Source: Patescibacteria group bacterium
Lineage (GTDB): Bacteria > Patescibacteriota > Patescibacteriia > JAACEG01
Length of the DNA: 32,629 nucleotides
Assembly (NCBI GenBank): GCA_034660735.1
Contig: JAYEJQ010000071.1
Location: forward strand, 1 to 32,629
Reading direction: 5' to 3'
The number at the start of each line of letters is the position of its first letter. The first letter of the stretch is position 1. The notes beneath the pieces were generated by a model. It was given only the letters and a program-made list of their open reading frames with translations, had not been told where the DNA came from and did not search any database. Both the position numbers and the translations under genes were made by a program. This document shows positions 1-32,629 of the stretch, piece after piece.

Positions 1-90
1 ATTGGAAAATTGAGGTTAGGAAACTTAAAACAAGGAAAATGGCGGCACTTAACTGATAGCGAAATTAAAATATTAAAATCCGAAATCTGA
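1..90 (+). CDS. 3' end of a CDS cut by the window edge; C-terminus resembles RsuA/RluB-type pseudouridine synthases
   Basis: Frame 1 reads IGKLRLGNLKQGKWRHLTDSEIKILKSEI, then TGA at 88-90. The L..L..GKWR.LT..E pattern is typical of the extreme C-terminus of RsuA/RluB-family enzymes. Only 29 aa are visible. Confidence 0.35.
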   Translation: MGKLRLGNLKQGKWRHLTDSEIKILKSEI

Positions 91-107
91 CATCCAAAAT
101 CCGAAAC

Positions 108-197
108 GGAGAGGTGCTAGAGTGGTTGAATAGGACGCTCTCGAAAAGCGTTGCGCCCGCAAGGGCGCCGAGGGTTCGAATCCCTCCCTCTCCGCCA
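108..197 (+). tRNA. tRNA-Ser (anticodon CGA), long variable arm, CCA encoded
   Basis: Acceptor GGAGAGG (108-114) pairs with CCTCTCC (187-193); discriminator G194; CCA 195-197. Anticodon stem ACGCT/AGCGT with loop CTCGAAA. Long GC-rich variable arm. T arm GAGGG-TTCGAAT-CCCTC. Confidence 0.9.
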
Positions 198-409
198 ATT
201 TACAATTTCAGAGTTTTGGAGGATTTTTGTTTTTTCTTGTGCCTGCGGCGCGGTCGCGCTCCGCGCTAAAAGGGCTGAATTTGCAACGATTTGCCACGCG
301 GAGCGTGGCAAATCGTTGCAAATTCAGCCCTTTTAACTTCGCCCGCAGGCAAGGCTATCGCACTGCAGGTGCGTAAAACTTCCGAAAACTCTGAAATTGT
401 AAATTGGCG
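193..409. repeat. about 217-bp nested palindromic element (MITE-like or long hairpin) abutting tRNA-Ser
   Basis: The perfect 25-nt arm CGCCAATTTACAATTTCAGAGTTTT (193-217) recurs as its reverse complement at 385-409. An inner perfect 31-bp hairpin pairs 268-298 with 304-334. Partly complementary GC-rich shoulders include GCCTGCGG 241-248 versus CCGCAGGC 343-350. Confidence 0.8.
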
Positions 410-543
410 ATACCTTTTGGTTGAAATTCTAACTTTCTTTGAACAAAATCCAGAATAATGAGGTGCGTTTCCGCTTGCCTCCGCGGAGTTTATCCCGCAC
501 TTCGTTGCGGGGCTACGGCAAACCAAAACAGAAATTTTTTCAT

Positions 544-590
544 TTGCTAACTATAGTATGTAGAACTAAAATTAGCAAGTGTGTATACTA
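544..590 (+). promoter_or_regulatory. candidate promoter and operator (C-box-like) of the C-protein/endonuclease operon
   Basis: TTGCTA (544-549), 17 nt, TAAAAT (567-572). Inverted repeat TTGCTAA (544-550) / TTAGCAA (572-578). Palindromes ACTATAGT (550-557) and GTATAC (583-588). TATAGTAT (552-559) and TATACT (584-589) match the two half-sites of the palindrome at 3422-3436. Confidence 0.35.
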
Positions 591-623
591 AAATTAACTT
601 TCAAAAATACTAAAAAGATTCTA

Positions 624-830
624 ATGAAAAAAGAAATTTTATTAAAATTTGGGGAAAAAGTCAAAGAAGAGAGATTAAAACAAGGAATTTCTCAAGAGGA
701 ATTGGCTTCTAAGGCGGGAGTACACAGAACTTATATTGGAATGATAGAAAGAGCAGAAAAAAATATTACCCTAGGAAATATTGAAAAAATGGCAAAAGCC
801 TTAAAAATACCAACTAAGGAACTTTTTTAA
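624..830 (+). CDS. XRE-family helix-turn-helix protein, likely controller (C) protein of the adjacent R-M module
   Basis: MKKEILLKFGEKVKEERLKQGISQEELASKAGVHRTYIGMIERAEKNITLGNIEKMAKAL is a classic Cro/C1-type HTH of the size and pattern of R-M C proteins. Its stop lies 9 nt before the next ORF. The ATG at 624 is preferred over the GTG at 579 used by the ORF track. Confidence 0.7.
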   Translation: MKKEILLKFGEKVKEERLKQGISQEELASKAGVHRTYIGMIERAEKNITLGNIEKMAKALKIPTKELF

Positions 831-839
831 TTTTGTATT

Positions 840-1844
840 ATGCAACCGAATAAAAAATTTATCACAATTAAAGATACCGAAAATAAAGTTAAAGCTCTTT
901 TGAACGAGCTTGTTTTACAGCCAAGGATAAATGCAATTAAATGGTCTCAAATAACAAAACAAACACCAAATATTAAAATCGGATACCCAGGACAACACCT
1001 TGCATCTTTAATTACAGGAATGGAAGGCGAAAGGACGGGAGCAAGAGGAAATGATTTAATAGACGGATCAGAGGTAAAATCATGTTCAAGAATAGATCAG
1101 CTTGATTTGTGCAAAGACTGTAAAACTCCAGTGGCAAGGCTTGAAAATGAATGTTCAAATTGTGGCTCAAATAATATTGATCGAAAAAAAGATTCAAAAT
1201 GGCTCTTTTCTGTTAGAACTAAAGACGAATTGAATGTTTTATTACATGAGGTAAAAAGAGTATTTTTAATCATTGGCGATTATCCAAATTTCGAAAATAA
1301 TGATTTTGAAACTTTAAGATTCCAAGCGTTTGAAATTTGGCCAGAAAATCCAAAAAATAAAAAATTTTCTGAAATAATGACCAATTACTATAATAAAATA
1401 TATTTGGCTCACAAAAAGAAAAATCCAAACAAAACTCCAGCTCCAAAAAACTTTTGGCCATACCAATATCAATTTTATATTTGTAATCCAATTCTTGTTT
1501 TTTCCTGTATAGTAGTGAAATCAAATTCTAATCCAAAAATAAATATTGAATATTATTTAAAACCTGTTGCTGACCGTTCAAAGAAAAAATCTATTTTAAT
1601 GCCAGCGAATATATTAAATGAAAAAGAAATTGATTTACTTTTTAGAAAAGCGCCAAAAGAAGAGATTTTGAAAATGATTAAAAAAGAGCATAAAATTAAA
1701 AAAATAAAGAAACTCTCTTTAAAGGAAAAACAAGAAATGTTTATTGGTATTGATGAAAATTTAAGAAATTATTTGCCTCTCAGAGATACTGATAAAATTT
1801 CCATTGCTAAAAGCAAATATTCAAGAAGAAAAAATTCAAAATAG
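840..1844 (+). CDS. putative type II restriction endonuclease (PD-(D/E)xK-like core with a CxxC...CxxC zinc-ribbon insert)
   Basis: The call rests on position, directly after a C protein and convergent with a methyltransferase. GARGNDLIDGSEVKS fits a D...ExK nuclease motif (D72, E78, K80). CKDC...CSNC (C91, C94, C105, C108) follows. I recognise no specific family with certainty. Confidence 0.45.
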   Translation: MQPNKKFITIKDTENKVKALLNELVLQPRINAIKWSQITKQTPNIKIGYPGQHLASLITGMEGERTGARGNDLIDGSEVKSCSRIDQLDLCKDCKTPVARLENECSNCGSNNIDRKKDSKWLFSVRTKDELNVLLHEVKRVFLIIGDYPNFENNDFETLRFQAFEIWPENPKNKKFSEIMTNYYNKIYLAHKKKNPNKTPAPKNFWPYQYQFYICNPILVFSCIVVKSNSNPKINIEYYLKPVADRSKKKSILMPANILNEKEIDLLFRKAPKEEILKMIKKEHKIKKIKKLSLKEKQEMFIGIDENLRNYLPLRDTDKISIAKSKYSRRKNSK

Positions 1845-3392
1845 TTTAGGAGTTCTTTTTAAGTTTTTTATTCTTTCTTTCGCTATTTTTGTGTATTTTT
1901 TATCAATATCAATACCGATATAATTTCTTTTAAGTTCAGCACAAGCTAAGGCGGTCGAACCTGCACCAACAAAAGGATCCAAAACAGTCATTCCTTCATT
2001 GCTACTTGCTTTTACTATTCTTTCAATAAGACGCACTGGTTTTTGTGTTGGGTGATATCGTTTTTCTTTGTAAAAATCAATATCATTCCAGACATCAGTA
2101 AATCCCATTTGGGCGTTAAAGATAAAATTTACTTCTGAATACGGTTTTTTAAATTTTAATATTTTTTCAAGCTTTTCCCATTGTTCTTTTGTTGGAATTT
2201 GAGCCAATATATTTTTACCAGTATACAAAGACCACAAACCGCCTCCGTTACTTTTAACTTCCATCGCTTCATTTATTTCTTTTGCGGTTAAGTCAGTTTC
2301 TTTTTGTCTATCAAGAAGAAACTTTTTTATTTCTGGTTGGTTATTGTAAGCAAAAAATAGAATACTTTCTGTCACATTGGGAAACATCTTATAGTTTTTT
2401 GTTGCTCTTCCGCTAACAGATCTCATTCCTTTGTTGATTATTATTTGCTGTCTTAAGGAAAAACCTTCTTTCTCAATTTCGGGGAGTAAATATGCTAAAG
2501 TTTTAAAGTACCCGAATAAATAAAAAGAACCTGTTTTTTTTGTAATTCGTACAAGCTCTTTGAGCCATTGTTTGCACCAAATAATATAATCGTTCTCGGT
2601 TCGCCATTTATAATCCCATTTTTCATTTATTACTTTCCAGTATGGAGGATCAGCAACAATCAAATCAATTGAATGATCTGGAATTTTTTTTAATTCTTCA
2701 ACTACATCTCCGCAAATAATTTTATTTAATGGTAATTTAGAATATTTTTTTACTTGCTTTTCTTCCTTTTTTTTTATGATTTCTGTATCTAAAATTTTAT
2801 TTTTTATCACATCAACAACAAGACCTTGAATGATAATTTCTTGCTCGTCTTTTTTTATAATGATTGGTTCATATTCTTTATTAGCTGGTTGCAGGCGTAT
2901 TTGATTTTTTTCTTTGTAGAATGTTTTTAATGTTGCCTCGTAATTATCAATCAAGGCAACTACTTTCTGTCCATTTTCAGCGACCTGCTGTTCTTTTACC
3001 AAAATAATATCACCATCATTGATATTTTCATCAATCATGCTTTTTCCTGCCACTCGCAAAGCGTAAAAATTTCCGCTTCTCATTATTTTTGTTTTTGGTA
3101 TAGCAATTGTTTCTTTTTCTTGAATAGCTTCAATTGGTTGTCCCGCAGCAATTGTTCCCATTAAAGGAATTTTTACCATTTGCTGGCTTTCATAAACGGA
3201 TATTGATCTTGGGCTGTTTTCTTCCTTATTCAAAAATCCTTCTTCTTGCAGTTTCTTTATATGAAAATGGGCGGTTGAAACAGAGGCAACTTTGAGTTTT
3301 TTGCGTATCTCTTCCAAAGAGGGGGCATACCCTTTTTTCTTGTGATATGAGGATATAAAGTCTAAAACTTGTTTTTGTTTTTTTGTTAGCAT
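1836..3392 (-). CDS. fusion protein: full-length LexA (winged HTH plus S24 autopeptidase) joined to a beta-class N6A/N4C DNA methyltransferase
   Basis: Residues 1-205 align end to end with LexA: MLTKKQKQVLDFI..., cleavage motif IAAG (A83-G84, nt 3141-3146), GKSM (S118, nt 3039-3041), TLK (K156, nt 2925-2927), GLVVDVIKN. Residues 225-518 carry DPPY (248-251, nt 2640-2651) upstream of HPTQKP and LDPFVGAGSTALA. That motif IV-before-motif I order is typical of the N6_N4_Mtase family. The ORF is one uninterrupted frame. Confidence 0.85.
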   Translation of the reverse strand: MLTKKQKQVLDFISSYHKKKGYAPSLEEIRKKLKVASVSTAHFHIKKLQEEGFLNKEENSPRSISVYESQQMVKIPLMGTIAAGQPIEAIQEKETIAIPKTKIMRSGNFYALRVAGKSMIDENINDGDIILVKEQQVAENGQKVVALIDNYEATLKTFYKEKNQIRLQPANKEYEPIIIKKDEQEIIIQGLVVDVIKNKILDTEIIKKKEEKQVKKYSKLPLNKIICGDVVEELKKIPDHSIDLIVADPPYWKVINEKWDYKWRTENDYIIWCKQWLKELVRITKKTGSFYLFGYFKTLAYLLPEIEKEGFSLRQQIIINKGMRSVSGRATKNYKMFPNVTESILFFAYNNQPEIKKFLLDRQKETDLTAKEINEAMEVKSNGGGLWSLYTGKNILAQIPTKEQWEKLEKILKFKKPYSEVNFIFNAQMGFTDVWNDIDFYKEKRYHPTQKPVRLIERIVKASSNEGMTVLDPFVGAGSTALACAELKRNYIGIDIDKKYTKIAKERIKNLKRTPKLF

Positions 3393-3398
3393 AAATAT

Positions 3399-3459
3399 TT
3401 GACTTTATTTTTTATTAAATCTATACTTATAGTATAATAGAAAGAAAATAGAAAGTCAA
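3399..3459. promoter_or_regulatory. mirror-symmetric pair of overlapping face-to-face promoters with a central 15-bp palindrome (candidate operator)
   Basis: Plus strand: TTGACT (3399-3404), 17 nt, TATACT (3422-3427). Minus strand: TTGACT (complement of 3454-3459), 17 nt, TATACT (complement of 3431-3436). The two -10 hexamers together form TATACT-TAT-AGTATA (3422-3436), centred at 3429. Confidence 0.6.
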
Positions 3460-3505
3460 AAGTTAATTTATTCACAAATTTTATTTTTAATTTAATCTAA
3501 AAATT

Positions 3506-3742
3506 ATGCAAAAACGAACAGCAACAAAATCACAAGTTAAAAAAGAGCGGGGCTTAAAAAAGGTTACAAAGGTTATTAAGCAAAAAGGTCATCCGTCAGG
3601 CAAACTGCCCAAAGGTAAAATTTTACACCATGTTAATTCAGTTGCCACTGGCGGAAAAACAACAAAGAAAAACACTCGTATCGTTACAAAGTCAAGGCAT
3701 AAACAAATACACAAAAACCGCAACAAACGAGGAAAAATTTAA
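3506..3742 (+). CDS. small, very basic protein with a minimal HNH-like motif
   Basis: This 78-aa protein has a Lys/Arg-rich N-terminus. LHHVNSVATGGKTTKKNTRIVTKSRHKQIH fits the HH...GG...N...H..IH beta-beta-alpha-Me (HNH) pattern. It is the first gene of a tight three-gene cluster. Confidence 0.4.
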   Translation: MQKRTATKSQVKKERGLKKVTKVIKQKGHPSGKLPKGKILHHVNSVATGGKTTKKNTRIVTKSRHKQIHKNRNKRGKI

Positions 3743-3761
3743 TATTAAAAACAAATAAATT

Positions 3762-4163
3762 ATGGAAAACAAGCGTAAACATCTCGAATTTATTCAGGCA
3801 ATCATCAGTCGAATGGCTGGCAATTTGTTTTTCTTGAAAGGATGGACTATCACATTAATTGTGGCACTTTTCGCATTTTTTGTAAAAGACGCGAATACCG
3901 ATTTTATTTTTGTCATTTATTTCCCAGTCATTATTTTTTGGATATTGGATGGGTATTTTCTTTCACAAGAACGATTATTCAGGGCGTTATATAATCATGT
4001 GCGAAAACTAGATGAAAAGGAAATTAACTTTTCAATGAATACAAATAAATATAATGAGGACAAAAGGAATGGTTGGCTACACTCAATGTTTTCGAGTACG
4101 CTTCTATTTTTTTATTTGCCACTTGTCGGCGTTATGTTATTAGTTACATATTTAATAAATTAA
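3762..4163 (+). CDS. small integral membrane protein (about 3 TM helices), function unknown; candidate effector partner of the TIR protein
   Basis: Hydrophobic spans are LFFLKGWTITLIVALFAFFV, FIFVIYFPVIIFWILDGYFL and a C-terminal TLLFFYLPLVGVMLLVTYLI. The gene starts 19 nt after the previous ORF and ends 10 nt before the next. Confidence 0.6.
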   Translation: MENKRKHLEFIQAIISRMAGNLFFLKGWTITLIVALFAFFVKDANTDFIFVIYFPVIIFWILDGYFLSQERLFRALYNHVRKLDEKEINFSMNTNKYNEDKRNGWLHSMFSSTLLFFYLPLVGVMLLVTYLIN

Positions 4164-4173
4164 ATTCAAAGTT

Positions 4174-4611
4174 ATGAGAAAAGTATTTTTTAGCTTCAAA
4201 TACAAGGATGTATCAAGAACAATGATTGTTAGGAATAGTTGGGTTGCTCAAGGAAAAGATGCGGCGGGTTTTATTGACTCCGCCGATTTTGAGGACTTGA
4301 AACGACAAGGTGACACAGCAATTAAAAACTGGATAGATAAACAACTCAATGGAACATCAGTTACTGTCGTCTTAGTAGGCGAAAAAACTTGTGATAGCAG
4401 GTGGGTAAAATATGAGATTGAAAAAAGCATTGAAATTGGGAATGGCTTATTAGGAATTGATGTAAGTAAGATAGAGGATTTGCAGGGTAATACTTCTGAA
4501 AGATGTGGCAAAATTCCAAAAGGTTACAATTTTTACCTTTGGAACAACGATGACGGATATCACAAAATGGGCGATTGGATTGAGAAAGCGGCGAAAGATG
4601 CTGGAAGATAA
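4174..4611 (+). CDS. ThsB-like TIR domain protein (DUF1863 / TIR-like family)
   Basis: KVFFSFKYKDV...VRNSWV...AAGFIDSADFEDLKR...TSVTVVLVGEKTCDSRWVKYEIEKSIEIGNGLLGI matches the ThsB/TIR-like signature as I know it. The match includes the RWV.YEI.KS segment with the conserved Glu (E81, nt 4414-4416). Confidence 0.8.
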   Translation: MRKVFFSFKYKDVSRTMIVRNSWVAQGKDAAGFIDSADFEDLKRQGDTAIKNWIDKQLNGTSVTVVLVGEKTCDSRWVKYEIEKSIEIGNGLLGIDVSKIEDLQGNTSERCGKIPKGYNFYLWNNDDGYHKMGDWIEKAAKDAGR

Positions 4612-4856
4612 AAGCCCCGCAAAAAAATCGGACGAAGCCCAAAAAGCAAAAGGGCAAAAAGGAAGGGGTCTATTCCGCTTTTACATTGGTATTGATTTTA
4701 TTTTCAAAATGGTTTAAAATAATAATATAAAAAAACAGGCATTACGCCTTTGTTTTATTTTGGGTTATATGCTGTTTTAACGGATATATTTTTATTTTCG
4801 CGGTTAATATTTACGTTTAGCAAAAGTTTATTTTGGCGTAAAGCACACCCTGTATT

Positions 4857-4930
4857 GTACCCGTAGCTCAATTGGATAGAGTGTCTGGCTTCGGACCAGA
4901 AGGTTGCAGGTTCGAGTCCTGCCGGGTACA
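4857..4930 (+). tRNA. tRNA-Arg (anticodon TCG)
   Basis: Acceptor GTACCCG/CGGGTAC. D arm GCTC..GAGT. Anticodon stem TCTGG/CCAGA with loop CTTCGGA. T arm GCAGG-TTCGAGT-CCTGC. Discriminator A. Confidence 0.85.
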
Positions 4931-4942
4931 CCTATAAGATAT

Positions 4943-5015
4943 CCGCCTGTAGCTCAATCGGCAGAGCAGGGGCCTCTTAAGCCCAAGGTTCTGGGTTCGA
5001 TTCCCAGTGGGCGGA
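4943..5015 (+). tRNA. tRNA-Lys (anticodon CTT)
   Basis: TA-GCTC...GAGC D arm. Anticodon loop CTCTTAA. T arm CTGGG-TTCGATT-CCCAG. The acceptor CCGCCTG/TGGGCGG has two G-U pairs, so the ends are uncertain by 1-2 nt. Confidence 0.75.
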
Positions 5016-5060
5016 CAAATTTGGAGTTGCCATAAATATTGTATTTATCAGCCGCTATTC

Positions 5061-5088
5061 TTGACATTTATTTTTATTCTTTTATAAT
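5061..5088 (+). promoter_or_regulatory. sigma70-type promoter of groES-groEL
   Basis: TTGACA (5061-5066), 16 nt, TATAAT (5083-5088), directly upstream of the CIRCE element. Confidence 0.7.
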
Positions 5089-5097
5089 AAAAATAAA

Positions 5098-5124
5098 TTA
5101 GCACTCCTTGAATAGAAGTGCTAA
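5098..5124 (+). promoter_or_regulatory. CIRCE operator (HrcA binding site)
   Basis: TTAGCACTC-N9-AAGTGCTAA differs from the consensus TTAGCACTC-N9-GAGTGCTAA at one position. It sits between the promoter and groES. Confidence 0.85.
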
Positions 5125-5209
5125 AAATTTAATTTATAATTTAGTAGTTTATTATTATGTAATACAGACACCATGTTTTTATTCATAGTCTTTAAGCTAT
5201 TTTGTTTTT

Positions 5210-5500
5210 ATGGAAATAAAACCATTAAATGACAATGTTATTGTCAAGGGAATTTCCGAGGACGAAGTTACGAAATCAGGTATTATTCTCCCAGACACAA
5301 TTGATAAAGAGCGTCCGGAAAAAGGCGAAGTAATAGCTGTCGGTCCTGGTAAAATGTTAGATAGCGGAAACAGGGCTACGATTAGCGTTGAAAAAGGACA
5401 AAAAGTTATTTTTAAAAAATATGGACCTGACGAAATAAAAATAGACGGAAAAGAAGTTTTAGTAATTTCCGAAAGCGATATAATCGCAATAATTGAATAA
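5210..5500 (+). CDS. groES: co-chaperonin GroES
   Basis: A 96-aa protein with the typical IKPLNDNVIVK...SGIILPDT...GEVIAVGPG pattern, located upstream of groEL. Confidence 0.95.
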   Translation: MEIKPLNDNVIVKGISEDEVTKSGIILPDTIDKERPEKGEVIAVGPGKMLDSGNRATISVEKGQKVIFKKYGPDEIKIDGKEVLVISESDIIAIIE

Positions 5501-5553
5501 TTTTAATAAATTAAATTAAATTAAAAAAGAATTGAATTATAAATTATGAATAT

Positions 5554-7272
<1,719 letters not shown>

Positions 7273-7300
7273 AATGATTTTTTTTAAATTTAAACCCGAT

Positions 7301-7331
7301 AAAAAAGCAAGGAAAATTTCCTTGCTTTTTT
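7301..7331 (+). terminator. rho-independent terminator after groEL
   Basis: Stem GCAAGGA (7307-7313) / TCCTTGC (7319-7325), loop AAATT, then a T6 run. Confidence 0.75.
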
Positions 7332-7537
7332 GGTTTGCTAATAGACTTGTTGTGTAATCAACTATTTAATATTCCCCCCATGACAAGGGGGATTAAGGGT
7401 GTTTTTGAATTACAAAACTTTTCGAAAAAATTTTCGTAATTCAGGATAATATAAAAAAATAAATAAATAAAGTTAGTTTTTTAAAAATTAAGAAAGTATT
7501 TACATAAAATGATTTTTTAGTTATCCACAAAAAACAC

Positions 7538-7566
7538 TTGACACTTGTGTTATTTTCTATTATAAA
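7538..7566 (+). promoter_or_regulatory. candidate promoter upstream of rpoB, implying a leader of about 200 nt
   Basis: TTGACA (7538-7543), 17 nt, TATAAA (7561-7566). The downstream leader contains hairpins CGCTGT...ACAGCG (7617-7645) and GCGCT-TAA-AGCGC (7639-7651). Confidence 0.45.
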
Positions 7567-7778
7567 TAAAGAATAGAAAAGTTAATTTGTATTTTAGTTA
7601 AATTTTAATATAGATCCGCTGTGTTGATTGTATTTAAAAAACAGCGTAGCGCTTAAAGCGCAATGATAAAAATTACTTAAAAGAATATTGTTTATTTAAA
7701 AATTCGACTCTTTAAAAGAGGCGAAGATTTTTTGTGTTTTAAAATATAATTCTTAGCAGAATATTAATATTATTTTTT

Positions 7779-10700
7779 ATGAAACAACAATCTCAAAAAA
7801 GAATCTTTTTTTCTTATGATAATGAAAACGAATCATCAACTGCAAAAAATAGGCTAAAATACTCAATCTCTTTTAAAGACAAAAAAGAGATAATCCCGTT
7901 GCCTGATTTAGTAGAAATTCAAAAAAAATCGTATGACCATTTTTTGCGAGAAGGAATTAATGAAATATTCGATGAAATTTCTCCAATTGTTGATTTTGCC
8001 GGAAAAGGATTAAGCCTTTCCTTTTCAAATTATTATTTTGACGAACCAAAATTCGACGAAGAAGAAAGCAAAAGAAAAAATGTAACTTATGAGGTGTCAA
8101 TTCGTGTTGTGAGTGAATTAAGAAAAGATAAAAAAATAATAAATAAGCAGGAAATTTATTTAGGAGATATTCCTCTTATGACAAAAAACGGAACTTTTAT
8201 AATAAACGGAATTGAACGATGTATTGTGTCTCAACTTATTAGGAGTTCTGGAGTATTTTTCTTTTCTGAAAATGTCAAAGGTCAAAATTATTATGGAGCA
8301 AAAGTTATTCCAAATAGAGGCGTATGGCTTGAGATAGAGACTGACGCAAATAATGTTATTTGGGTTAAAATTGACCGCAAAAGAAAAATTGCTGTCACTT
8401 CTTTATTGCGCGCCATCGGATACAGTTCTGATGACGAAATTACAAATTTATTCAAAGATGATAAAAAAAATACTAATATTAGTTATATTGACGAAACTCT
8501 TAAAAAAGACATTACTAAAAATAAAGATGAGGGCTTAATGGAGATTTACAAAAGATTAAGACCTGGAGATTTGGCTGGAATTGATAATGTAAGAAATTTA
8601 ATCAACGCAATGTTTTTTAATTTTGGCAGGTATGATTTCGGCAAAGTTGGAAGATATAAAATAAACCGTCGCTTCAATGAAAATATTCCTGATAATAAAG
8701 AAAATAGAATTTTTAGAAGGGAAGATTTAGTAAATATTATTAAAGAAATTATCAAACTTAATATTTCCCAAGCAGATGCCGACGATATTGATCATTTAGC
8801 TAATCGTCGCGTAAAAACAGTAGGAGAACTTGTGCAGAATAGATTTAGGATCGGGATGGTAAGAATGGAAAGAATTGTTAAAGACAAAATGAGCACGCTT
8901 GACGAAACAAGTATGTCTCCTGCTCGCTTAATAAATTCCCGTCCTTTAATAGCGGTGATAAGAGAATTTTTTATGTCGTCTCAACTCTGCCAATTTATGG
9001 ATCAGAATAATCCTTTAGCAGAATTAGAGCACAAAAGAAGGCTGTCAGCTATGGGACCTGGCGGACTAACTCGCGAAAGAGCTGGATTTGAAGTCCGCGA
9101 TGTCCATAGAACTCATTATGGCAAAATATGCCCTATTCAAACGCCAGAAGGACCGAATATTGGATTAGTAGGACAATTAGCTACTTATGCAAGGATTAAC
9201 GAATGCGGTTTTATGGAGACTCCTTACAGGAAAATTTTGCATAATGTTAAAAATAATGGAAAAGCTGCTATTGAAAAAATCGCTCGCGAAGATATTAAAA
9301 TTAAATCAAAAATTTTAATAAAAAAAGGAGAAGTTATAAGCAAATCTAAAGCTGAACAATTATCCAAAATTAAAGATATAAAAACAATCGCCATCAAACC
9401 GATGGTAAGCGATGAAATAATTTATTTAGACGCTTTTCACGAAGATAACACCGTTATAACTACGGCTAACGCAAAACTTGACAAAAAAGGATATTTTATT
9501 GATGAAAAAATAAATGTGAGGAAATGCGGAATTCCAGATATTGAATATGCTGAAAAAATTGATTATATGGATGTGTCTCCAAAGCAAATTATTTCTATCG
9601 CCACTTCTTTAATTCCATTTTTAGAACATGACGACGCAGTCCGTGCTTTAATGGGTAGTAATATGCAAAGGCAGGCCGTCCCTTTAGTAAAACCTGAAGC
9701 GCCTTTAATTGGAACTGGAATTGAAGAAGAAGCCGCAAGATGGTCAGGGCATATTGCAAAAGCTGACGCTGACGGCGAAGTTTTGAGTATATCGGCTGAT
9801 AATATTGAAATTTTAGAAAAAAATAAAAAAATAAAAATTTATAAATTATTAAAATTTACAAGATCAAACCAGTCAACTTCAATCAACCAGCATCCAATTG
9901 TAAACGTCGGAGAAAAGATTAAAGCAGGACAGGCTATAAGCGATGGACAGGCGATTGATAAAAAAGAATTAGCTTTAGGAAGAAATGTTTTAGTAGCTTT
10001 TATGTCTTGGGAAGGACTCAATTACGAGGACGCAATTATTATTTCAGAAAGAGTTGCAAGAGAGGATATGTTCAGTTCTGTACATATAAATAATTATACT
10101 ATTGATATTCGCGATACTAAGCTCGGCTCAGAAGAAGTTACGCGCGATATTCCTAACGTCGGAGAAGAAAAAATTAAAGATTTAGATGAAACTGGAATAG
10201 TGAGAATAGGCGCCGAGGTTAAATCAGGAGATATTTTAGTCGGCAAAATCACTCCAAAAGGCGAAACTGAATTATCAAGCGAAGAAAAGTTGTTAAGAGC
10301 TATTTTTGGAGAAAAAGCTAAAGATGTGAGAGATAGTTCGTTGGTTCTTGAACATGGAGAGCACGGAAAAGTTGTTGGGGTTGAAATTTTTTCGCGAGGG
10401 CATGGAGATAAAATGCAACCTGGGGTAATAAAAACTATTCAAATTTCAATTGCTAATTTAAGGAAAATTCAGGTCGGTGATAAGATGGCAGGACGGCACG
10501 GAAATAAAGGTGTAGTATCTAAAATTGTGCCTGTGGAAGATATGCCATATCTTGAGGACGGCACTCCGATTGATATCATTCTTTCTCCGTTAGGAGTAAT
10601 ATCCCGTATGAACTTGGGACAGATTTTAGAAACTCATCTTGGCTTGGCGGCGAAAGCTGGCGGATATAAAGCCGCAACTCCTGTATTGGATGGAATTCCA

Positions 10701-11192
10701 GAGGATATTATCCGAAACGAACTTAAAAAATACGGGTATCCAGAAGACGGAAAAATGACTCTTTACGACGGACGTACAAGCGAGCCGTTTAATGAAAAAA
10801 CCGTGATCGGATATATATATGTTCTTAAACTCAACCATATGGTTGAGGATAAAATTCACCAGCGGTCAATAGGTCCTTATTCTTTAATTACACAGCAGCC
10901 ACTTGGCGGGAAAGCTCAATTCGGCGGACAGAGATTTGGGGAAATGGAAGTCTGGGCATTAGAAGGATACGGGGCTTCGCATATTCTACAAGAGATGCTC
11001 ACGATTAAATCAGACGATGTCCCCGGCAGATCTAAAGCTTATGAATCCATTATTAAAGGAGAAGAGATTAGCAAGTTAAATACCCCTGAATCTTTCAATG
11101 TTTTAGTCCGCGAATTCAAAGGGCTTGGAATAGATGTTGAACTATTAAAAAAAGACGACAAAGGATATAAAGTAGTTAAAGAGGAAAAGTAG
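7779..11192 (+). CDS. rpoB: DNA-directed RNA polymerase subunit beta
   Basis: A 1137-aa protein with conserved blocks such as NPLAELEHKRRLSAMGPGGL, GRHGNKGVVSKI and KIHQRSIGPYSLITQQPLGGKAQFGGQRFGEMEVWALE. Confidence 0.97.
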   Translation: MKQQSQKRIFFSYDNENESSTAKNRLKYSISFKDKKEIIPLPDLVEIQKKSYDHFLREGINEIFDEISPIVDFAGKGLSLSFSNYYFDEPKFDEEESKRKNVTYEVSIRVVSELRKDKKIINKQEIYLGDIPLMTKNGTFIINGIERCIVSQLIRSSGVFFFSENVKGQNYYGAKVIPNRGVWLEIETDANNVIWVKIDRKRKIAVTSLLRAIGYSSDDEITNLFKDDKKNTNISYIDETLKKDITKNKDEGLMEIYKRLRPGDLAGIDNVRNLINAMFFNFGRYDFGKVGRYKINRRFNENIPDNKENRIFRREDLVNIIKEIIKLNISQADADDIDHLANRRVKTVGELVQNRFRIGMVRMERIVKDKMSTLDETSMSPARLINSRPLIAVIREFFMSSQLCQFMDQNNPLAELEHKRRLSAMGPGGLTRERAGFEVRDVHRTHYGKICPIQTPEGPNIGLVGQLATYARINECGFMETPYRKILHNVKNNGKAAIEKIAREDIKIKSKILIKKGEVISKSKAEQLSKIKDIKTIAIKPMVSDEIIYLDAFHEDNTVITTANAKLDKKGYFIDEKINVRKCGIPDIEYAEKIDYMDVSPKQIISIATSLIPFLEHDDAVRALMGSNMQRQAVPLVKPEAPLIGTGIEEEAARWSGHIAKADADGEVLSISADNIEILEKNKKIKIYKLLKFTRSNQSTSINQHPIVNVGEKIKAGQAISDGQAIDKKELALGRNVLVAFMSWEGLNYEDAIIISERVAREDMFSSVHINNYTIDIRDTKLGSEEVTRDIPNVGEEKIKDLDETGIVRIGAEVKSGDILVGKITPKGETELSSEEKLLRAIFGEKAKDVRDSSLVLEHGEHGKVVGVEIFSRGHGDKMQPGVIKTIQISIANLRKIQVGDKMAGRHGNKGVVSKIVPVEDMPYLEDGTPIDIILSPLGVISRMNLGQILETHLGLAAKAGGYKAATPVLDGIPEDIIRNELKKYGYPEDGKMTLYDGRTSEPFNEKTVIGYIYVLKLNHMVEDKIHQRSIGPYSLITQQPLGGKAQFGGQRFGEMEVWALEGYGASHILQEMLTIKSDDVPGRSKAYESIIKGEEISKLNTPESFNVLVREFKGLGIDVELLKKDDKGYKVVKEEK

Positions 11193-11214
11193 AAAAATTT
11201 ATACTTAAATTTAA

Positions 11215-11682
11215 AAAAATTATGTTGAATATTTAGAAAATAACTTTTTATTTTTTACCATAAATATTTTTTCGCATTCATTAAAAAAACAAATTATTAA
11301 TCCTAAAAAAAATTATATTATAGACAATGGAATAGCTAATCAAGTCGCTTATAGATTCTCTAAAGATAAAGGAAAATTCTTGGAAAATTTGGTTTTTTTT
11401 AAATTAAAACGAGAAGATAGAGATGTATATTATTATAAGACAAAAAGCAATAAAGAAGTTGATTTTTTAACAATTAAATCAGGGGGAAAAGAACTAACGC
11501 AAGTGTCGCAAAGCATTAAAAATAAAATAACAAAAGATAGAGAAGTCGGCGGATTAATAGAAGCGCTGCAAGAAACAGGTTTAAAAAAGGGCGTTATTTT
11601 AACCGAAGACGAAGAAGATTTATTAAATATTGAAAAAAAACAAATAATAGTTAAACCTATATATAAATGGTTGCTTCAATAG
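11215..11682 (+). pseudogene. 5'-truncated remnant of an AAA ATPase with a DUF4143 domain; only the C-terminal part survives
   Basis: The frame is open from 11215 and has no plausible start codon. It reads YVEYLENNFLFFTINIFSHSLKKQIINPKKNYIIDNGIANQ...GKFLENLVFFKLKR...EVDFL...TKDREVGGLIEA. This resembles the C-terminal half of DUF4143 ATPases. No P-loop domain lies upstream, and stop codons occur at 11173, 11206 and 11212. Confidence 0.55.
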
Positions 11683-11742
11683 ATTTGAGCGCGCAAGTCT
11701 AATGTTAAAATTTTTTTAAAAATTAATAATTAAAATATTTCT

Positions 11743-14700
11743 ATGTCAGATTATGTAAAAAATATGGATTTTGACGCAATTAGGCTGAAATTAGCCTCGC
11801 CTGATGTTATTCATGGTTGGTCGCACGGCGAAGTATTAAGACCTGAAACCATTAATTATCGCACCCAAAAGCCTGAGAAAAACGGTCTTTTCTGCGAGAA
11901 AATTTTCGGTCCTTCAAAAGATTGGGAATGCTATTGTGGAAAATATAAAAAAATCCGCTATAAAGGGATAATTTGTGATAAGTGCGGAGTTGAAGTAACA
12001 AGATCAATAGTCCGCCGCGAACGGATGGGGCATATTGAGTTGTCGTCACCCGTGAGCCATATCTGGTTTTTAAGAAACGTGCCTTCAAAAATCGGAAATA
12101 TTTTAGGACTATCACCAATGGCTCTTGAAAAGGTTATATATTTTGCTAATTTTATCATAACTAAAGTTGATGAAGAATTAAAATTAGAAACGTTAGAAGA
12201 GATAAAAAATGAATTCAGCAATAAAAAGAAAAAAATAAAAAAAGAGTATAAAGAAAATATCGCGCAAGCTGAAAAAGATTATAAAAATGATTTAGATAAA
12301 AAAAATGATCGAATTGCTGAACTTGCCAAAATCAGAGAGGAAAATATCAGCGAACTTGAAAATGTTTTGGCTTCAGCTGAAAAAGAATTAAAGGATTTAA
12401 AAAAATTAAATATTATAACTGAAATAGAATATCAAGATCTGTCAATGAGATTCGGACATATTTTTGAAGCGTTAATCGGAGCAGAAGCAGTAGATGAGCT
12501 GTTAAAAAAGATTGATTTAGACAAAGAAATACAAGACGCGCAAGCAAAAATAAAATCGTTAAAGGGGATAAAATTTGAAAAAACTTCTAAAAGATTAAAA
12601 CTTCTTAAGAGTTTAAAGTTGAACGATATCAGACCTGAATGGATGATTTTAAAAACGATTCCCGTGATTCCACCTGATTTGCGTCCAATGGTTGCTCTTG
12701 ACGGCGGACGTTTTGCTACGTCTGATTTAAATGATTTATATCGCAGGGTCATTAATAGAAACAATCGTTTAAAGCAGTTAAACGCGCTAAATGCGCCAGA
12801 AGTAATTTGCAGAAATGAAAAAAGAATATTGCAAGAGGCTGTTGACGCTTTAATAGATAATAGCGCGCGACATTCAAAAACAACCACGGCGTCAACTGGA
12901 CAAAAAAGACAATTAAAATCAATAGCTGATGTTTTAAAAGGAAAACAAGGCAGATTTAGGCAAAATTTATTAGGAAAACGAGTTGACTATTCAGGGCGAA
13001 GCGTAATCGTCGTTGGACCTTCATTGAAACTTAATCAATGCGGATTGCCTAAAAAAATGGCCTTGGAGTTATTTAAACCTTTCATTATCAGTCGCTTAAT
13101 AAAACAAGAGGTGGTTCATAATGTCAGAAGCGCTATACGTTTTATAAATGAAGAAAGAGTAGAAGTGTGGGATATTTTAGAAGATATAATTTCCAAAGCT
13201 TATGTTTTATTAAACCGTGCTCCTACTTTGCATCGTTTAGGAATTCAAGCGTTTAAGCCGATTTTAATAGAAGGAAAATCCATACAGTTGCATCCGATGG
13301 TCTGTTCGGCTTTTAACGCTGATTTTGACGGCGATCAGATGGCAGTTCATATTCCTTTAACAAAAGAGGCGAAGAAAGAGGCGAAAGAGATTATGCAGTC
13401 AAGCAAGAATTTATTAAAACCAGCAACAGGAGATCCTGTTGTGAGTCCTAATCAGGATATTGTTTGGGGATCTTATTATATGACTTCTATTGACACAACG
13501 AAAGAACGAAACGAAAAAAATATAAAGTCATTCGGTTCTGTTGATCAAGCAATTTTGGTTTATAATCTGAATAAAATAGAGTTAAAAGAGCCGATTAATG
13601 TAAAAATTTTTAAATCTTCAAATGACAAAAGAAAATCTATTATAAAAACAACCGTCGGAAGAATTTTATTTAATCAAATTTTTCCGCAAGATATGGAATA
13701 TGTCAATGAAGTATTGGATGCAGGGTCGCTAAAAAAGTTAGTAAAAATGCTTATTAGTAAATACGGCATGGAGAGGTCTGTTAAATTTATTGACGATTTA
13801 AAAGAGATAGGGTTTAAATATCTTACTAAATCAGGACTTTCTTGGGGAATAGCTGACTTGCCTTGTATAGAAAAAAAAGCGGAGATCCTGGAAGACGCGG
13901 AAAAATTATCAGCGGAGATCCAAGAACAATATAATTCAGGGCTTCTCACTGACGCGGAACGGCATAGTAAAATAATTGAAATTTGGACTATAGCAAAAGA
14001 TAATGTTGTAACTTTGGCTAAAAATTCGTTAGACAAGCAAGGTTCAATTAGTTCAATTATTAATTCAAAAGCGAGAGGAAGTTGGGGACAGCTAACGCAG
14101 ATGATTGGTATGAAAGGATTGGTTAGTAATCCAGTTGGAGATATTATAGAATTGCCAGTAAAGAGTAACTTTAAAGAAGGATTTGGCGTATTAGAGTTTT
14201 TTATTTCTACGCACGGATCAAGAAAAGGGTTGTCTGACACGGCATTAAGAACAGCTAATGCTGGTTATTTAACGCGCCGATTAGTTGATGTCGCGCAAGA
14301 TGTTTTTATAACTGAAAAAGATTGCAAGGATTCGCGCGGCTTTGAAATTACCAAAGAAGGCAGCGAAAAATTAGGGAGCAATTTAGCGGATAAAGCGCTT
14401 GGGAGATTTTCTATGCAAGATATTATTGATCCAAAAACAAAAGAAAAAGTTGTTAAAAAAGACCAAATAATAAAAGAAGAAGAGAGCGAAGAACTCAGAC
14501 GTTTAGATATAGATAAAATTAAAGTTCGCTCAATTCTGAATTGTAAATCAATAAAAGGTGTCTGCCAAAAGTGTTATGGCTGGGATTTGGGGCATAATAG
14601 TTTAGTAAAAATAGGAACTACTGTCGGAGTTGTCGCGGCTCAATCAATCGGAGAACCTGGAACACAACTCACAATGAGAACCTTCCATACTGGAGGAGTT

Positions 14701-15651
14701 GCAGGGGCTGATATTACGCAAGGACTGCCAAGGGTTGTTGAACTTTTTGAAGCAAGGACTCCGAAAAATAAAGCTTATTTAGCTGAAGAAAACGGAATTA
14801 TAAAGATTGAGCAGCAAGAAAGAGTTATTAAAGACGCCAAAGAAAATATTGTTTTGGAAAATATTCCTGGGCAAAAAATTATTAAATTAAAATACAGAGG
14901 AGACAATGAGTATGTTTATGATTTTCATAAAAATTCCAAGGACGAAAATGAAAAGATTGACATTAAAGTTAAAGACAAACAAGAAGTTGAAAAAAATGAT
15001 ATCCTGTTTATTCGTGGCAAAGGACGCAAGGTTAAATGCAAAGAAAAAGGCAAGATTAAAATTCTATCAGAAAAAATTATTGTATCAGCGGAAGTGGATA
15101 AAATTAAAGAGTTGATTGTTTCCAAGGGTGTTGATATTTGGGTAAAAGACGGAGAGAAAGTTAAAAAAGGGCAGCAACTCACTGAAGGAAGTTTAGATCC
15201 GAAACAACTTTATAGCCTATTAGGGAAGGAAGCCGTGCAAAAATATATTATCAGTGAAATTCAATATCTATATTCTTCACAAGGGCAGCCATTAAACGAT
15301 AAGCATATAGAAATTATCGCGAAGCAGATGTTCTCTAAGGTTAATATTACTTTTGACGGCGATTCACATTTTTTCTCGGGCAATATTATTGACAGGGCAG
15401 AATTTTACGAAGTCAATAATAAAATAGAAAAAAATAAAGGCGAAAAAGCAAAGGCGAAAGAAATATTGCTTGGAATTACGAAAGTTTCACTAAATACGAC
15501 AAGTTTTTTATCAGCCGCGTCATTCCAAGAAACATCAAAAATTTTAATCGAATCGTCTATAACTGGGAAAATTGATAAGTTAGAAGGATTAAAAGAGAAT
15601 GTAATTATAGGACGGCTTATTCCAGCAGGAACAGGATACAAGAAAAATTGA
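11743..15651 (+). CDS. rpoC: DNA-directed RNA polymerase subunit beta'
   Basis: A 1302-aa protein with the zinc motif CYCGKYKKIRYKGIICDKCGVEV, the catalytic NADFDGDQM and a lineage-typical coiled-coil insert. Confidence 0.97.
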   Translation: MSDYVKNMDFDAIRLKLASPDVIHGWSHGEVLRPETINYRTQKPEKNGLFCEKIFGPSKDWECYCGKYKKIRYKGIICDKCGVEVTRSIVRRERMGHIELSSPVSHIWFLRNVPSKIGNILGLSPMALEKVIYFANFIITKVDEELKLETLEEIKNEFSNKKKKIKKEYKENIAQAEKDYKNDLDKKNDRIAELAKIREENISELENVLASAEKELKDLKKLNIITEIEYQDLSMRFGHIFEALIGAEAVDELLKKIDLDKEIQDAQAKIKSLKGIKFEKTSKRLKLLKSLKLNDIRPEWMILKTIPVIPPDLRPMVALDGGRFATSDLNDLYRRVINRNNRLKQLNALNAPEVICRNEKRILQEAVDALIDNSARHSKTTTASTGQKRQLKSIADVLKGKQGRFRQNLLGKRVDYSGRSVIVVGPSLKLNQCGLPKKMALELFKPFIISRLIKQEVVHNVRSAIRFINEERVEVWDILEDIISKAYVLLNRAPTLHRLGIQAFKPILIEGKSIQLHPMVCSAFNADFDGDQMAVHIPLTKEAKKEAKEIMQSSKNLLKPATGDPVVSPNQDIVWGSYYMTSIDTTKERNEKNIKSFGSVDQAILVYNLNKIELKEPINVKIFKSSNDKRKSIIKTTVGRILFNQIFPQDMEYVNEVLDAGSLKKLVKMLISKYGMERSVKFIDDLKEIGFKYLTKSGLSWGIADLPCIEKKAEILEDAEKLSAEIQEQYNSGLLTDAERHSKIIEIWTIAKDNVVTLAKNSLDKQGSISSIINSKARGSWGQLTQMIGMKGLVSNPVGDIIELPVKSNFKEGFGVLEFFISTHGSRKGLSDTALRTANAGYLTRRLVDVAQDVFITEKDCKDSRGFEITKEGSEKLGSNLADKALGRFSMQDIIDPKTKEKVVKKDQIIKEEESEELRRLDIDKIKVRSILNCKSIKGVCQKCYGWDLGHNSLVKIGTTVGVVAAQSIGEPGTQLTMRTFHTGGVAGADITQGLPRVVELFEARTPKNKAYLAEENGIIKIEQQERVIKDAKENIVLENIPGQKIIKLKYRGDNEYVYDFHKNSKDENEKIDIKVKDKQEVEKNDILFIRGKGRKVKCKEKGKIKILSEKIIVSAEVDKIKELIVSKGVDIWVKDGEKVKKGQQLTEGSLDPKQLYSLLGKEAVQKYIISEIQYLYSSQGQPLNDKHIEIIAKQMFSKVNITFDGDSHFFSGNIIDRAEFYEVNNKIEKNKGEKAKAKEILLGITKVSLNTTSFLSAASFQETSKILIESSITGKIDKLEGLKENVIIGRLIPAGTGYKKN

Positions 15652-15741
15652 TTATGAAAACAGATAATTATAAAATTTATGTTTAAAAAAATCGTTAAAA
15701 TTTAACAAAATTACGACATCATAAAAAAAATCGCCTTATTT

Positions 15742-15785
15742 AAAAATACTTATTTAAATACCTATTTAAATAAGTATTTTTTGTT
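15742..15785 (+). terminator. AT-rich hairpin terminator after rpoC
   Basis: A perfect 19-bp stem pairs AAAAATACTTATTTAAATA (15742-15760) with TATTTAAATAAGTATTTTT (15763-15781). The loop is CC and a T run follows. Confidence 0.6.
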
Positions 15786-15862
15786 AGAAGCGGATAAAAA
15801 ATACAATAAAAAAAATAGACGCGGGATTGAAAAATTTAAAATAATATATTATAATTTAATAG

Positions 15863-16004
15863 TAGACTTGTCGCATAATAACTTTTTACTGCGATTTACA
15901 TATTTTGGTCAAATTTTCCATCCCCCTTCTCGCGAGAGGTGGGATGAAATATTTGCCTCAAAATCTGAAAATCTCGCTACAAAATTTATTATGCGACAAG
16001 TCTA
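15863..16004. repeat. 142-bp nested palindromic element (MITE-like)
   Basis: The perfect 19-bp terminal inverted repeat is TAGACTTGTCGCATAATAA (15863-15881) / TTATTATGCGACAAGTCTA (15986-16004). The central GC-rich hairpin is CATCCC-CCTTCTCGCGAGAGG-TGGGATG (15919-15946). Confidence 0.8.
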
Positions 16005-16062
16005 GTCTTTATAAATTATAATTTTTGCGAAAAATGAATTTTTTTTAACCCTGAAAAATATT

Positions 16063-16242
16063 CTAAATTAATGGGACCGTTTATTCCCCCTGATAAGGGG
16101 GTTGGGGGGTTAAATTATTTAAAAAAATTTAAAGTTCCTTTTTTAAAACCCCCTTAGTCCCCCCTTATCAGGGGGAAATCTTTTAAATAGTTAAAAATTA
16201 ATAACGCGCCATACACAATTTAATAAACGGTCCTAAATTAAT
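16063..16242. mobile_element. MITE-like nested palindrome flanked by a 10-bp direct repeat (possible target-site duplication)
   Basis: Terminal inverted repeat GGACCGTTTATT (16074-16085) / AATAAACGGTCC (16222-16233). Inner hairpins CCCCCTGATAAGGGGG (16086-16101) and its reverse complement CCCCCTTATCAGGGGG (16160-16175). Flanking direct repeat CTAAATTAAT at 16063-16072 and 16233-16242. Confidence 0.65.
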
Positions 16243-16277
16243 AGATGAGGCGCTTAGCGCTTTAAAAAATAATAATT

Positions 16278-17651
16278 ATGCCGCCAAAAATAAAATTAAA
16301 CAATAAAAAACCGATATACATTAAATTCGCGCAGAATATTGATTTTTTTGATCTGTTTAAAAAAATAGAAAAAGTTTTTGATAATTGTTATATTTTAGAA
16401 TCTCTCGGGCAAGACGGAAGCAGGTCAAGGTATCATATTATAGGTTTTGATCCAGAAGAAATTATAAGCGCGAAAAAAAATAGATTAAAAATTCAAAACA
16501 AAAATGGAAAATATATTTACGATAAAAATGTTGAAAATCCATATTACGCGTTAAGGGAAATAATGCCGCAGGAAGCGATTACTCGCCAGTACGCAGGCGG
16601 GCTGCTTGGATATTTAGGGTATGACTGCGTGAATTATTTTGAACCGAGCATTAATGTTTTACTGAATAAAAAATTTGATCAGTTTAAATTCGGCGTGTAT
16701 AAAGACGGATTAATTTATGACAAGATTACTGGGGAGATTTATTATTTTTATTTTAACAAAAATAGGTTTGATTTGATAAAAAAAATTAGTAAGGAAAAAT
16801 TTTTGCCTGTTAAAAAATTAAAAATTGATTTTGTTAAAAATACAAAAACTAAAAAAGAGTATGCTGATATTATAAGATCAGTTAAAAACGAAATATTAGC
16901 TGGAAAAATTTTTCAATCAGTTGTTGGATTTAAAACGGAATTTAATATAATGGGGGACGACATTTTAATTTACGAAAAATTAAGACGGATAAATCCGTCT
17001 CCATTTATGTATTATATTAAATTTGGCAACGAAAAAATAATCGGGGCGAGTCCAGAACTTCTTTTTAGGTTGAGGCAGAACGAGATAGAAACATTTCCTC
17101 TGGCGGGAAGCATCAAAAGAGGTAAAACAAAAAATGAGGACAAAGAGTTAGCGCGTCAGTTATTGAACGACCCGAAAGAGCGAGCCGAACATTCTATGCT
17201 TATTGATTTGCACCGCAATGATATTGGCAGGGTTGCTAAATTTGGAACCGTTAGGGTAAAAAATATTATGGATATTAAAAAATTCAGCCATATCCAGCAT
17301 ATTTCTAGTGAAGTTTCTGGGGTTATTAAAAATGGTGAAGATATGTTTTCAGCTTTGGCAAGCAATTTTCCCGCAGGCACTTTAAGCGGAGCGCCAAAAA
17401 TTGAAGCTATGAAAATTATAGATAGGGAAGAGAACGAGCCAAGAGGAGTTTATGGCGGGGCAGTAGGACATTTTGGATTTAATAATGAATGCTCTTTTGC
17501 TATTCCTATTAGATCATTATTTATTTTTGGTGAATACGCTTATACTCAAACTGGCAGCGGTATTGTTTATGATTCAAGTATAAAAAACGAATATCAAGAA
17601 ATAATAAATAAAATGGCTGCAATGCGAAAGACTTTATCTAAATTTGAATAG
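16278..17651 (+). CDS. chorismate-binding enzyme, anthranilate synthase component I / aminodeoxychorismate synthase family
   Basis: Family motifs are present: PLAGSIKRG, AEHSMLIDLHRNDIGRV, GTLSGAPKIEAM and PRGVYGGAVGHF. There is no adjacent glutamine amidotransferase gene. Confidence 0.8.
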   Translation: MPPKIKLNNKKPIYIKFAQNIDFFDLFKKIEKVFDNCYILESLGQDGSRSRYHIIGFDPEEIISAKKNRLKIQNKNGKYIYDKNVENPYYALREIMPQEAITRQYAGGLLGYLGYDCVNYFEPSINVLLNKKFDQFKFGVYKDGLIYDKITGEIYYFYFNKNRFDLIKKISKEKFLPVKKLKIDFVKNTKTKKEYADIIRSVKNEILAGKIFQSVVGFKTEFNIMGDDILIYEKLRRINPSPFMYYIKFGNEKIIGASPELLFRLRQNEIETFPLAGSIKRGKTKNEDKELARQLLNDPKERAEHSMLIDLHRNDIGRVAKFGTVRVKNIMDIKKFSHIQHISSEVSGVIKNGEDMFSALASNFPAGTLSGAPKIEAMKIIDREENEPRGVYGGAVGHFGFNNECSFAIPIRSLFIFGEYAYTQTGSGIVYDSSIKNEYQEIINKMAAMRKTLSKFE

Positions 17652-18533
17652 TCCAGTGCTTAAATATTTTTCTCCGCGATCAGGGAATATTGTTACAATA
17701 TTCCCTTTATTTATTTTTTTCGCGATTTTTATCGCTGCCAGCATCGCGGCGCCGCTACTCATACCGACAAAAATTCCTTCTTGTTTTATAATTCGTCTTG
17801 CTATTTCAAATGCATCTTCGCTTTCAACAGGAATAAATTCGTCTATCTTTTTTTTATCATAAATAGCTGGCACAATAGCTTCTTCCATATTTTTTAATCC
17901 TTGAATATAGTGTTTTTTTATCGGCTCAGCGCAGATTATTTTTATTTTAGGATTATATTTTTTAAGATAAGCGCTCACGCCCATAATTGTGCCAGATGTT
18001 CCGATTGCGGAAACGAAGTAATCAATTTTTCCTTTTGTCTGCCGTAAAATTTCTTTCGCTGTTGTTTGATAATGCGCTATCCTGTTGTATTTATTTGAAA
18101 ATTGGTCAGGCGTAAAATATTTATTAGGGTTTTGTTTTATTATTTTTTTAACTTTAATAATTGCTCCGTCTGTGCCCATTTTTGCGTTTGTTAAAATGAC
18201 TTTCGCGCCGAAAGCTTGAATAGTTTTTATCCTTTCTATTGATACGGATTTACTCATAACTATTAACACTTTGTATTTTTTTACCGCGCCGATCATTGCT
18301 AATGAAATTCCAGTATTCCCAGATGTCGCTTCAATTATTGTTTTATTTTTATTTAAAGTTTTTTCTTTTTCAGCCTGCTCAATCATTTTTAATGCCACTC
18401 TGTCTTTAATGCTTCCGCCTGGATTAAATCCTTCAATTTTGGCGTAAATAGAAGTTTTTTTATTCGGATTAAGTTGATCTATTTTTACCATCGGCGTATT
18501 GCCGATTGTCTGTAAAATATTTTTATAAATCAT
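17634..18533 (-). CDS. cysteine synthase (PLP-dependent, CysK/CysM family)
   Basis: IGNTPMVKI...GFNPGGSIKDR...SGNTGISLA...GTSGTI are characteristic. The 3' end overlaps the convergent gene by 18 nt. Confidence 0.88.
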   Translation of the reverse strand: MIYKNILQTIGNTPMVKIDQLNPNKKTSIYAKIEGFNPGGSIKDRVALKMIEQAEKEKTLNKNKTIIEATSGNTGISLAMIGAVKKYKVLIVMSKSVSIERIKTIQAFGAKVILTNAKMGTDGAIIKVKKIIKQNPNKYFTPDQFSNKYNRIAHYQTTAKEILRQTKGKIDYFVSAIGTSGTIMGVSAYLKKYNPKIKIICAEPIKKHYIQGLKNMEEAIVPAIYDKKKIDEFIPVESEDAFEIARRIIKQEGIFVGMSSGAAMLAAIKIAKKINKGNIVTIFPDRGEKYLSTGLFKFR

Positions 18534-18569
18534 AAATTATTAAAATTTAAAAATAATTGGTAATTAAAA

Positions 18570-19679
18570 TTATTTCTTTGTATATCTGCTTATATTTCCT
18601 ATTATTCCTGTTGCCGCTAAAGACATTGCGATTGACGACCCACCATAACTTACAAAAGGGAGAGTAACGCCTGTAAGCGGCATAATGCCGACCATAGCGC
18701 CGATATTAACAATGCTTTGAATTGCGAATAGGCTGATTATTCCAGCAACGGTTAAGTAAGCAAAAGTATCTCGTGATTTTTTTGCTATTTGAAATCCGCG
18801 CAAAAAAATAAATATCATTAAAATTATAAATCCAACGCTAATCACAAATCCTAATTCTTCGCTTATAATAGCAAAGATTGAATCGCCTATCACTTCTGGC
18901 AGATACGCGAATTTTTGTCGCGACTGCCCAAACCCAACCCCAAACGCTCCTCCTGAACCGATAGCTAAAAACGCTTGATTTATATGATACCCCGTTTTTA
19001 ATTTATCAATTTGCGGATTTAAAAAAACAGATAAGCGATTTTTTTGATAATCTTGCGCGAAATTCATAAAAATCAAAAATCCGGCAATACCTATTAAAAA
19101 AATAAAAAACAAGTGAGTTTTTTTCGCCCCTGCTAAAAAATATATAATTAAAGATGACATAATTATAATTATAGCAGTTCCTAAATCAGGTTGTAAAATA
19201 ACAAGCCCTGCTGACAGTCCAAGCCAAAAAATAAACGGTAAAAATCCCGTCCAAAAATTTTTAATATCCCTTTTTCCACGCTTGTCAAACCATAAAGCTA
19301 AAAAAAGAATAAAAACTATTTTCATAAATTCCGCTGGCTGGAACGAAAATAATCCTGGAATTTTAAGCCAACTTTTTGTTTCGCCGCCAGTGTTAAGTCC
19401 TGGGATAAAAACTAAAATGAGCAATATGACAGCGAACAGCATCAGTAAAGGCGTTATTTTTCTTAATATTTTATAATTTATTAATTTAAAAAATATAAAA
19501 AACAGAAATAACCCAGGAATAATTCCGTGTAATAATTGATGCTTAATAACGCCGTAACTATCGCCGTTATAATTTTGAAAAGAGAAAACAGAACTTGCCG
19601 AAATCAGCATTACTAATCCGAAAATCAGCAAAATTCCAACGGATGAAAGAAAAATGTAATCAGGGCTGTGCGATCTCAT
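18570..19679 (-). CDS. SEDS-family peptidoglycan polymerase (FtsW/RodA)
   Basis: A 369-aa polytopic membrane protein with QPAEFMKI, LQPDLGTA, GSGGAFGVGFGQS, LPEVIGDSIFAIISEELG and PLTGVTLPFVSYGGSS. Confidence 0.9.
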   Translation of the reverse strand: MRSHSPDYIFLSSVGILLIFGLVMLISASSVFSFQNYNGDSYGVIKHQLLHGIIPGLFLFFIFFKLINYKILRKITPLLMLFAVILLILVFIPGLNTGGETKSWLKIPGLFSFQPAEFMKIVFILFLALWFDKRGKRDIKNFWTGFLPFIFWLGLSAGLVILQPDLGTAIIIIMSSLIIYFLAGAKKTHLFFIFLIGIAGFLIFMNFAQDYQKNRLSVFLNPQIDKLKTGYHINQAFLAIGSGGAFGVGFGQSRQKFAYLPEVIGDSIFAIISEELGFVISVGFIILMIFIFLRGFQIAKKSRDTFAYLTVAGIISLFAIQSIVNIGAMVGIMPLTGVTLPFVSYGGSSIAMSLAATGIIGNISRYTKK

Positions 19680-19712
19680 ATTTAGGTTAAATTAAAAAAT
19701 ATAAAAAAATTT

Positions 19713-19774
19713 TGTCATCCTGAATTTAATTCAGAATCCGTCATTGATTATCGCTAAACTATAATCAGATTAAC
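19713..19774 (+). repeat. copy A of a dispersed intergenic repeat of about 62 nt (TGTCAYCCTGAATTTARTTCAG... family)
   Basis: TGTCATCCTGAATTTAATTCAGAATCCGTCATTGATTATCGCTAAACTATAATCAGATTAAC aligns along its length with the copies at 25828 and 25936. Confidence 0.8.
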
Positions 19775-19897
19775 AAATTTTGTATTTATATTTCACTAAT
19801 TTTAATCATAATATAGCAAAAAATAGAAACAGATCCCGAAATAAGTTCGGAATAACAAAAAATAAATTAATTTATAAAATGCTTTAATTTATTGGAT

Positions 19898-20143
19898 TTT
19901 AACAGTTTTTTTTACTTCCTACAAAATCAATAATATCGACAAAATACAAAAAAATAAAATTTTCAAAATTTTCCTTTAAGGAGATTATGTCATTATAACT
20001 TATATCTCCTTATATGCCTAAATCAATATCTCCAAAATGATTTTTAGTTAAAATAGAACCATAGATGAAAAATTTCAAGTTTTTATTTTTATTGAATTTA
20101 TTAACTTTTTGCTTTATTTGTTTTAAATATTTTTCTTTAATCA
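19898..20143 (-). pseudogene. minimal nucleotidyltransferase (MNT-like) gene interrupted by an in-frame TAA
   Basis: The minus-strand translation is MIKEKYLKQIKQKVNKFNKNKNLKFFIYGSILTKNHFGDIDLGI*GDISYNDIISLKENFENFIFLYFVDIIDFVGSKKNC*. The GS...DxD motif and the later VD..DF are typical of small MNT-type nucleotidyltransferases. The internal stop is at 20009-20011. The gene is too short for the ORF track. Confidence 0.45.
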
Positions 20144-20204
20144 TATATTTATATTATCAAAATAGCGCAAAAAATCAATTAATTAAAGGCTGTTCAAACA
20201 TAAT

Positions 20205-21392
20205 TTATATTTCTTCTTCGATTTTATTGTCAACTAAATTGAAAGCTGGGATTAGGCCTGAAAAAATCACTATTGCTATAATTATAAATACAAATTTCAT
20301 CGGAAAAAATAAAAATAAAATTCCAGAAATAATTGAAGCGCTTATAAATCCGACAGCTCTTGATGTCCTAAAAAATTCCACTATTTCAACGTCATATCCG
20401 TCAATTCTTTTATAAAAATAAGAATCGCGCAATATTTCCAGCAGAGCCGCTCCTATTCTTGTTAAGAAAAGGACAGTCGCCCAAATAATTAAACTTGTTG
20501 AATTTATAAAAAATATGCTTAAAGTTGAAAGCCCCATTATTATAATAGCTGCAATAATCATCTCTTTTTCCCCTATTTTTTTGTCAGCTAAAAATCCAGC
20601 GGGATATTGAAGTAATATGAAAGGGATAAGCATAAGAGTAAATATAATCCCAATTTTTTCCCATTCCATACCTATGCTTCTAAGATAGAGTGGGGAATAA
20701 GCAATCATTAGACAATAAAAAAAACTCAAAATAAAAGATATATAATATATTCGCATTATATTTTTTCTTTTTAATATTTTATTATAAAGAACATGTAAAG
20801 TTATATTTGCTTTAAATCTGTGATTTACCTTCCTAAGCCCAAAAACCGCTAAAACAAACACGAGCAAAGCGATAAAAAATTGGATTAAGAAAATCGTTTG
20901 AAAACTGCTGTTTTCTAAAATTTTAACGGAAATGAATGGTCCTAAGATAAGTCCTGTATTCATTATTGTTAAATCAAGACCTCTAATTCTACCAGACATT
21001 TTGTCTCTTGAATAAGATTCTAAAATAATATCTCTAACTACAAAAGCAAGATTAAAAAAAATAATATTTATAATTAAAATAATAGCTCCTGCCCAAAATA
21101 CAGGCAGATAAGACAAAAAGAGAGCGGTTGCGGCAAATATAATCGTAAAAACAAAAAAGACGGTTGATTTGCTGAATTTTTTTATCAATTTATGTAAATT
21201 CAGAAGAATTATCAGAACAATAGCGAAAATTGCAAAATAAAAAATACTTACATTATCTTTGTTTGATACTTGCTGAAAATATGAAGATACAATATAAGCC
21301 GTGAGCGAATGCGCAAAGCCGAACAAAAAAGTTATACAGTTTATAAGCTGTATTTTTTTGCCGTCAAAATTTTCTTGATGATTATTTTTCAT
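20205..21392 (-). CDS. MFS-type transporter
   Basis: A 395-aa protein with about 12 hydrophobic spans and a central loop with a GRIRGLD-like motif. It overlaps the murI stop by 4 nt. Confidence 0.7.
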   Translation of the reverse strand: MKNNHQENFDGKKIQLINCITFLFGFAHSLTAYIVSSYFQQVSNKDNVSIFYFAIFAIVLIILLNLHKLIKKFSKSTVFFVFTIIFAATALFLSYLPVFWAGAIILIINIIFFNLAFVVRDIILESYSRDKMSGRIRGLDLTIMNTGLILGPFISVKILENSSFQTIFLIQFFIALLVFVLAVFGLRKVNHRFKANITLHVLYNKILKRKNIMRIYYISFILSFFYCLMIAYSPLYLRSIGMEWEKIGIIFTLMLIPFILLQYPAGFLADKKIGEKEMIIAAIIIMGLSTLSIFFINSTSLIIWATVLFLTRIGAALLEILRDSYFYKRIDGYDVEIVEFFRTSRAVGFISASIISGILFLFFPMKFVFIIIAIVIFSGLIPAFNLVDNKIEEEI

Positions 21393-22195
21393 AGTTTTAT
21401 TTTTTCTATATTATCCATTTTTTGATTTAAAAATTTTTCGCCAAGTATTTTAAAATCATTTACATTGCCAGTTGTATAAAATTTACAAATAGGCAAACCT
21501 GATTGATGAATTTTTAATCCTTGATATTTTCCTAAATATTTTTTAAAACTTTTAGCAACAATTTTTCCTGGATTATAAATAATGCATTTTTTAGGCATAA
21601 TTCGCCTAATGTTTTTAATTAAAATAGGATAGTGCGTGCAAGCTAAAATTAAAGTATCAATCTGTTTTATTTTTAATTCACGTAGATATTTTTTTAGAAT
21701 CATTTTTGTTTCTTTTTTTTCAATCCATCCTTCTTCAACGAGCGGAACAAGTAAAGACGCATTTTTTTGAAAAATTTTTAATTTCGGATTTAGTTTTAAT
21801 AGCTTATTAGCGTAAATATTTGATTTAATTGTCGCCTTTGTCCCAATTACGCCTACTTTTTTTATCCTATTATTTTTCACTATTTCTTCAACCAATGGGA
21901 TGATTACTCCGAGAACATTTTTATTAGGATATTTTTTAGGCAGATATTCTTGTTGTATTTTTTTTAAAGCTTGCGATGACGTTGTATTGCATGCAAAAAT
22001 GATAATTTTACAGCCTTTTGAAAACAAAAAATCTACCGCTTCTTTCGCGTAATTATAAATTATGTCTTGCGATTTTCCGCCATAAGGCGTCCGCGCGCTG
22101 TCGCCAAGATAAATATAGTTGTATTGTGGCAACTCTTTTAAAAAATATTTTAAAATTGTAAGTCCGCCAAGACCAGAATCAAAAACGCCGATCAT
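21389..22195 (-). CDS. murI: glutamate racemase
   Basis: IGVFDSGLGGLT, ACNTTS and LACTHYP motifs carry the two catalytic Cys residues. Confidence 0.92.
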   Translation of the reverse strand: MIGVFDSGLGGLTILKYFLKELPQYNYIYLGDSARTPYGGKSQDIIYNYAKEAVDFLFSKGCKIIIFACNTTSSQALKKIQQEYLPKKYPNKNVLGVIIPLVEEIVKNNRIKKVGVIGTKATIKSNIYANKLLKLNPKLKIFQKNASLLVPLVEEGWIEKKETKMILKKYLRELKIKQIDTLILACTHYPILIKNIRRIMPKKCIIYNPGKIVAKSFKKYLGKYQGLKIHQSGLPICKFYTTGNVNDFKILGEKFLNQKMDNIEKIKL

Positions 22196-22263
22196 TTTAT
22201 TAAGAATTAAGAATCAAAAACCAAGAATCTCTTGAATTGCAAAATATAAAAATATCACTCTTA

Positions 22264-23583
22264 TTATAAAATTTTTATATATTTTTTAAATAATTCCCCC
22301 CGCTCTTTGTAATTTTTAAATATTCCGAAACTGGCGCAAGCGGGGGATAGTAGAATAATATCGTCTTTTTCAGAATTATTTTGCGCTATTTTAACAGCTT
22401 TTTTCATATCATTAACTTGCAATATTCTATTTTTTAAAAATCTTGTTTTTAAAATTTCATTTTTTAATCTTTTAGTCGCTTCGCCTTTAAATAAAACAAT
22501 AAATTTAACTTTTTTCTTTATCTCTTTTGCTAATTTTTTAAAATCAGACCCCTTATCACTTCCGCCAGCTAATAAAATTATAGAATTATTAAAAGATTTT
22601 AAAGCTGTAATTGCAGCTTCGGGAGTTGTTGCGAAACTATCATTATAATATTTAATTCCTTTAATTATTTTAACAAATTCTAATCTATGTTCAAGCCCTT
22701 TAAAATTCGCAACCGCTTTTTCAATAATATTTTTTTTAATTTTTATGATTTTAGCAACTTCAACTGCCGCCGCGATATTCTCTTTATTATGCTCGCCGAT
22801 TAATCTGCTTGGTAATTTTGATTTATTAAAATATATAATTTTGCTTTCTGTTTTTGGAATTTGTAATTTTGAATTTGTGGTCTTTTTGGAGTTTGTAATT
22901 TTGAATTTGTTATTTAATATCGCGTAATTTTTCTTATTCTGATATTTTATTATATTTATCTTTGCTTCCCAATACGATTTTAATGTCTTATGATAATTTG
23001 GATTATTCGGATCAGCTGGAGCAAGATGTTCTTTTGAAAAGTTTGTGATCACCGCTATTTTTGGACTTTGCGTTAAATCTTCCAATTGAAAACTAGATAA
23101 TTCTAAAACCACCCAATCATTTTTTTTAATTTTTTGAAAAAAACTGAACATCGGAATTCCGATATTTCCGCCAAAAAATACTCGCTTGCCACTTGCTTTT
23201 ATAATCTTATAAATCAAAGCGGATGTTGTGCCTTTGCCCTTTGTTCCTGCCACGCCGATAATATTTTTTGTGGGGCATAATTCAAAAAACAGCTTTGTCG
23301 GGCTGGAAATTTTAATCCCCGCCTTTTTCGCTTTTTTAATTTCTGACAAAAATAGGGGACAACCAGCTATTCTAAAAATAATATCAAAATCAGTTAAATT
23401 TTGATAATAATTTTTATCTAAACAATATTTAATATTTTTATATTTTTTTACAATATTTTTTCGCGCGTCGCAAATCGTAATTTTACAATCTATTTTTTTT
23501 TCAATTAAAAATTCAATTAATGCTTTATTTTCAATTCCAAAACCGAGTAAACAAATTTTTTTGTTTTGTAATTTATTAATCAT
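22264..23583 (-). CDS. murD: UDP-N-acetylmuramoyl-L-alanine--D-glutamate ligase
   Basis: GVAGTKGKGTT P-loop, GEHNKENIAAA, FKGLEHRLEF and LLSPACASF. Confidence 0.92.
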   Translation of the reverse strand: MINKLQNKKICLLGFGIENKALIEFLIEKKIDCKITICDARKNIVKKYKNIKYCLDKNYYQNLTDFDIIFRIAGCPLFLSEIKKAKKAGIKISSPTKLFFELCPTKNIIGVAGTKGKGTTSALIYKIIKASGKRVFFGGNIGIPMFSFFQKIKKNDWVVLELSSFQLEDLTQSPKIAVITNFSKEHLAPADPNNPNYHKTLKSYWEAKINIIKYQNKKNYAILNNKFKITNSKKTTNSKLQIPKTESKIIYFNKSKLPSRLIGEHNKENIAAAVEVAKIIKIKKNIIEKAVANFKGLEHRLEFVKIIKGIKYYNDSFATTPEAAITALKSFNNSIILLAGGSDKGSDFKKLAKEIKKKVKFIVLFKGEATKRLKNEILKTRFLKNRILQVNDMKKAVKIAQNNSEKDDIILLSPACASFGIFKNYKERGELFKKYIKIL

Positions 23584-23584
23584 A

Positions 23585-24406
23585 TTATTTAACCATTTGT
23601 ATTTTTGCTAATTCTAAACAATTTTTTAAAAGCATCGCTATTGTTAGCGGTCCGACACCGCCGGGGACAGGAGTTATAAAGGAAGCCTTATTTTTTATAT
23701 TTTCAAAATCAACGTCGCCGACCACCTTCCCGTCAACTTTATTTATTCCAATATCAATAATAATCGCGTTATTTTTTATCATTTTTGCTTTTAAAAATTT
23801 TGTTTTTCCAATAACTATAATTATAATATCGGCTATTAAAGTTTTTTCAATTAAATTTTTATTTGTTGATTTTGCTAAAAAAATATTGCTTTTTTTTGTG
23901 TTATTTTTTATTAAAATCGCGCGTAAAGAATTAAAAAAAATCGCGCTGTTTGCGATTATAACTATTTTTTTATCGCTTAAATTTTGATTTGCTGTTTTTA
24001 AAAATTCAATTACAGATAAAACAACAGGGGATTGAACAAGTGATTTTTTGTGAAATCCGTCAATGTCTTTTTTAAAATTTATTTTTTGTATAATTTTTTC
24101 AGCATTAAATTTTTTTGGCAAAGGAAGTTGAACAATAATTCCGCTGATTTTTTCGTTTTGATTTAATAAATTTATAGTATTTAAAATTTTATTTTGAGCA
24201 ATGTTTTTTGAAAATTTGTATTTGTAAAATTTTATTCCGATTTTTTTAGCTTGTTCTTCTTTTAATTTAACATAAAGTTTTGAAGCTTGATTATCCCCAA
24301 TTAAAATAGCCGCCAAACCAGACGTTATTTTTGATTTTTTAATTTCAACTTCTGTTTCGCGATTAATTTTTCGCGCTAATTTTTTTCCATCTAAAATTTT
24401 CACCAT
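23585..24406 (-). CDS. folD: bifunctional methylenetetrahydrofolate dehydrogenase/cyclohydrolase
   Basis: ILDGKKLA..., GIIVQLPLP, DIDGFH and TPVPGGVGPLTIAMLL. Confidence 0.92.
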   Translation of the reverse strand: MVKILDGKKLARKINRETEVEIKKSKITSGLAAILIGDNQASKLYVKLKEEQAKKIGIKFYKYKFSKNIAQNKILNTINLLNQNEKISGIIVQLPLPKKFNAEKIIQKINFKKDIDGFHKKSLVQSPVVLSVIEFLKTANQNLSDKKIVIIANSAIFFNSLRAILIKNNTKKSNIFLAKSTNKNLIEKTLIADIIIIVIGKTKFLKAKMIKNNAIIIDIGINKVDGKVVGDVDFENIKNKASFITPVPGGVGPLTIAMLLKNCLELAKIQMVK

Positions 24407-24418
24407 TTTAATTTATAT

Positions 24419-24447
24419 TGTCATCCTGAATTTAGTTCAAAATGACA
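24419..24447 (+). repeat. short copy D of the TGTCAYCCTGAATTTAGTTCA hairpin repeat
   Basis: TGTCATCCTGAATTTAGTTCAAAATGACA has terminal arms TGTCAT/ATGACA. It fills most of the 49-nt glyA-folD spacer. Confidence 0.75.
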
Positions 24448-24455
24448 AACTTTTT

Positions 24456-25709
24456 TTATAAAATTAAATCTTGATAAATCGGGTATTCTTCCGTTAAAGC
24501 ATTTATAACTTGTTTTGTTTTTTGTTTTAAATTTTCATTGTCTATATTTTTTAGAATATCAGCAATCAATTTTCCGACAGTCTTCATCTCTTCTTCTTTA
24601 AATCCGCGAGTTGTTAAAGCAGGAGTTCCAAGGCGGATTCCAGACGGATTAAATGCTGAATTTGGGTCATATGGAATAGTGTTAAAATTAGTATAAATAT
24701 TCGCTTCAGCTAAAGCATTCGCGCCTTGTTTACCCAAAATATTTAATTTGCGACAGTCAATCAACATTAAATGGTTATCTGTTCCGTTAGACACAATCCG
24801 TAACCCATTTTCCATTAATGTCTGCGCTAAAATTTTTGCGTTTTTAACAATCTGCCGCTGATAATTTTTAAATTCCTCTAACATAGCTTCTTTAAAACAG
24901 ACCGCTTTTGCCGCTATAATGTGATTCATTGGTCCTCCCTGTGTTCCGGGAAAGATCGCAGAATCTATTTTTTTAACGTATTTTTCTTTGCATAAAATTA
25001 TAGCGCTACGAGGACCTCGCAAAGTTTTATGCGTGGTTGTCATCACGACATCAGAGTAGGGAATCGCGTCTTGATGAATTCCGGCTATGCACAGTCCGAC
25101 AAAATGAGAAATATCAGCGAATAAAAAAGCTCCGATTTCATCGGCAATTTCTCTAAATGCTTTAAAATTAAATTCACGCGGATAAGCTGTAGCGCCGACA
25201 ACAATCATTTTAGGTTTTTCTTTAAGCGCTTTTCTTCTAACCTCGTCCATATTAATACGTTCGGTTTCGCGATCAACACCGTATTGGATAAAATTATACG
25301 TTTTGCCTGAAAAATTTACAGGATGTCCGTGTGTAAGATGTCCGCCTTCAGAAAGTTTAAGCCCTAAAATTTTATCGCCAGGATTTAAAAATGCCATATA
25401 AACAGCTAGATTGGCTCCGCTACCAGCGTTCGGCTGGACATTCGCATGTTCAGCATTAAACAGCTTTTTAGCCCTGTCAATCGCCAAATTTTCAATTTGG
25501 TCAATATATTCGTTTCCAGTGTAATATCTTTTTCCAGGATAACCTTCTGAATATTTATTTGAAAGCGCGGTTCCCATTGCTTCAAAAACCGCTGGCGACG
25601 CGTAGTTTTCCGAAGGAATCATTATCAGTCCATCTTGCTGACGTTTGATTTCCTTTTGGATCAAGCTATAAATTTCTTGATCTTGTTGCTGTAAAATTGA
25701 ATTTTTCAT
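24456..25709 (-). CDS. glyA: serine hydroxymethyltransferase
   Basis: MIPSENYASPAV, GYPGKRYY, TTTHKTLRGPR and GTQGGP. Confidence 0.96.
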   Translation of the reverse strand: MKNSILQQQDQEIYSLIQKEIKRQQDGLIMIPSENYASPAVFEAMGTALSNKYSEGYPGKRYYTGNEYIDQIENLAIDRAKKLFNAEHANVQPNAGSGANLAVYMAFLNPGDKILGLKLSEGGHLTHGHPVNFSGKTYNFIQYGVDRETERINMDEVRRKALKEKPKMIVVGATAYPREFNFKAFREIADEIGAFLFADISHFVGLCIAGIHQDAIPYSDVVMTTTHKTLRGPRSAIILCKEKYVKKIDSAIFPGTQGGPMNHIIAAKAVCFKEAMLEEFKNYQRQIVKNAKILAQTLMENGLRIVSNGTDNHLMLIDCRKLNILGKQGANALAEANIYTNFNTIPYDPNSAFNPSGIRLGTPALTTRGFKEEEMKTVGKLIADILKNIDNENLKQKTKQVINALTEEYPIYQDLIL

Positions 25710-25827
25710 AATTTTTTTATTTTATTTTTGTAAAATTTACTTTTACAAAAATTTATCTAATTTTTTTGAATTATAAAATAATTAAAGGGGTAAAATCTAA
25801 ATGAATAAATTTTAAATTATTTAAAAC

Positions 25828-25923
25828 TGTCACCCTGAATTTAGTTCAGGGCATGCCCGATTGCCTTGCATTAAGGCGGGCGGGTCTGTCATTGCTTATC
25901 GCTATATTATGATCAAGGTTATT
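25828..25923 (+). repeat. copy B of the dispersed repeat, carrying a GC-rich internal insertion of about 32 nt
   Basis: TGTCACCCTGAATTTAGTTCAGGG[CATGCCCGATTGCCTTGCATTAAGGCGGGCGG]GTCTGTCATTGCTTATCGCTATATTATGATCAAGGTTATT. Confidence 0.8.
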
Positions 25924-25935
25924 AGATATAAATAT

Positions 25936-25998
25936 TGTCACCCTGAATTTAGTTCAGGGTCTATCATTACTATTCGCTATATTATGATTAAGATTGAT
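25936..25998 (+). repeat. copy C of the dispersed repeat, in tandem with copy B
   Basis: TGTCACCCTGAATTTAGTTCAGGGTCTATCATTACTATTCGCTATATTATGATTAAGATTGAT. Confidence 0.8.
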
Positions 25999-26057
25999 AA
26001 AACTTTAATTTTATAGTTTATTTTGCCGAGTAATATTTAGTTAGCAACAGACACAGA

Positions 26058-26081
26058 CCCCGCCGCTCGCAAGCAGCGGGG
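26058..26081 (+). repeat. GC-rich hairpin repeat CCCCGCCGCTCGCRAGCAGCGGGG (copy 1)
   Basis: CCCCGCCGCTCGCAAGCAGCGGGG lies just downstream of the PP-loop gene. Related copies are at 29131 (opposite orientation) and 30372. Confidence 0.75.
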
Positions 26082-26095
26082 TGACAAGCGTGATT

Positions 26096-27067
26096 TCAGG
26101 ATGATAATATAAAAAAATTATCACTACTTATTTTTTTATTAGTATAATACTTTATTTTTACTTTATTTAATTTTTGCGCTTTAGATGAATAACGTTTTGT
26201 TAGCCGCGCGGCTTTCCGTAAAATTTCAGAATTTATTTTACGGTCATTATAAATCTTAATTAAAATTGTTGGTCCTGAAATTTTATCAATTTCCATTAAA
26301 ATATCCTGTCTGTTTGCTAATTTTTTAATTCGCAAATTTTCTTGATGATTTCTGCCAACAATAATTTTAACGTTATTTATTAAAAAATGCCTGCCGACTT
26401 TTAATAATTCAATATCGTTTTTATCTATCCTTTTTTTATAATCAAATAAATTTTTCAACCGTTGCGAAAAAATTTTGTCTGTTAAAATGCATCCGCCAGC
26501 AGGAGATGGGAATATTTTAATTTTATATTTTTTTGCTAAAGCAATTTGCGGTTTTCGTGATCGCCCTGAAATTGATAATAATTTTTTTCTATCAATAAAA
26601 TTTTCTTTCTCAAAAATTGTCGGCTCTAATAATCGCGCTGATAGCGGACGCAAAATTTTATTTTTTAACCCAACATTTTTTTCAAGCGCTTGGAACTGCC
26701 GCTTATTTTGGCTCATCGGTCTTTGTCCTAAAATTTCTCCCGTAGCGATAAGATTAAATTTTTCTTTTTTTAAAATTTGCTTTGCTTTTTTTATCATTAA
26801 CAGATGGCAGTCAAGACACGGATTTAATCCGCGTCCGTAGCAATATCGCGGATTTCTTACTATTTTAAAATGCTCTTTTGATATGTCTATAGTTTTAATC
26901 CGTTTGCGTAAAATTTTAGCTGATTGTTTCGCTTGATTTGCGTTAAAAAAATAACTTGTAAAAGCCAGCAGTTCTATTTTAACATTTTGCTCCTGCAAAA
27001 TTTTCGCCGCAAGTATTGAGTCAAGCCCGCCCGAAAACAGCAATAAAATTTTAATTAATTTCGCCAT
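26096..27067 (-). CDS. PP-loop ATP pyrophosphatase, probable tRNA thiolation enzyme (ThiI/MnmA-like)
   Basis: N-terminal LLLFSGGLDS PP-loop, then NPCLDCHLLM, TGEILGQRPMSQ, ILRPL and PAGGCILTD. I cannot assign the exact subfamily by eye. Confidence 0.55.
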   Translation of the reverse strand: MAKLIKILLLFSGGLDSILAAKILQEQNVKIELLAFTSYFFNANQAKQSAKILRKRIKTIDISKEHFKIVRNPRYCYGRGLNPCLDCHLLMIKKAKQILKKEKFNLIATGEILGQRPMSQNKRQFQALEKNVGLKNKILRPLSARLLEPTIFEKENFIDRKKLLSISGRSRKPQIALAKKYKIKIFPSPAGGCILTDKIFSQRLKNLFDYKKRIDKNDIELLKVGRHFLINNVKIIVGRNHQENLRIKKLANRQDILMEIDKISGPTILIKIYNDRKINSEILRKAARLTKRYSSKAQKLNKVKIKYYTNKKISSDNFFILSS

Positions 27068-27137
27068 TTTAAATTTATTCTAACATTCGGCTCATCGCAA
27101 AGACAGCGGAATTTACGCATTTTTAATTTAAGAAAAT

Positions 27138-29057
27138 TTATTTTTTCGTACTTATGAAAGTTACTACTTCCTCGCCCTCTTTTAATCCGCTGATGATTTC
27201 AATCGCGTTGCCGTCTCCGCGCAACCCTGAACTCACAGTTCTTTTTTCTACTTGATTGTTTTTTAAAACTTTTACATATCTTCCCTCTGTTCCTTGAAAA
27301 TCAAAATCCATTTCTGTGATAGCTCTTGCCGGGATAATCAATACCCCTTCTTTTTTTTCTGTCAAAATATCAACATTGGCTGTCATCCCAGATTTTACTT
27401 CTCTTGATACAGGATTGAATTTAACTATAGTTTTATAATAGATGACATCTTGAATTACGGTTTCCGCTGGTTCAATAAAATTTATCTCTCCGCTAAAACT
27501 TTCATATTCGCCGAACGCGTCTAAGGTAATTTTAACAGGATCTTCCTTGTCTATTTTTGTAATATCTGTTTCTGAAATAAGGACTTCTATTTCAAAATCA
27601 TTTTTTCCAAGCAAAGAGACAACTGGCTTACTGCCTGGCTGTTCCCCGATTTCATATTCAATCTTGATTATTTTTCCGCTAATTGGCGCTTTGATTATGC
27701 TATTATTTATCTGGCTGCTGATTGAGTCTATAGCCGCTTGCGCTTGATCAACTTTAGCGCGAGATAAAGCAATATCTTCACTTCTTGCTGAAGCCTTTAT
27801 TTTTTTCAACTGGCTTTCCGCGATTTCTAAATTTTTTAAAGCCGCGCTGATTTTTGATTGAGCGGCGGTAATCTGTTGTTCTCCTAAAATTTTCGCGGAC
27901 GATAAACTATTTTCAGCAGTTAAAATAGCGTTGCTAAAACTCACAATCGCTTTTGTTAAAGCCTCTTCAGCATTAGAAACATTTATTTGATAATCCAAAA
28001 TTGCGTCGGATAAATTTTGGTGGCTTGTTTGGATACTTGAAATCGCGGCGGCTGCTAATATAATTTGCGAATTGATACTTGTTTTATAGGTGTCCAAGTC
28101 GGTTTGAGTAAAAGAAGAGTAAGCGACTGTATTTTCCAACGCGCTAAAGCAACTGTTAAGCGCGATAAAAATTTTGTCTAAAATAATTAGGGTGTTATTT
28201 AATAATTCGCTCGCGTTTTCGCCGTTTTTATCGCTTTTTGCATAAGACAGATTATCAGAAACTGAAGTTAAAGAATTTTTTGCATTGTTGTAATTGTCTG
28301 TAGTTTCGGTTTTGTACTCTGTTTTTTTAGCGCTAAAAACAGATTTAATGTCTTCATCAGTAAGGATTTGATTAATTTTGTCAAGCGCCGTGTTGGCTGC
28401 TGATAATTTATCGTCAACTGCTATGAGCGCGTTTTCAATATAATTATCAACCTTTCTTTGATAAGTGTTTTTGGTATTGTCTAAATTGACTTGAGCAGTT
28501 GTTATTGCTTGCTCATAAGTTGTTATGTCGCTATCAGTTTTAAATTTTAGATCATCAAAAGATTTTTGCGCTTGTCGGATATTTTCATCAGCAACCGCTT
28601 CTATTTTTTTTAAATCTAACAAAGAAGTTTCATAAGCGGTTTTTGCCTGATTAACATTTGCCTGACTAACTGCAATCTCGGTTTTTGGAGCGCCCGCGAT
28701 TAGTTTATTTAAATTCGCCCGCGCAACATTTAAGTTTGCTGTTGCTTCGCGTTTTTTAATATTCAAATCGCTGTAATCTAATTCTGCTAGTATTTTATCT
28801 TTTTCAATATCGTCTCCGATTTTAACAAGAATTTTCGCTATCCGCCCGCTATTTAAAAAATTAAGATCTATCTCTTTAGCGGCTTTAACCGCGCCAGTTT
28901 CATTTACTGTCTGGACAATAGTTCCACGCTTCACTTTTTCAGTAACATACTCTTCGTCATTTTTTTCTCCAACCAAAAAATAAGCGGCTGCTCCTCCGCC
29001 GATTAAAAATACAAGCAGAATAATTATTATTCTTTTAACGTTTTTTTTAAAAGCCAT
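27138..29057 (-). CDS. HlyD/MacA-type membrane fusion (periplasmic adaptor-like) protein with a very long coiled-coil region
   Basis: An N-terminal TM helix is followed by the lipoyl-like half GRIAKILVKIGDDIEKDKILAELD. A predicted helical repeat region of roughly 350 aa comes next. The second lipoyl half is IKAPISGKIIKI, and a beta-barrel C-terminus follows. Confidence 0.75.
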   Translation of the reverse strand: MAFKKNVKRIIIILLVFLIGGGAAAYFLVGEKNDEEYVTEKVKRGTIVQTVNETGAVKAAKEIDLNFLNSGRIAKILVKIGDDIEKDKILAELDYSDLNIKKREATANLNVARANLNKLIAGAPKTEIAVSQANVNQAKTAYETSLLDLKKIEAVADENIRQAQKSFDDLKFKTDSDITTYEQAITTAQVNLDNTKNTYQRKVDNYIENALIAVDDKLSAANTALDKINQILTDEDIKSVFSAKKTEYKTETTDNYNNAKNSLTSVSDNLSYAKSDKNGENASELLNNTLIILDKIFIALNSCFSALENTVAYSSFTQTDLDTYKTSINSQIILAAAAISSIQTSHQNLSDAILDYQINVSNAEEALTKAIVSFSNAILTAENSLSSAKILGEQQITAAQSKISAALKNLEIAESQLKKIKASARSEDIALSRAKVDQAQAAIDSISSQINNSIIKAPISGKIIKIEYEIGEQPGSKPVVSLLGKNDFEIEVLISETDITKIDKEDPVKITLDAFGEYESFSGEINFIEPAETVIQDVIYYKTIVKFNPVSREVKSGMTANVDILTEKKEGVLIIPARAITEMDFDFQGTEGRYVKVLKNNQVEKRTVSSGLRGDGNAIEIISGLKEGEEVVTFISTKK

Positions 29058-29130
29058 ATTTAAATTATTTTTTAAATTTTAAAATATTACTTTAAATTAC
29101 GAAACTATTCTAAACTAATCTGTTATTCCG

Positions 29131-29154
29131 CCCCGCTGCTCGCGAGCGGCGGGG
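29131..29154 (-). repeat. GC-rich hairpin repeat (copy 2) embedded in a TGTCATTCTG...GGAAT element
   Basis: The plus strand reads CCCCGCTGCTCGCGAGCGGCGGGG followed by CAGAATGACA. The reverse complement is TGTCATTCTGCCCCGCCGCTCGCGAGCAGCGGGG. Confidence 0.75.
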
Positions 29155-29211
29155 CAGAATGACAATAATTTTTTTGTTGAATAATATTTTATGTTTTGTA
29201 ATTCAAAAATG

Positions 29212-29385
29212 TTAAAATTTTTTTCTCATTGTTCTTAAACATTTGGCGCAAAGTTTTGTTTTTTTGCCGCCAATTATTTTTGTCTGCAAATTAGGATACT
29301 GTTTCCTTTTTGTAGCTTGCATTGAATGACTGCGGCTGTTTACAGTTAAAGGTTTTTTGCCGCAAATTTCGCATATTTTAGACAT
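29212..29385 (-). CDS. rpmB: 50S ribosomal protein L28
   Basis: The ORF is absent from the track because it is under 60 aa. The minus-strand translation is MSKICEICGKKPLTVNSRSHSMQATKRKQYPNLQTKIIGGKKTKLCAKCLRTMRKKF* (57 aa), which shows the classic L28 pattern. Confidence 0.85.
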   Translation of the reverse strand: MSKICEICGKKPLTVNSRSHSMQATKRKQYPNLQTKIIGGKKTKLCAKCLRTMRKKF

Positions 29386-29560
29386 AGTAAAAAAAAATGT
29401 GTTATATTAAATAAAATGAATTTGTATTTTTATCTTATCATTTTTTTTATTTTTGGCAAGGGTGTTCATAAAATAAATTAGTACTTCTGTTTTTTTTGTG
29501 CTATTATTTATTTGTAAAGAATATTTTAATTACCTTAACTTTCAGAAAGGAGGTGTAAAA

Positions 29561-30118
29561 ATGTTTAGAAAATTAAATCAAAAAGGTTTTACTCTGATTG
29601 AGTTGTTAGTAGTAATCGCTATTATCGGCATCTTGTCAACTATGGCTGTTGTCGCTTTAACAAGCGCCAACACCAAAGCTCGCGACGCCAAGCGCCAGTC
29701 CGATTTGAAAGTTATGCAAACCGCGATTGAAATGTATGCTACTGATCATGGAAATCCGCCACCACTCTCAACTTGGACCGCATTAGGAACGGCTTTAGCA
29801 AATTATTTGCCTGGCGGACTGCCTGAAGATCCGAGCGGAACACCGCGTGATTGGTGTTATTGTGTTGCTGGTGGCGCATCTCCTACTGGTAAATATTTAA
29901 TCGCAACAAGTTTAGAGCGAAGTCAGGCCGTAGCAAGTGATATAGATTCTAACTCAGCTGCTATTCTTGCCACTTATGGAGCTCTTTATGCAAACTGCGT
30001 ATGTTCTGATGTTGTGGGCGCAGCTAATCCTCCAGCTGCTTTAGATTGTCAAGATTCTGGATCTGGAACAGTTGATAACAATGCTTCTACTACTGCTGTT
30101 TGTTTGGGTTCTGTTTAA
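29561..30118 (+). CDS. type IV pilin / GspG-like major (pseudo)pilin with prepilin leader
   Basis: AAGGAGG (29547-29553) lies 7 nt upstream of ATG 29561. MFRKLNQKG|FTLIELLVVIAIIGILSTMAVVAL is a class III signal. ARDAKRQSDLKVMQTAIEMY is typical of PulG-like pilins. The longer 29498 start in the ORF track is rejected. Confidence 0.9.
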   Translation: MFRKLNQKGFTLIELLVVIAIIGILSTMAVVALTSANTKARDAKRQSDLKVMQTAIEMYATDHGNPPPLSTWTALGTALANYLPGGLPEDPSGTPRDWCYCVAGGASPTGKYLIATSLERSQAVASDIDSNSAAILATYGALYANCVCSDVVGAANPPAALDCQDSGSGTVDNNASTTAVCLGSV

Positions 30119-30154
30119 TAATTATTAATTAAACACTGTACAATTGTACGAAAT

Positions 30155-30183
30155 AAAAACACCCCAAATTTTGGGGTGTTTTT
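30155..30183 (+). terminator. rho-independent terminator after the pilin gene
   Basis: AAAAACACCCCAAA / TTTGGGGTGTTTTT is a perfect palindrome. The core stem is CACCCC/GGGGTG, followed by a T run. Confidence 0.8.
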
Positions 30184-30210
30184 ATATTTTGTAATTTTGT
30201 GATAGAATAA

Positions 30211-30295
30211 AAAAACATAATAACATTTAAACATAGAAACATAGAAACATTTAAACATTTAAACATAGAAACATTTAAGCATTTAAGCATTTAAC
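30211..30295 (-). repeat. octamer array A1, about 10 units of NNAAACAT, the reverse complement of ATGTTTNN
   Basis: Units in order: AAAAACAT AATAACAT TTAAACAT AGAAACAT AGAAACAT TTAAACAT TTAAACAT AGAAACAT TTAAGCAT TTAAGCAT. A short extra copy lies at 30581-30594. Confidence 0.9.
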
Positions 30296-30310
30296 TGTTA
30301 GATTGCCCAA

Positions 30311-30570
30311 CGTTGTTTACACTTTTTAATTATTTTAATTGTATTTTTTTTAAAAAAGAATGTCATTCTGACCCCGCCGCTCGCGAGCAACAGAGGAAGA
30401 ATCTGCTTTGCTTATAATTAAAATATTATTTAAATAATTGAACAATAAGCATAAGCGATTTTAAAATAATTTAACGATAGTTAAGCCAGATTCTTCACTT
30501 CCGATGGTCGTTCAGAATGACAAATTTTAAAGATAAATAATTTTAAAAAAATTAAAAAGTGTAAACAACG
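30311..30570. repeat. 260-bp nested palindromic element
   Basis: The perfect 20-bp outer inverted repeat is CGTTGTTTACACTTTTTAAT (30311-30330) with its reverse complement at 30551-30570. Inner inverted repeats are TGTCATTCTGA (30361-30371) / TCAGAATGACA (30512-30522) and GAAGAATCTG (30396-30405) / CAGATTCTTC (30487-30496). The element contains copy 3 of the GC hairpin (30372-30396). Confidence 0.8.
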
Positions 30571-30603
30571 CTAGTATGTCTTACATTTAAACATAAAAAT
30601 TGT

Positions 30604-30927
30604 ATGAATGATTTTCAAGAACAATTAAAGAAAAAAATGGATGGATATGCGCATTTGGTTTATAAAATTACTAAAAAATTTCCAAAACATGAAATATATG
30701 GAATCACATCTCAACTAAGAAGATCTGCGTTATCGGTTATTTTAAATTATATTGAAGGTTTTGCCAGACAAAGAAAAAATATACAAATATATTTTTGGGA
30801 AATTTCTTATGGGTCACTAAAAGAATCAAAATATCTTTTACATTTTGCATTGACAGAAAAATATTTTGATAAAAAAAATTATAGAAATGCTATAAAATTA
30901 TCCGAAGAAATAGGCGCTATGATTTGA
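30604..30927 (+). CDS. four-helix-bundle protein (23S rRNA intervening-sequence protein / Avd-like family)
   Basis: LVYKITKKFPKHEIYGITSQLRRSALSVILNYIEGFARQRKN...YGSLKESKYLLHFA matches the family signature (FP..E.YGLTSQLRRAA.SI..NIAEG......F......GSL.E). Confidence 0.85.
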   Translation: MNDFQEQLKKKMDGYAHLVYKITKKFPKHEIYGITSQLRRSALSVILNYIEGFARQRKNIQIYFWEISYGSLKESKYLLHFALTEKYFDKKNYRNAIKLSEEIGAMI

Positions 30928-30958
30928 AGTTTATTAAAATCATTAAAAAATCAAAAAA

Positions 30959-31070
30959 ATGTTTAAATGTTTCTATGTTTAAATGTTTCCATGTTTCCAT
31001 GTTTAAATGTTTAAATGTTTAAATGTTTAAATGTTTCTATGTTTCTATGTTTAAATGTTTCTATGTTTTC
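30959..31070 (+). repeat. octamer array A2, 14 tandem ATGTTTNN units that run into the prepilin peptidase start
   Basis: Units start every 8 nt from 30959: AA CT AA CC CC AA AA AA AA CT CT AA CT TC, given as the last two bases of each unit. Every unit carries an ATG. Confidence 0.92.
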
Positions 31071-31826
31071 ATCCTCGGAGCAATAATCGGCAGTTTTTTA
31101 AATGTTGTCATTTTTCGTCTGCGCGCGAAAAAATCATTTTTAAAAGGTCGCTCATATTGCCCTAAGTGTAAAAAGAAAATAGCATGGTATGACAATATTC
31201 CGATTTTGAGTTTTTTAATTCTGCGCGGAAAATGCCGAAACTGCAAAACGAAAATTTCATTTCAATATCCATTAGTAGAATTATCAACAGGTGTTCTATT
31301 TGTTATAACATTTTTTCATAATTACCAATTACCAATTACCAATTACCAATTACCAATTACTGTTTTTCGCGACTGGTTTTTTGTTTCTGTTTTAATAATA
31401 ATTTTTGTTTATGATTTTAAATATTATTTGATTTTAGATAAAATTACTATTCCAGCGATAATCATAGCTTTCGCTTTAAATTTTTCACTCGGATTTTCTT
31501 TGTCAAATATTTTAATTGGTGCTATAATAGGAGGGAATTTTTTTTTAATTCAATTTTTAATTTCCAAAGGCAGGTGGATAGGGGGAGGGGATATTCGCTT
31601 AGGAATCTTGATGGGTGTTATGCTCGGATGGAAAATGGTTATTTTAGCTATTATGATTGCTTATATTGTCGGAGCGATTTTTAGTATCATTTTATTGGCA
31701 TTTAAAAAAAAAGGATTAAAAAGCCAAATTCCATTAGGAACATTTTTATCAATAGCGACGATGATTGTTATGCTCTATGGAAATGAAATTTTAGAATGGT
31801 ATTTAAAAACTTTAATTGTATATTGA
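31023..31826 (+). CDS. prepilin peptidase (A24 family, PilD-like) with an N-terminal CxxC...CxxC domain
   Basis: GAIIGSFLNVVIFRL, CPKCKKKIAWYDNIPILSFLILRGKCRNCKTKISFQYPLVEL, and later GGGDIRLGILMG containing the second catalytic Asp. The start is ambiguous between 31023 and the in-frame 31047, both inside the repeat array. Confidence 0.88.
   Translation: MFKCFYVSMFKCFYVFILGAIIGSFLNVVIFRLRAKKSFLKGRSYCPKCKKKIAWYDNIPILSFLILRGKCRNCKTKISFQYPLVELSTGVLFVITFFHNYQLPITNYQLPITVFRDWFFVSVLIIIFVYDFKYYLILDKITIPAIIIAFALNFSLGFSLSNILIGAIIGGNFFLIQFLISKGRWIGGGDIRLGILMGVMLGWKMVILAIMIAYIVGAIFSIILLAFKKKGLKSQIPLGTFLSIATMIVMLYGNEILEWYLKTLIVY
31321..31360 (+). repeat. tandem heptamer ATTACCA, about 5.7 copies, inside the prepilin peptidase CDS
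   Basis: ATTACCA occurs five times followed by ATTAC, and is translated as NYQLPITNYQLPIT. Confidence 0.92.
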
Positions 31827-31829
31827 TTT

Positions 31830-31861
31830 GTGTTTTTATGTTTAAGTGTTTAAATGTTTCA
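31830..31861 (+). repeat. octamer array A3, 4 units, containing the start codon of the next pilin gene
   Basis: GTGTTTTT ATGTTTAA GTGTTTAA ATGTTTCA. The last unit supplies ATG 31854. Confidence 0.8.
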
Positions 31862-32393
31862 TATGCTGTTTAAAAACAATAAGGGTTTTAGCGTGGTTGA
31901 ATTGCTTACGGCTATTTCAATTCTTGCCATAATCACATCATTTTCCGTAATTAACTTTAATACATGGAAAAAAAATGAGAACTTAAGGCAAAGCGGACGA
32001 GAATTAGCTAATAATATCCGCAACGCCCAGACAAAAAGCTTGTCAGGAGAAATGTTTAATGGAATTTCGCCGTCCGGATATGGAATTTATTTTTCAAATG
32101 CCAGTTCTTCTTCTTATGTATTATTTGCTGATTTAGACAACGATTTCATCTATGATTCCGCTGACGGTGAATTTGTTGATACTTATAATTTAACTGATAA
32201 TGTTTTAATCTCTAATTTAACCCCGATTTTCGACAACGAACTTACGATCGTTTTTAAATCGCCTAACGCGAAAATTTATATCAATCAAAATATATTAGCC
32301 GACGGCGCGCAAATTGAATTAACTCATAATATTACTGCTAATAATAAAATCATAGAAGTTAGGAGAATTACAGGCAGAATAGATATTCAGTAA
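31854..32393 (+). CDS. minor (pseudo)pilin with prepilin-type N-terminal cleavage/methylation domain (GspH/FimT-like)
   Basis: MFHMLFKNNKG|FSVVELLTAISILAIITS, followed by a REL.N.IRNAQ segment typical of GspH/FimT-type minor pilins. Confidence 0.8.
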   Translation: MFHMLFKNNKGFSVVELLTAISILAIITSFSVINFNTWKKNENLRQSGRELANNIRNAQTKSLSGEMFNGISPSGYGIYFSNASSSSYVLFADLDNDFIYDSADGEFVDTYNLTDNVLISNLTPIFDNELTIVFKSPNAKIYINQNILADGAQIELTHNITANNKIIEVRRITGRIDIQ

Positions 32394-32580
32394 AAAAATC
32401 AAAAATCAAATCTCAAAATGCAAAATGATAATATAAAATTAAAAAAGAAAAAATGAAAATGATATTTTTAAATAATTGTAAGTTTATCTTTTAATTTGCC
32501 GTGTCGCAGTCTTTGTCGGAAACTGCGACGGGGCGAAAAAATTAAAATTTATTTTAAAATTTAAAATTAATTCAATACAT

Positions 32581-32629
32581 ATGCTTAACATAAAATCCTG
32601 CCAAAAAGGGCAGGGGCTTATTGAAGTTA
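32581..32629 (+). CDS. 5' end of another prepilin-type gene, truncated by the window edge
   Basis: The translation MLNIKSCQKGQGLIEV... shows the K-G-x-G-L-I-E pattern of a class III signal. Only 16 codons are visible. Confidence 0.4.
   Translation, partial: MLNIKSCQKGQGLIEV

What the first reader, a model, noticed from the sequence alone, without database searches (positions are those of the whole stretch)
544..3392. R-M-like module whose methyltransferase is fused to a complete LexA repressor/autopeptidase
A C-protein gene (624-830) and a putative endonuclease gene (840-1844) converge on a 518-aa ORF, overlapping its end by 9 nt. The first 205 residues of that ORF are a full LexA. This is not just an HTH: the AAG cleavage site (A83-G84), the Ser nucleophile (GKSM, S118) and the general-base Lys (TLK, K156) are all present at E. 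coli-like spacing. Residues 225-518 are a beta-class DPPY/FxGxG DNA methyltransferase. Some type II methyltransferases carry short N-terminal HTH autoregulatory domains (SsoII/EcoRII-like). A whole RecA-responsive S24 LexA module fused to the enzyme is not something I know to be described. It suggests DNA-damage-coupled control of methylation. One scenario is that self-restriction or phage-induced damage triggers autocleavage. That would sever the DNA-binding domain from the methyltransferase and derepress the module. Alternatively, this fusion could be the organism's SOS repressor, physically tethering methylation to LexA boxes.
Basis: partly seen in the sequence, partly recalled or inferred. 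Interest (0 to 1): 0.85.

Follow-up and report, generated by a model that had tools for sequence, protein, structure and literature searches.

The report
LexA repressor fused to restriction-modification methyltransferase
A restriction-modification defence system in an ultra-small (Patescibacteria) bacterium has its protective DNA methyltransferase fused to a complete LexA DNA-damage sensor, and this apparently undescribed arrangement recurs across many such genomes with many different restriction enzymes, which suggests DNA damage turns up protective methylation.

Summary
Window 544-3459 holds a type II R-M cassette: C-box, C gene (624-830), MamI-family endonuclease (840-1844) and a convergent 518-aa gene (1836-3392, 9-nt overlap). 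That gene encodes a full LexA (TIGR00498 equivalog, above cutoff) joined by a flexible linker to a beta-class N6_N4 methyltransferase.

It is not an assembly artefact. About 71 of the 80 closest LexA loci in species-representative genomes are the same kind of fusion. The Ala-Gly cleavage site, Ser and Lys are invariant in 81/81 fusions.

The LexA half is decoupled from the R-M half. Near-identical LexA modules sit on methyltransferases paired with TaqI, HindIII, MamI, BglII, His-Me, HNH and other endonucleases. LexA is also fused to Dam-like, gamma-class and C5 methyltransferases.

It is an adjacent 11-bp-period direct repeat (3437-3454) inside the promoter spacer, shared with free-standing Patescibacteria lexA genes.

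Best reading (inferred): a self-repressed methyltransferase gene that is derepressed by LexA self-cleavage after DNA damage. It is unresolved whether this is also the cell's only SOS repressor. No description was found in the searchable literature.

The parts
544..578 (+). C-box: operator of the controller protein, TTGCTAACTATAGTATGTAGAACTAAAATTAGCAA (outer arms TTGCTAA / TTAGCAA)
   Evidence: Sequence read. The core TGCTAAC..TTAGCAA is conserved in all five MamI-type loci (window, L001, L006, L014, L016) while flanking DNA differs. A HindIII-type locus has a different sequence at this position.
584..589 (+). Candidate -10 hexamer (TATACT) of the C/R operon promoter
   Evidence: Conserved next to the C-box in all five MamI-type loci. 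Its function is inferred.
624..830 (+). C (controller) protein gene, 68 aa
   Evidence: Pfam HTH_3 1.6e-17. PADLOC Control_protein 8.7e-22. A gene of about 73 aa occupies the same position in most related loci.
840..1844 (+). Type II restriction endonuclease gene, MamI family, 334 aa
   Evidence: Pfam RE_MamI 1.4e-37, covering the whole model. PADLOC REase_II 2.9e-39.
1836..1844 (.). 9-nt tail-to-tail overlap of the endonuclease and methyltransferase genes
   Evidence: A convergent 4-9 nt overlap recurs in most related loci.
1836..3392 (-). LexA-methyltransferase fusion gene, 518 aa
   Evidence: It is the only LexA-like ORF in the window.
1839..2732 (-). Beta-class N6_N4 DNA methyltransferase domain (aa 221-518; DPPY from D248, FxGxG from F474)
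   Evidence: Pfam N6_N4_Mtase 4.5e-45. PADLOC MTase_II 4.2e-52. PDB relatives are M.RsrI, MboIIA and CcrM. AF2 pLDDT is mostly about 90.
2733..2798 (-). Lys/Glu-rich flexible linker between the S24 domain and the methyltransferase (aa 199-220)
   Evidence: Least conserved stretch of the protein (0.46). AF2 pLDDT is below 50 at aa 199-212. In L005 this linker carries a single in-frame TAA.
2814..3167 (-). Peptidase S24 autoprotease / dimerisation domain (aa 76-193; S118 at 3039-3041, K156 at 2925-2927)
   Evidence: Pfam Peptidase_S24 8.9e-31. S118 and K156 are invariant in 81/81 fusions, and this is the most conserved part of the protein.
3141..3146 (-). Ala83-Gly84 self-cleavage site
   Evidence: Codons GCG GGA. 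Invariant in 81/81. Aligns with the cleavage-site region of solved LexA.
3198..3392 (-). LexA winged-helix DNA-binding domain (aa 1-65)
   Evidence: Pfam LexA_DNA_bind 1.2e-14. AF2 predicts three helices with pLDDT about 85.
3431..3459 (-). Promoter of the fusion gene: TTGACT (3459-3454), 17-nt spacer, TATACT (3436-3431)
   Evidence: Joint best promoter-like site in the region, 10/12. The same layout occurs in L003, L005 and L012.
3437..3454 (.). LexA box: direct repeat with 11-bp period, ATAGAAAGAAAATAGAAA, filling the promoter spacer
   Evidence: The only match in the window. One match in each of 9 loci, always just upstream of the fusion gene. 86 hits in 751 kb against 0.3 in shuffles, 84 of them upstream of lexA or lexA-MTase. 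Also present upstream of free-standing lexA genes.
3399..3427 (+). Overlapping opposite-strand promoter (TTGACT, 17 nt, TATACT) pointing at the small ORF 3506-3742.
   Evidence: 10/12. Its function is inferred. The LexA box would lie at about +3 to +20 of this promoter.

Best explanation
This is a type II restriction-modification cassette with two separate control arms.

Arm 1 is conventional. A controller (C) protein binds its own C-box (544-578) and times expression of the co-transcribed MamI-family endonuclease.

Arm 2 is the unusual one. The protective beta-class methyltransferase is made as a single polypeptide with a complete LexA at its N-terminus: DNA-binding domain, Ala-Gly cleavage site, S24 Ser-Lys autoprotease / dimerisation domain, then a flexible linker.

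Shown here:
- The domain identities.
- Invariance of the cleavage machinery.
- Recurrence of the fusion across Patescibacteria with many unrelated R-M enzyme pairs.
- A strongly conserved direct-repeat box inside the fusion gene's own promoter, identical to the box of free-standing Patescibacteria lexA genes.

Inferred:
- The fusion dimerises through its S24 domain and sits on the box, holding transcription of its own gene low.
- RecA-ssDNA filaments form after DNA damage. This includes double-strand breaks made by the partner endonuclease at sites left unmethylated after repair, recombination or entry into a new host.
- The filaments trigger self-cleavage at A83-G84. The DNA-binding domain falls off and the promoter is derepressed.
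- More methyltransferase is made. The S24-methyltransferase fragment is expected to stay active.

The net effect is damage-inducible modification. Functionally this would be a type II counterpart of SOS-linked restriction alleviation.
For: Domain identities.

The cleavage machinery is under selection. A83, G84, S118 and K156 are invariant in 81/81 fusions that diverge down to about 47% identity, and the S24 core is the most conserved segment.

The fusion is a selected architecture, not an accident:
- About 71 of the 80 best LexA loci in GTDB species representatives are fused.
- There are about 40 clusters at 50% identity with an N-terminal LexA and at least 430 aa.
- LexA is fused independently to four methyltransferase fold classes: N6_N4, D12, gamma N6/Eco57I/TaqI_C and C5.
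- The partners fall into 15 clusters, including TaqI, His-Me/EndoVII, HNH, MamI, HindIII, MutH-like, BglII and a PADLOC REase_II.
- MTase identity tracks endonuclease type (79% within a type, 31% between). LexA identity hardly does (77% against 72%). LexA halves 98% identical sit on MTases only 39% identical.

Operator:
- 86 hits in 751 kb against 0.3 expected, with 84 directly upstream of lexA or lexA-MTase. They lie inside the -35/-10 spacer or just downstream of the -10.
- The same box and layout occur at free-standing lexA genes, for example L012 among uvrA/B/C.
- Direct-repeat LexA boxes with 11-bp period are known elsewhere: GTTC-N7-GTTC in Alphaproteobacteria (PMC8565304).

Modular build: the AF2 model has three confident modules and low-confidence hinges at aa 57-70 and 199-212.

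Precedent for a methyltransferase that represses its own promoter through an N-terminal DNA-binding region: M.SsoII (PMC3978073 and PMC6100179 abstracts).
Against: - No biochemical or expression data exist. Binding to the box, RecA-stimulated cleavage and activity of the cleaved fragment are all inferred.
- More methyltransferase during phage-induced damage could also protect phage DNA, so the selective benefit is not self-evident.
- There is no MamI-type site (GATNNNNATC) near the promoter. The window has 6 such sites against 8.2 expected, so nothing ties methylation state to the operator.
- I could not show that RecA, or any other gene in these genomes, is under the same box.
- Some loci lack a C gene, or have the partner on the same strand, so details differ between cassettes.
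Confidence: 0.55

Rival explanations
1. The fusion is the cell's one and only SOS repressor. R-M cassettes have been grafted onto the resident lexA, so the methyltransferase is a passenger. It may also act as an addiction device: losing the cassette would damage lexA. The main biological role of the LexA half would then be ordinary SOS control. This is not exclusive with the best explanation.
For: - The LexA half passes the LexA equivalog model.
- It is 64-86% identical to free-standing Patescibacteria LexA proteins.
- It uses the same box and promoter layout as free-standing lexA genes, including one among uvrA/B/C.
- No assembly among the best 80 loci shows a fused copy plus a free-standing copy.
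- None of the long fusion-bearing contigs (685, 749, 344, 298 and 219 kb) appears as the source of a free-standing LexA among the top 120 LexA-domain hits.
- There is no second LexA in the window.
Against: - Two MAGs each hold two different complete fusions whose LexA halves are only 66% identical (L067/L076, L054/L083). A third pair is L022/L040 at 74%, with L022 cut by the contig end.
- Near-identical LexA modules (up to 98%) occur in assemblies labelled as different candidate phyla and on different cassettes. That looks like a mobile platform rather than vertical descent.
- Flanks are not syntenic and often carry other defence genes.
- In 751 kb of flanks the box occurs almost only at lexA itself.
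- Whole genomes could not be read, so a more diverged second lexA cannot be excluded.
Confidence: 0.35
2. The LexA half serves only as a dimerising DNA-binding autoregulator, like the N-terminal HTH of M.SsoII. Self-cleavage plays no physiological role.
For: Autoregulation by an N-terminal DNA-binding region is established for SsoII-type methyltransferases (abstracts). The box sits in the promoter. The S24 domain is also LexA's dimerisation domain (established knowledge).
Against: The Ala-Gly site, Ser and Lys are invariant in 81/81 fusions, and the cleavage-site loop is among the best conserved stretches. The whole LexA, never the DNA-binding domain alone, is what recurs on four unrelated methyltransferase folds.
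Confidence: 0.12
3. The LexA DNA-binding domain tethers the methyltransferase to LexA boxes so that it methylates nearby sites. This would be epigenetic marking of SOS promoters.
For: Physical linkage of a sequence-specific DNA-binding domain and a methyltransferase.
Against: The nearest GATNNNNATC to the box is at 3199-3208, inside the gene, and there are only 6 such sites in 32.6 kb. The same LexA module is attached to methyltransferases of many different specificities, so no constant site-box relationship is possible. The box is essentially confined to lexA promoters in the DNA examined.
Confidence: 0.04
4. The long ORF is an assembly chimera or a sequencing frameshift joining separate lexA and methyltransferase genes.
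For: One relative (L005) has an in-frame TAA in the linker. Public gene calls list some methyltransferases without the LexA part (P0060, P0062).
Against: Dozens of independent assemblies from four sources carry the uninterrupted ORF. The 'unfused' P0060 and P0062 loci are open in-frame fusions whose gene start was called too far downstream.
Confidence: 0.01

Closest known systems
Canonical LexA (SOS repressor; TIGR00498, MEROPS S24)
   Same: Full-length homology over aa 2-198. It has the winged-helix DNA-binding domain, Ala-Gly cleavage site, Ser-Lys dyad, dimerisation domain and an autoregulatory box in its own promoter. The box is the one used by free-standing Patescibacteria lexA genes.
   Different: It carries a roughly 300-aa DNA methyltransferase on its C-terminus and sits in an R-M cassette. 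Control of a wider SOS regulon was not demonstrated here.
SsoII/EcoRII/Ecl18kI-type methyltransferases with an N-terminal autoregulatory HTH
   Same: The methyltransferase itself carries an N-terminal DNA-binding region that is expected to repress its own promoter. It is joined to the catalytic domain by a flexible linker (PMC3978073 abstract; AF2 hinge).
   Different: In SsoII the regulatory region is about 71 aa with no protease, on a C5 methyltransferase. Here it is a 200-aa LexA with an intact self-cleavage apparatus, which adds a potential DNA-damage input. A separate C protein is also present.
C-protein-controlled type II R-M systems (PvuII, Esp1396I, Kpn2I and others)
   Same: C gene upstream of and co-oriented with the endonuclease gene, a palindromic C-box in front of the C gene, and a convergent methyltransferase gene.
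   Different: In those systems the methyltransferase is free-standing and is regulated by its own promoter or by the C protein, not by a fused LexA.
Damage-linked control of defence: restriction alleviation of type I R-M (ClpXP degradation of HsdR), and the CapH/CapP and CapW/BrxR regulators of CBASS/BREX (recalled from memory, not read here)
   Same: All couple DNA damage signals to the activity or expression of an immune system. This fits the proposed logic of protecting the chromosome when unmodified sites arise.
   Different: Different proteins and mechanisms. Here the proposed output is more methyltransferase, through a LexA domain that is part of the enzyme itself.

Membership tests
LexA repressor family (TIGR00498 / Peptidase S24) | N-terminal LexA-type winged-helix DNA-binding domain | tested here: met
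   PF01726 1.2e-14, aa 2-62. TIGR00498 179.9 bits against a cutoff of 110.95. Aligns with 3k2z and 1jhh from residue 2.
LexA repressor family (TIGR00498 / Peptidase S24) | S24 domain with Ser nucleophile and Lys general base | tested here: met
   PF00717 8.9e-31. S118 and K156 are invariant in 81/81 homologues.
LexA repressor family (TIGR00498 / Peptidase S24) | Ala-Gly scissile bond in the hinge | tested here: met
   A83-G84 are invariant in 81/81. Codons lie at 3141-3146.
LexA repressor family (TIGR00498 / Peptidase S24) | Operator in its own promoter (autoregulation) | tested here: met
   The direct-repeat box at 3437-3454 lies within the -35/-10 spacer. 84 of 86 hits in 751 kb lie upstream of lexA or lexA-MTase. 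Binding itself was not tested.
LexA repressor family (TIGR00498 / Peptidase S24) | RecA*-stimulated self-cleavage | not testable with these tools
   Needs protein biochemistry.
LexA repressor family (TIGR00498 / Peptidase S24) | Represses a multi-gene SOS regulon (recA, repair and translesion genes) | tested here: inconclusive
   Only one convincing extra box was seen (L010 6462) in 751 kb of flanks. The metagenome box scan was dominated by chance hits. No recA lies in the fetched flanks.
Type II restriction-modification system with controller protein | DNA methyltransferase with catalytic (D/N/S)PP(Y/F) and AdoMet-binding FxGxG motifs | tested here: met
   DPPY from D248 and FVGAGS from F474, in beta-class order. 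PF01555 4.5e-45. PADLOC MTase_II 4.2e-52.
Type II restriction-modification system with controller protein | Adjacent restriction endonuclease gene | tested here: met
   RE_MamI 1.4e-37 over the whole model. REase_II 2.9e-39. The pairing is conserved in L001, L006, L007, L014, L016, L293 and L294.
Type II restriction-modification system with controller protein | C protein with a conserved C-box upstream of its gene | tested here: met
   Control_protein 8.7e-22. The C-box is conserved in five MamI-type loci and differs in a HindIII-type locus.
Type II restriction-modification system with controller protein | Cognate cleavage and methylation of one recognition sequence | not testable with these tools
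   The specificity (GATNNNNATC for MamI itself) is only inferred from family membership.
SsoII-type self-regulating methyltransferases | Short (about 70 aa) N-terminal HTH region, without a protease, fused to a C5 methyltransferase | tested here: not met
   Here the N-terminal region is a 200-aa LexA with an S24 domain, and the enzyme is an N6_N4 beta-class methyltransferase. The resemblance is in logic, not in family membership.

The most novel reading that the evidence does not exclude
In a large part of the Patescibacteria, LexA has become a portable 'damage-sensing head' for restriction-modification methyltransferases of any fold and specificity. In many of these reduced genomes the fusion would be the only LexA. 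The SOS repressor and the modification enzyme would then be one protein, with R-M cassettes swapped onto this platform by recombination. DNA damage, including self-restriction, would directly raise protective methylation. This would be a previously unrecognised restriction-alleviation mechanism for type II systems and a rewiring of the SOS response around genome defence.
Probability: 0.35. Interest if true: 0.9.

Novelty: new variant of a known kind. Interest (0 to 1): 0.8.

Why it matters
How type II R-M systems avoid killing their own host when unmethylated sites arise is a long-standing question. Such sites appear after repair, recombination or arrival in a new cell. C proteins and SsoII-type self-repression address timing, but no damage-responsive safeguard is known for type II systems.

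A methyltransferase that carries the cell's canonical DNA-damage sensor gives a directly testable candidate: cleavage assay, EMSA on a defined 18-bp box, and reporter induction.

It also changes how 'LexA' annotations in candidate-phyla-radiation genomes should be read. Most of the closest relatives found here are R-M enzymes. It also shows a conserved regulatory module being reused across four methyltransferase folds and at least ten endonuclease families.

Tried and rejected
1. The palindrome 3422-3436 as the operator. It is explained by two overlapping -10 hexamers. The conserved element is the adjacent direct repeat.

2. 'Unfused' close relatives of the methyltransferase (P0060, P0062) as evidence for recent or sporadic fusion. 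Both loci are open in-frame fusions with mis-called starts.

3. P0121 as the closest free-standing LexA. It is a fusion interrupted by one in-frame TAA in the linker.

4. A metagenome-wide scan for the box to define the regulon. Only 12 of 120 stretches were next to lexA.

5. Looking for recA in 0.75 Mb of fetched flanks. None was found.

6. Phage carriage. Only 2 full fusions were found in 2.9 million viral contigs.

7. Reading the Patescibacteria SOS paper (Sanchez-Osuna, Barbe & Erill 2017, Environ Microbiol). It is not held. From memory it reports a direct-repeat LexA motif in this group, which would match the box found here, but I could not check that.

8. A link between TCGA-containing box variants and TaqI-type cassettes. 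TaqI-type loci all have the TAGAAA variant, but so do the other cassettes in the same LexA clade. The pattern cannot be separated from common descent.

9. Whether fusion-bearing genomes hold a second lexA. The tools do not give access to whole genomes. Only indirect evidence was obtained.

Full report
**What is in the window**

- a 68-aa gene at 624-830 (+);
- a 334-aa gene at 840-1844 (+);
- a convergent 518-aa gene at 1836-3392 (-), overlapping the previous one by 9 nt.

Profile searches identify all three:
- The small protein is an HTH_3 protein that matches PADLOC 'Control_protein' models (8.7e-22).
- The 334-aa protein covers the whole Pfam RE_MamI model (1.4e-37; PADLOC REase_II 2.9e-39).
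- The 518-aa protein has LexA_DNA_bind (aa 2-62), Peptidase_S24 (aa 76-193) and N6_N4_Mtase (aa 242-506).
- Its first 198 residues pass the NCBIfam LexA equivalog model TIGR00498 (179.9 bits, cutoff 110.95).

Solved LexA structures align end to end with aa 2-198, and beta-class methyltransferases (M.RsrI, MboIIA, CcrM) align with aa 227-511. DPPY (D248) precedes FxGxG (F474), which is the beta-class order. An AlphaFold2 model built on 63 homologues shows three confident modules (aa 1-55, 72-196, 220-518) with low-confidence hinges at aa 57-70 and 199-212. There is no other LexA-like ORF in the 32.6-kb window.

**The fusion is real and common**

A search with the whole protein returned more than 50 full-length clusters at 47-86% identity that carry all three domains. 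They come from NCBI, JGI, ENA and Logan assemblies, on contigs up to 685 kb. The few that are named are called 'transcriptional repressor LexA' or 'hypothetical protein' from Patescibacteria.

A scan of one genome per species with a LexA-domain alignment found 395 relatives. Among the best 80:
- about 71 are fusions of 435-1129 aa;
- 2 are clearly free-standing;
- the rest are cut by contig ends.

An exhaustive search of 50%-identity representatives shows about 40 distinct clusters with an N-terminal LexA and at least 430 aa among the best 150 hits.

Apparent exceptions dissolve on inspection:
- The closest 'free-standing' LexA (P0121, L005) is a fusion with one in-frame TAA in the linker.
- Two annotated 'unfused' methyltransferases about 80% identical to this one (P0060, P0062) are open in-frame fusions whose starts were called too far downstream.

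Only 2 of 2.9 million viral contigs carry a full fusion, so this is a feature of cellular genomes.

**The cleavage machinery is conserved**

In an alignment of 81 full-length fusions, A83, G84, S118 and K156 are invariant. The S24 core is the most conserved part of the protein. The linker at aa 201-220 is the least conserved.

**The LexA half and the R-M half have separate histories**

Relative to the window protein, some homologues have LexA halves 75-91% identical but methyltransferase halves only 30-40% identical. Others have about 80% identical methyltransferase halves but more diverged LexA halves.

Across 68 loci:
- Methyltransferase identity follows the type of partner endonuclease: 79% within a type, 31% between types.
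- LexA identity barely does: 77% against 72%.
- LexA halves up to 98% identical sit on methyltransferases only 39% identical.

The gene that converges on the fusion, usually overlapping it by 4-9 nt and usually followed by a C-like gene of about 73 aa, falls into 15 clusters:

| Partner cluster | Loci |
|---|---|
| TaqI family | 18 |
| Unrecognised, about 335 aa | 17 |
| His-Me finger / EndoVII-like | 12 |
| HNH | 4 |
| MamI | 3 |
| HindIII | 2 |
| MutH/Sau3AI-like | 2 |
| PADLOC REase_II | 2 |
| BglII | 1 |
| Other unrecognised clusters | remainder |

LexA is also fused to Dam-like D12, gamma-class N6_Mtase/Eco57I/TaqI_C and C5 cytosine methyltransferases, and in one case to two methyltransferase domains in series (L026). 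One C5 fusion has been in GenBank since the 2012 aquifer data set as a hypothetical protein. The same whole-LexA module has therefore been joined repeatedly to unrelated methyltransferase folds. That is hard to explain without selection for the combination.

**The regulatory DNA**

Upstream of the fusion gene, the two best promoter-like sites in the region overlap on opposite strands:
- TTGACT-17-TATACT at 3459-3431 (-), driving the fusion gene;
- TTGACT-17-TATACT at 3399-3427 (+), pointing at a small ORF at 3506-3742.

The element that is actually conserved lies next to it: ATAGAAAGAAAATAGAAA at 3437-3454. It is a direct repeat with an 11-bp period and fills the spacer of the fusion-gene promoter.
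- It is the only match in the window.
- It occurs once in each of nine related loci, always just upstream of the fusion gene.
- In 751 kb of window plus loci it gives 86 hits against 0.3 in shuffles. Of these, 84 are directly upstream of a lexA or lexA-methyltransferase start.

Three layouts occur: inverted within the -35/-10 spacer (as here), forward just downstream of the -10, and inverted at about -27.

Truly free-standing Patescibacteria lexA genes carry the same box in the same layouts, including one flanked by uvrB, uvrA and uvrC. Direct-repeat LexA boxes with the same 11-bp period are known in Alphaproteobacteria (PMC8565304). From memory, the 2017 Patescibacteria SOS study reported a direct-repeat motif, but that paper could not be read here.

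On the other side of the cassette, a 35-bp palindromic C-box (544-578) followed by TATACT is conserved in all five MamI-type loci while the flanks differ. A HindIII-type locus has a different sequence in that position. So the C/endonuclease arm is cassette-specific, and the LexA box is common to all cassettes.

**How it most likely works**

Shown: the parts, their conservation, the recurrence of the fusion, and the position of the box.

Inferred:
1. The fusion dimerises through its S24 domain, binds the box and represses its own promoter. It probably represses the overlapping opposite promoter as well.
2. RecA filaments formed after DNA damage trigger self-cleavage at A83-G84.
3. The DNA-binding domain is lost and the promoter opens.
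4. More methyltransferase is produced.

The damage may include breaks made by the partner endonuclease at sites left unmethylated by repair, recombination or entry into a new host. Damage would therefore raise protection. This is the same logic as restriction alleviation in type I systems, reached by a different route.

I put this whole scenario at about 0.55. Within it, autorepression through the box is the most secure step and the physiological benefit the least.

**The main open question**

It is unresolved whether the fusion is also the cell's only SOS repressor.

For that view:
- it has equivalog-level similarity to LexA;
- it uses the same box as free-standing lexA genes;
- no assembly among the best 80 has a fused copy plus a free-standing copy;
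- no free-standing LexA from the same long contigs appears among the top 120 LexA-domain hits.

Against it:
- two MAGs hold two different complete fusions with LexA halves only 66% identical, and a third MAG holds a fused pair at 74% in which one copy is cut by the contig end;
- near-identical LexA modules occur on different cassettes in differently labelled lineages;
- the flanks are non-syntenic and rich in defence genes;
- the box is virtually confined to lexA promoters in the DNA examined.

Attempts to find regulon members failed. Whole genomes could not be read with these tools.

**Comparison with what is known, and novelty**

- The C/endonuclease arm is a standard C-controlled type II system.
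- The LexA half meets every sequence-level criterion of LexA.
- The logic of a methyltransferase that represses its own gene is known from SsoII-type enzymes, whose 71-aa regulatory region has no protease.

What is new is a complete self-cleaving LexA as the regulatory head of R-M methyltransferases, and its scale: dozens of species-level genomes, four methyltransferase folds and at least ten endonuclease families. Five full-text searches and two recent R-M reviews gave no description of it. The library does not hold most subscription journals, so an earlier mention cannot be excluded.

I rate it a new variant of a known kind, with interest 0.8.

Noticed in passing
window 3762-4611: Two genes next to the R-M cassette match the candidate defence pair PDC-M50. 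The 133-aa membrane protein is PDC-M50A (2.6e-52). The 145-aa TIR-like protein is ThsB / PDC-M50B (7.9e-55; Pfam ThsB_TIR 1.7e-22). Together with the R-M cassette they form a small defence island between tRNA-Ser (108-197) and tRNA-Arg/tRNA-Lys (4857-5016).
   Followed up: partly
window 3506-3742: A 78-aa, very basic ORF has an HNH-like motif (HH...N...H...IH) and a weak hit to the colicin/pyocin DNase domain (0.002). It is transcribed divergently from a promoter that overlaps the fusion-gene promoter and the LexA box, so it may be co-repressed. Related loci have other small genes in this position; one shows a weak GIY-YIG hit.
   Followed up: partly
window 193-409: Nested perfect inverted repeats start at the 3' end of tRNA-Ser: arms 193-217 / 385-409 (25 nt) and 267-299 / 303-335 (33 nt, 3-nt loop). 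The stretch is relatively GC-rich and has no Rfam match. Its origin is unexplained (structured element, integration scar or foldback artefact).
   Followed up: partly
L011 5001-6412; L046 5001-6384: Free-standing Patescibacteria lexA genes with a C-terminal 'KKLxWMK' tail are followed within 6-14 nt, on the same strand, by a nuclease gene. In L011 it is a DpnI-family methyl-directed endonuclease (1.5e-77). In L046 it is a 244-aa protein with a weak REase_II hit. LexA in this lineage seems tied to restriction even when it is not fused.
   Followed up: partly
L005 6001-7287: A close relative (LexA part 86% identical) has a single in-frame TAA in the linker between LexA and the methyltransferase. 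The methyltransferase frame continues without an obvious start codon. This could be a natural split, a pseudogene or a sequencing error.
   Followed up: partly
L293 3346-4909; L294 3386-4948: Public gene calls for two RIFCSP genomes (Magasanikbacteria, Levybacteria) list only the methyltransferase part (302 and 315 aa), although the ORF is open from a complete LexA N-terminus. Counts of such fusions taken from annotations are therefore underestimates.
   Followed up: yes
P0283, P0294, P0301, P0324, P0328, P0338, P0345, P0366; L026 5001-8390: LexA is also fused to D12 (Dam-like), gamma-class N6_Mtase/Eco57I/TaqI_C and C5 cytosine methyltransferases. In L026 it is fused to a beta-class plus a gamma-class methyltransferase in one 1129-aa protein.
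   Followed up: partly
L010 6462-6478: This is the only convincing extra LexA box away from a lexA promoter in 751 kb. It is an exact copy of that genome's lexA box, lying between a 63-aa gene (minus strand, followed by a 156-aa gene with no Pfam match) and smpB. It is a possible second regulon member.
   Followed up: no
L006 6279-7590: In a related locus the LexA-methyltransferase cassette lies next to a Pycsar-like pair (nucleotide cyclase plus PycTM effector). This is another sign that these cassettes sit in defence islands.
   Followed up: no

Follow-up and report, generated by a model that had tools for sequence, protein, structure and literature searches.

The window, that is, the whole 32,629-nt stretch of Patescibacteria DNA analysed here, contains an island that lies between tRNA genes and beside groESL and rpoBC in a genome of 31% GC. 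In this island, a leftward gene for a LexA repressor fused to a DNA methylase is separated by a spacer of 113 bp (3393-3505) from a rightward operon (3506-4611), the membrane and TIR proteins of which correspond to PDC-M50, a candidate system in PADLOC. The methylase gene converges with an R.MamI-like restriction gene (840-1844), ahead of which lies a C-protein gene (624-830), whose product matches PADLOC Control_protein (8.7e-22). The annotated features on either side of the spacer are as follows.

541-596, + strand: predicted operator of the C-protein promoter, a palindrome with 17-nt arms (541-557/565-581) plus a third copy (587-596)
1836-3392, - strand: LexA (wHTH + S24 autopeptidase) fused to an N6/N4 DNA methylase, 518 aa (Pfam)
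3506-3742, + strand: HNH-like protein, 78 aa (Pfam)
3762-4163, + strand: membrane protein, 133 aa (PADLOC PDC-M50A, 2.6e-52)
4174-4611, + strand: ThsB-like TIR protein, 145 aa (PADLOC ThsB/PDC-M50B)

Repeats occur at several other positions in the window. Directly after the tRNA-Ser gene, nested perfect inverted repeats, GC-rich in this 31% GC genome, occupy 193-409, where an outer repeat (193-217/385-409; 25 nt, 100%) encloses an inner one (267-299/303-335; 33 nt, 100%, 3-nt loop), and these may be an island boundary or scar, or a structured element. Arrays of the 8-mer AACATTTA (approximately nine copies) and its reverse complement AAATGTTT (approximately 14 copies) at 30222-30294 and 30957-31068 flank a gene resembling those for 23S rRNA intervening sequence proteins (30604-30927), with the second array entering the start of a prepilin peptidase gene (31023) that itself contains a perfect tandem repeat (AATTACC x5.9, 31320-31360). 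Another perfect tandem repeat (ATTCTTA x4.6, 5554-5585) is located directly upstream of the groEL start codon, and the interval between rpoB and rpoC holds a 100-aa open reading frame (11380-11682) with a weak DUF4143 match, perhaps what is left of a gene.

The sequence-only reading of this locus had noted a LexA domain encoded next to the spacer, and the gene was found to code for a full LexA, with both the winged helix and the S24 peptidase (Pfam LexA_DNA_bind, 1.2e-14; Peptidase_S24, 8.9e-31), joined to the methylase. Residues A83-G84, S118 and K156 align to the AG, S119 and K156 of Escherichia coli LexA and are invariant in 20 homologues; judged from its sequence, the LexA module is complete with its catalytic residues intact. 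The same architecture returns thousands of protein matches, with at least 516 relatives in species-representative genomes, and the homologues come from Patescibacteria/CPR. Among relatives the 200-aa LexA module is 60-90% identical, while the methylase part has been swapped for unrelated N6/N4 methylases. Our literature search returned no paper on LexA-methylase fusions, and the operator repeat considered below may already be defined in the 2017 work on the SOS response of Patescibacteria. Two other interpretations of the gene were rejected. A phage immunity region was discarded, since only two fusion genes were found among 2.9 million viral contigs, and the apparent nearest standalone LexA (L207 P0121, 86% identical) is really a fusion gene with an in-frame stop in its linker; this interrupted gene (L207, 4001-5287) has the DnaA box, operator and mirrored promoter upstream as in the window.

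The spacer between the fusion gene and the HNH-like gene holds the following elements, which were identified by reading the sequence and by a consensus scan, with transcription starts predicted from the usual 7-nt distance between the -10 hexamer and the start.

3399-3404, + strand: -35 hexamer TTGACT of the rightward promoter, toward the HNH-like/TM/TIR operon
3422-3427, + strand: -10 hexamer TATACT of the rightward promoter, predicted start at approximately 3434
3422-3436, both strands: palindrome TATACT-TAT-AGTATA, comprising the two facing -10 hexamers and a central TAT (3428-3430)
3431-3436, - strand: -10 hexamer TATACT of the leftward LexA-methylase promoter, predicted start at approximately 3424
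3437-3454, - strand: predicted LexA operator TTTCTAT-N4-TTTCTAT, with units at 3448-3454 and 3437-3443 and a period of 11
3454-3459, - strand: -35 hexamer TTGACT of the LexA-methylase promoter, reading AGTCAA on the + strand
3468-3476, - strand: DnaA-box-like TGTGAATAA, one mismatch to TGTGGATAA, 8 nt upstream of the leftward -35

Two near-consensus promoters arranged as an exact mirror and pointing towards and through each other had been proposed for this spacer, and much of that description stands. TTGACT-17-TATACT can be read on each strand (3399-3427 on the + strand, 3459-3431 on the - strand) and is the sole such pair in the window, the abutting -10 hexamers do form the 15-bp palindrome (3422-3436), and the -35 hexamers do form an outer inverted repeat, the arms of which extend even to 8 bp (TTGACTTT/AAAGTCAA). 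The mirror is exact for the hexamers and for the spacer lengths, but not for the full 37-nt promoter arms, which are approximately 70% complementary. Similarly, the promoters pass through each other in the sense that their polymerase sites overlap and would be mutually exclusive, but the RNAs predicted from approximately 3434 (+) and 3424 (-) diverge without overlap, so that the overlap would be confined to the polymerase binding sites. Both promoters score 10/12 with 17-nt spacers, a facing pair of promoters scoring at least 10/12 occurs once in the 32.6 kb, and such a pair arises in 0.24-0.7% of shuffles (200,000 shuffles of the AT-rich intergenic region); the exact palindrome TATACTNNNAGTATA also has a single occurrence in the window. 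The scan found no other promoter of at least 9/12 on the + strand within 3460-3505. Sigma-70-type signals are credible in this organism because a 12/12 promoter (TTGACA-16-TATAAT, 5061-5088) precedes groES, and an inverted repeat that follows it (5098-5124, TTAGCACTT-N9-GAGTGCTAA), scored as a 'terminator', we take to be the CIRCE/HrcA operator before groES. An Rfam search of 3200-3700 returned nothing near threshold, leaving a leader RNA element unsupported, and 3393-3505 contains no MamI-type sites (GATN4ATC; the six sites of the window lie elsewhere) through which a methylation-sensing switch could act. The spacer also contains an 18/20 direct repeat (TTTATTTTTTATTAAATCTA at 3404-3423 and TTTATTTTTAATTTAATCTA at 3480-3499), one copy of which constitutes the spacer of the rightward promoter and the other just precedes the start codon of the HNH-like gene; this could be chance in AT-rich DNA.

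Upstream regions were extracted from 80 related Patescibacteria loci, and most counts are given out of 81. The window geometry, in which the reverse -10 lies exactly +9 from the forward -10, was found in 15 of the 69 loci with a forward promoter (22%), compared with 4/664 (0.6%) of shuffled controls, and six further loci have reverse promoters at offsets of +6 to +8. A reverse promoter at offset -2, the -10s overlapping in ATTATAAT, was present in 17-21 loci versus 6.5% of shuffles, and one at +1 in 13 loci, for which a lower threshold was used; reverse -10s at +1 and -2 are also fairly frequent in shuffles. Lineages with the TTCGGT-type operator described below also fall in the +9 class, which indicates that this geometry arose before the operator variants did. 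From the side of the fusion gene, the rightward -35 reads GTCAA, and this motif lies 3-25 nt before the ATG in 38/81 loci. We considered GTCAA as a ribosome-binding signal and rejected this, since none of the 23 window genes has a Shine-Dalgarno sequence and GTCAA lies 16-18 nt from the reverse -10. All 23 gene starts in the window have A/T-rich leaders with no Shine-Dalgarno upstream, and the lexA-type gene appears to be leaderless in many related loci (TATAAT 6 nt before the ATG). The upstream neighbour of the lexA-type gene is divergent in 63/73 loci. On these comparisons the two-way promoter is a conserved feature of many Patescibacteria, and this conservation is a stronger argument for the reality of the promoter pair than the shuffle statistics.

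A second sequence element in the spacer, a direct repeat with an 11-bp period built on TTC, is present in 77/81 loci. It is found between the two promoter hexamers or shortly after the start, and in most cases takes up the -35/-10 spacer exactly. The copy in the window is TTTCTATTTTCTTTCTAT (3437-3454, - strand), the sole exact occurrence there of TTTCTAT-N4-TTTCTAT; it fills the -35/-10 spacer of the methylase promoter and thereby spans -13 to -30 of the leftward promoter and approximately +4 to +21 of the rightward one. A relaxed form of the motif has 76 occurrences in 722 kb, 66 of which fall within 120 nt upstream of a lexA-type gene. The repeat varies with the recognition helix of the LexA module (residue X in ST[A/I/V]H-X-H): TTC-TA pairs with F/Y (41 loci), TTC-GG with Q/E/D (16 loci) and TTC-GA mostly with H. 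Such covariation is the behaviour expected of a cognate operator, an association that is inflated by shared ancestry. The same repeat is carried by two standalone lexA genes of Patescibacteria (L077 and L208). In 70 loci the operator has the forward orientation, four of these having copies on both arms, and in seven it has the reverse orientation only; its occurrence on either arm is expected if one site controls both directions. The TTC units have been lost from the rightward promoter's own spacer, so control of this promoter would depend on the single operator downstream of its start. When metagenome contigs were scanned with DTTTCTATTTWYTTTCTAT, a T-rich pattern that omitted the C preceding most real sites, the hits were mostly in unrelated AT-rich DNA, and further lexA-type promoters were recovered only at L087, L100, L156 and L163. 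No recA, uvrA or similar SOS genes are located within the window or the locus flanks. Direct-repeat LexA boxes with an 11-bp period are known elsewhere, such as GTTC-N7-GTTC in the Alphaproteobacteria (PMC8565304).

These observations suggest that the direct repeat, not the palindrome, is the likely DNA-damage switch element and LexA operator of the locus. The sequence-only reading had proposed TATACT-TAT-AGTATA as the LexA box and had used its half-sites to bring the promoter of the C and restriction genes into the same regulon. As a perfect 6+6 palindrome that is unique in the window and adjoins a LexA-domain gene it is a natural candidate, and palindromic LexA boxes are frequent in other phyla, but its hexamers vary across loci in the way that TAnnnT -10 elements do (TATAAT, TATAGT, TACAAT; complements AGTATA, ATTATA, ATTGTA) and do not track the recognition helix, so that it probably represents two facing -10 elements and probably not a repressor box. 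Within two mismatches it is found in only 18/47 loci that share the F-type helix of the window, loci with other helices (Q/E/H-type) have it at a similar frequency, and it was absent from leaderless-class loci and standalone lexA promoters when upstream regions were compared; the direct repeat passes every test that the palindrome fails. What remains of the proposal that one repressor site silences both promoters is a single LexA-type operator that appears to be placed to gate both, with the direct repeat in the place of the palindrome. The half-sites cited in the C-protein promoter region are present at 552-559 and 584-589, but with 12 copies of TATACT/AGTATA in the window they are no more than chance would provide: the former is part of the left arm of the C-palindrome, the latter is probably the -10 of the C-protein promoter, and no LexA direct repeat was found there in a scan of the window. 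We therefore regard the palindromic LexA box as highly improbable. No greater weight can be given to the palindrome as a C-box bound by the neighbouring C-protein. At its convergent M promoter, C.Esp1396I reportedly acts as a repressor through a GACTTATAGTC-type site, the core ACT-TAT-AGT resembles C-boxes of the PvuII/Esp1396I type, and the window has both the same gene order, with C-R convergent with M, and a bona fide C-protein. Against this, the predicted operator of this C-protein, with arms CATTTGCTAACTATAGT and ACTAAAATTAGCAAGTG and the third copy ACTAAAATTA (587-596), has motifs (TTGCTAAC...TTAGCAA, TTGCTAAC.../ACTAAAATTAGCAA; inner ends AGT-N7-ACT) that differ from the 3422-3436 palindrome in both sequence and spacing, and the -10/-10 arrangement is kept with other methylases and in the MamI-type loci L001-L004, which retain the LexA promoter design with no C-protein homologue. 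The layout of the C-operator appears typical of paired high-affinity and low-affinity C-boxes. Thus, of the proposal that one damage-responsive switch governs the restriction module and the TIR operon, the part concerning the methylase and the TIR operon is plausible, but the restriction gene, whose C-protein promoter has a palindrome of its own and no LexA repeat, is not visibly wired to LexA.

Beside the operator lies a further conserved site. An exact DnaA box (TGTGGATAA) occurs at the same place in 51/81 loci, and one with at most one mismatch in 68/81, a few bp upstream of the lexA(-methylase) -35 and 13-16 nt before the direct repeat. Of its 72 occurrences in 722 kb, 52 fall in a lexA(-methylase) promoter, it is also found at standalone lexA genes, and it is invariant while the LexA operator varies. 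To judge from its conservation, the DnaA-box-like site probably adds a replication-linked input to the promoter. Another perfect DnaA box (TTATCCACA, 7521-7529) lies in the groEL-rpoB intergenic region, approximately 250 nt upstream of rpoB.

The genes on the far side of the promoter differ by locus. The TM+TIR pair of the window also adjoins the fusion gene in L002, L023 and L046, and elsewhere the divergent cargo includes GIY-YIG and HNH nucleases, trypsin-like proteases, an ORC/Cdc6-like ATPase, Schlafen/AlbA, a CBASS-type cyclase, HerA, AbiU2, PIF1, UDG and PDC families. This suggests that variable genes, often related to defence, use the promoter as a general point of entry.

Our analysis makes it probable that the 61-bp element is a bidirectional sigma-70-type promoter at which the LexA module of the fusion, bound to the direct repeat, gates both directions. 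RNA polymerase would occupy the element in one orientation at a time, transcribing the LexA-methylase gene from approximately 3424 when facing left and the HNH-like/TM/TIR defence operon from approximately 3434 when facing right. The LexA module of the fusion protein, as a dimer, would bind the direct repeat (3437-3454) and act as an autorepressor. Because the repeat fills the leftward spacer and covers approximately +4 to +21 of the rightward promoter, an occupied operator would shut both, the fusion thereby autoregulating and co-repressing its divergent cargo; for the rightward promoter, we infer co-repression from the position of the repeat alone. As in canonical LexA biology, DNA damage or phage-generated single-stranded DNA would lead RecA to stimulate self-cleavage at Ala83-Gly84, which would separate the DNA-binding domain from the remainder of the protein (S24 and methylase) and clear the operator, so that the methylase and the defence operon would both be induced.

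A reciprocal switch of the kind described for Ecl18kI, although improbable, is the most credible alternative to this co-repression. Here the fusion would block only the leftward promoter, and the reduced competition for polymerase would turn the TIR operon on once enough methylase/LexA had built up, with DNA damage favouring the methylase promoter and lowering the TIR operon. The layout matches that of Ecl18kI (M leftward, other promoter, PM, other gene rightward, with the promoters facing), where binding of the methylase to its operator left the facing promoter unaffected and competition set the balance (PMC2760811, PMC3874152), and the identical hexamers of the two core promoters make competition plausible. 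The operator of the window, however, lies at approximately +4 to +21 of the rightward promoter and within the polymerase footprint, unlike that of Ecl18kI, and for this reason we rate the reciprocal switch below co-repression. Moreover, the seven loci with the operator only on the arm facing away would leave lexA un-autoregulated, and the basal bidirectional promoters tested in E. coli were too weak for competition (PMC12825309). That the rightward promoter might be a functionless by-product of -10 symmetry and AT-richness, with the TIR operon transcribed from elsewhere, seems very unlikely. The inherent symmetry of the -10 does yield many spurious divergent promoters (PMC12825309), and reverse -10s at +1 and -2 are fairly common in shuffles, but the +9 geometry requires an independent -10 together with a correctly spaced TTGAC and far exceeds its shuffled frequency. 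The recurrence of GTCAA within 25 nt of the ATG, the lack of another rightward promoter of at least 9/12 in 3460-3505, and the many loci with a divergent neighbour that needs a promoter in a short spacer also argue against a by-product.

The element as we interpret it, a LexA-gated promoter working in both directions, can be compared with several known systems. Like Ecl18kI and SsoII, the methylase has its own N-terminal DNA-binding domain, the predicted operator is positioned in the M promoter, and two facing promoters, in the same order with respect to the methylase and the other gene, would exclude each other's polymerase. Unlike in the SsoII/Ecl18kI systems, the regulatory module is a full LexA of the self-cleavable type (wHTH + S24) and not a short HTH, the predicted operator is a direct repeat with an 11-bp period that overlaps the early transcribed region of the facing promoter, that promoter drives variable cargo (here the PDC-M50-like TM+TIR pair) in the place of the cognate restriction gene, and the restriction gene, convergent with the methylase, is controlled by a separate C-protein. 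The LexA-methylase system thus resembles Ecl18kI/SsoII in layout and is not a member of that family. Bidirectional promoters have been described in which divergent starts lie approximately 10, 18 or 23 bp apart around or within a shared -10 (Warman, Grainger; PMC12825309), and to which two polymerases cannot bind simultaneously (PMC12825309 and the 2021 work cited there). The -10s of the window (3422-3427 on the + strand, 3431-3436 on the - strand) predict starts approximately 10 bp apart, which places the element in the 10-bp class of these promoters, with the same pseudo-symmetric -10s and predicted polymerase exclusion. In contrast to those promoters, both arms in the window have a near-consensus -35, one gene family keeps the geometry in many species, and a dedicated predicted repressor site lies inside the element. 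As in canonical lexA autoregulation, the predicted operator overlaps the lexA promoter and the Ala-Gly, Ser and Lys residues are intact, and as in the GTTC-N7-GTTC boxes (PMC8565304) the half-sites form a direct repeat around TTC with a period of 11 bp; unlike in canonical lexA, the protein is translationally fused to a DNA methylase, the predicted operator also serves a divergent promoter, and a DnaA box is co-conserved. The core promoter, the direct-repeat operator and the layout each fit known kinds. A further parallel is found in phage defence. In CBASS systems with CapH/CapP, a repressor encoded beside the defence operon is proteolytically inactivated upon DNA damage, raising defence expression. 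Here, by contrast, the repressor would be LexA itself, presumably self-cleaving, fused to a methylase and acting without a separate protease.

For these genomes, one direct consequence concerns annotation, as proteins labelled 'transcriptional repressor LexA' are often LexA-methylase fusions. The locus provides a natural compact bidirectional promoter, predicted to be repressor-gated, and a conserved pairing of DnaA box and LexA box. As reagents it offers the element of 61 bp, an 18-bp operator whose specificity variants can be predicted, and a LexA-methylase predicted to cleave itself. More tentatively, the LexA-methylase promoter may be an SOS-gated defence hotspot, a docking site that places upstream cassettes under the control of DNA damage and phage replication, although we hold this to be somewhat doubtful. 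Its components would be the DnaA box, the LexA direct repeat and the two-way core promoter, with TIR, CBASS-type cyclase, HerA and nucleases among the cargo, and RecA-triggered self-cleavage would both induce the defence genes and free an untethered methylase. If the model of a LexA-gated bidirectional promoter holds, it would join the SOS switch, restriction-modification homeostasis and anti-phage defence islands, which are usually studied apart, in a very large radiation of uncultured bacteria that have tiny genomes and few regulators.

Follow-up and report, generated by a model that had tools for sequence, protein, structure and literature searches.

The window analysed here, a stretch of 32,629 nucleotides, is the forward strand of contig JAYEJQ010000071.1 (assembly GCA_034660735.1) from a Patescibacteria group bacterium. 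Three open reading frames lie in tandem on its + strand, separated by 19 and 10 nt, as the first-pass annotation had described, and encode a lysine-rich HNH protein, a small membrane protein, and a TIR protein (Table 1). The defence setting claimed for this trio was also borne out, in that the trio has a MamI-like restriction-modification (R-M) module upstream, with tRNA genes on both sides. The R-M methylase is a fusion protein whose LexA part matches TIGR00498 (lexA) above cut-off (E = 4e-53) and whose Pfam matches are LexA_DNA_bind, Peptidase_S24, and N6_N4_Mtase. Downstream of the tRNA genes are reading frames that we take, by eye and from the size and sequence of their translations, to be groES, groEL, and rpoB. 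Neither direct repeats resembling att sites nor a break in base composition was found around the island when the window was searched.

Table 1. Features at the trio and its upstream neighbourhood (positions are those of the window).
Feature	Position	Strand	Description
C-protein gene	579..830		MamI-like R-M module, upstream of the trio
REase gene	840..1844		MamI-like R-M module, upstream of the trio
LexA-methylase fusion gene	1836..3392	-	divergent neighbour of the HNH gene; full LexA (HTH + S24 peptidase) + N6/N4 DNA methylase
Divergent promoter-like pair	3399..3459	+ (3399-3427) and - (3459-3431)	TTGACT-17-TATACT on each strand; consensus match only
DnaA-box-like site	3468..3476	+	TTATTCACA, fits the DnaA-box consensus TTATNCACA; 30 nt 5' of the HNH start codon
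78-aa HNH gene	3506..3742	+	first gene of the putative transcription unit; product a lysine-rich, probable minimal beta-beta-alpha-Me protein
ThsF-like effector gene (133 aa)	3762..4163	+	PADLOC PDC-M50A family
ThsB-type TIR gene (145 aa)	4174..4611	+	presumed to sense phage and to make a signal from NAD+
GC-containing hairpin	4737..4749		AGGCATTACGCCT with flanking A-runs/T-runs; 3' of the TIR gene, before tRNA-Arg

The three reading frames are probably transcribed as a single unit, judging from the signals around them. No terminator-like site was found between the genes, and the hairpin that follows the TIR gene is likely a bidirectional terminator that would end the unit. The two promoter-like sites between the HNH gene and the LexA-methylase gene face each other, and their -10 boxes together form the palindrome TATACTTATAGTATA; because seven such sites were seen in the region and 6.5 were expected, it is their position and symmetry, not statistics, that support them.

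The 145-aa protein matched the Pfam family ThsB_TIR (PF08937), scoring 80 bits where the cut-off is 21 (E = 1.7e-22), and in PADLOC it matched both ThsB (E = 8e-55) and PDC-M50B (E = 1e-44). It also aligned to the ThsB structures of Bacillus cereus (6LHY and 9B7D, E = 4e-29), with WVKYEIEKS falling on WVRYEIMKS; E81 is thus assigned to the catalytic-glutamate column, and the ThsB/TIR identity with a conserved E81 proposed from the sequence stands. These structures, from the type I Thoeris system of strain MSX-D12, are the closest solved relatives and share the same catalytic glutamate. The protein is additionally 59% identical to the TIR2 domain of the type III Thoeris protein from Pseudomonas aeruginosa L0872; however, the partner encoded here is a bare three-helix membrane protein rather than the SIR2-SLOG ThsA of type I or the SLOG effector of type III. 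The effector domains of types I, II, and III (SIR2-SLOG, TM+Macro, and SLOG) were sought in the trio and in its three upstream neighbours and none was found, in agreement with the first-pass view of a Thoeris-type TIR that has no recognisable ThsA.

The 133-aa protein matched the PADLOC family PDC-M50A (PDLC04686) at E = 2.6e-52 over positions 1-131 of a 134-position profile. Its AlphaFold2 model (pLDDT 96.1, pTM 0.86; a model from a shallow alignment gave pLDDT 60 and was set aside) consists of three long helices, namely residues 2-43 (TM1 preceded by an amphipathic cytoplasmic extension at the N terminus), 46-82 (TM2 plus a cytoplasmic extension), and, after a loop, 112-132 (TM3); the model and the hydrophobic stretches together give the three membrane helices that characterise a type V Thoeris effector. 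No structural precedent for the fold was apparent, since a Foldseek search of the PDB with the confident model returned nothing better than E = 1.3. The family is large, with 4,641 representatives at 50% clustering and 1,553 clusters at 90% identity, and ranges across many phyla, plasmids of Klebsiella and Escherichia coli, and some archaeal metagenome-assembled genomes. Its conserved polar residues are K4, H7, Q12, R17, K26, D63, E70 (invariant), R74, and Y77. A three-helix module of the same type also forms the C-terminal domain of SLOG fusions encoded directly after TIR genes.

The relationship of this family to named membrane-protein families was considered in turn. The 133-aa protein itself had no match to PF10028 (DUF2270) even at E ≤ 1, whereas 23 of the 107 representatives that fit the family profile at E < 1e-30 matched it at E ≤ 1 in the same register, as did two proteins from family loci (E = 0.05 and 0.22); with a best match of only 1.4e-5, membership in DUF2270 by sequence is marginal. 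A homologue search from a family member in Priestia returned no matches from B. thuringiensis or Bacillus sp. 1NLA3E and none that carried a Pfam label. Homology to the similarly sized 8xMP ('octameric membrane protein'), which likewise occurs beside TIR genes, was rejected: a first hhalign probability of 97% was an artefact, because the fusion protein P0286 had put an N-terminal 8xMP domain into both alignments, and the clean comparison with PF24838 gave a probability of 0.5% (E = 0.11), the 8xMP profile comprising only three sequences. Pfam searches with the 133-aa protein likewise gave no 8xMP, Macro, or SLATT match (E ≤ 1 for SLATT), which separates it from the type II TM-Macro effectors and from the SLATT effectors of type VII Thoeris and CBASS, although it would have in common with all of these and with 8xMP a mode of action in which an oligomeric membrane protein is triggered by a nucleotide signal. 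A housekeeping role was also rejected for both the 133-aa and the 78-aa protein, as neither matched an NCBIfam family and both occur in defence neighbourhoods across phyla.

Linkage between the membrane protein and the TIR was strong across loci. A same-strand ThsB gene was found by tblastn next to the 133-aa family gene in 75 of 81 loci, in the order TM>TIR in 68 of those 75 and with a median gap of about 17 nt. Three further loci carried a ThsB of a different clade above the Pfam cut-off, bringing adjacent ThsB genes to 78 of 79 assessable loci. Two marks of a Thoeris system are present, a ThsB-type TIR with a catalytic glutamate and an effector gene conserved in the TIR operon. The divergence of the two partners was uncorrelated (rho = 0.04, n = 80), which fits coupling through a diffusible signal.

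These features place the pair with type V Thoeris, a system described by Yirmiya et al. (2025; bioRxiv 10.64898/2025.12.03.692087) as ThsB plus an effector with three transmembrane helices, ThsF ('DUF2270'), which as a two-gene system defends Bacillus subtilis against phage. Table S1 of that study lists TIRs under 'DUF2270 - Type V' that are 77-84% identical to the 145-aa TIR and to the TIR of locus L027, and Table S3 lists a ThsF identified by DefenseFinder (G_2265063290) followed by a ThsB (G_2265063291), the same order as in the window, with a TIR 77% identical to the one studied here. Among the loci compared, all six TIRs of the clade that includes the 77%-identical type V entry (those of the window and of loci L001, L006, L011, L027, and L061) adjoin a member of the 133-aa family. 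The link extends, indirectly, to the validated B. thuringiensis system, in that plasmid homologues of its ThsB (~50% identity) adjoin homologues of the 133-aa protein (47-51% identity), and locus L074 pairs a ThsB of the B. thuringiensis type with a member of the 133-aa family. The adjacent genes also match both halves of PDC-M50 over their full length, and so constitute that PADLOC system, a 'phage defence candidate' predicted by guilt-by-embedding with no mechanism attached (Payne et al., bioRxiv 10.1101/2024.01.29.577857); literature searches found no paper naming PDC-M50 and nothing relevant on 8xMP, and a survey of E. coli TIRs (PMC11350192) gave no decisive information on this family.

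Since the pair matches both type V Thoeris and PDC-M50, the missing ThsA appears to be replaced by the three-helix membrane effector. We consider it probable, at roughly 80%, that the 133-aa and 145-aa proteins make up a defence system of two genes that works by TIR signalling, belongs with type V Thoeris (ThsF + ThsB; the same pair as PDC-M50), and acts by the mechanism outlined below. Among the readings offered by the first-pass annotation, the one in which the small membrane protein is the effector agrees with the published system; its idea of a new, unrecognised module does not, as the pair was already classified in PADLOC and type V, a described Thoeris subtype, had been published together with TIRs of high identity. 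The present pair and the published system share a ThsB TIR, a small effector with three membrane helices, and a defence-island context; they differ in that the 133-aa protein falls short of PF10028, that the host is Patescibacteria-like rather than Bacillus, and that the window has an additional, apparently co-transcribed HNH gene upstream.

In the proposed mechanism, phage infection would be sensed by ThsB, whose TIR domain, using E81 as the catalytic residue, would turn NAD+ into a cyclic ADP-ribose isomer, either 3'cADPR or another. The signal would diffuse to the three-helix membrane protein, which may assemble into a ring of identical subunits. In such a ring the conserved cytoplasmic extensions of the helices (K4, H7, R17, K26, E70, R74, and Y77) would form basic pockets where neighbouring protomers meet, and the bound ligand would then open or disrupt the membrane and stop phage replication through abortive infection or growth arrest. 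Type V ThsB made 3'cADPR, and the added molecule was toxic only in the presence of the effector (Yirmiya et al., 2025). The use of 3'cADPR was established for the B. thuringiensis system, whereas, of the two validated type V systems, one showed no response to added 3'cADPR, so the signal used by the present pair is uncertain. An AlphaFold3 model of ThsF in the same study forms a ring with positive pockets between protomers, proposed to bind the signal; this contradicts the earlier supposition that the small partners have no room for nucleotide sensing, and the conserved K4, H7, R17, K26, and R74, predicted to lie on the cytoplasmic extensions, are compatible with such a ring. By analogy with these systems, we infer the type V behaviour of the present pair, the identity of its signal, and its oligomeric form. 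In the same scheme, the 78-aa HNH gene would be co-transcribed with the pair but would otherwise stand apart from it, as a lexA-linked gene that associates promiscuously with defence islands.

Judged by its sequence, the 78-aa product is probably a true HNH protein of minimal size, with an invariant motif of the colicin type. The motif (H41-H42-x13-N56-x8-H65-x3-H69, plus G49 G50 K51 T52) is invariant in 22 homologues and aligns residue by residue with the H-N-H of colicin E9 and pyocin AP41, with weak E-values against the PDB (0.4-0.8). Profile matches were to PHROG HNH (E = 0.003), to Pfam Col-Pyo_DNase (E = 0.002; 18.7 bits, below the cut-off of 27), and to Pfam HNH (PF01844; 13.2 bits, below the cut-off of 21.4); precomputed annotation assigns two homologues to PF21431 or PF01844, and a few bear an HNH label from NCBI or Pfam. 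Colicin E9, pyocin AP41, and the McrA-type HNH (PF01844) have the same HH...N...H...H spacing and GG motif, but a Zn-finger cysteine, an immunity protein, and a targeting domain are absent here. Nearly all members of the family are 78 aa long, and the protein is a core of ~35 residues with basic tails and no further domain; there is thus no obvious place for signal binding.

The distribution of the HNH gene differed from that of the Thoeris pair. Starting from the membrane protein, an HNH gene was found upstream in only 2 of 81 loci, one of which (L023) is from a different phylum, and plasmid copies of the pair had no 78-aa HNH gene upstream. In 17 of 89 HNH loci the order was HNH>TM>TIR; the membrane proteins there belong to a divergent subfamily (40-48% identity), and the genes are 7-51 nt apart. 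The HNH gene was also found 5' of a TIR + 8xMP pair in five loci and 5' of CBASS, OLD/AriA-like, KAP NTPase, PLD-SNF2, DUF4062-TPR, PDC-M48, R-M, and other TIR cassettes. Such a spread makes it a promiscuous gene of defence islands, perhaps a new one, and not a dedicated Thoeris component; the specific three-gene system proposed at first pass is not supported by this comparison.

Upstream of the HNH gene, the commonest neighbour was a LexA-family gene, which stood at position -1 in 20 of the 89 loci and no more than three genes away in 24. Where lexA is co-directional, the HNH gene follows after 26-33 nt with a ribosome-binding site, and where it is divergent, the intergenic regions are conserved. 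Of 84 loci, 10 had the TTATNCACA motif in the 120 nt 5' of the HNH gene, compared with ~0.5 expected (~20-fold enrichment), and lexA was divergent in all but one of these 10. Together with the highly variable cassettes 3' of the HNH gene, many of which are recognised defence systems, and with the near absence of the family from viral contigs, this distribution suggests that the HNH gene and lexA may constitute a DNA-damage-responsive regulatory or mobilising module that heads exchangeable cassettes and controls or accompanies the Thoeris pair while standing outside its chemistry. We regard this as a tentative alternative: no conserved junction or recombination motif was found 3' of the HNH gene, the island in the window lacks flanking att-like repeats, the association could instead reflect the conserved flank of a defence hotspot, and a literature search on HNH/LexA defence hotspots found nothing relevant and no published precedent. 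In its broader form, the idea is that the 78-aa HNH gene, often accompanied by a LexA-family gene and sometimes by a LexA-methyltransferase fusion, represents a general module not described before, which heads exchangeable defence cassettes in Patescibacteria and in further lineages without cultivated members. This is rather doubtful at present; such a module could tie cassette expression to DNA damage, provide a shared nuclease arm, or serve cassette exchange.

A true three-component system, in which the HNH protein would serve as an additional effector, as a nuclease gated by the signal, or as an accessory that the pair requires, appears unlikely. Its co-orientation with the membrane-protein gene, the 19-nt gap with no internal terminator, the apparently shared promoter, and the invariant catalytic motif all speak for it, as do the recurrence of HNH>TM>TIR, including the locus from another phylum, and the position before TIR + 8xMP, another combination of a TIR with a small membrane protein; however, 79 of 81 membrane-protein loci and the plasmid copies have no upstream HNH gene, HNH clusters at 90% identity number 124 against 1,553 for the membrane protein, unrelated cassettes share the gene, the protein offers the signal no evident docking place, and the published type V systems (Yirmiya et al., 2025), whose description makes no mention of an HNH protein, function as two genes. 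Least probable of all is that the TIR is itself an NAD+-depleting effector with the membrane protein as sensor, anchor, or regulator rather than killer, since, although such activity is common among bacterial TIRs and is stated as a caveat by Yirmiya et al. (2025) for configurations they did not verify, the 145-aa TIR belongs to a ThsB clade that makes cADPR isomers, the toxicity of added 3'cADPR in type V requires the effector, the C-terminal fusion of the three-helix module to SLOG sensor domains beside TIR genes marks it as an output domain, and free shuffling of membrane-protein and TIR partners argues against a tight sensor-enzyme complex.

With the pair read as ThsF and ThsB, the value of the locus is mainly one of classification, in that an apparently ThsA-less Thoeris becomes a type V Thoeris/PDC-M50 pair. 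The assignment would extend type V Thoeris to bacteria with very small genomes and indicates that its effector family is widespread. The conserved cytoplasmic residues of the ThsF-like protein are candidates for the signal pocket, and the natural SLOG-3TM fusions beside TIR genes, together with the free shuffling of TIRs and effectors, could guide experiments on ThsF. The 78-aa HNH protein is the unexpected part of the locus; should many defence systems indeed share it as part of a module linked to LexA, this would suggest that defence cassettes in poorly studied lineages have a layer of regulation or mobility in common.

All three open reading frames (ORFs) described by the first-pass annotation, encoding a 78-aa HNH protein, a 133-aa three-helix membrane protein and a 145-aa TIR protein, were present on the forward strand with the positions and spacing it had reported; its defence-type neighbourhood, with a restriction-modification (R-M) module upstream and tRNA genes on both sides, was likewise confirmed. 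Consensus scans recovered a promoter-like site ahead of the HNH ORF and no terminator-like sites between the three ORFs, and a hairpin with a T-run follows the TIR ORF; thus, a single transcription unit is plausible, consensus scans not being proof. A nested large palindrome at 193-409, beginning at the 3′ end of tRNA-Ser and with perfect arms at 267-299/303-335 (33 nt, 3-nt loop) and 193-217/385-409 (25 nt), may represent a structured element or else an artefact of fold-back assembly.

Features of the defence island in the window and of two SLOG-3TM fusion genes in other loci
Feature	Locus	Position	Strand	Remark
tRNA-Ser	window	108-197		
C-protein	window	579-830		type II R-M module, upstream of the HNH, membrane protein and TIR genes
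MamI-like REase	window	840-1844		type II R-M module
Methylase fused to complete LexA	window	1836-3392	-	type II R-M module
Promoter-like site	window	3399-3427		TTGACT-17-TATACT; ahead of HNH ORF; consensus scan
Palindrome TATACTTATAGTATA	window	3422-3436		formed by the -10 boxes of face-to-face promoter-like sites
TTATTCACA	window	3468-3476		DnaA-box consensus match
78-aa HNH ORF	window	3506-3742	+	
133-aa membrane protein ORF	window	3762-4163	+	19 nt after HNH ORF
145-aa TIR ORF	window	4174-4611	+	10 nt after membrane protein ORF
Hairpin and T-run	window	4737-4749		beyond TIR ORF
tRNA-Arg and tRNA-Lys	window	4857-5016		
SLOG-3TM fusion P0253	L172	3001-4137		
SLOG-3TM fusion P0259	L173	2031-3119		

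The 145-aa protein is, by sequence, a ThsB-type TIR, as had been read from its signature and conserved Glu (E81): it matched Pfam PF08937 above the cut-off (E = 1.7e-22) and the PADLOC ThsB model (E = 8e-55), and its nearest solved relatives were the B. cereus ThsB structures 6LHY and 9B7D (E = 4e-29). In the alignment to B. cereus ThsB, WVKYEIEKS of the window TIR falls on WVRYEIMKS, so that E81 lies in the catalytic-Glu column, which we take to be E85 of BcThsB. The TIR also matched PDC-M50B (E = 1e-44), half of a two-gene candidate system in PADLOC; the other half, PDC-M50A, matched the 133-aa protein over its full length (E = 2.6e-52), to which profile searches gave no Pfam or NCBIfam assignment. 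PADLOC's PDC entries number 145, all of them “phage defence candidates” that are untested predictions from guilt by embedding (Payne et al., bioRxiv 10.1101/2024.01.29.577857).

The membrane protein family comprised 1,553 clusters at 90% identity, and an exhaustive profile search recovered 4,641 representatives (50% clustering), 2,800 of them at E ≤ 1e-10. Through it, 80 genome loci were fetched; the many phyla represented include Patescibacteria, Beta- and Gammaproteobacteria (Nitrosomonas europaea ATCC 25978 being one example), Actinomycetota, Chloroflexi and Planctomycetota, besides archaeal MAGs. The window was counted as the 81st. A same-strand TIR homologue lay within 1.2 kb of the membrane gene in 75 of the 81 loci, following it in 68 (median gap ∼17 nt) and preceding it in seven. 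Three of the six exceptions carried a ThsB of another clade, above the Pfam cut-off, and two more were interrupted by contig ends; a ThsB partner was thus present beside the membrane family in 78 of 79 assessable loci. The pair was also plasmid-borne, with 40 Klebsiella and 36 Escherichia records among the matches. It is common on conjugative enterobacterial plasmids (72-74 of ∼120 matching records predicted conjugative), and on the Klebsiella plasmid AP022022 (L171) lies near genes for a DNA methylase, DNA polymerase III theta, and a DUF1380 protein. The PHROG family phrog_19896, of unknown function, matched the window membrane protein (E = 3e-41), and the effector family is thus carried by some phages or prophages.

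Thoeris has been widened to eleven validated types, of which type V pairs ThsB with ThsF, a protein of three membrane-spanning helices annotated as DUF2270/PF10028; type V defends B. subtilis, the ThsB of B. thuringiensis DAR 81934 produces 3′cADPR, added 3′cADPR is toxic only when the system is present, and ThsF is modelled by AlphaFold 3 as a ring whose inter-protomer pockets carry positive charge (Yirmiya et al., bioRxiv 10.64898/2025.12.03.692087). TIRs listed there as “DUF2270 - Type V” (Table S1) shared 77% identity with the window TIR and as much as 84% with the TIR of L027, one of the fetched loci, and for one of them the DefenseFinder Thoeris_V call (Table S3) consists of ThsF (G_2265063290) then ThsB (G_2265063291), the gene order of the window. 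The PDC-M50A family adjoined six of six TIRs of the Table S1/window clade in the sampled loci. Additionally, on plasmids of Priestia, Terribacillus, and Klebsiella, homologues (∼50% identity) of the validated B. thuringiensis ThsB directly adjoin homologues (47-51%) of the window membrane protein, and in L074 the family is partnered by a B. thuringiensis-type ThsB (E = 1e-41). PF10028 had no match in the window membrane protein and matched 23 of 107 family representatives at E ≤ 1 (best 1.4e-5), with consistent register in two proteins from the loci; at the sequence level, kinship with PF10028 is marginal. The TIR identities, the Table S3 call, the plasmid and L074 pairings, and the marginal PF10028 matches converge, indirectly, on the window pair probably belonging to type V Thoeris/PDC-M50 in both mechanism and family. 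The pair is not of type I, II, III or VII, since SIR2, SLOG, Macro and SLATT domains are all missing from it, and 8xMP has no detectable relation to the window membrane protein. The first-pass reading of a minimal membrane effector was right, whereas the proposal of an unrecognised system has been overtaken by PADLOC (PDC-M50) and the December 2025 preprint.

An AlphaFold 2 monomer of the 133-aa protein built on a deep alignment was confident (pLDDT 96.1, pTM 0.86), with an amphipathic N-terminal extension leading into TM1 (helix 2-43), TM2 running into a cytoplasmic extension (helix 46-82) and, after a loop, TM3 (helix 112-132); no PDB structures resembling it were found. E70 was the sole invariant residue across the 107 representatives, and K4, H7, Q12, R17, K26, W28, D63, R74, and Y77 were at least 90% conserved. 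The model together with the positive-inside rule would place the conserved residues on both helix extensions, at one face of the membrane, a position that may coincide with the basic signal pockets of the published ThsF model. The 3TM module also forms the C-terminal part of proteins that begin with a SLOG domain and whose genes directly follow TIR genes (P0253), and divergence of membrane protein and TIR partner was uncorrelated (Spearman 0.04, n = 80); both observations favour the membrane protein as effector and a signal that diffuses. TIRs at least 81% identical to that of the window partner membrane proteins of 40-91% identity, and membrane proteins at least 74% identical partner TIRs of 40-95%; near-identical TIRs (81-88% to the window) even stand beside effector subfamilies only 40-44% identical (L001-L080, L093-L138), and the reverse was also seen. 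The TIR and effector genes are thus shuffled freely among loci. In another fusion protein, P0286, a ThsF-like 3TM module follows an 8xMP domain in tandem; the natural SLOG and 8xMP fusions could help separate signal sensing from membrane action. In the proposed mechanism, ThsB would sense infection and make a cADPR isomer, which an oligomer of the ThsF-like protein would bind and, so liganded, compromise the membrane.

A specific three-gene system was not supported: the HNH gene preceded the membrane gene in only two of the 81 loci and stands ahead of many unrelated cassettes. It is nonetheless, judging from its sequence, a real and selected gene, with 124 clusters, 60-91% identical and nearly all exactly 78 aa; H41, H42, G49, G50, K51, T52, N56, H65, and H69 are invariant in 22 homologues, and its H-N-H motif aligns residue for residue with colicin E9 and pyocin AP41, and all its profile scores were below cut-offs. 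In a second sample of 89 loci reached via the HNH itself, the gene was followed by a divergent subfamily of the same membrane protein, usually then a TIR, in 17, by a different TIR with an 8xMP membrane protein in five, and elsewhere by CBASS (cyclase, E = 4e-125, plus E2 and a TM protein), an AriA/OLD-type ATPase-TOPRIM, a PLD-SNF2 protein, a KAP NTPase (PDC-S20), a TIR protein (PDC-S66), DUF4062-TPR (PDC-S60), PDC-M48, R-M genes, and many cassettes each met only once. These arrangements (window; L081-L167) come mostly from uncultivated lineages. The family was virtually absent from viral contigs, no junction motif was found after the HNH gene, and no att-like repeats were found around the island in the window. 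The 78-aa HNH is not a dedicated Thoeris component.

The commonest upstream neighbour of the HNH was a LexA-family gene, at position -1 in 20 of the 89 loci and no more than three genes away in 24, either divergent or co-directional (gap 26-33 nt, with a ribosome-binding site). Several of these neighbours were LexA-methylase fusions, as in the window, where the LexA is complete (HTH and S24 autoprotease, above the TIGR00498 cut-off). Fusion of LexA to the DNA methylase of a C-protein-bearing type II R-M module was also seen in L081/L083, L091, L125, L157, and L166/L167; the window has an N6/N4-type methylase beside a MamI-like REase, and L081/L083 a C5 methylase beside a Bsp6I-like REase. The fusions suggest that R-M modules or their neighbours are wired to the SOS signal. 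The divergent lexA-HNH intergenic regions were mutually related and carried TTATCCACA, a match to the DnaA-box consensus; such motifs occurred in 10 of 84 HNH upstream regions vs ∼0.5 expected (∼20-fold enriched). The DnaA-box-like TTATNCACA lay 17-41 nt ahead of the HNH start codon and, with one exception, was confined to loci with divergent lexA (the window and the lexA-HNH intergenic regions of L023, L088-L091, L157, and L166/L167); in the window it is downstream of the face-to-face promoter-like sites.

We regard the HNH as a promiscuous gene of defence islands, linked to LexA, that happens to stand first in this operon. Its behaviour is that of a general “leader” of defence cassettes, and its role could be regulatory, that of a shared nuclease, or in mobility. 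A literature search found no published description of it, and of everything observed here, only the HNH/LexA “cassette leader” pattern is truly without explanation and deserves follow-up.

Follow-up and report, generated by a model that had tools for sequence, protein, structure and literature searches.

Intervening sequences (IVSs) of 23S rRNA, as in Coxiella burnetii, Leptospira, Brucella, and the Xanthomonas-type XCC0516 family, carry an open reading frame (ORF) of the PF05635/TIGR02436 type in the loop of a hairpin made by terminal inverted repeats. In the Coxiella 23S IVS, these terminal repeats are cut by RNase III, two to three tandem heptamers in strain-variable number lie just before the start of the ORF, and the ORF is decaying (PMC4990558). 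IVS ORFs have no Shine-Dalgarno sequence ahead of them, often decay, and lie in sense orientation in a highly transcribed spacer (PMC4990558), and four-helix-bundle (4HB) ORFs are also carried by rRNA insertions in candidate-phyla-radiation (CPR) bacteria (PMC11270868). A cassette sharing several of these traits was identified between a major pilin gene and the prepilin peptidase gene pilD (Table 1) in the window, i.e., the whole 32,629-nt stretch of DNA analyzed here. Its PF05635/TIGR02436 ORF lies in sense, with no Shine-Dalgarno sequence ahead of it, in the loop between two inverted arrays of tandem octamers (A1 and A2), and repeat units abut the 4HB start codon. It differs from the rRNA elements in its position between the promoter and start codon of a protein gene and not in rRNA, in arms composed wholly of 10-14 tandem octamers compared to a unique 28-bp stem, and in a right arm that doubles as the start and N-terminal codons of pilD. 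Rfam identified no rRNA in the window and gave no rRNA match in any of 20 related CPR loci scanned, and strict membership of the IVSs therefore fails.

The STRR heptamers are short tandemly repeated repetitive sequences of heterocystous cyanobacteria. Related intergenic direct repeats with the unit TAACTGA are found in Beggiatoaceae, Cyanobacteria, and Bacteroidetes (MacGregor, 2015; PMC4679880). The arrays described here partly resemble both in being tandem units in intergenic spacers (7 nt, or 8 nt in some lineages here), in mostly facing forward and ending a few bases from the next start codon, as A2 and A3 end at start codons, and in having a genome-specific unit. A3 and an ATTCTTA array before groEL match the published description, and the cyanobacterial 4HB genes examined have such heptamer flanks. 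In contrast, earlier descriptions present the STRR/TAACTGA repeats as direct arrays standing alone, with neither a 4HB link nor inverted pairing, and the units in the window are ATG-bearing octamers, with 7-nt units in 35/74 related cassettes.

Table 1. Features of the pilin-pilD region, in window coordinates.
Feature	Position	Strand	Basis
Major pilin gene	29561-30118	+	PF07963 N_methyl, E = 1e-10
Intrinsic-terminator-like hairpin, 3' of pilin gene	30153-30185	+	15-pair stem followed by T run
Promoter-like site, extended -10 (TTTATA-16-TAGAAT, preceded by TG)	30181-30208	+	Sequence and relatives
A1, left arm, about 10 units of NNAAACAT	30211-30295		Tandem Repeats Finder, inverted-repeat search, unit count
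Nested palindrome, ORF-free, interrupting the upstream array	30296-30580		Repeat search, folding
Upstream-array remnant, two units in A1 orientation, adjoining the 4HB start codon	30581-30598		Repeat search
4HB ORF, PF05635/TIGR02436 (IVS-protein or 'S23p' family), 107 aa	30604-30927	+	Profile matches
Degenerate 3' tail of the 4HB ORF	30928-30956	+	Homologous to intact C-terminus (SLLKSLK)
A2, right arm, 14 units of ATGTTTNN	30957-31070	+	Tandem Repeats Finder, repeat search, unit count, alignment
Prepilin peptidase gene pilD	31047-31826	+	PF06750, PF01478; alignment with relatives
A3, solo forward array, about 4 units	31830-31861	+	Tandem Repeats Finder, unit count, relatives
Minor pilin gene, conserved start MLFKNNKGF	31863-32393	+	Profile matches, relatives

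Profile matches confirmed the four genes proposed in the initial annotation of this DNA (pilin, 4HB gene, prepilin peptidase, and minor pilin), and every feature that it described, the three arrays of 8-nt units included, lay no more than a few bases from the position it gave. Tandem Repeats Finder called A1 at 30213-30294 (period 8, about 9-10 units of NNAAACAT), A2 at 30957-31068 (period 8, 14.0 units of ATGTTTNN, the reverse complement of the A1 unit), and A3 at 31838-31859, where there are 2.8 clean units or 4 when GTG variants from 31830 are counted. Matches to ATGTTTNNATGTTT with at most 1 mismatch numbered 25 in the window compared to 1.2 ± 1.3 expected (maximum of 5 in 100 shuffles), and 24 of them fell within A1, A2, and A3. 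The earlier description of A1 and A2 as mutual inverted repeats also held, with 79-nt arms (30212-30290 and 30991-31069) that are 90% complementary, and the extra copy noted before the 4HB ORF was found in the orientation of A1. Heptamer arrays of unrelated unit occur elsewhere in the window, for example before groEL (ATTCTTA), before tRNA-Ser, and inside pilD.

The major pilin gene starts with ATGTTT, as first read, and has a strong Shine-Dalgarno sequence. The terminator-like hairpin behind it is kept in relatives (aligned with L081, L085, and L086). Transcription toward pilD would start at the promoter-like site; the same -10 element is found 6 nt upstream of the pilD ATG in cassette-free relatives.

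Comparison of the pilin-pilD junction in related genomes revealed an empty site in syntenic relatives (PilD 81-84% identical; 78-87% nucleotide identity on either side in L081-L085). The window has about 832 extra bp (30214-31045), sitting exactly in the interval from the conserved extended -10 to the start codon of pilD. L081-L085 read the -10, 6 nt, and ATGTTTAT (ATGGTTAT in L085) and have neither array nor ORF there. The suggestion that the 4HB gene is cargo of an inserted element was thus upheld, as the whole block from A1 to A2 is missing from these relatives. The same spot in L086 and L097 contains different ORF-less palindromic elements together with array fragments, and several unrelated hairpin inserts occur within this operon. 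The more distant relative L097 has two A1-type units at the site, so that the empty state of L081-L085 may instead reflect a precise loss.

Alignment to the empty sites displayed no target-site duplication at the junctions, and no recombinase, integrase, transposase, or reverse transcriptase came up when the window's 25 largest ORFs were scanned with Pfam. The cassette shares with REP/BIME elements and MITEs its nature as a small hairpin element in an operon spacer that has no transposase and whose presence varies among relatives. Unlike these elements, its arms are tandem microsatellite-like units and not a fixed palindrome, target-site duplications are lacking, and many cassette copies carry a conserved ORF. 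A MITE or transposon with terminal inverted repeats was rejected on the lack of both a target-site duplication and a transposase in the window.

The nested palindrome reported inside the A1-A2 segment proved real, with outer arms at 30290-30356 and 30525-30591, inner arms at 30396-30427 and 30465-30496, and a fold z-score of about -9.6 on either strand. The upstream array of a typical cassette adjoins the ORF, ending about 0-40 nt before the 4HB ATG (80 related loci), whereas here the 285-bp palindrome splits the left arm and was probably, from this arrangement, a secondary insertion of a hairpin element. A GC-rich hairpin motif of the palindrome recurs at 29131-29164 and 26056-26082. No second full copy of the palindrome was found in the window or relatives, and the sole shared stretch was this motif, over 29 nt with 29137-29164. 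The ORF-less elements of L086 (blastn) and L097 (inspection) displayed no significant similarity to it, and Rfam matched neither palindrome nor arrays at gathering thresholds over the whole window or at permissive thresholds over 29000-32629.

The proposed 23S-IVS-like identity of the 4HB gene was supported by scores above cut-off for PF05635 (E = 2e-25, 89.2 bits, cut-off 33.8) and TIGR02436 (85.7 bits, cut-off 24), with 2gsc as a related solved structure (E = 3e-9). The ORF terminates by TGA at a Trp position kept in at least 90% of homologues, which leaves it about 9 codons short, and its 3' tail lacks the ancestral stop codon. Because of this truncation, the copy in the window may be decaying. 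An alternative code (UGA as Trp or Gly) was excluded, as large housekeeping ORFs are intact under code 11. The closest homologues carry various CPR labels, are 67-78% identical to the window protein, and are flanked by TNAACAT-type octamers like those in the window; exact-sequence look-ups of the 4HB and pilin proteins of the window found no other contig. The Avd proteins of diversity-generating retroelements belong to the same four-helix-bundle superfamily, but the bAvd PF22296 (37 bits) and NCBIfam DivGenRetAVD (36 bits) scores fell below their cut-offs (40 and 80 bits, respectively). A retroelement of this type was rejected based on these scores, the lack of a reverse transcriptase domain in the window, and a search of 29900-32629 that identified no long direct repeat of the template/variable kind.

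The favored reading, with a probability of roughly 60%, is that of an IVS-type hairpin cassette, small and mobile or indel-prone, in which A1 and A2 form the arms and the 4HB ORF occupies the loop. The cassette and pilD probably share a transcript, in which A1 would pair with A2. In the proposed mechanism, transcription from the pilD promoter would make the cassette the 5' part of the pilD mRNA, and an A1:A2 duplex of about 75 bp would hide the pilD start. RNase III cleavage, established for the Coxiella IVS, would be a predicted step here, cutting the duplex as in the 23S rRNA intervening sequences with the same ORF family, freeing the 4HB segment, and leaving a pilD mRNA that begins inside A2 near an AUG. 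Spread between sites would probably use the arrays shared genome-wide as portable homology, with no transposase. This reading predicts concrete RNA-processing sites ahead of pilD; no RNase III gene was found within the window.

When 30195-31085 was folded, A1 and A2 paired with each other in the minimum-free-energy structure (-236.9 kcal/mol, z = -17.8). A permutation test for mirrored order of the unit variants between arms was negative (0/26 loci with p <= 0.05; p = 0.8 for the window), as was a wobble test on the sense strand with no excess of G.U (41 G.U-type compared to 60 A.C-type mismatches), and selection for RNA pairing is therefore not claimed. Solo arrays such as A3 and a cyanobacterial locus with direct arrays (L094) further indicate that pairing cannot be the sole role of the arrays.

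A survey of 80 CPR loci with 4HB homologues, 74 of them testable for flank periodicity, revealed a recurrent design in most of the 74, in which inverted arrays of 7- or 8-nt units hug a sense 4HB ORF in an operon spacer and the downstream array reaches into the start codon of the next gene. Both flanks had the same best period in 59/74 loci (35 with 7/7 and 24 with 8/8), while period 7 or 8 was best in 25/146 control windows. Median flank complementarity was 16.75 within a locus compared to 8.0 for flanks paired across loci, with 46/74 loci above the 95th percentile of this between-locus control, and flanks of the same locus in direct orientation scored 8.0. Unit sequences varied from lineage to lineage and were common to one genome. 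The same loci also contained ORF-less forms (23 pairs of inverted arrays around loops of 4-62 nt), and solo arrays like A3 occur in those genomes. The arrays of the cassettes adjoin many kinds of genes, and the 4HB genes inside operons are probably passengers.

The inverted repeats had initially been considered a possible fim-type switch, in which recombination between A1 and A2 would flip the 663-bp segment and control the downstream pilus genes. Arms of 79-89 nt that are 80-90% complementary and about 670-700 bp apart make a rare homologous inversion feasible in principle, but the search for a site-specific recombinase found none among the 25 largest ORFs of the 32.6-kb window. Flipping the segment would not re-orient the promoter-like site, which is located beyond its ends; inside the AT-rich segment, the promoter consensus gave 24 weak matches, near the 14.7 ± 4.4 of shuffled sequences. 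The 4HB ORF was co-oriented with its neighbors by 143:8 (95%) across the 80 loci compared to a baseline of 162:50 (76%; p = 1e-6), which argues against free inversion, and like arrays flank 4HB genes beside unrelated genes, leaving the switch scarcely credible. Nor did the arrays prove to be a device of the pilus genes, as they travel with the 4HB family beside many kinds of genes, and a repeat-armed design so common around this family in CPR bacteria and cyanobacteria is therefore not a pilus switch. Pilin genes were downstream of 8/76 cassettes compared to 12/311 in a biased background (p = 0.04), a weak enrichment that is not relied on.

Translational phase variation had also been suggested, with slipped-strand gain or loss of octamers switching PilD and the minor pilin on and off. 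An 8-nt unit does not divide into whole codons, start codons lie within or next to the arrays, and where TAA stops fall depends on the unit type in the third register; this register logic and the micro-ORF MFKCLNV* were read correctly, as (ATGTTTAA)x3 translates M F K C L N V stop. Unit number also differs at A3 among relatives (0, 4, or about 6; L081 has 6), the only array at which such variation was seen between relatives. Against this, ATGs spaced by 8 nt cover the three frames and the last three units stay at a fixed distance from pilD, so that the pilD frame is insensitive to unit number; the in-frame ATG at 31047 persists whatever the number of units upstream, and their gain or loss can do no more than lengthen or shorten an N-terminal extension or, by chance, move a TAA. 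In 34/65 related downstream arrays (8/27 octamer and 26/38 heptamer), the unit has no ATG at all, and the conserved minor pilin start at 31863 lies outside A3, which ends 1 nt upstream of it. Such switching is consequently very unlikely. The claim that start codons are themselves repeat units held for pilD and not for the minor pilin, which starts with MLFKNNKGF at 31863 as in relatives and not at 31854. The likely pilD start is 31047, judged from the alignment, with 31023 as an alternative in-frame ATG; the ATG and first codons come from the last A2 units, and the Pfam peptidase domain begins at 31071, directly after A2. For annotation, start codons called within such arrays are unreliable.

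A less remote alternative, though a doubtful one, is that the 7-8-nt units are reiterated DNA or RNA sites for the 4HB protein or another factor, so that flanking arrays would serve autoregulation or mark the cassette for mobilization and the solo A3 would place its downstream genes under the same factor. Arrays do occur solo and directly ahead of start codons (A3; six units in L081), and the unit sequence is lineage-specific and common to the arrays of one genome (fraction of units within 1 mismatch of 0.39 within compared to 0.16 between genomes). Array period tracks 4HB identity to the window protein, with 8/8 to 7/7 ratios of 12:4 at >=66% and 12:32 below 66%, and the direct arrays of L094 suit binding more than pairing. 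The high conservation of the 4HB protein (67-78% identity) implies a selected function, and among its relatives, Avd proteins bind both nucleic acid and a reverse transcriptase. However, common ancestry or gene conversion would produce these correlations just as well, the window carries a truncated 4HB copy, and no replication or regulatory gene adjoins the arrays. Iterons were rejected, as no replication initiator is nearby and the neighbors are pilus and housekeeping genes.

The arrays could also be microsatellite-like expansions, arising when replication slips and switches template within hairpin arms and tolerated because they do no harm in spacers, with no function for pilD or the cassette. 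The unmirrored unit order and absent wobble signature are in line with such an origin, as are the freely varying unit number at A3 among relatives and the heptamer arrays of unrelated unit in the window. It is nevertheless unlikely, since the same period and complementary units surround one gene family in 59/74 loci and in distant phyla, the array boundaries are tight with the start and stop of the ORF, and the sense-orientation bias reaches 95%; for this regularity drift alone is insufficient.

No paper describing 4HB cassettes with array flanks, in either CPR bacteria or cyanobacteria, came up in literature searches. In place of a local pilus switch, the hairpin-cassette reading offers a general and testable rule that IVS-protein genes ride in hairpins armed by 7-8-nt repeats and inserted sense-wise in transcribed spacers of operons for mRNA, tRNA, and, according to published work, rRNA. 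The rule links rRNA intervening sequences, the STRR/heptamer intergenic repeats, and the 4HB genes 'associated' with CRISPR-cas loci. A tentative extension, held at low confidence, is that the 7-8-nt arrays and the PF05635 4HB proteins are two halves of one phylum-spanning system, which may comprise the CPR and cyanobacterial loci examined here and the reported rRNA IVSs, and in which the 4HB protein may bind, process, or mobilize the array hairpins. If true, it would give a function to the cyanobacterial STRR/heptamer repeats and the orphan 'IVS protein' family and explain the presence of 4HB genes inside cas, pilus, and tRNA operons. The cyanobacterial 4HB genes lie in tight operon spacers such as cas6/cas4 and cmr2/cmr3, and heptamer arrays flanked 9/10 cyanobacterial plasmid loci, being inverted in seven (two of these loci near-identical), one-sided in one, and direct in one (L094).

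Comparative analysis of the region between the major pilin gene and the prepilin peptidase gene pilD showed an inserted hairpin cassette at the pilD start, carrying a four-helix-bundle (4HB) gene of the rRNA intervening sequence (IVS) protein family between arms of octamer arrays, a design that is widespread and conserved. The octamer arrays and nested palindrome described in the initial annotation were real according to repeat finding, motif counts, and shuffled folds, and the structure is non-random. Tandem Repeats Finder placed period-8 arrays at 30213-30294, 30957-31068 (14.0 copies), and 31838-31859, while ATGTTTNNATGTTT occurred 25 times with at most one mismatch compared to 1.2 expected, 24 of these being inside the arrays A1, A2, and A3. 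The proposed reverse complementarity of A1 and A2 was also found, with arms of 79 nt each (30212-30290 and 30991-31069) that are 90% complementary, and the palindrome folded much better than shuffled sequences on both strands (z ~ -9.6).

Layout of the pilin-pilD region in window positions
Feature	Position	Remark
Major pilin gene	29561-30118	
Strong terminator hairpin	30153-30185	
Promoter-like site	30181-30208	with extended -10
Array A1	30211-30295	
Nested palindrome	30296-30580	285 bp
Two further A1-type units	30581-30598	
4HB ORF	30604-30927	107 codons
Array A2	30957-31070	
Prepilin peptidase gene pilD	overlaps the 3' end of A2	likeliest start 31047
Array A3	31830-31861	between pilD and minor pilin gene
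Minor pilin gene	3' of A3	conserved start 31863

Both downstream start codons had been assigned to repeat units. For pilD, alignment of the relatives made 31047 the most likely of the two proposed starts and 31023 the less likely one, whereas the minor pilin does not start at the repeat-unit ATG at 31854 but at the conserved codon that opens MLFKNNKGF in all relatives. The Pfam N-terminal peptidase domain of PilD starts at 31071, directly past A2, and in the window the array codes for residues 1 to 8-16 of PilD (MFKCFYV...), where the relatives have MFIYFFIF. The pilD interior holds a perfect heptamer array (AATTACC x5.9, 31320-31360), in frame over 42 nt, that encodes NYQLPITNYQLPIT in the linker joining the two peptidase domains; the linker has an imperfect version in the relatives.

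The insertion site was read in contigs with PilD homologues at 81-84% identity and the same gene order (ThiI/NFACT, HlyD-like, L28, pilin, pilD, minor pilin, and onward, with L28 not called in every relative). An empty pilin-pilD site was found in the relatives L081-L084 and L085, which have the pilin terminator along with an extended -10 (TGgTAAAAT or TGaTATAAT), and 6 nt separate this -10 from the pilD start (ATGTTTAT or ATGGTTAT), the junction having no array, palindrome, or 4HB ORF. As the -10 is only 6 nt before the ATG, promoter geometry indicates that the pilD mRNA of these cassette-free relatives is probably leaderless. BLAST homology broke on the left at 30213/30214 and returned at 31046-31062 on the right, and the window therefore holds ~832 bp extra, placed exactly at the expected start of the relatives' pilD transcript and ORF. 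The block is thus an insertion relative to the syntenic relatives, in line with the suggestion that the 4HB gene is cargo of an inserted element; precise loss of the cassette in L081-L085 is possible instead, insertion in the window's lineage being the simpler reading.

Two further relatives carry other elements at this point. In L086 (3690-3975) an ORF-less, GC-armed palindrome of ~285 bp occupies exactly the pilD promoter/start junction, with three ATGTTTNN-like (forward-type) units at its right end, and the more distant L097 (68% identical; 925-1120) has two A1-type (reverse-type) units, CTAAACAT and TTAAACAT, and then ~180 bp of GC-rich palindromic sequence, again without an ORF. These palindromic elements are different, unrelated ones and, since relatives carry an empty site or different elements at one point, this is a hot spot for insertion, with turnover. 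The A3 array varies from zero units in L085 to four in the window and ~6 in L081, with an unrelated 290-bp insert at the A3 junction in L086. A third spacer of this operon is variable too: past the stop codon of the minor pilin gene the window has an insert of its own of ~144 bp (32394-32536), composed of AAAAATC heptamers plus a GC hairpin, which L081, L085, and L086 lack.

Profile scores of 89 bits against PF05635 and 86 bits against TIGR02436, both far over the cut-offs, confirmed the four-helix-bundle gene inside the cassette, while it scored below the cut-offs of the Avd-specific models bAvd and DivGenRetAVD. The only sequence-related solved structure was XCC0516 of Xanthomonas (2gsc), a homopentamer of four-helix bundles (Warrier et al., PMC4990558). 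The closest homologues (67-78% identity) were labeled Pacebacteria, Andersenbacteria, Parcubacteria, and "Patescibacteria group," i.e., various candidate-phyla-radiation (CPR) bacteria. The window's copy is ~9 codons short because its ORF stops at a TGA replacing a Trp kept in at least 90% of homologues, with homologous coding sequence extending beyond it and the ancestral stop lost.

With each species represented by one genome, a scan identified 80 loci encoding relatives of this protein, mostly with CPR/Patescibacteria labels, and Tandem Repeats Finder with direct reading showed 7- or 8-nt arrays directly 5' and 3' of the 4HB ORF in most of them. The paired arrays around CPR 4HB ORFs are inverted and their unit sequence varies by lineage, e.g., ACATATAA / ATGTTTAA, AACTTGA / GCTTCAA, and AAGCGTG / GCTTCAC. 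Both flanks had an equal best autocorrelation lag in 59 of the 74 testable loci (35 with 7/7 and 24 with 8/8), compared to lag 7 or 8 being best in only 25/146 control windows. Flank complementarity, scored as the best ungapped match of the upstream flank to the reverse-complemented downstream one, had a median of 16.75 within loci against 8.0 both for between-locus pairs and for the same locus in direct orientation, and 46/74 loci were above the control's 95th percentile. Between the upstream array and the 4HB ATG there are typically ~0-40 nt, although at times the array overlaps this ATG (...AACATG), the 4HB stop codon is often flush with the first downstream unit (TAAATGTT...), and the downstream array often extends into the next gene's ATG. 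TNAACAT-type octamers are common to the window and the nearest homologues of its protein, and the gene after the cassette in L006 and L007 has an array-coded extension much like that of the window (MLNCLNV, MFKCLNV). An ATG was present in the consensus unit of 19/27 octamer arrays versus 12/38 heptamer arrays, so bearing an ATG is a sub-lineage trait and not part of the design.

The 4HB ORF was co-oriented with its upstream neighbor in a ratio of 71:3 and with its downstream neighbor in 72:5 (total 143:8), compared to 162:50 for other adjacent gene pairs of the same loci (Fisher p = 1e-6). No Rfam rRNA match was obtained in the 20 loci scanned and thus none of their cassettes lies in rRNA, one being between tRNA genes. 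Pilin genes were only weakly enriched downstream of cassettes, and L005 and L007 have their cassette between pilD and the minor pilin, the position of the window's solo A3; it is the 4HB gene family that the arrays go with, and not pilus genes. The same loci contained 23 inverted array pairs with 4-62 nt loops and no ORF ("array hairpins"), most in spacers just 5' of start codons, and other arrays of a locus were nearer to its own cassette unit than to the units of other loci (within one mismatch, 0.39 vs. 0.16). The CPR loci L036, L043, and L022 have several consecutive spacers each with such a pair (loop 7-30 nt), and their genomes are peppered with array hairpins just 5' of start codons.

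When 72,556 plasmids were searched by tblastn with the window's 4HB protein, only cyanobacteria matched (20 records). In the ten loci read, the genes occupy tight spacers between co-oriented genes; Anabaena 90 and Pseudanabaena have theirs between cas6 and cas4, and Picosynechococcus between cmr2 (cas10) and cmr3. Inverted heptamer-type arrays were on both flanks in 7/10, including the near-identical L089 and L091 (e.g., TCAGGAG, GGTGACA / TGTCACC, GGAGATA / TATCTCC, GGGAAAA / TTTTCCC, and GGCAGAA / CTTCTGC); of the others, one had a one-sided array, one had long direct arrays on both sides, and one had none. The direct arrays of Pseudanabaena L094 (GCTAAAA x15, 314-443; GCCAAAA x10, 807-910) stand astride the 4HB gene as an exception to the hairpin design. 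An earlier survey reported 18 such genes inside cas loci and a possible cas association without mention of repeats (PMC3936711); the heptamer-flanked 4HB genes in cas/cmr spacers of L088, L090, and L094 suggest that passenger cassettes underlie this reported "23S_rRNA_IVP association with cas loci." Habitual bracketing of the family by inverted 7-8-nt arrays in CPR bacteria and cyanobacteria is the generalization reached here, no description of it having been found in the searchable literature.

The closest precedent is the Coxiella burnetii 23S rRNA IVS, in which a decaying S23p ORF of the 4HB family lies inside a hairpin, with two or three tandem GACAGAT heptamers, varying in number by strain, just before its start (PMC4990558). 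4HB-family ORFs also occur within insertions of CPR 16S and 23S rRNA genes (PMC11270868). The window's element is like that of Coxiella in every sequence feature tested save location, being in a predicted mRNA leader instead of 23S rRNA, and its arms are wholly tandem units; the best classification for it is an IVS-type 4HB cassette that lies outside rRNA and has arms of tandem repeats.

Transcripts driven by the conserved -10 would begin at ~30215, at the first unit of A1, and the pilD mRNA would then carry at its 5' end A1, followed by the palindrome, then the 4HB ORF, and then A2. In the minimum-free-energy fold of 30195-31085, A1 pairs with A2 over ~75 bp (-236.9 kcal/mol, z = -17.8), with both AUGs (31023 and 31047) hidden in the duplex. 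By analogy with rRNA IVSs, RNase III may cut this duplex, which would free the segment with the 4HB ORF, and the pilD message would then start within A2, near an AUG, similar to the probably leaderless state in the relatives. That the ORF so strongly favors the sense orientation is in keeping with a dependence on read-through transcription. Selection for arm pairing found no support in two tests: unit-variant order was mirrored between the arms in 0/26 loci, and arm mismatches had no sense-strand G.U bias (41 vs. 60). Arrays can also exist without a partner, as in the solo arrays and the one direct-array locus, and a protein-binding role of the units, possibly for the 4HB protein itself, therefore stays a serious rival to RNA pairing; a largely neutral origin of the arrays by slippage is possible.

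Two switches had also been proposed. Inversion of the cassette as a pilus switch is contradicted by the lack of an encoded recombinase in the window (Pfam scan of its 25 largest ORFs), the promoter-like site outside the invertible segment, and the predominant 4HB co-orientation. Octamer slippage as a translational switch fails on geometry: ATGs recur at 8-nt spacing and the last units keep their distance to pilD, which always has an in-frame ATG, and the true minor pilin start is outside A3. With no transposase present, spread between sites would most simply occur by recombination or gene conversion among arrays with units common across the genome, for which the ORF-less array hairpins might speculatively serve as landing pads.

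Solo heptamer arrays ending beside start codons, to which no function is assigned, have been described from Beggiatoaceae, cyanobacteria, and some Bacteroidetes (PMC4679880). The groES-groEL spacer of the window contains a solo, forward, perfect heptamer array (ATTCTTA x4.6, 5554-5585) that stops 7 nt short of the groEL start codon (ATG, 5593), its unit being unrelated to A1-A3. Further heptamers (AAATCCG x4.4, 76-106) are flush with the 5' end of tRNA-Ser (108-197), and a GC-rich perfect palindrome of ~110 bp (241-350) lies 3' of this tRNA. In this AT-rich genome, three spacers share a GC-rich hairpin motif (TGTCATTCTG-CCCCGCCGCTCGCGAGC...; 29131-29164, 26056-26082, and 30361-30389), one copy being within the 285-bp palindrome. 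Elsewhere, a MamI-type restriction endonuclease gene (840-1844, +) has a convergent 9-nt overlap with a 518-aa ORF (1836-3392, -) encoding LexA DNA-binding and S24 peptidase domains fused to an N6/N4 DNA methylase, an unusual LexA-methyltransferase fusion, and a ThsB-type TIR domain ORF (Thoeris-like, E = 2e-22; 4174-4611) adjoins an unannotated 133-aa ORF (3762-4163).

Follow-up and report, generated by a model that had tools for sequence, protein, structure and literature searches.

A 32,629-nucleotide stretch of DNA from a Patescibacteria group bacterium (hereafter the window) carries a perfect tandem array of a heptanucleotide within its prepilin peptidase gene (pilD), upstream of the codons for both catalytic aspartates, and the protein loop encoded by this array is a site- and period-specific hot spot for such repeats among related bacteria. 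The best-supported reading, which we consider slightly more likely than not, is that the tract is a slippage-active coding microsatellite, located in a permissive, outward-facing loop and kept in frame by purifying selection, such that out-of-frame (OFF) variants arise but stay rare. Type IV pili (T4P) are central to the attachment of Patescibacteria to their hosts, to their movement and probably to DNA uptake, and pilins depend on the prepilin peptidase for their maturation. A tract in pilD that is both hypermutable and frame-breaking would be either a mutational liability that is tolerated at one precise site in reduced genomes or a master switch, and both readings are unusual because non-triplet microsatellites are rare in coding DNA. 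The recurrence of one site and one period with many lineage-specific units, always in frame, makes this more than a curiosity of one locus and poses a question that can be tested at the level of the clade.

A perfect heptanucleotide tract between the two domains of a prepilin peptidase

The array occupies positions 31320-31360 of the plus strand, where Tandem Repeats Finder (TRF) reports a period of 7, 5.9 copies, 100% matches, zero indels and a score of 82. Its raw letters read as five units of AATTACC followed by AATTAC(T); the first-pass annotation had described the same array in another register, as 5.7 copies of ATTACCA within a prepilin peptidase coding sequence. In the frame of the surrounding ORF (31023/31047-31826), the tract encodes NYQLPITNYQLPIT, whose two NYQLPIT copies use the same codons at 13 of 14 positions. 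The two-unit 14-mer AATTACCAATTACC, allowing at most two mismatches, has seven matches in the window compared with 0.63 expected, a number reached by none of 100 dinucleotide-preserving shuffles. An inverted copy of the unit is absent within the window.

Judging from its domains, motifs and named homologues, the ORF is a prepilin peptidase of peptidase family A24A (PilD/PulO type). The called product (P0001; 31047-31826, plus strand) has 259 aa, and a second in-frame ATG is located at 31023, within an octanucleotide array. In the 267-aa ORF, Pfam identifies the A24_N_bact domain (PF06750; E 1.3e-35) at residues 17-99 (31071-31319), comprising TM1, a cytoplasmic four-Cys region (CPKC...CRNC) and TM2 and ending at the base that precedes the tract, as well as the catalytic Peptidase_A24 domain (PF01478; E 7.3e-14) at residues 118-222 (31374-31688). 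The tract corresponds to residues 100-113 and thus lies exactly between the two domains, in the TM2-TM3 loop, in agreement with its initial placement between the N-terminal domain and the catalytic part. In an alignment with 20 homologues, the two CxxC pairs (C38, C41, C63 and C66) are invariant, and so are the catalytic residues D123 of the FVYD motif (31413-31415; numbering of the 259-aa product) and D182 of the GGGD motif (31590-31592), which closes the invariant columns G179-D182. Relatives from Parcubacteria, Falkowbacteria and Patescibacteria are named prepilin peptidase in the databases. In addition, genes for class III signal-peptide substrates flank pilD on both sides, all on the plus strand: a prepilin-type gene with an N_methyl motif (...KGFTLIELL; PF07963, E 1.3e-10) at 29498-30118, whose product is a likely substrate of the peptidase, and a pilin-like gene with an N_methyl motif (PF07963) at 31854-32393, directly 3' of pilD.

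Effect of unit number on the reading frame

Both catalytic Asp codons are located 3' of the tract. In silico, the gain or loss of one or two units leads to products of 113-131 aa that end before the first of them, whereas changes by three units (giving 3, 6 or 9 units) preserve full-length PilD, as had been predicted from the first reading of the sequence. The tract thus has one property expected of a contingency locus: it is a perfect repeat inside an ORF, and the length of its unit is not divisible by three, so that changes in unit number shift the frame. With 5.9 copies, it exceeds the operational cut-off of PhasomeIt, which is at least five copies for units longer than dinucleotides (PMC6321876); among the 160 orthologous loci, the only other tract above this value is that of L095 (5.1 copies). 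Slippage at the tract could in principle switch pilD off.

A heptamer hot spot in the same loop of related peptidases

In orthologues at 54-62% identity, the same loop holds NYQLPIT, NYKLQIT, NYELRIT, NIQYPIS or NFQFSIF units, each of which represents one 7-nt unit read three times. We enumerated every 7-aa product of a thrice-read 7-nt unit (11,260 peptides) and scanned the 120 listed homologues, 50 of which carry such a peptide, nearly always in the segment flanked by the QYP motif (TM2) and the FxYD motif (TM3). Among shuffled control proteins, the frequency was 0.6% (140 of 24,000).

For an analysis at the DNA level, 80 loci were taken from species-representative genomes, ranked on full-length matches and thus biased towards intact genes. 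Perfect heptamer runs of at least three copies occur 22 times in 9.1 kb of loop sequence and 10 times in 418 kb of flanking sequence, which makes the loop about 100-fold denser, and they are absent from the 52 kb that form the remainder of pilD in these loci. For other periods (4 to 12), no run was detected in the loop at any of the 80 loci, and the base autocorrelation of the loop has its maxima at lags of 7, 14, 21 and 28. In an extended set of 160 loci, runs measuring 20 nt or more are found at residues 90-109 (31 cases) and 140-154 (5 cases) and nowhere else in the gene, while the density of imperfect arrays amounts to 1.1-1.5 per kb in the first loop and 0.5 per kb in the second, against a background of about 0.08 per kb. 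The longest perfect runs are those of the window (41 nt), L095 (36 nt) and L093 (33 nt).

The second of these regions, the TM4-TM5 loop (around residues 140-154), contains arrays in more distant Patescibacteria (L090, L094, L095, L098, L101 and L136), with up to 4.9 perfect copies. One of these loci, L101, also has a perfect octamer tract, CAACATTC (3.6 copies), in its first loop. Apparent long loops in the distant homologues L144, L115, L125 and L145 turned out to be artefacts that arose at HSP boundaries; an apparent stop in L159 is the natural terminator. Since neither hot-spot loop contains any Lys or Arg, compared with 15 in the TM1-TM2 segment, the positive-inside rule suggests that both loops probably face outward; a search for a solved structure informative on PilD topology gave no match.

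Unit turnover and probable past slippage

When read in heptamer register, the arrays consist of blocks of like units, with the unit varying by lineage: AATTACC is repeated five times in the window, AATTACG four times in L093 and AATTACA three times in L072, and further uniform units include AATTTCC, AATTTTC, AATATCC, GTTACTG and TTGCGGG. Decayed blocks in a shifted register often border the uniform arrays. At equal site, loop length and register, arrays can differ by one substitution that is repeated in each unit. This pattern points to slippage by single or double units in the past, because a mutation in one of the three sub-positions of a 21-nt block could not reach the other two by steps of three units, and we infer that the uniform new units imply out-of-frame pilD intermediates. 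The window appears to have undergone the same process: its two closest relatives (80-83% identity) possess 9 and 7.7 degenerate units, respectively, compared with its own six perfect ones, so its array was most readily homogenized after the lineages had split. The earlier proposal that the tract is subject to slippage therefore seems sound on an evolutionary timescale, given the uniform, lineage-specific DNA arrays found in a single loop.

A separate comparison concerns L161 and L007, whose catalytic domains are 92% identical at the DNA level, with wholly different loop arrays (AATTTTC-like units and 4.4 copies of GTTACTG, respectively). As judged from this one pair, the contrast shows that the loop either turns over very quickly or undergoes recombination at its array.

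According to genome-wide surveys as they are cited in a single paper (PMC4679880), heptanucleotides are the commonest class of long SSRs in most prokaryotes, with the period-7 bias possibly reflecting polymerase-template engagement, and non-triplet units are unusual in coding DNA.

These data bear on the idea that the tract is a static insert at the protein level, that is, a fixed duplication maintained for a needed 7-residue motif, with slippage being irrelevant. In its favor, the window and several distant orthologues with motifs resembling N-Y-x-L-x-I-T belong to the same loop-length class, which is the most frequent one (QYP to FxYD, 47 residues). However, the NYQLPIT copies are nearly codon-identical, the DNA units are uniform within species and different between them, and the loop is very variable in both sequence and length (57 to 132 nt in the scored segment). 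Moreover, the 7-aa period always coincides with an exact 7-nt period, which is not a product of protein selection. We therefore regard this idea as barely credible. The first-pass annotation had listed a conserved loop insert in distant orthologues as a finding that would speak against a switch; as it turns out, the distant orthologues do share the loop, but what they hold there are heptamer arrays with lineage-specific units rather than a fixed protein insert.

Contigs that break at the array

At four short contigs from four metagenome samples, the homology to pilD stops at the array and unrelated DNA lies beyond (L161, 1-380; L162, 1-165; L163, 1780-1830; L167, 690-720), and two partial proteins at NCBI start or end at contig ends within the loop. 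It is conceivable that the array is a fragile or recombinogenic site whose main outcome is the rearrangement of pilD rather than a change in unit number, as these junctions and truncated proteins would suggest. Yet the junction in L163 also truncates the adjoining glutamate dehydrogenase gene, a typical sign of chimeric assembly at low-complexity k-mers, every long contig has an intact pilD gene, and the window is free of the inverted copy of the unit, making a fragile site a highly improbable explanation. Based on L163, we favor assembly chimeras as the source of the junction contigs, which may alternatively represent rearrangements or graph tangles caused by heterogeneity in tract length. 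Two further candidates were examined and dismissed. An inversion in L161, suggested by a 36-nt reverse match to L007, is contradicted by the absence of the remaining inverted segment that it would entail; what the two loci share is a palindromic hairpin. Likewise, the junction contigs gave no Rfam match that would indicate an intron or mobile RNA.

Other arrays and elements near pilD and in its flanks

The start of pilD in the window is overlapped by an octanucleotide array, NNATGTTT (14 copies, 86% matches by TRF; 30957-31068, plus strand), which gives the first ~7 codons of the gene. This array does not act as a frame switch, since the number of units upstream of the last in-frame ATG has no effect on that codon. 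Comparison with the sister species identifies it as the last part of an insertion of ~830 bp (30213-31068), located exactly at the start of pilD. This insertion begins with nine copies of the octamer AAACATNN in minus orientation (30213-30294), continues with a near-perfect hairpin of ~300 nt (30295-30600; -85 kcal/mol, z -9.6) and a gene for a four-helix-bundle protein similar to 23S_rRNA_IVP/bAvd (30604-30927), and ends with the 14-copy array, in which the octamer of the first part recurs in plus orientation and now provides the pilD start codon. The insertion is possibly a mobile cassette whose inverted ends are formed by the arrays. IVP-like genes related to that of the insertion adjoin pilD in L027 and L077, and TRF detects a short remnant of the octamer array at 31838-31859, ahead of the downstream pilin-like gene.

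Heptamers also occur outside pilD. Perfect tracts are present in the leader-peptide coding regions of prepilin genes beside pilD in L016 (3962-3995; 4.9 copies of AAACTAC; MSLGKLQTTNYKLQTNQG followed by GFSMIEML) and L132 (3905-3933; 4.1 copies of AAATTTC; ...NFKFQISNFRDG followed by FTLIELL). Leader-coding regions and 5' flanks are the classical positions of phase-variable SSRs. The only coding heptamer found in a flanking gene unrelated to pili is a perfect, in-frame tract of 4.3 copies of AAGAAAC in L079 (6259-6288); to judge by the sequence, it probably falls in the linker ahead of the BRCT-like C-terminal region of a putative DNA ligase of 681 aa. Elsewhere in the window, 4.6 perfect copies of ATTCTTA (5554-5585) end 7 nt before the ATG of a chaperonin gene (Cpn60/GroEL; 5593), reminiscent of the start-codon-proximal heptamer repeats of Beggiatoaceae and cyanobacteria (PMC4679880).

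Arrays at such positions raise the possibility that heptamers are recognized by a regulator that binds DNA or RNA, with the coding tract acting as a regulatory element within the mRNA. Consistent with this notion, heptamer or octamer arrays are found just 5' of start codons, both ahead of groEL in the window and ahead of pilD in L137 and L005, and they resemble the intergenic TAACTGA pattern, for which a role as post-transcriptional sites has been proposed (PMC4679880). A single sequence-specific factor is, however, incompatible with units that vary not only between species but also within one genome (AATTACC, ATTCTTA and AAATGTTT in the window). Within coding sequence, moreover, the arrays are restricted to two loops of a single gene. 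Regulatory sites thus strike us as a very unlikely explanation of the pilD tract.

Search for OFF alleles and tract-length variants

All 154 other two-domain orthologues that we inspected are in frame, with no OFF allele among them. They comprise the 80 species-representative loci, which favor intact genes and without exception encode both domains in a single frame, and 74 loci from a frame-blind survey in which metagenome contigs were queried with the N-terminal domain alone. In this survey, 74 of 80 loci had enough downstream sequence, and at every one of these 74 the catalytic domain continues in frame, with the power of the result limited by the fact that only about 12 of them carry at least three perfect copies in either loop. 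Assemblies, moreover, show the majority allele only. When proteins were searched with the first 91 residues of PilD as the query, all matches were short products, and there was no tract-terminated N-terminal fragment among 120 of them, and no variants in tract length were seen in ten clusters at 90% identity with ~35 full-length members. The five contigs of the sister species are 99.9-100% identical and clonal, so they are uninformative on length variation, and the window's own species is represented only once, giving the comparison low power at this point. The suggestion that slippage at the tract toggles the whole pilus apparatus thus finds no comparative support in these in-frame orthologues, short products and clusters.

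Several candidates initially resembled OFF alleles. L164, which looks like part of a long-read assembly, contains two homopolymer frameshifts that are probably sequencing errors. In L165 (96-880) and L166 (22-806), pilD is split into one ORF for the N-terminal and one for the catalytic domain, with an overlapping ATGA stop/start; the cause is not a change in unit number but a shared 1-nt deletion in TM3, 10 codons past the tract. This split is common to two diverged strains from two samples and represents a gene fission that has become stable or else a pseudogene that has been kept. L163 and L167, finally, join the N-terminal half and the array to unrelated DNA and are not unit-number frameshifts either.

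The most probable alternative is adaptive phase variation, in which the tract would be maintained by second-order selection because it pays off to lose PilD, and with it all type IV pilins, in a stochastic and reversible manner, possibly through escape from pilus-specific phages or detachment from the host cell. Several observations are in line with this view. The unit is not a multiple of three nucleotides, lies inside the ORF and 5' of both catalytic residues, and is present in more perfect copies than the PhasomeIt cut-off demands. One site has been maintained for a long time, with a turnover of units that needs single-unit slippage, and pilD is far more decorated with arrays than its neighboring genes. 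Since a frame-breaking load should favor interrupted, stabilized alleles, the persistence of the arrays at a single site in many lineages, with next to none in the neighboring genes, is poorly accounted for by tolerance and hints at selection for mutability. Heptamers in the leader-coding regions of prepilin genes (L016 and L132) and directly upstream of pilD (L005 and L137) fit this picture, and the contigs breaking at the tract could reflect population heterogeneity in its length. Finally, the poly-C tract of pilC sets a precedent for T4P expression as a target of such variation (PMC7157529). Against these points stand the uniformly in-frame orthologues, the missing tract-terminated fragments and intra-cluster length polymorphisms, and the shortness of the orthologous tracts, which have 5.1 copies at most. 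A proven switch, neuO, looks very different, with 3-53 units and OFF alleles in 65.6% of 64 genomes (PMC13001214). In addition, T4P genes (T4P-1) were reported to be essential in TM7x and Southlakia, two cultivated models of Patescibacteria, although these belong to the Saccharibacteria and thus to another lineage than the window (PMC12206443). An OFF state of pilD would therefore be costly and may even be lethal. On balance, adaptive phase variation appears possible, but rather doubtful.

A bolder version would make the pilD heptamer an ancient, clade-wide contingency locus, a master stochastic switch for T4P, attachment and DNA uptake, whose OFF minority stays hidden from assemblies. Episymbiotic Patescibacteria are usually described as CRISPR-poor, and such a switch, if real, would provide them with a means of bet-hedging against pilus-dependent phages or of detaching from their hosts. 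We consider a locus of this kind unlikely.

Our preferred reading, a slippage-active microsatellite under purifying selection, would accommodate the same observations as follows. The TM2-TM3 loop of PilD, which is probably outward-facing, may tolerate insertions, and in a large group of Patescibacteria (Parcubacteria/Falkowbacteria-like) this loop, and less often the TM4-TM5 loop, appears to be made of 7-nt arrays. Slipped-strand mispairing would expand, contract and homogenize these arrays over evolutionary time. As a change by one or two units is predicted to destroy PilD, and cells probably need their pilus machinery, purifying selection would hold in frame the majority genotype, which is the one seen in assemblies. 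OFF variants are nevertheless bound to arise, at a rate that rises with tract length and should hence be highest in the window, and would remain in the minority or be lost.

Comparison with known repeat systems

Three systems come closest to the pilD tract: neuO of E. coli K1, pglE of Neisseria and the intragenic heptamer repeats of Haemophilus. In neuO, the O-acetyltransferase gene of prophage CUS-3, the AAGACTC repeat has a mode of about 20 units (PMC13001214). In both neuO and pilD, a 7-nt unit lies within the coding sequence, a full-length product results only at multiples of three, and three units specify a 7-residue repeat (PMC13001214). However, the neuO tract is located at the 5' end of its gene, whereas that of pilD lies ~35% into the coding sequence. 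The wide range of neuO units and the majority of OFF genomes contrast with the 5.9 units of the window and the consistently in-frame orthologues. Furthermore, neuO encodes an accessory modifier and pilD a core maturation enzyme. Similar considerations apply to Neisseria, where SSR frameshifts govern the glycosylation or expression of T4P through a heptanucleotide in pglE and poly-C tracts in pilC1 and pilC2 (PMC7157529). In these cases, switching has been measured and isolates are mixed for ON and OFF states, and the affected product is a modifier or an assembly factor rather than the shared prepilin peptidase.

In Haemophilus influenzae, heptanucleotide SSRs likewise lie in or beside genes for surface structures, with 13-38 copies of TGAAAGA in the promoters of hmw1A and hmw2A, 14 intragenic copies of AATTTTG in hmw1A and 8-13 copies of AACAACC in HI1369, some of the intragenic tracts having frameshifted alleles (PMC2651432). 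Their copy numbers are far higher and differ between strains, and alleles with frameshifts are on record; pilD showed none of these features. The TAACTGA repeats of Beggiatoaceae, cyanobacteria and Bacteroidetes comprise 2-6 copies directly 5' of start codons and show indels in 7-nt steps between strains (PMC4679880). They thereby resemble the array before groEL in the window and the arrays preceding pilD in L005 and L137, but use one unit genome-wide and are almost all intergenic, whereas the units of pilD are locus- and lineage-specific and its arrays coding.

At the protein level, the window's product matches the PilD/PulO enzymes (MEROPS A24A) in its domain architecture, its four-Cys motif and its two catalytic Asp residues. 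In literature searches on phase variation, SSRs and T4P in Patescibacteria/CPR and on prepilin peptidases, we found neither a repeat tract nor phase variation reported for a prepilin peptidase, nor any case in the phylum. Slipped-strand mispairing at non-triplet coding repeats is a well-known process, whereas its presumed target in this case, the prepilin peptidase gene, the phylum concerned and the clade-wide conservation of both site and period in the face of unit turnover appear to be new.
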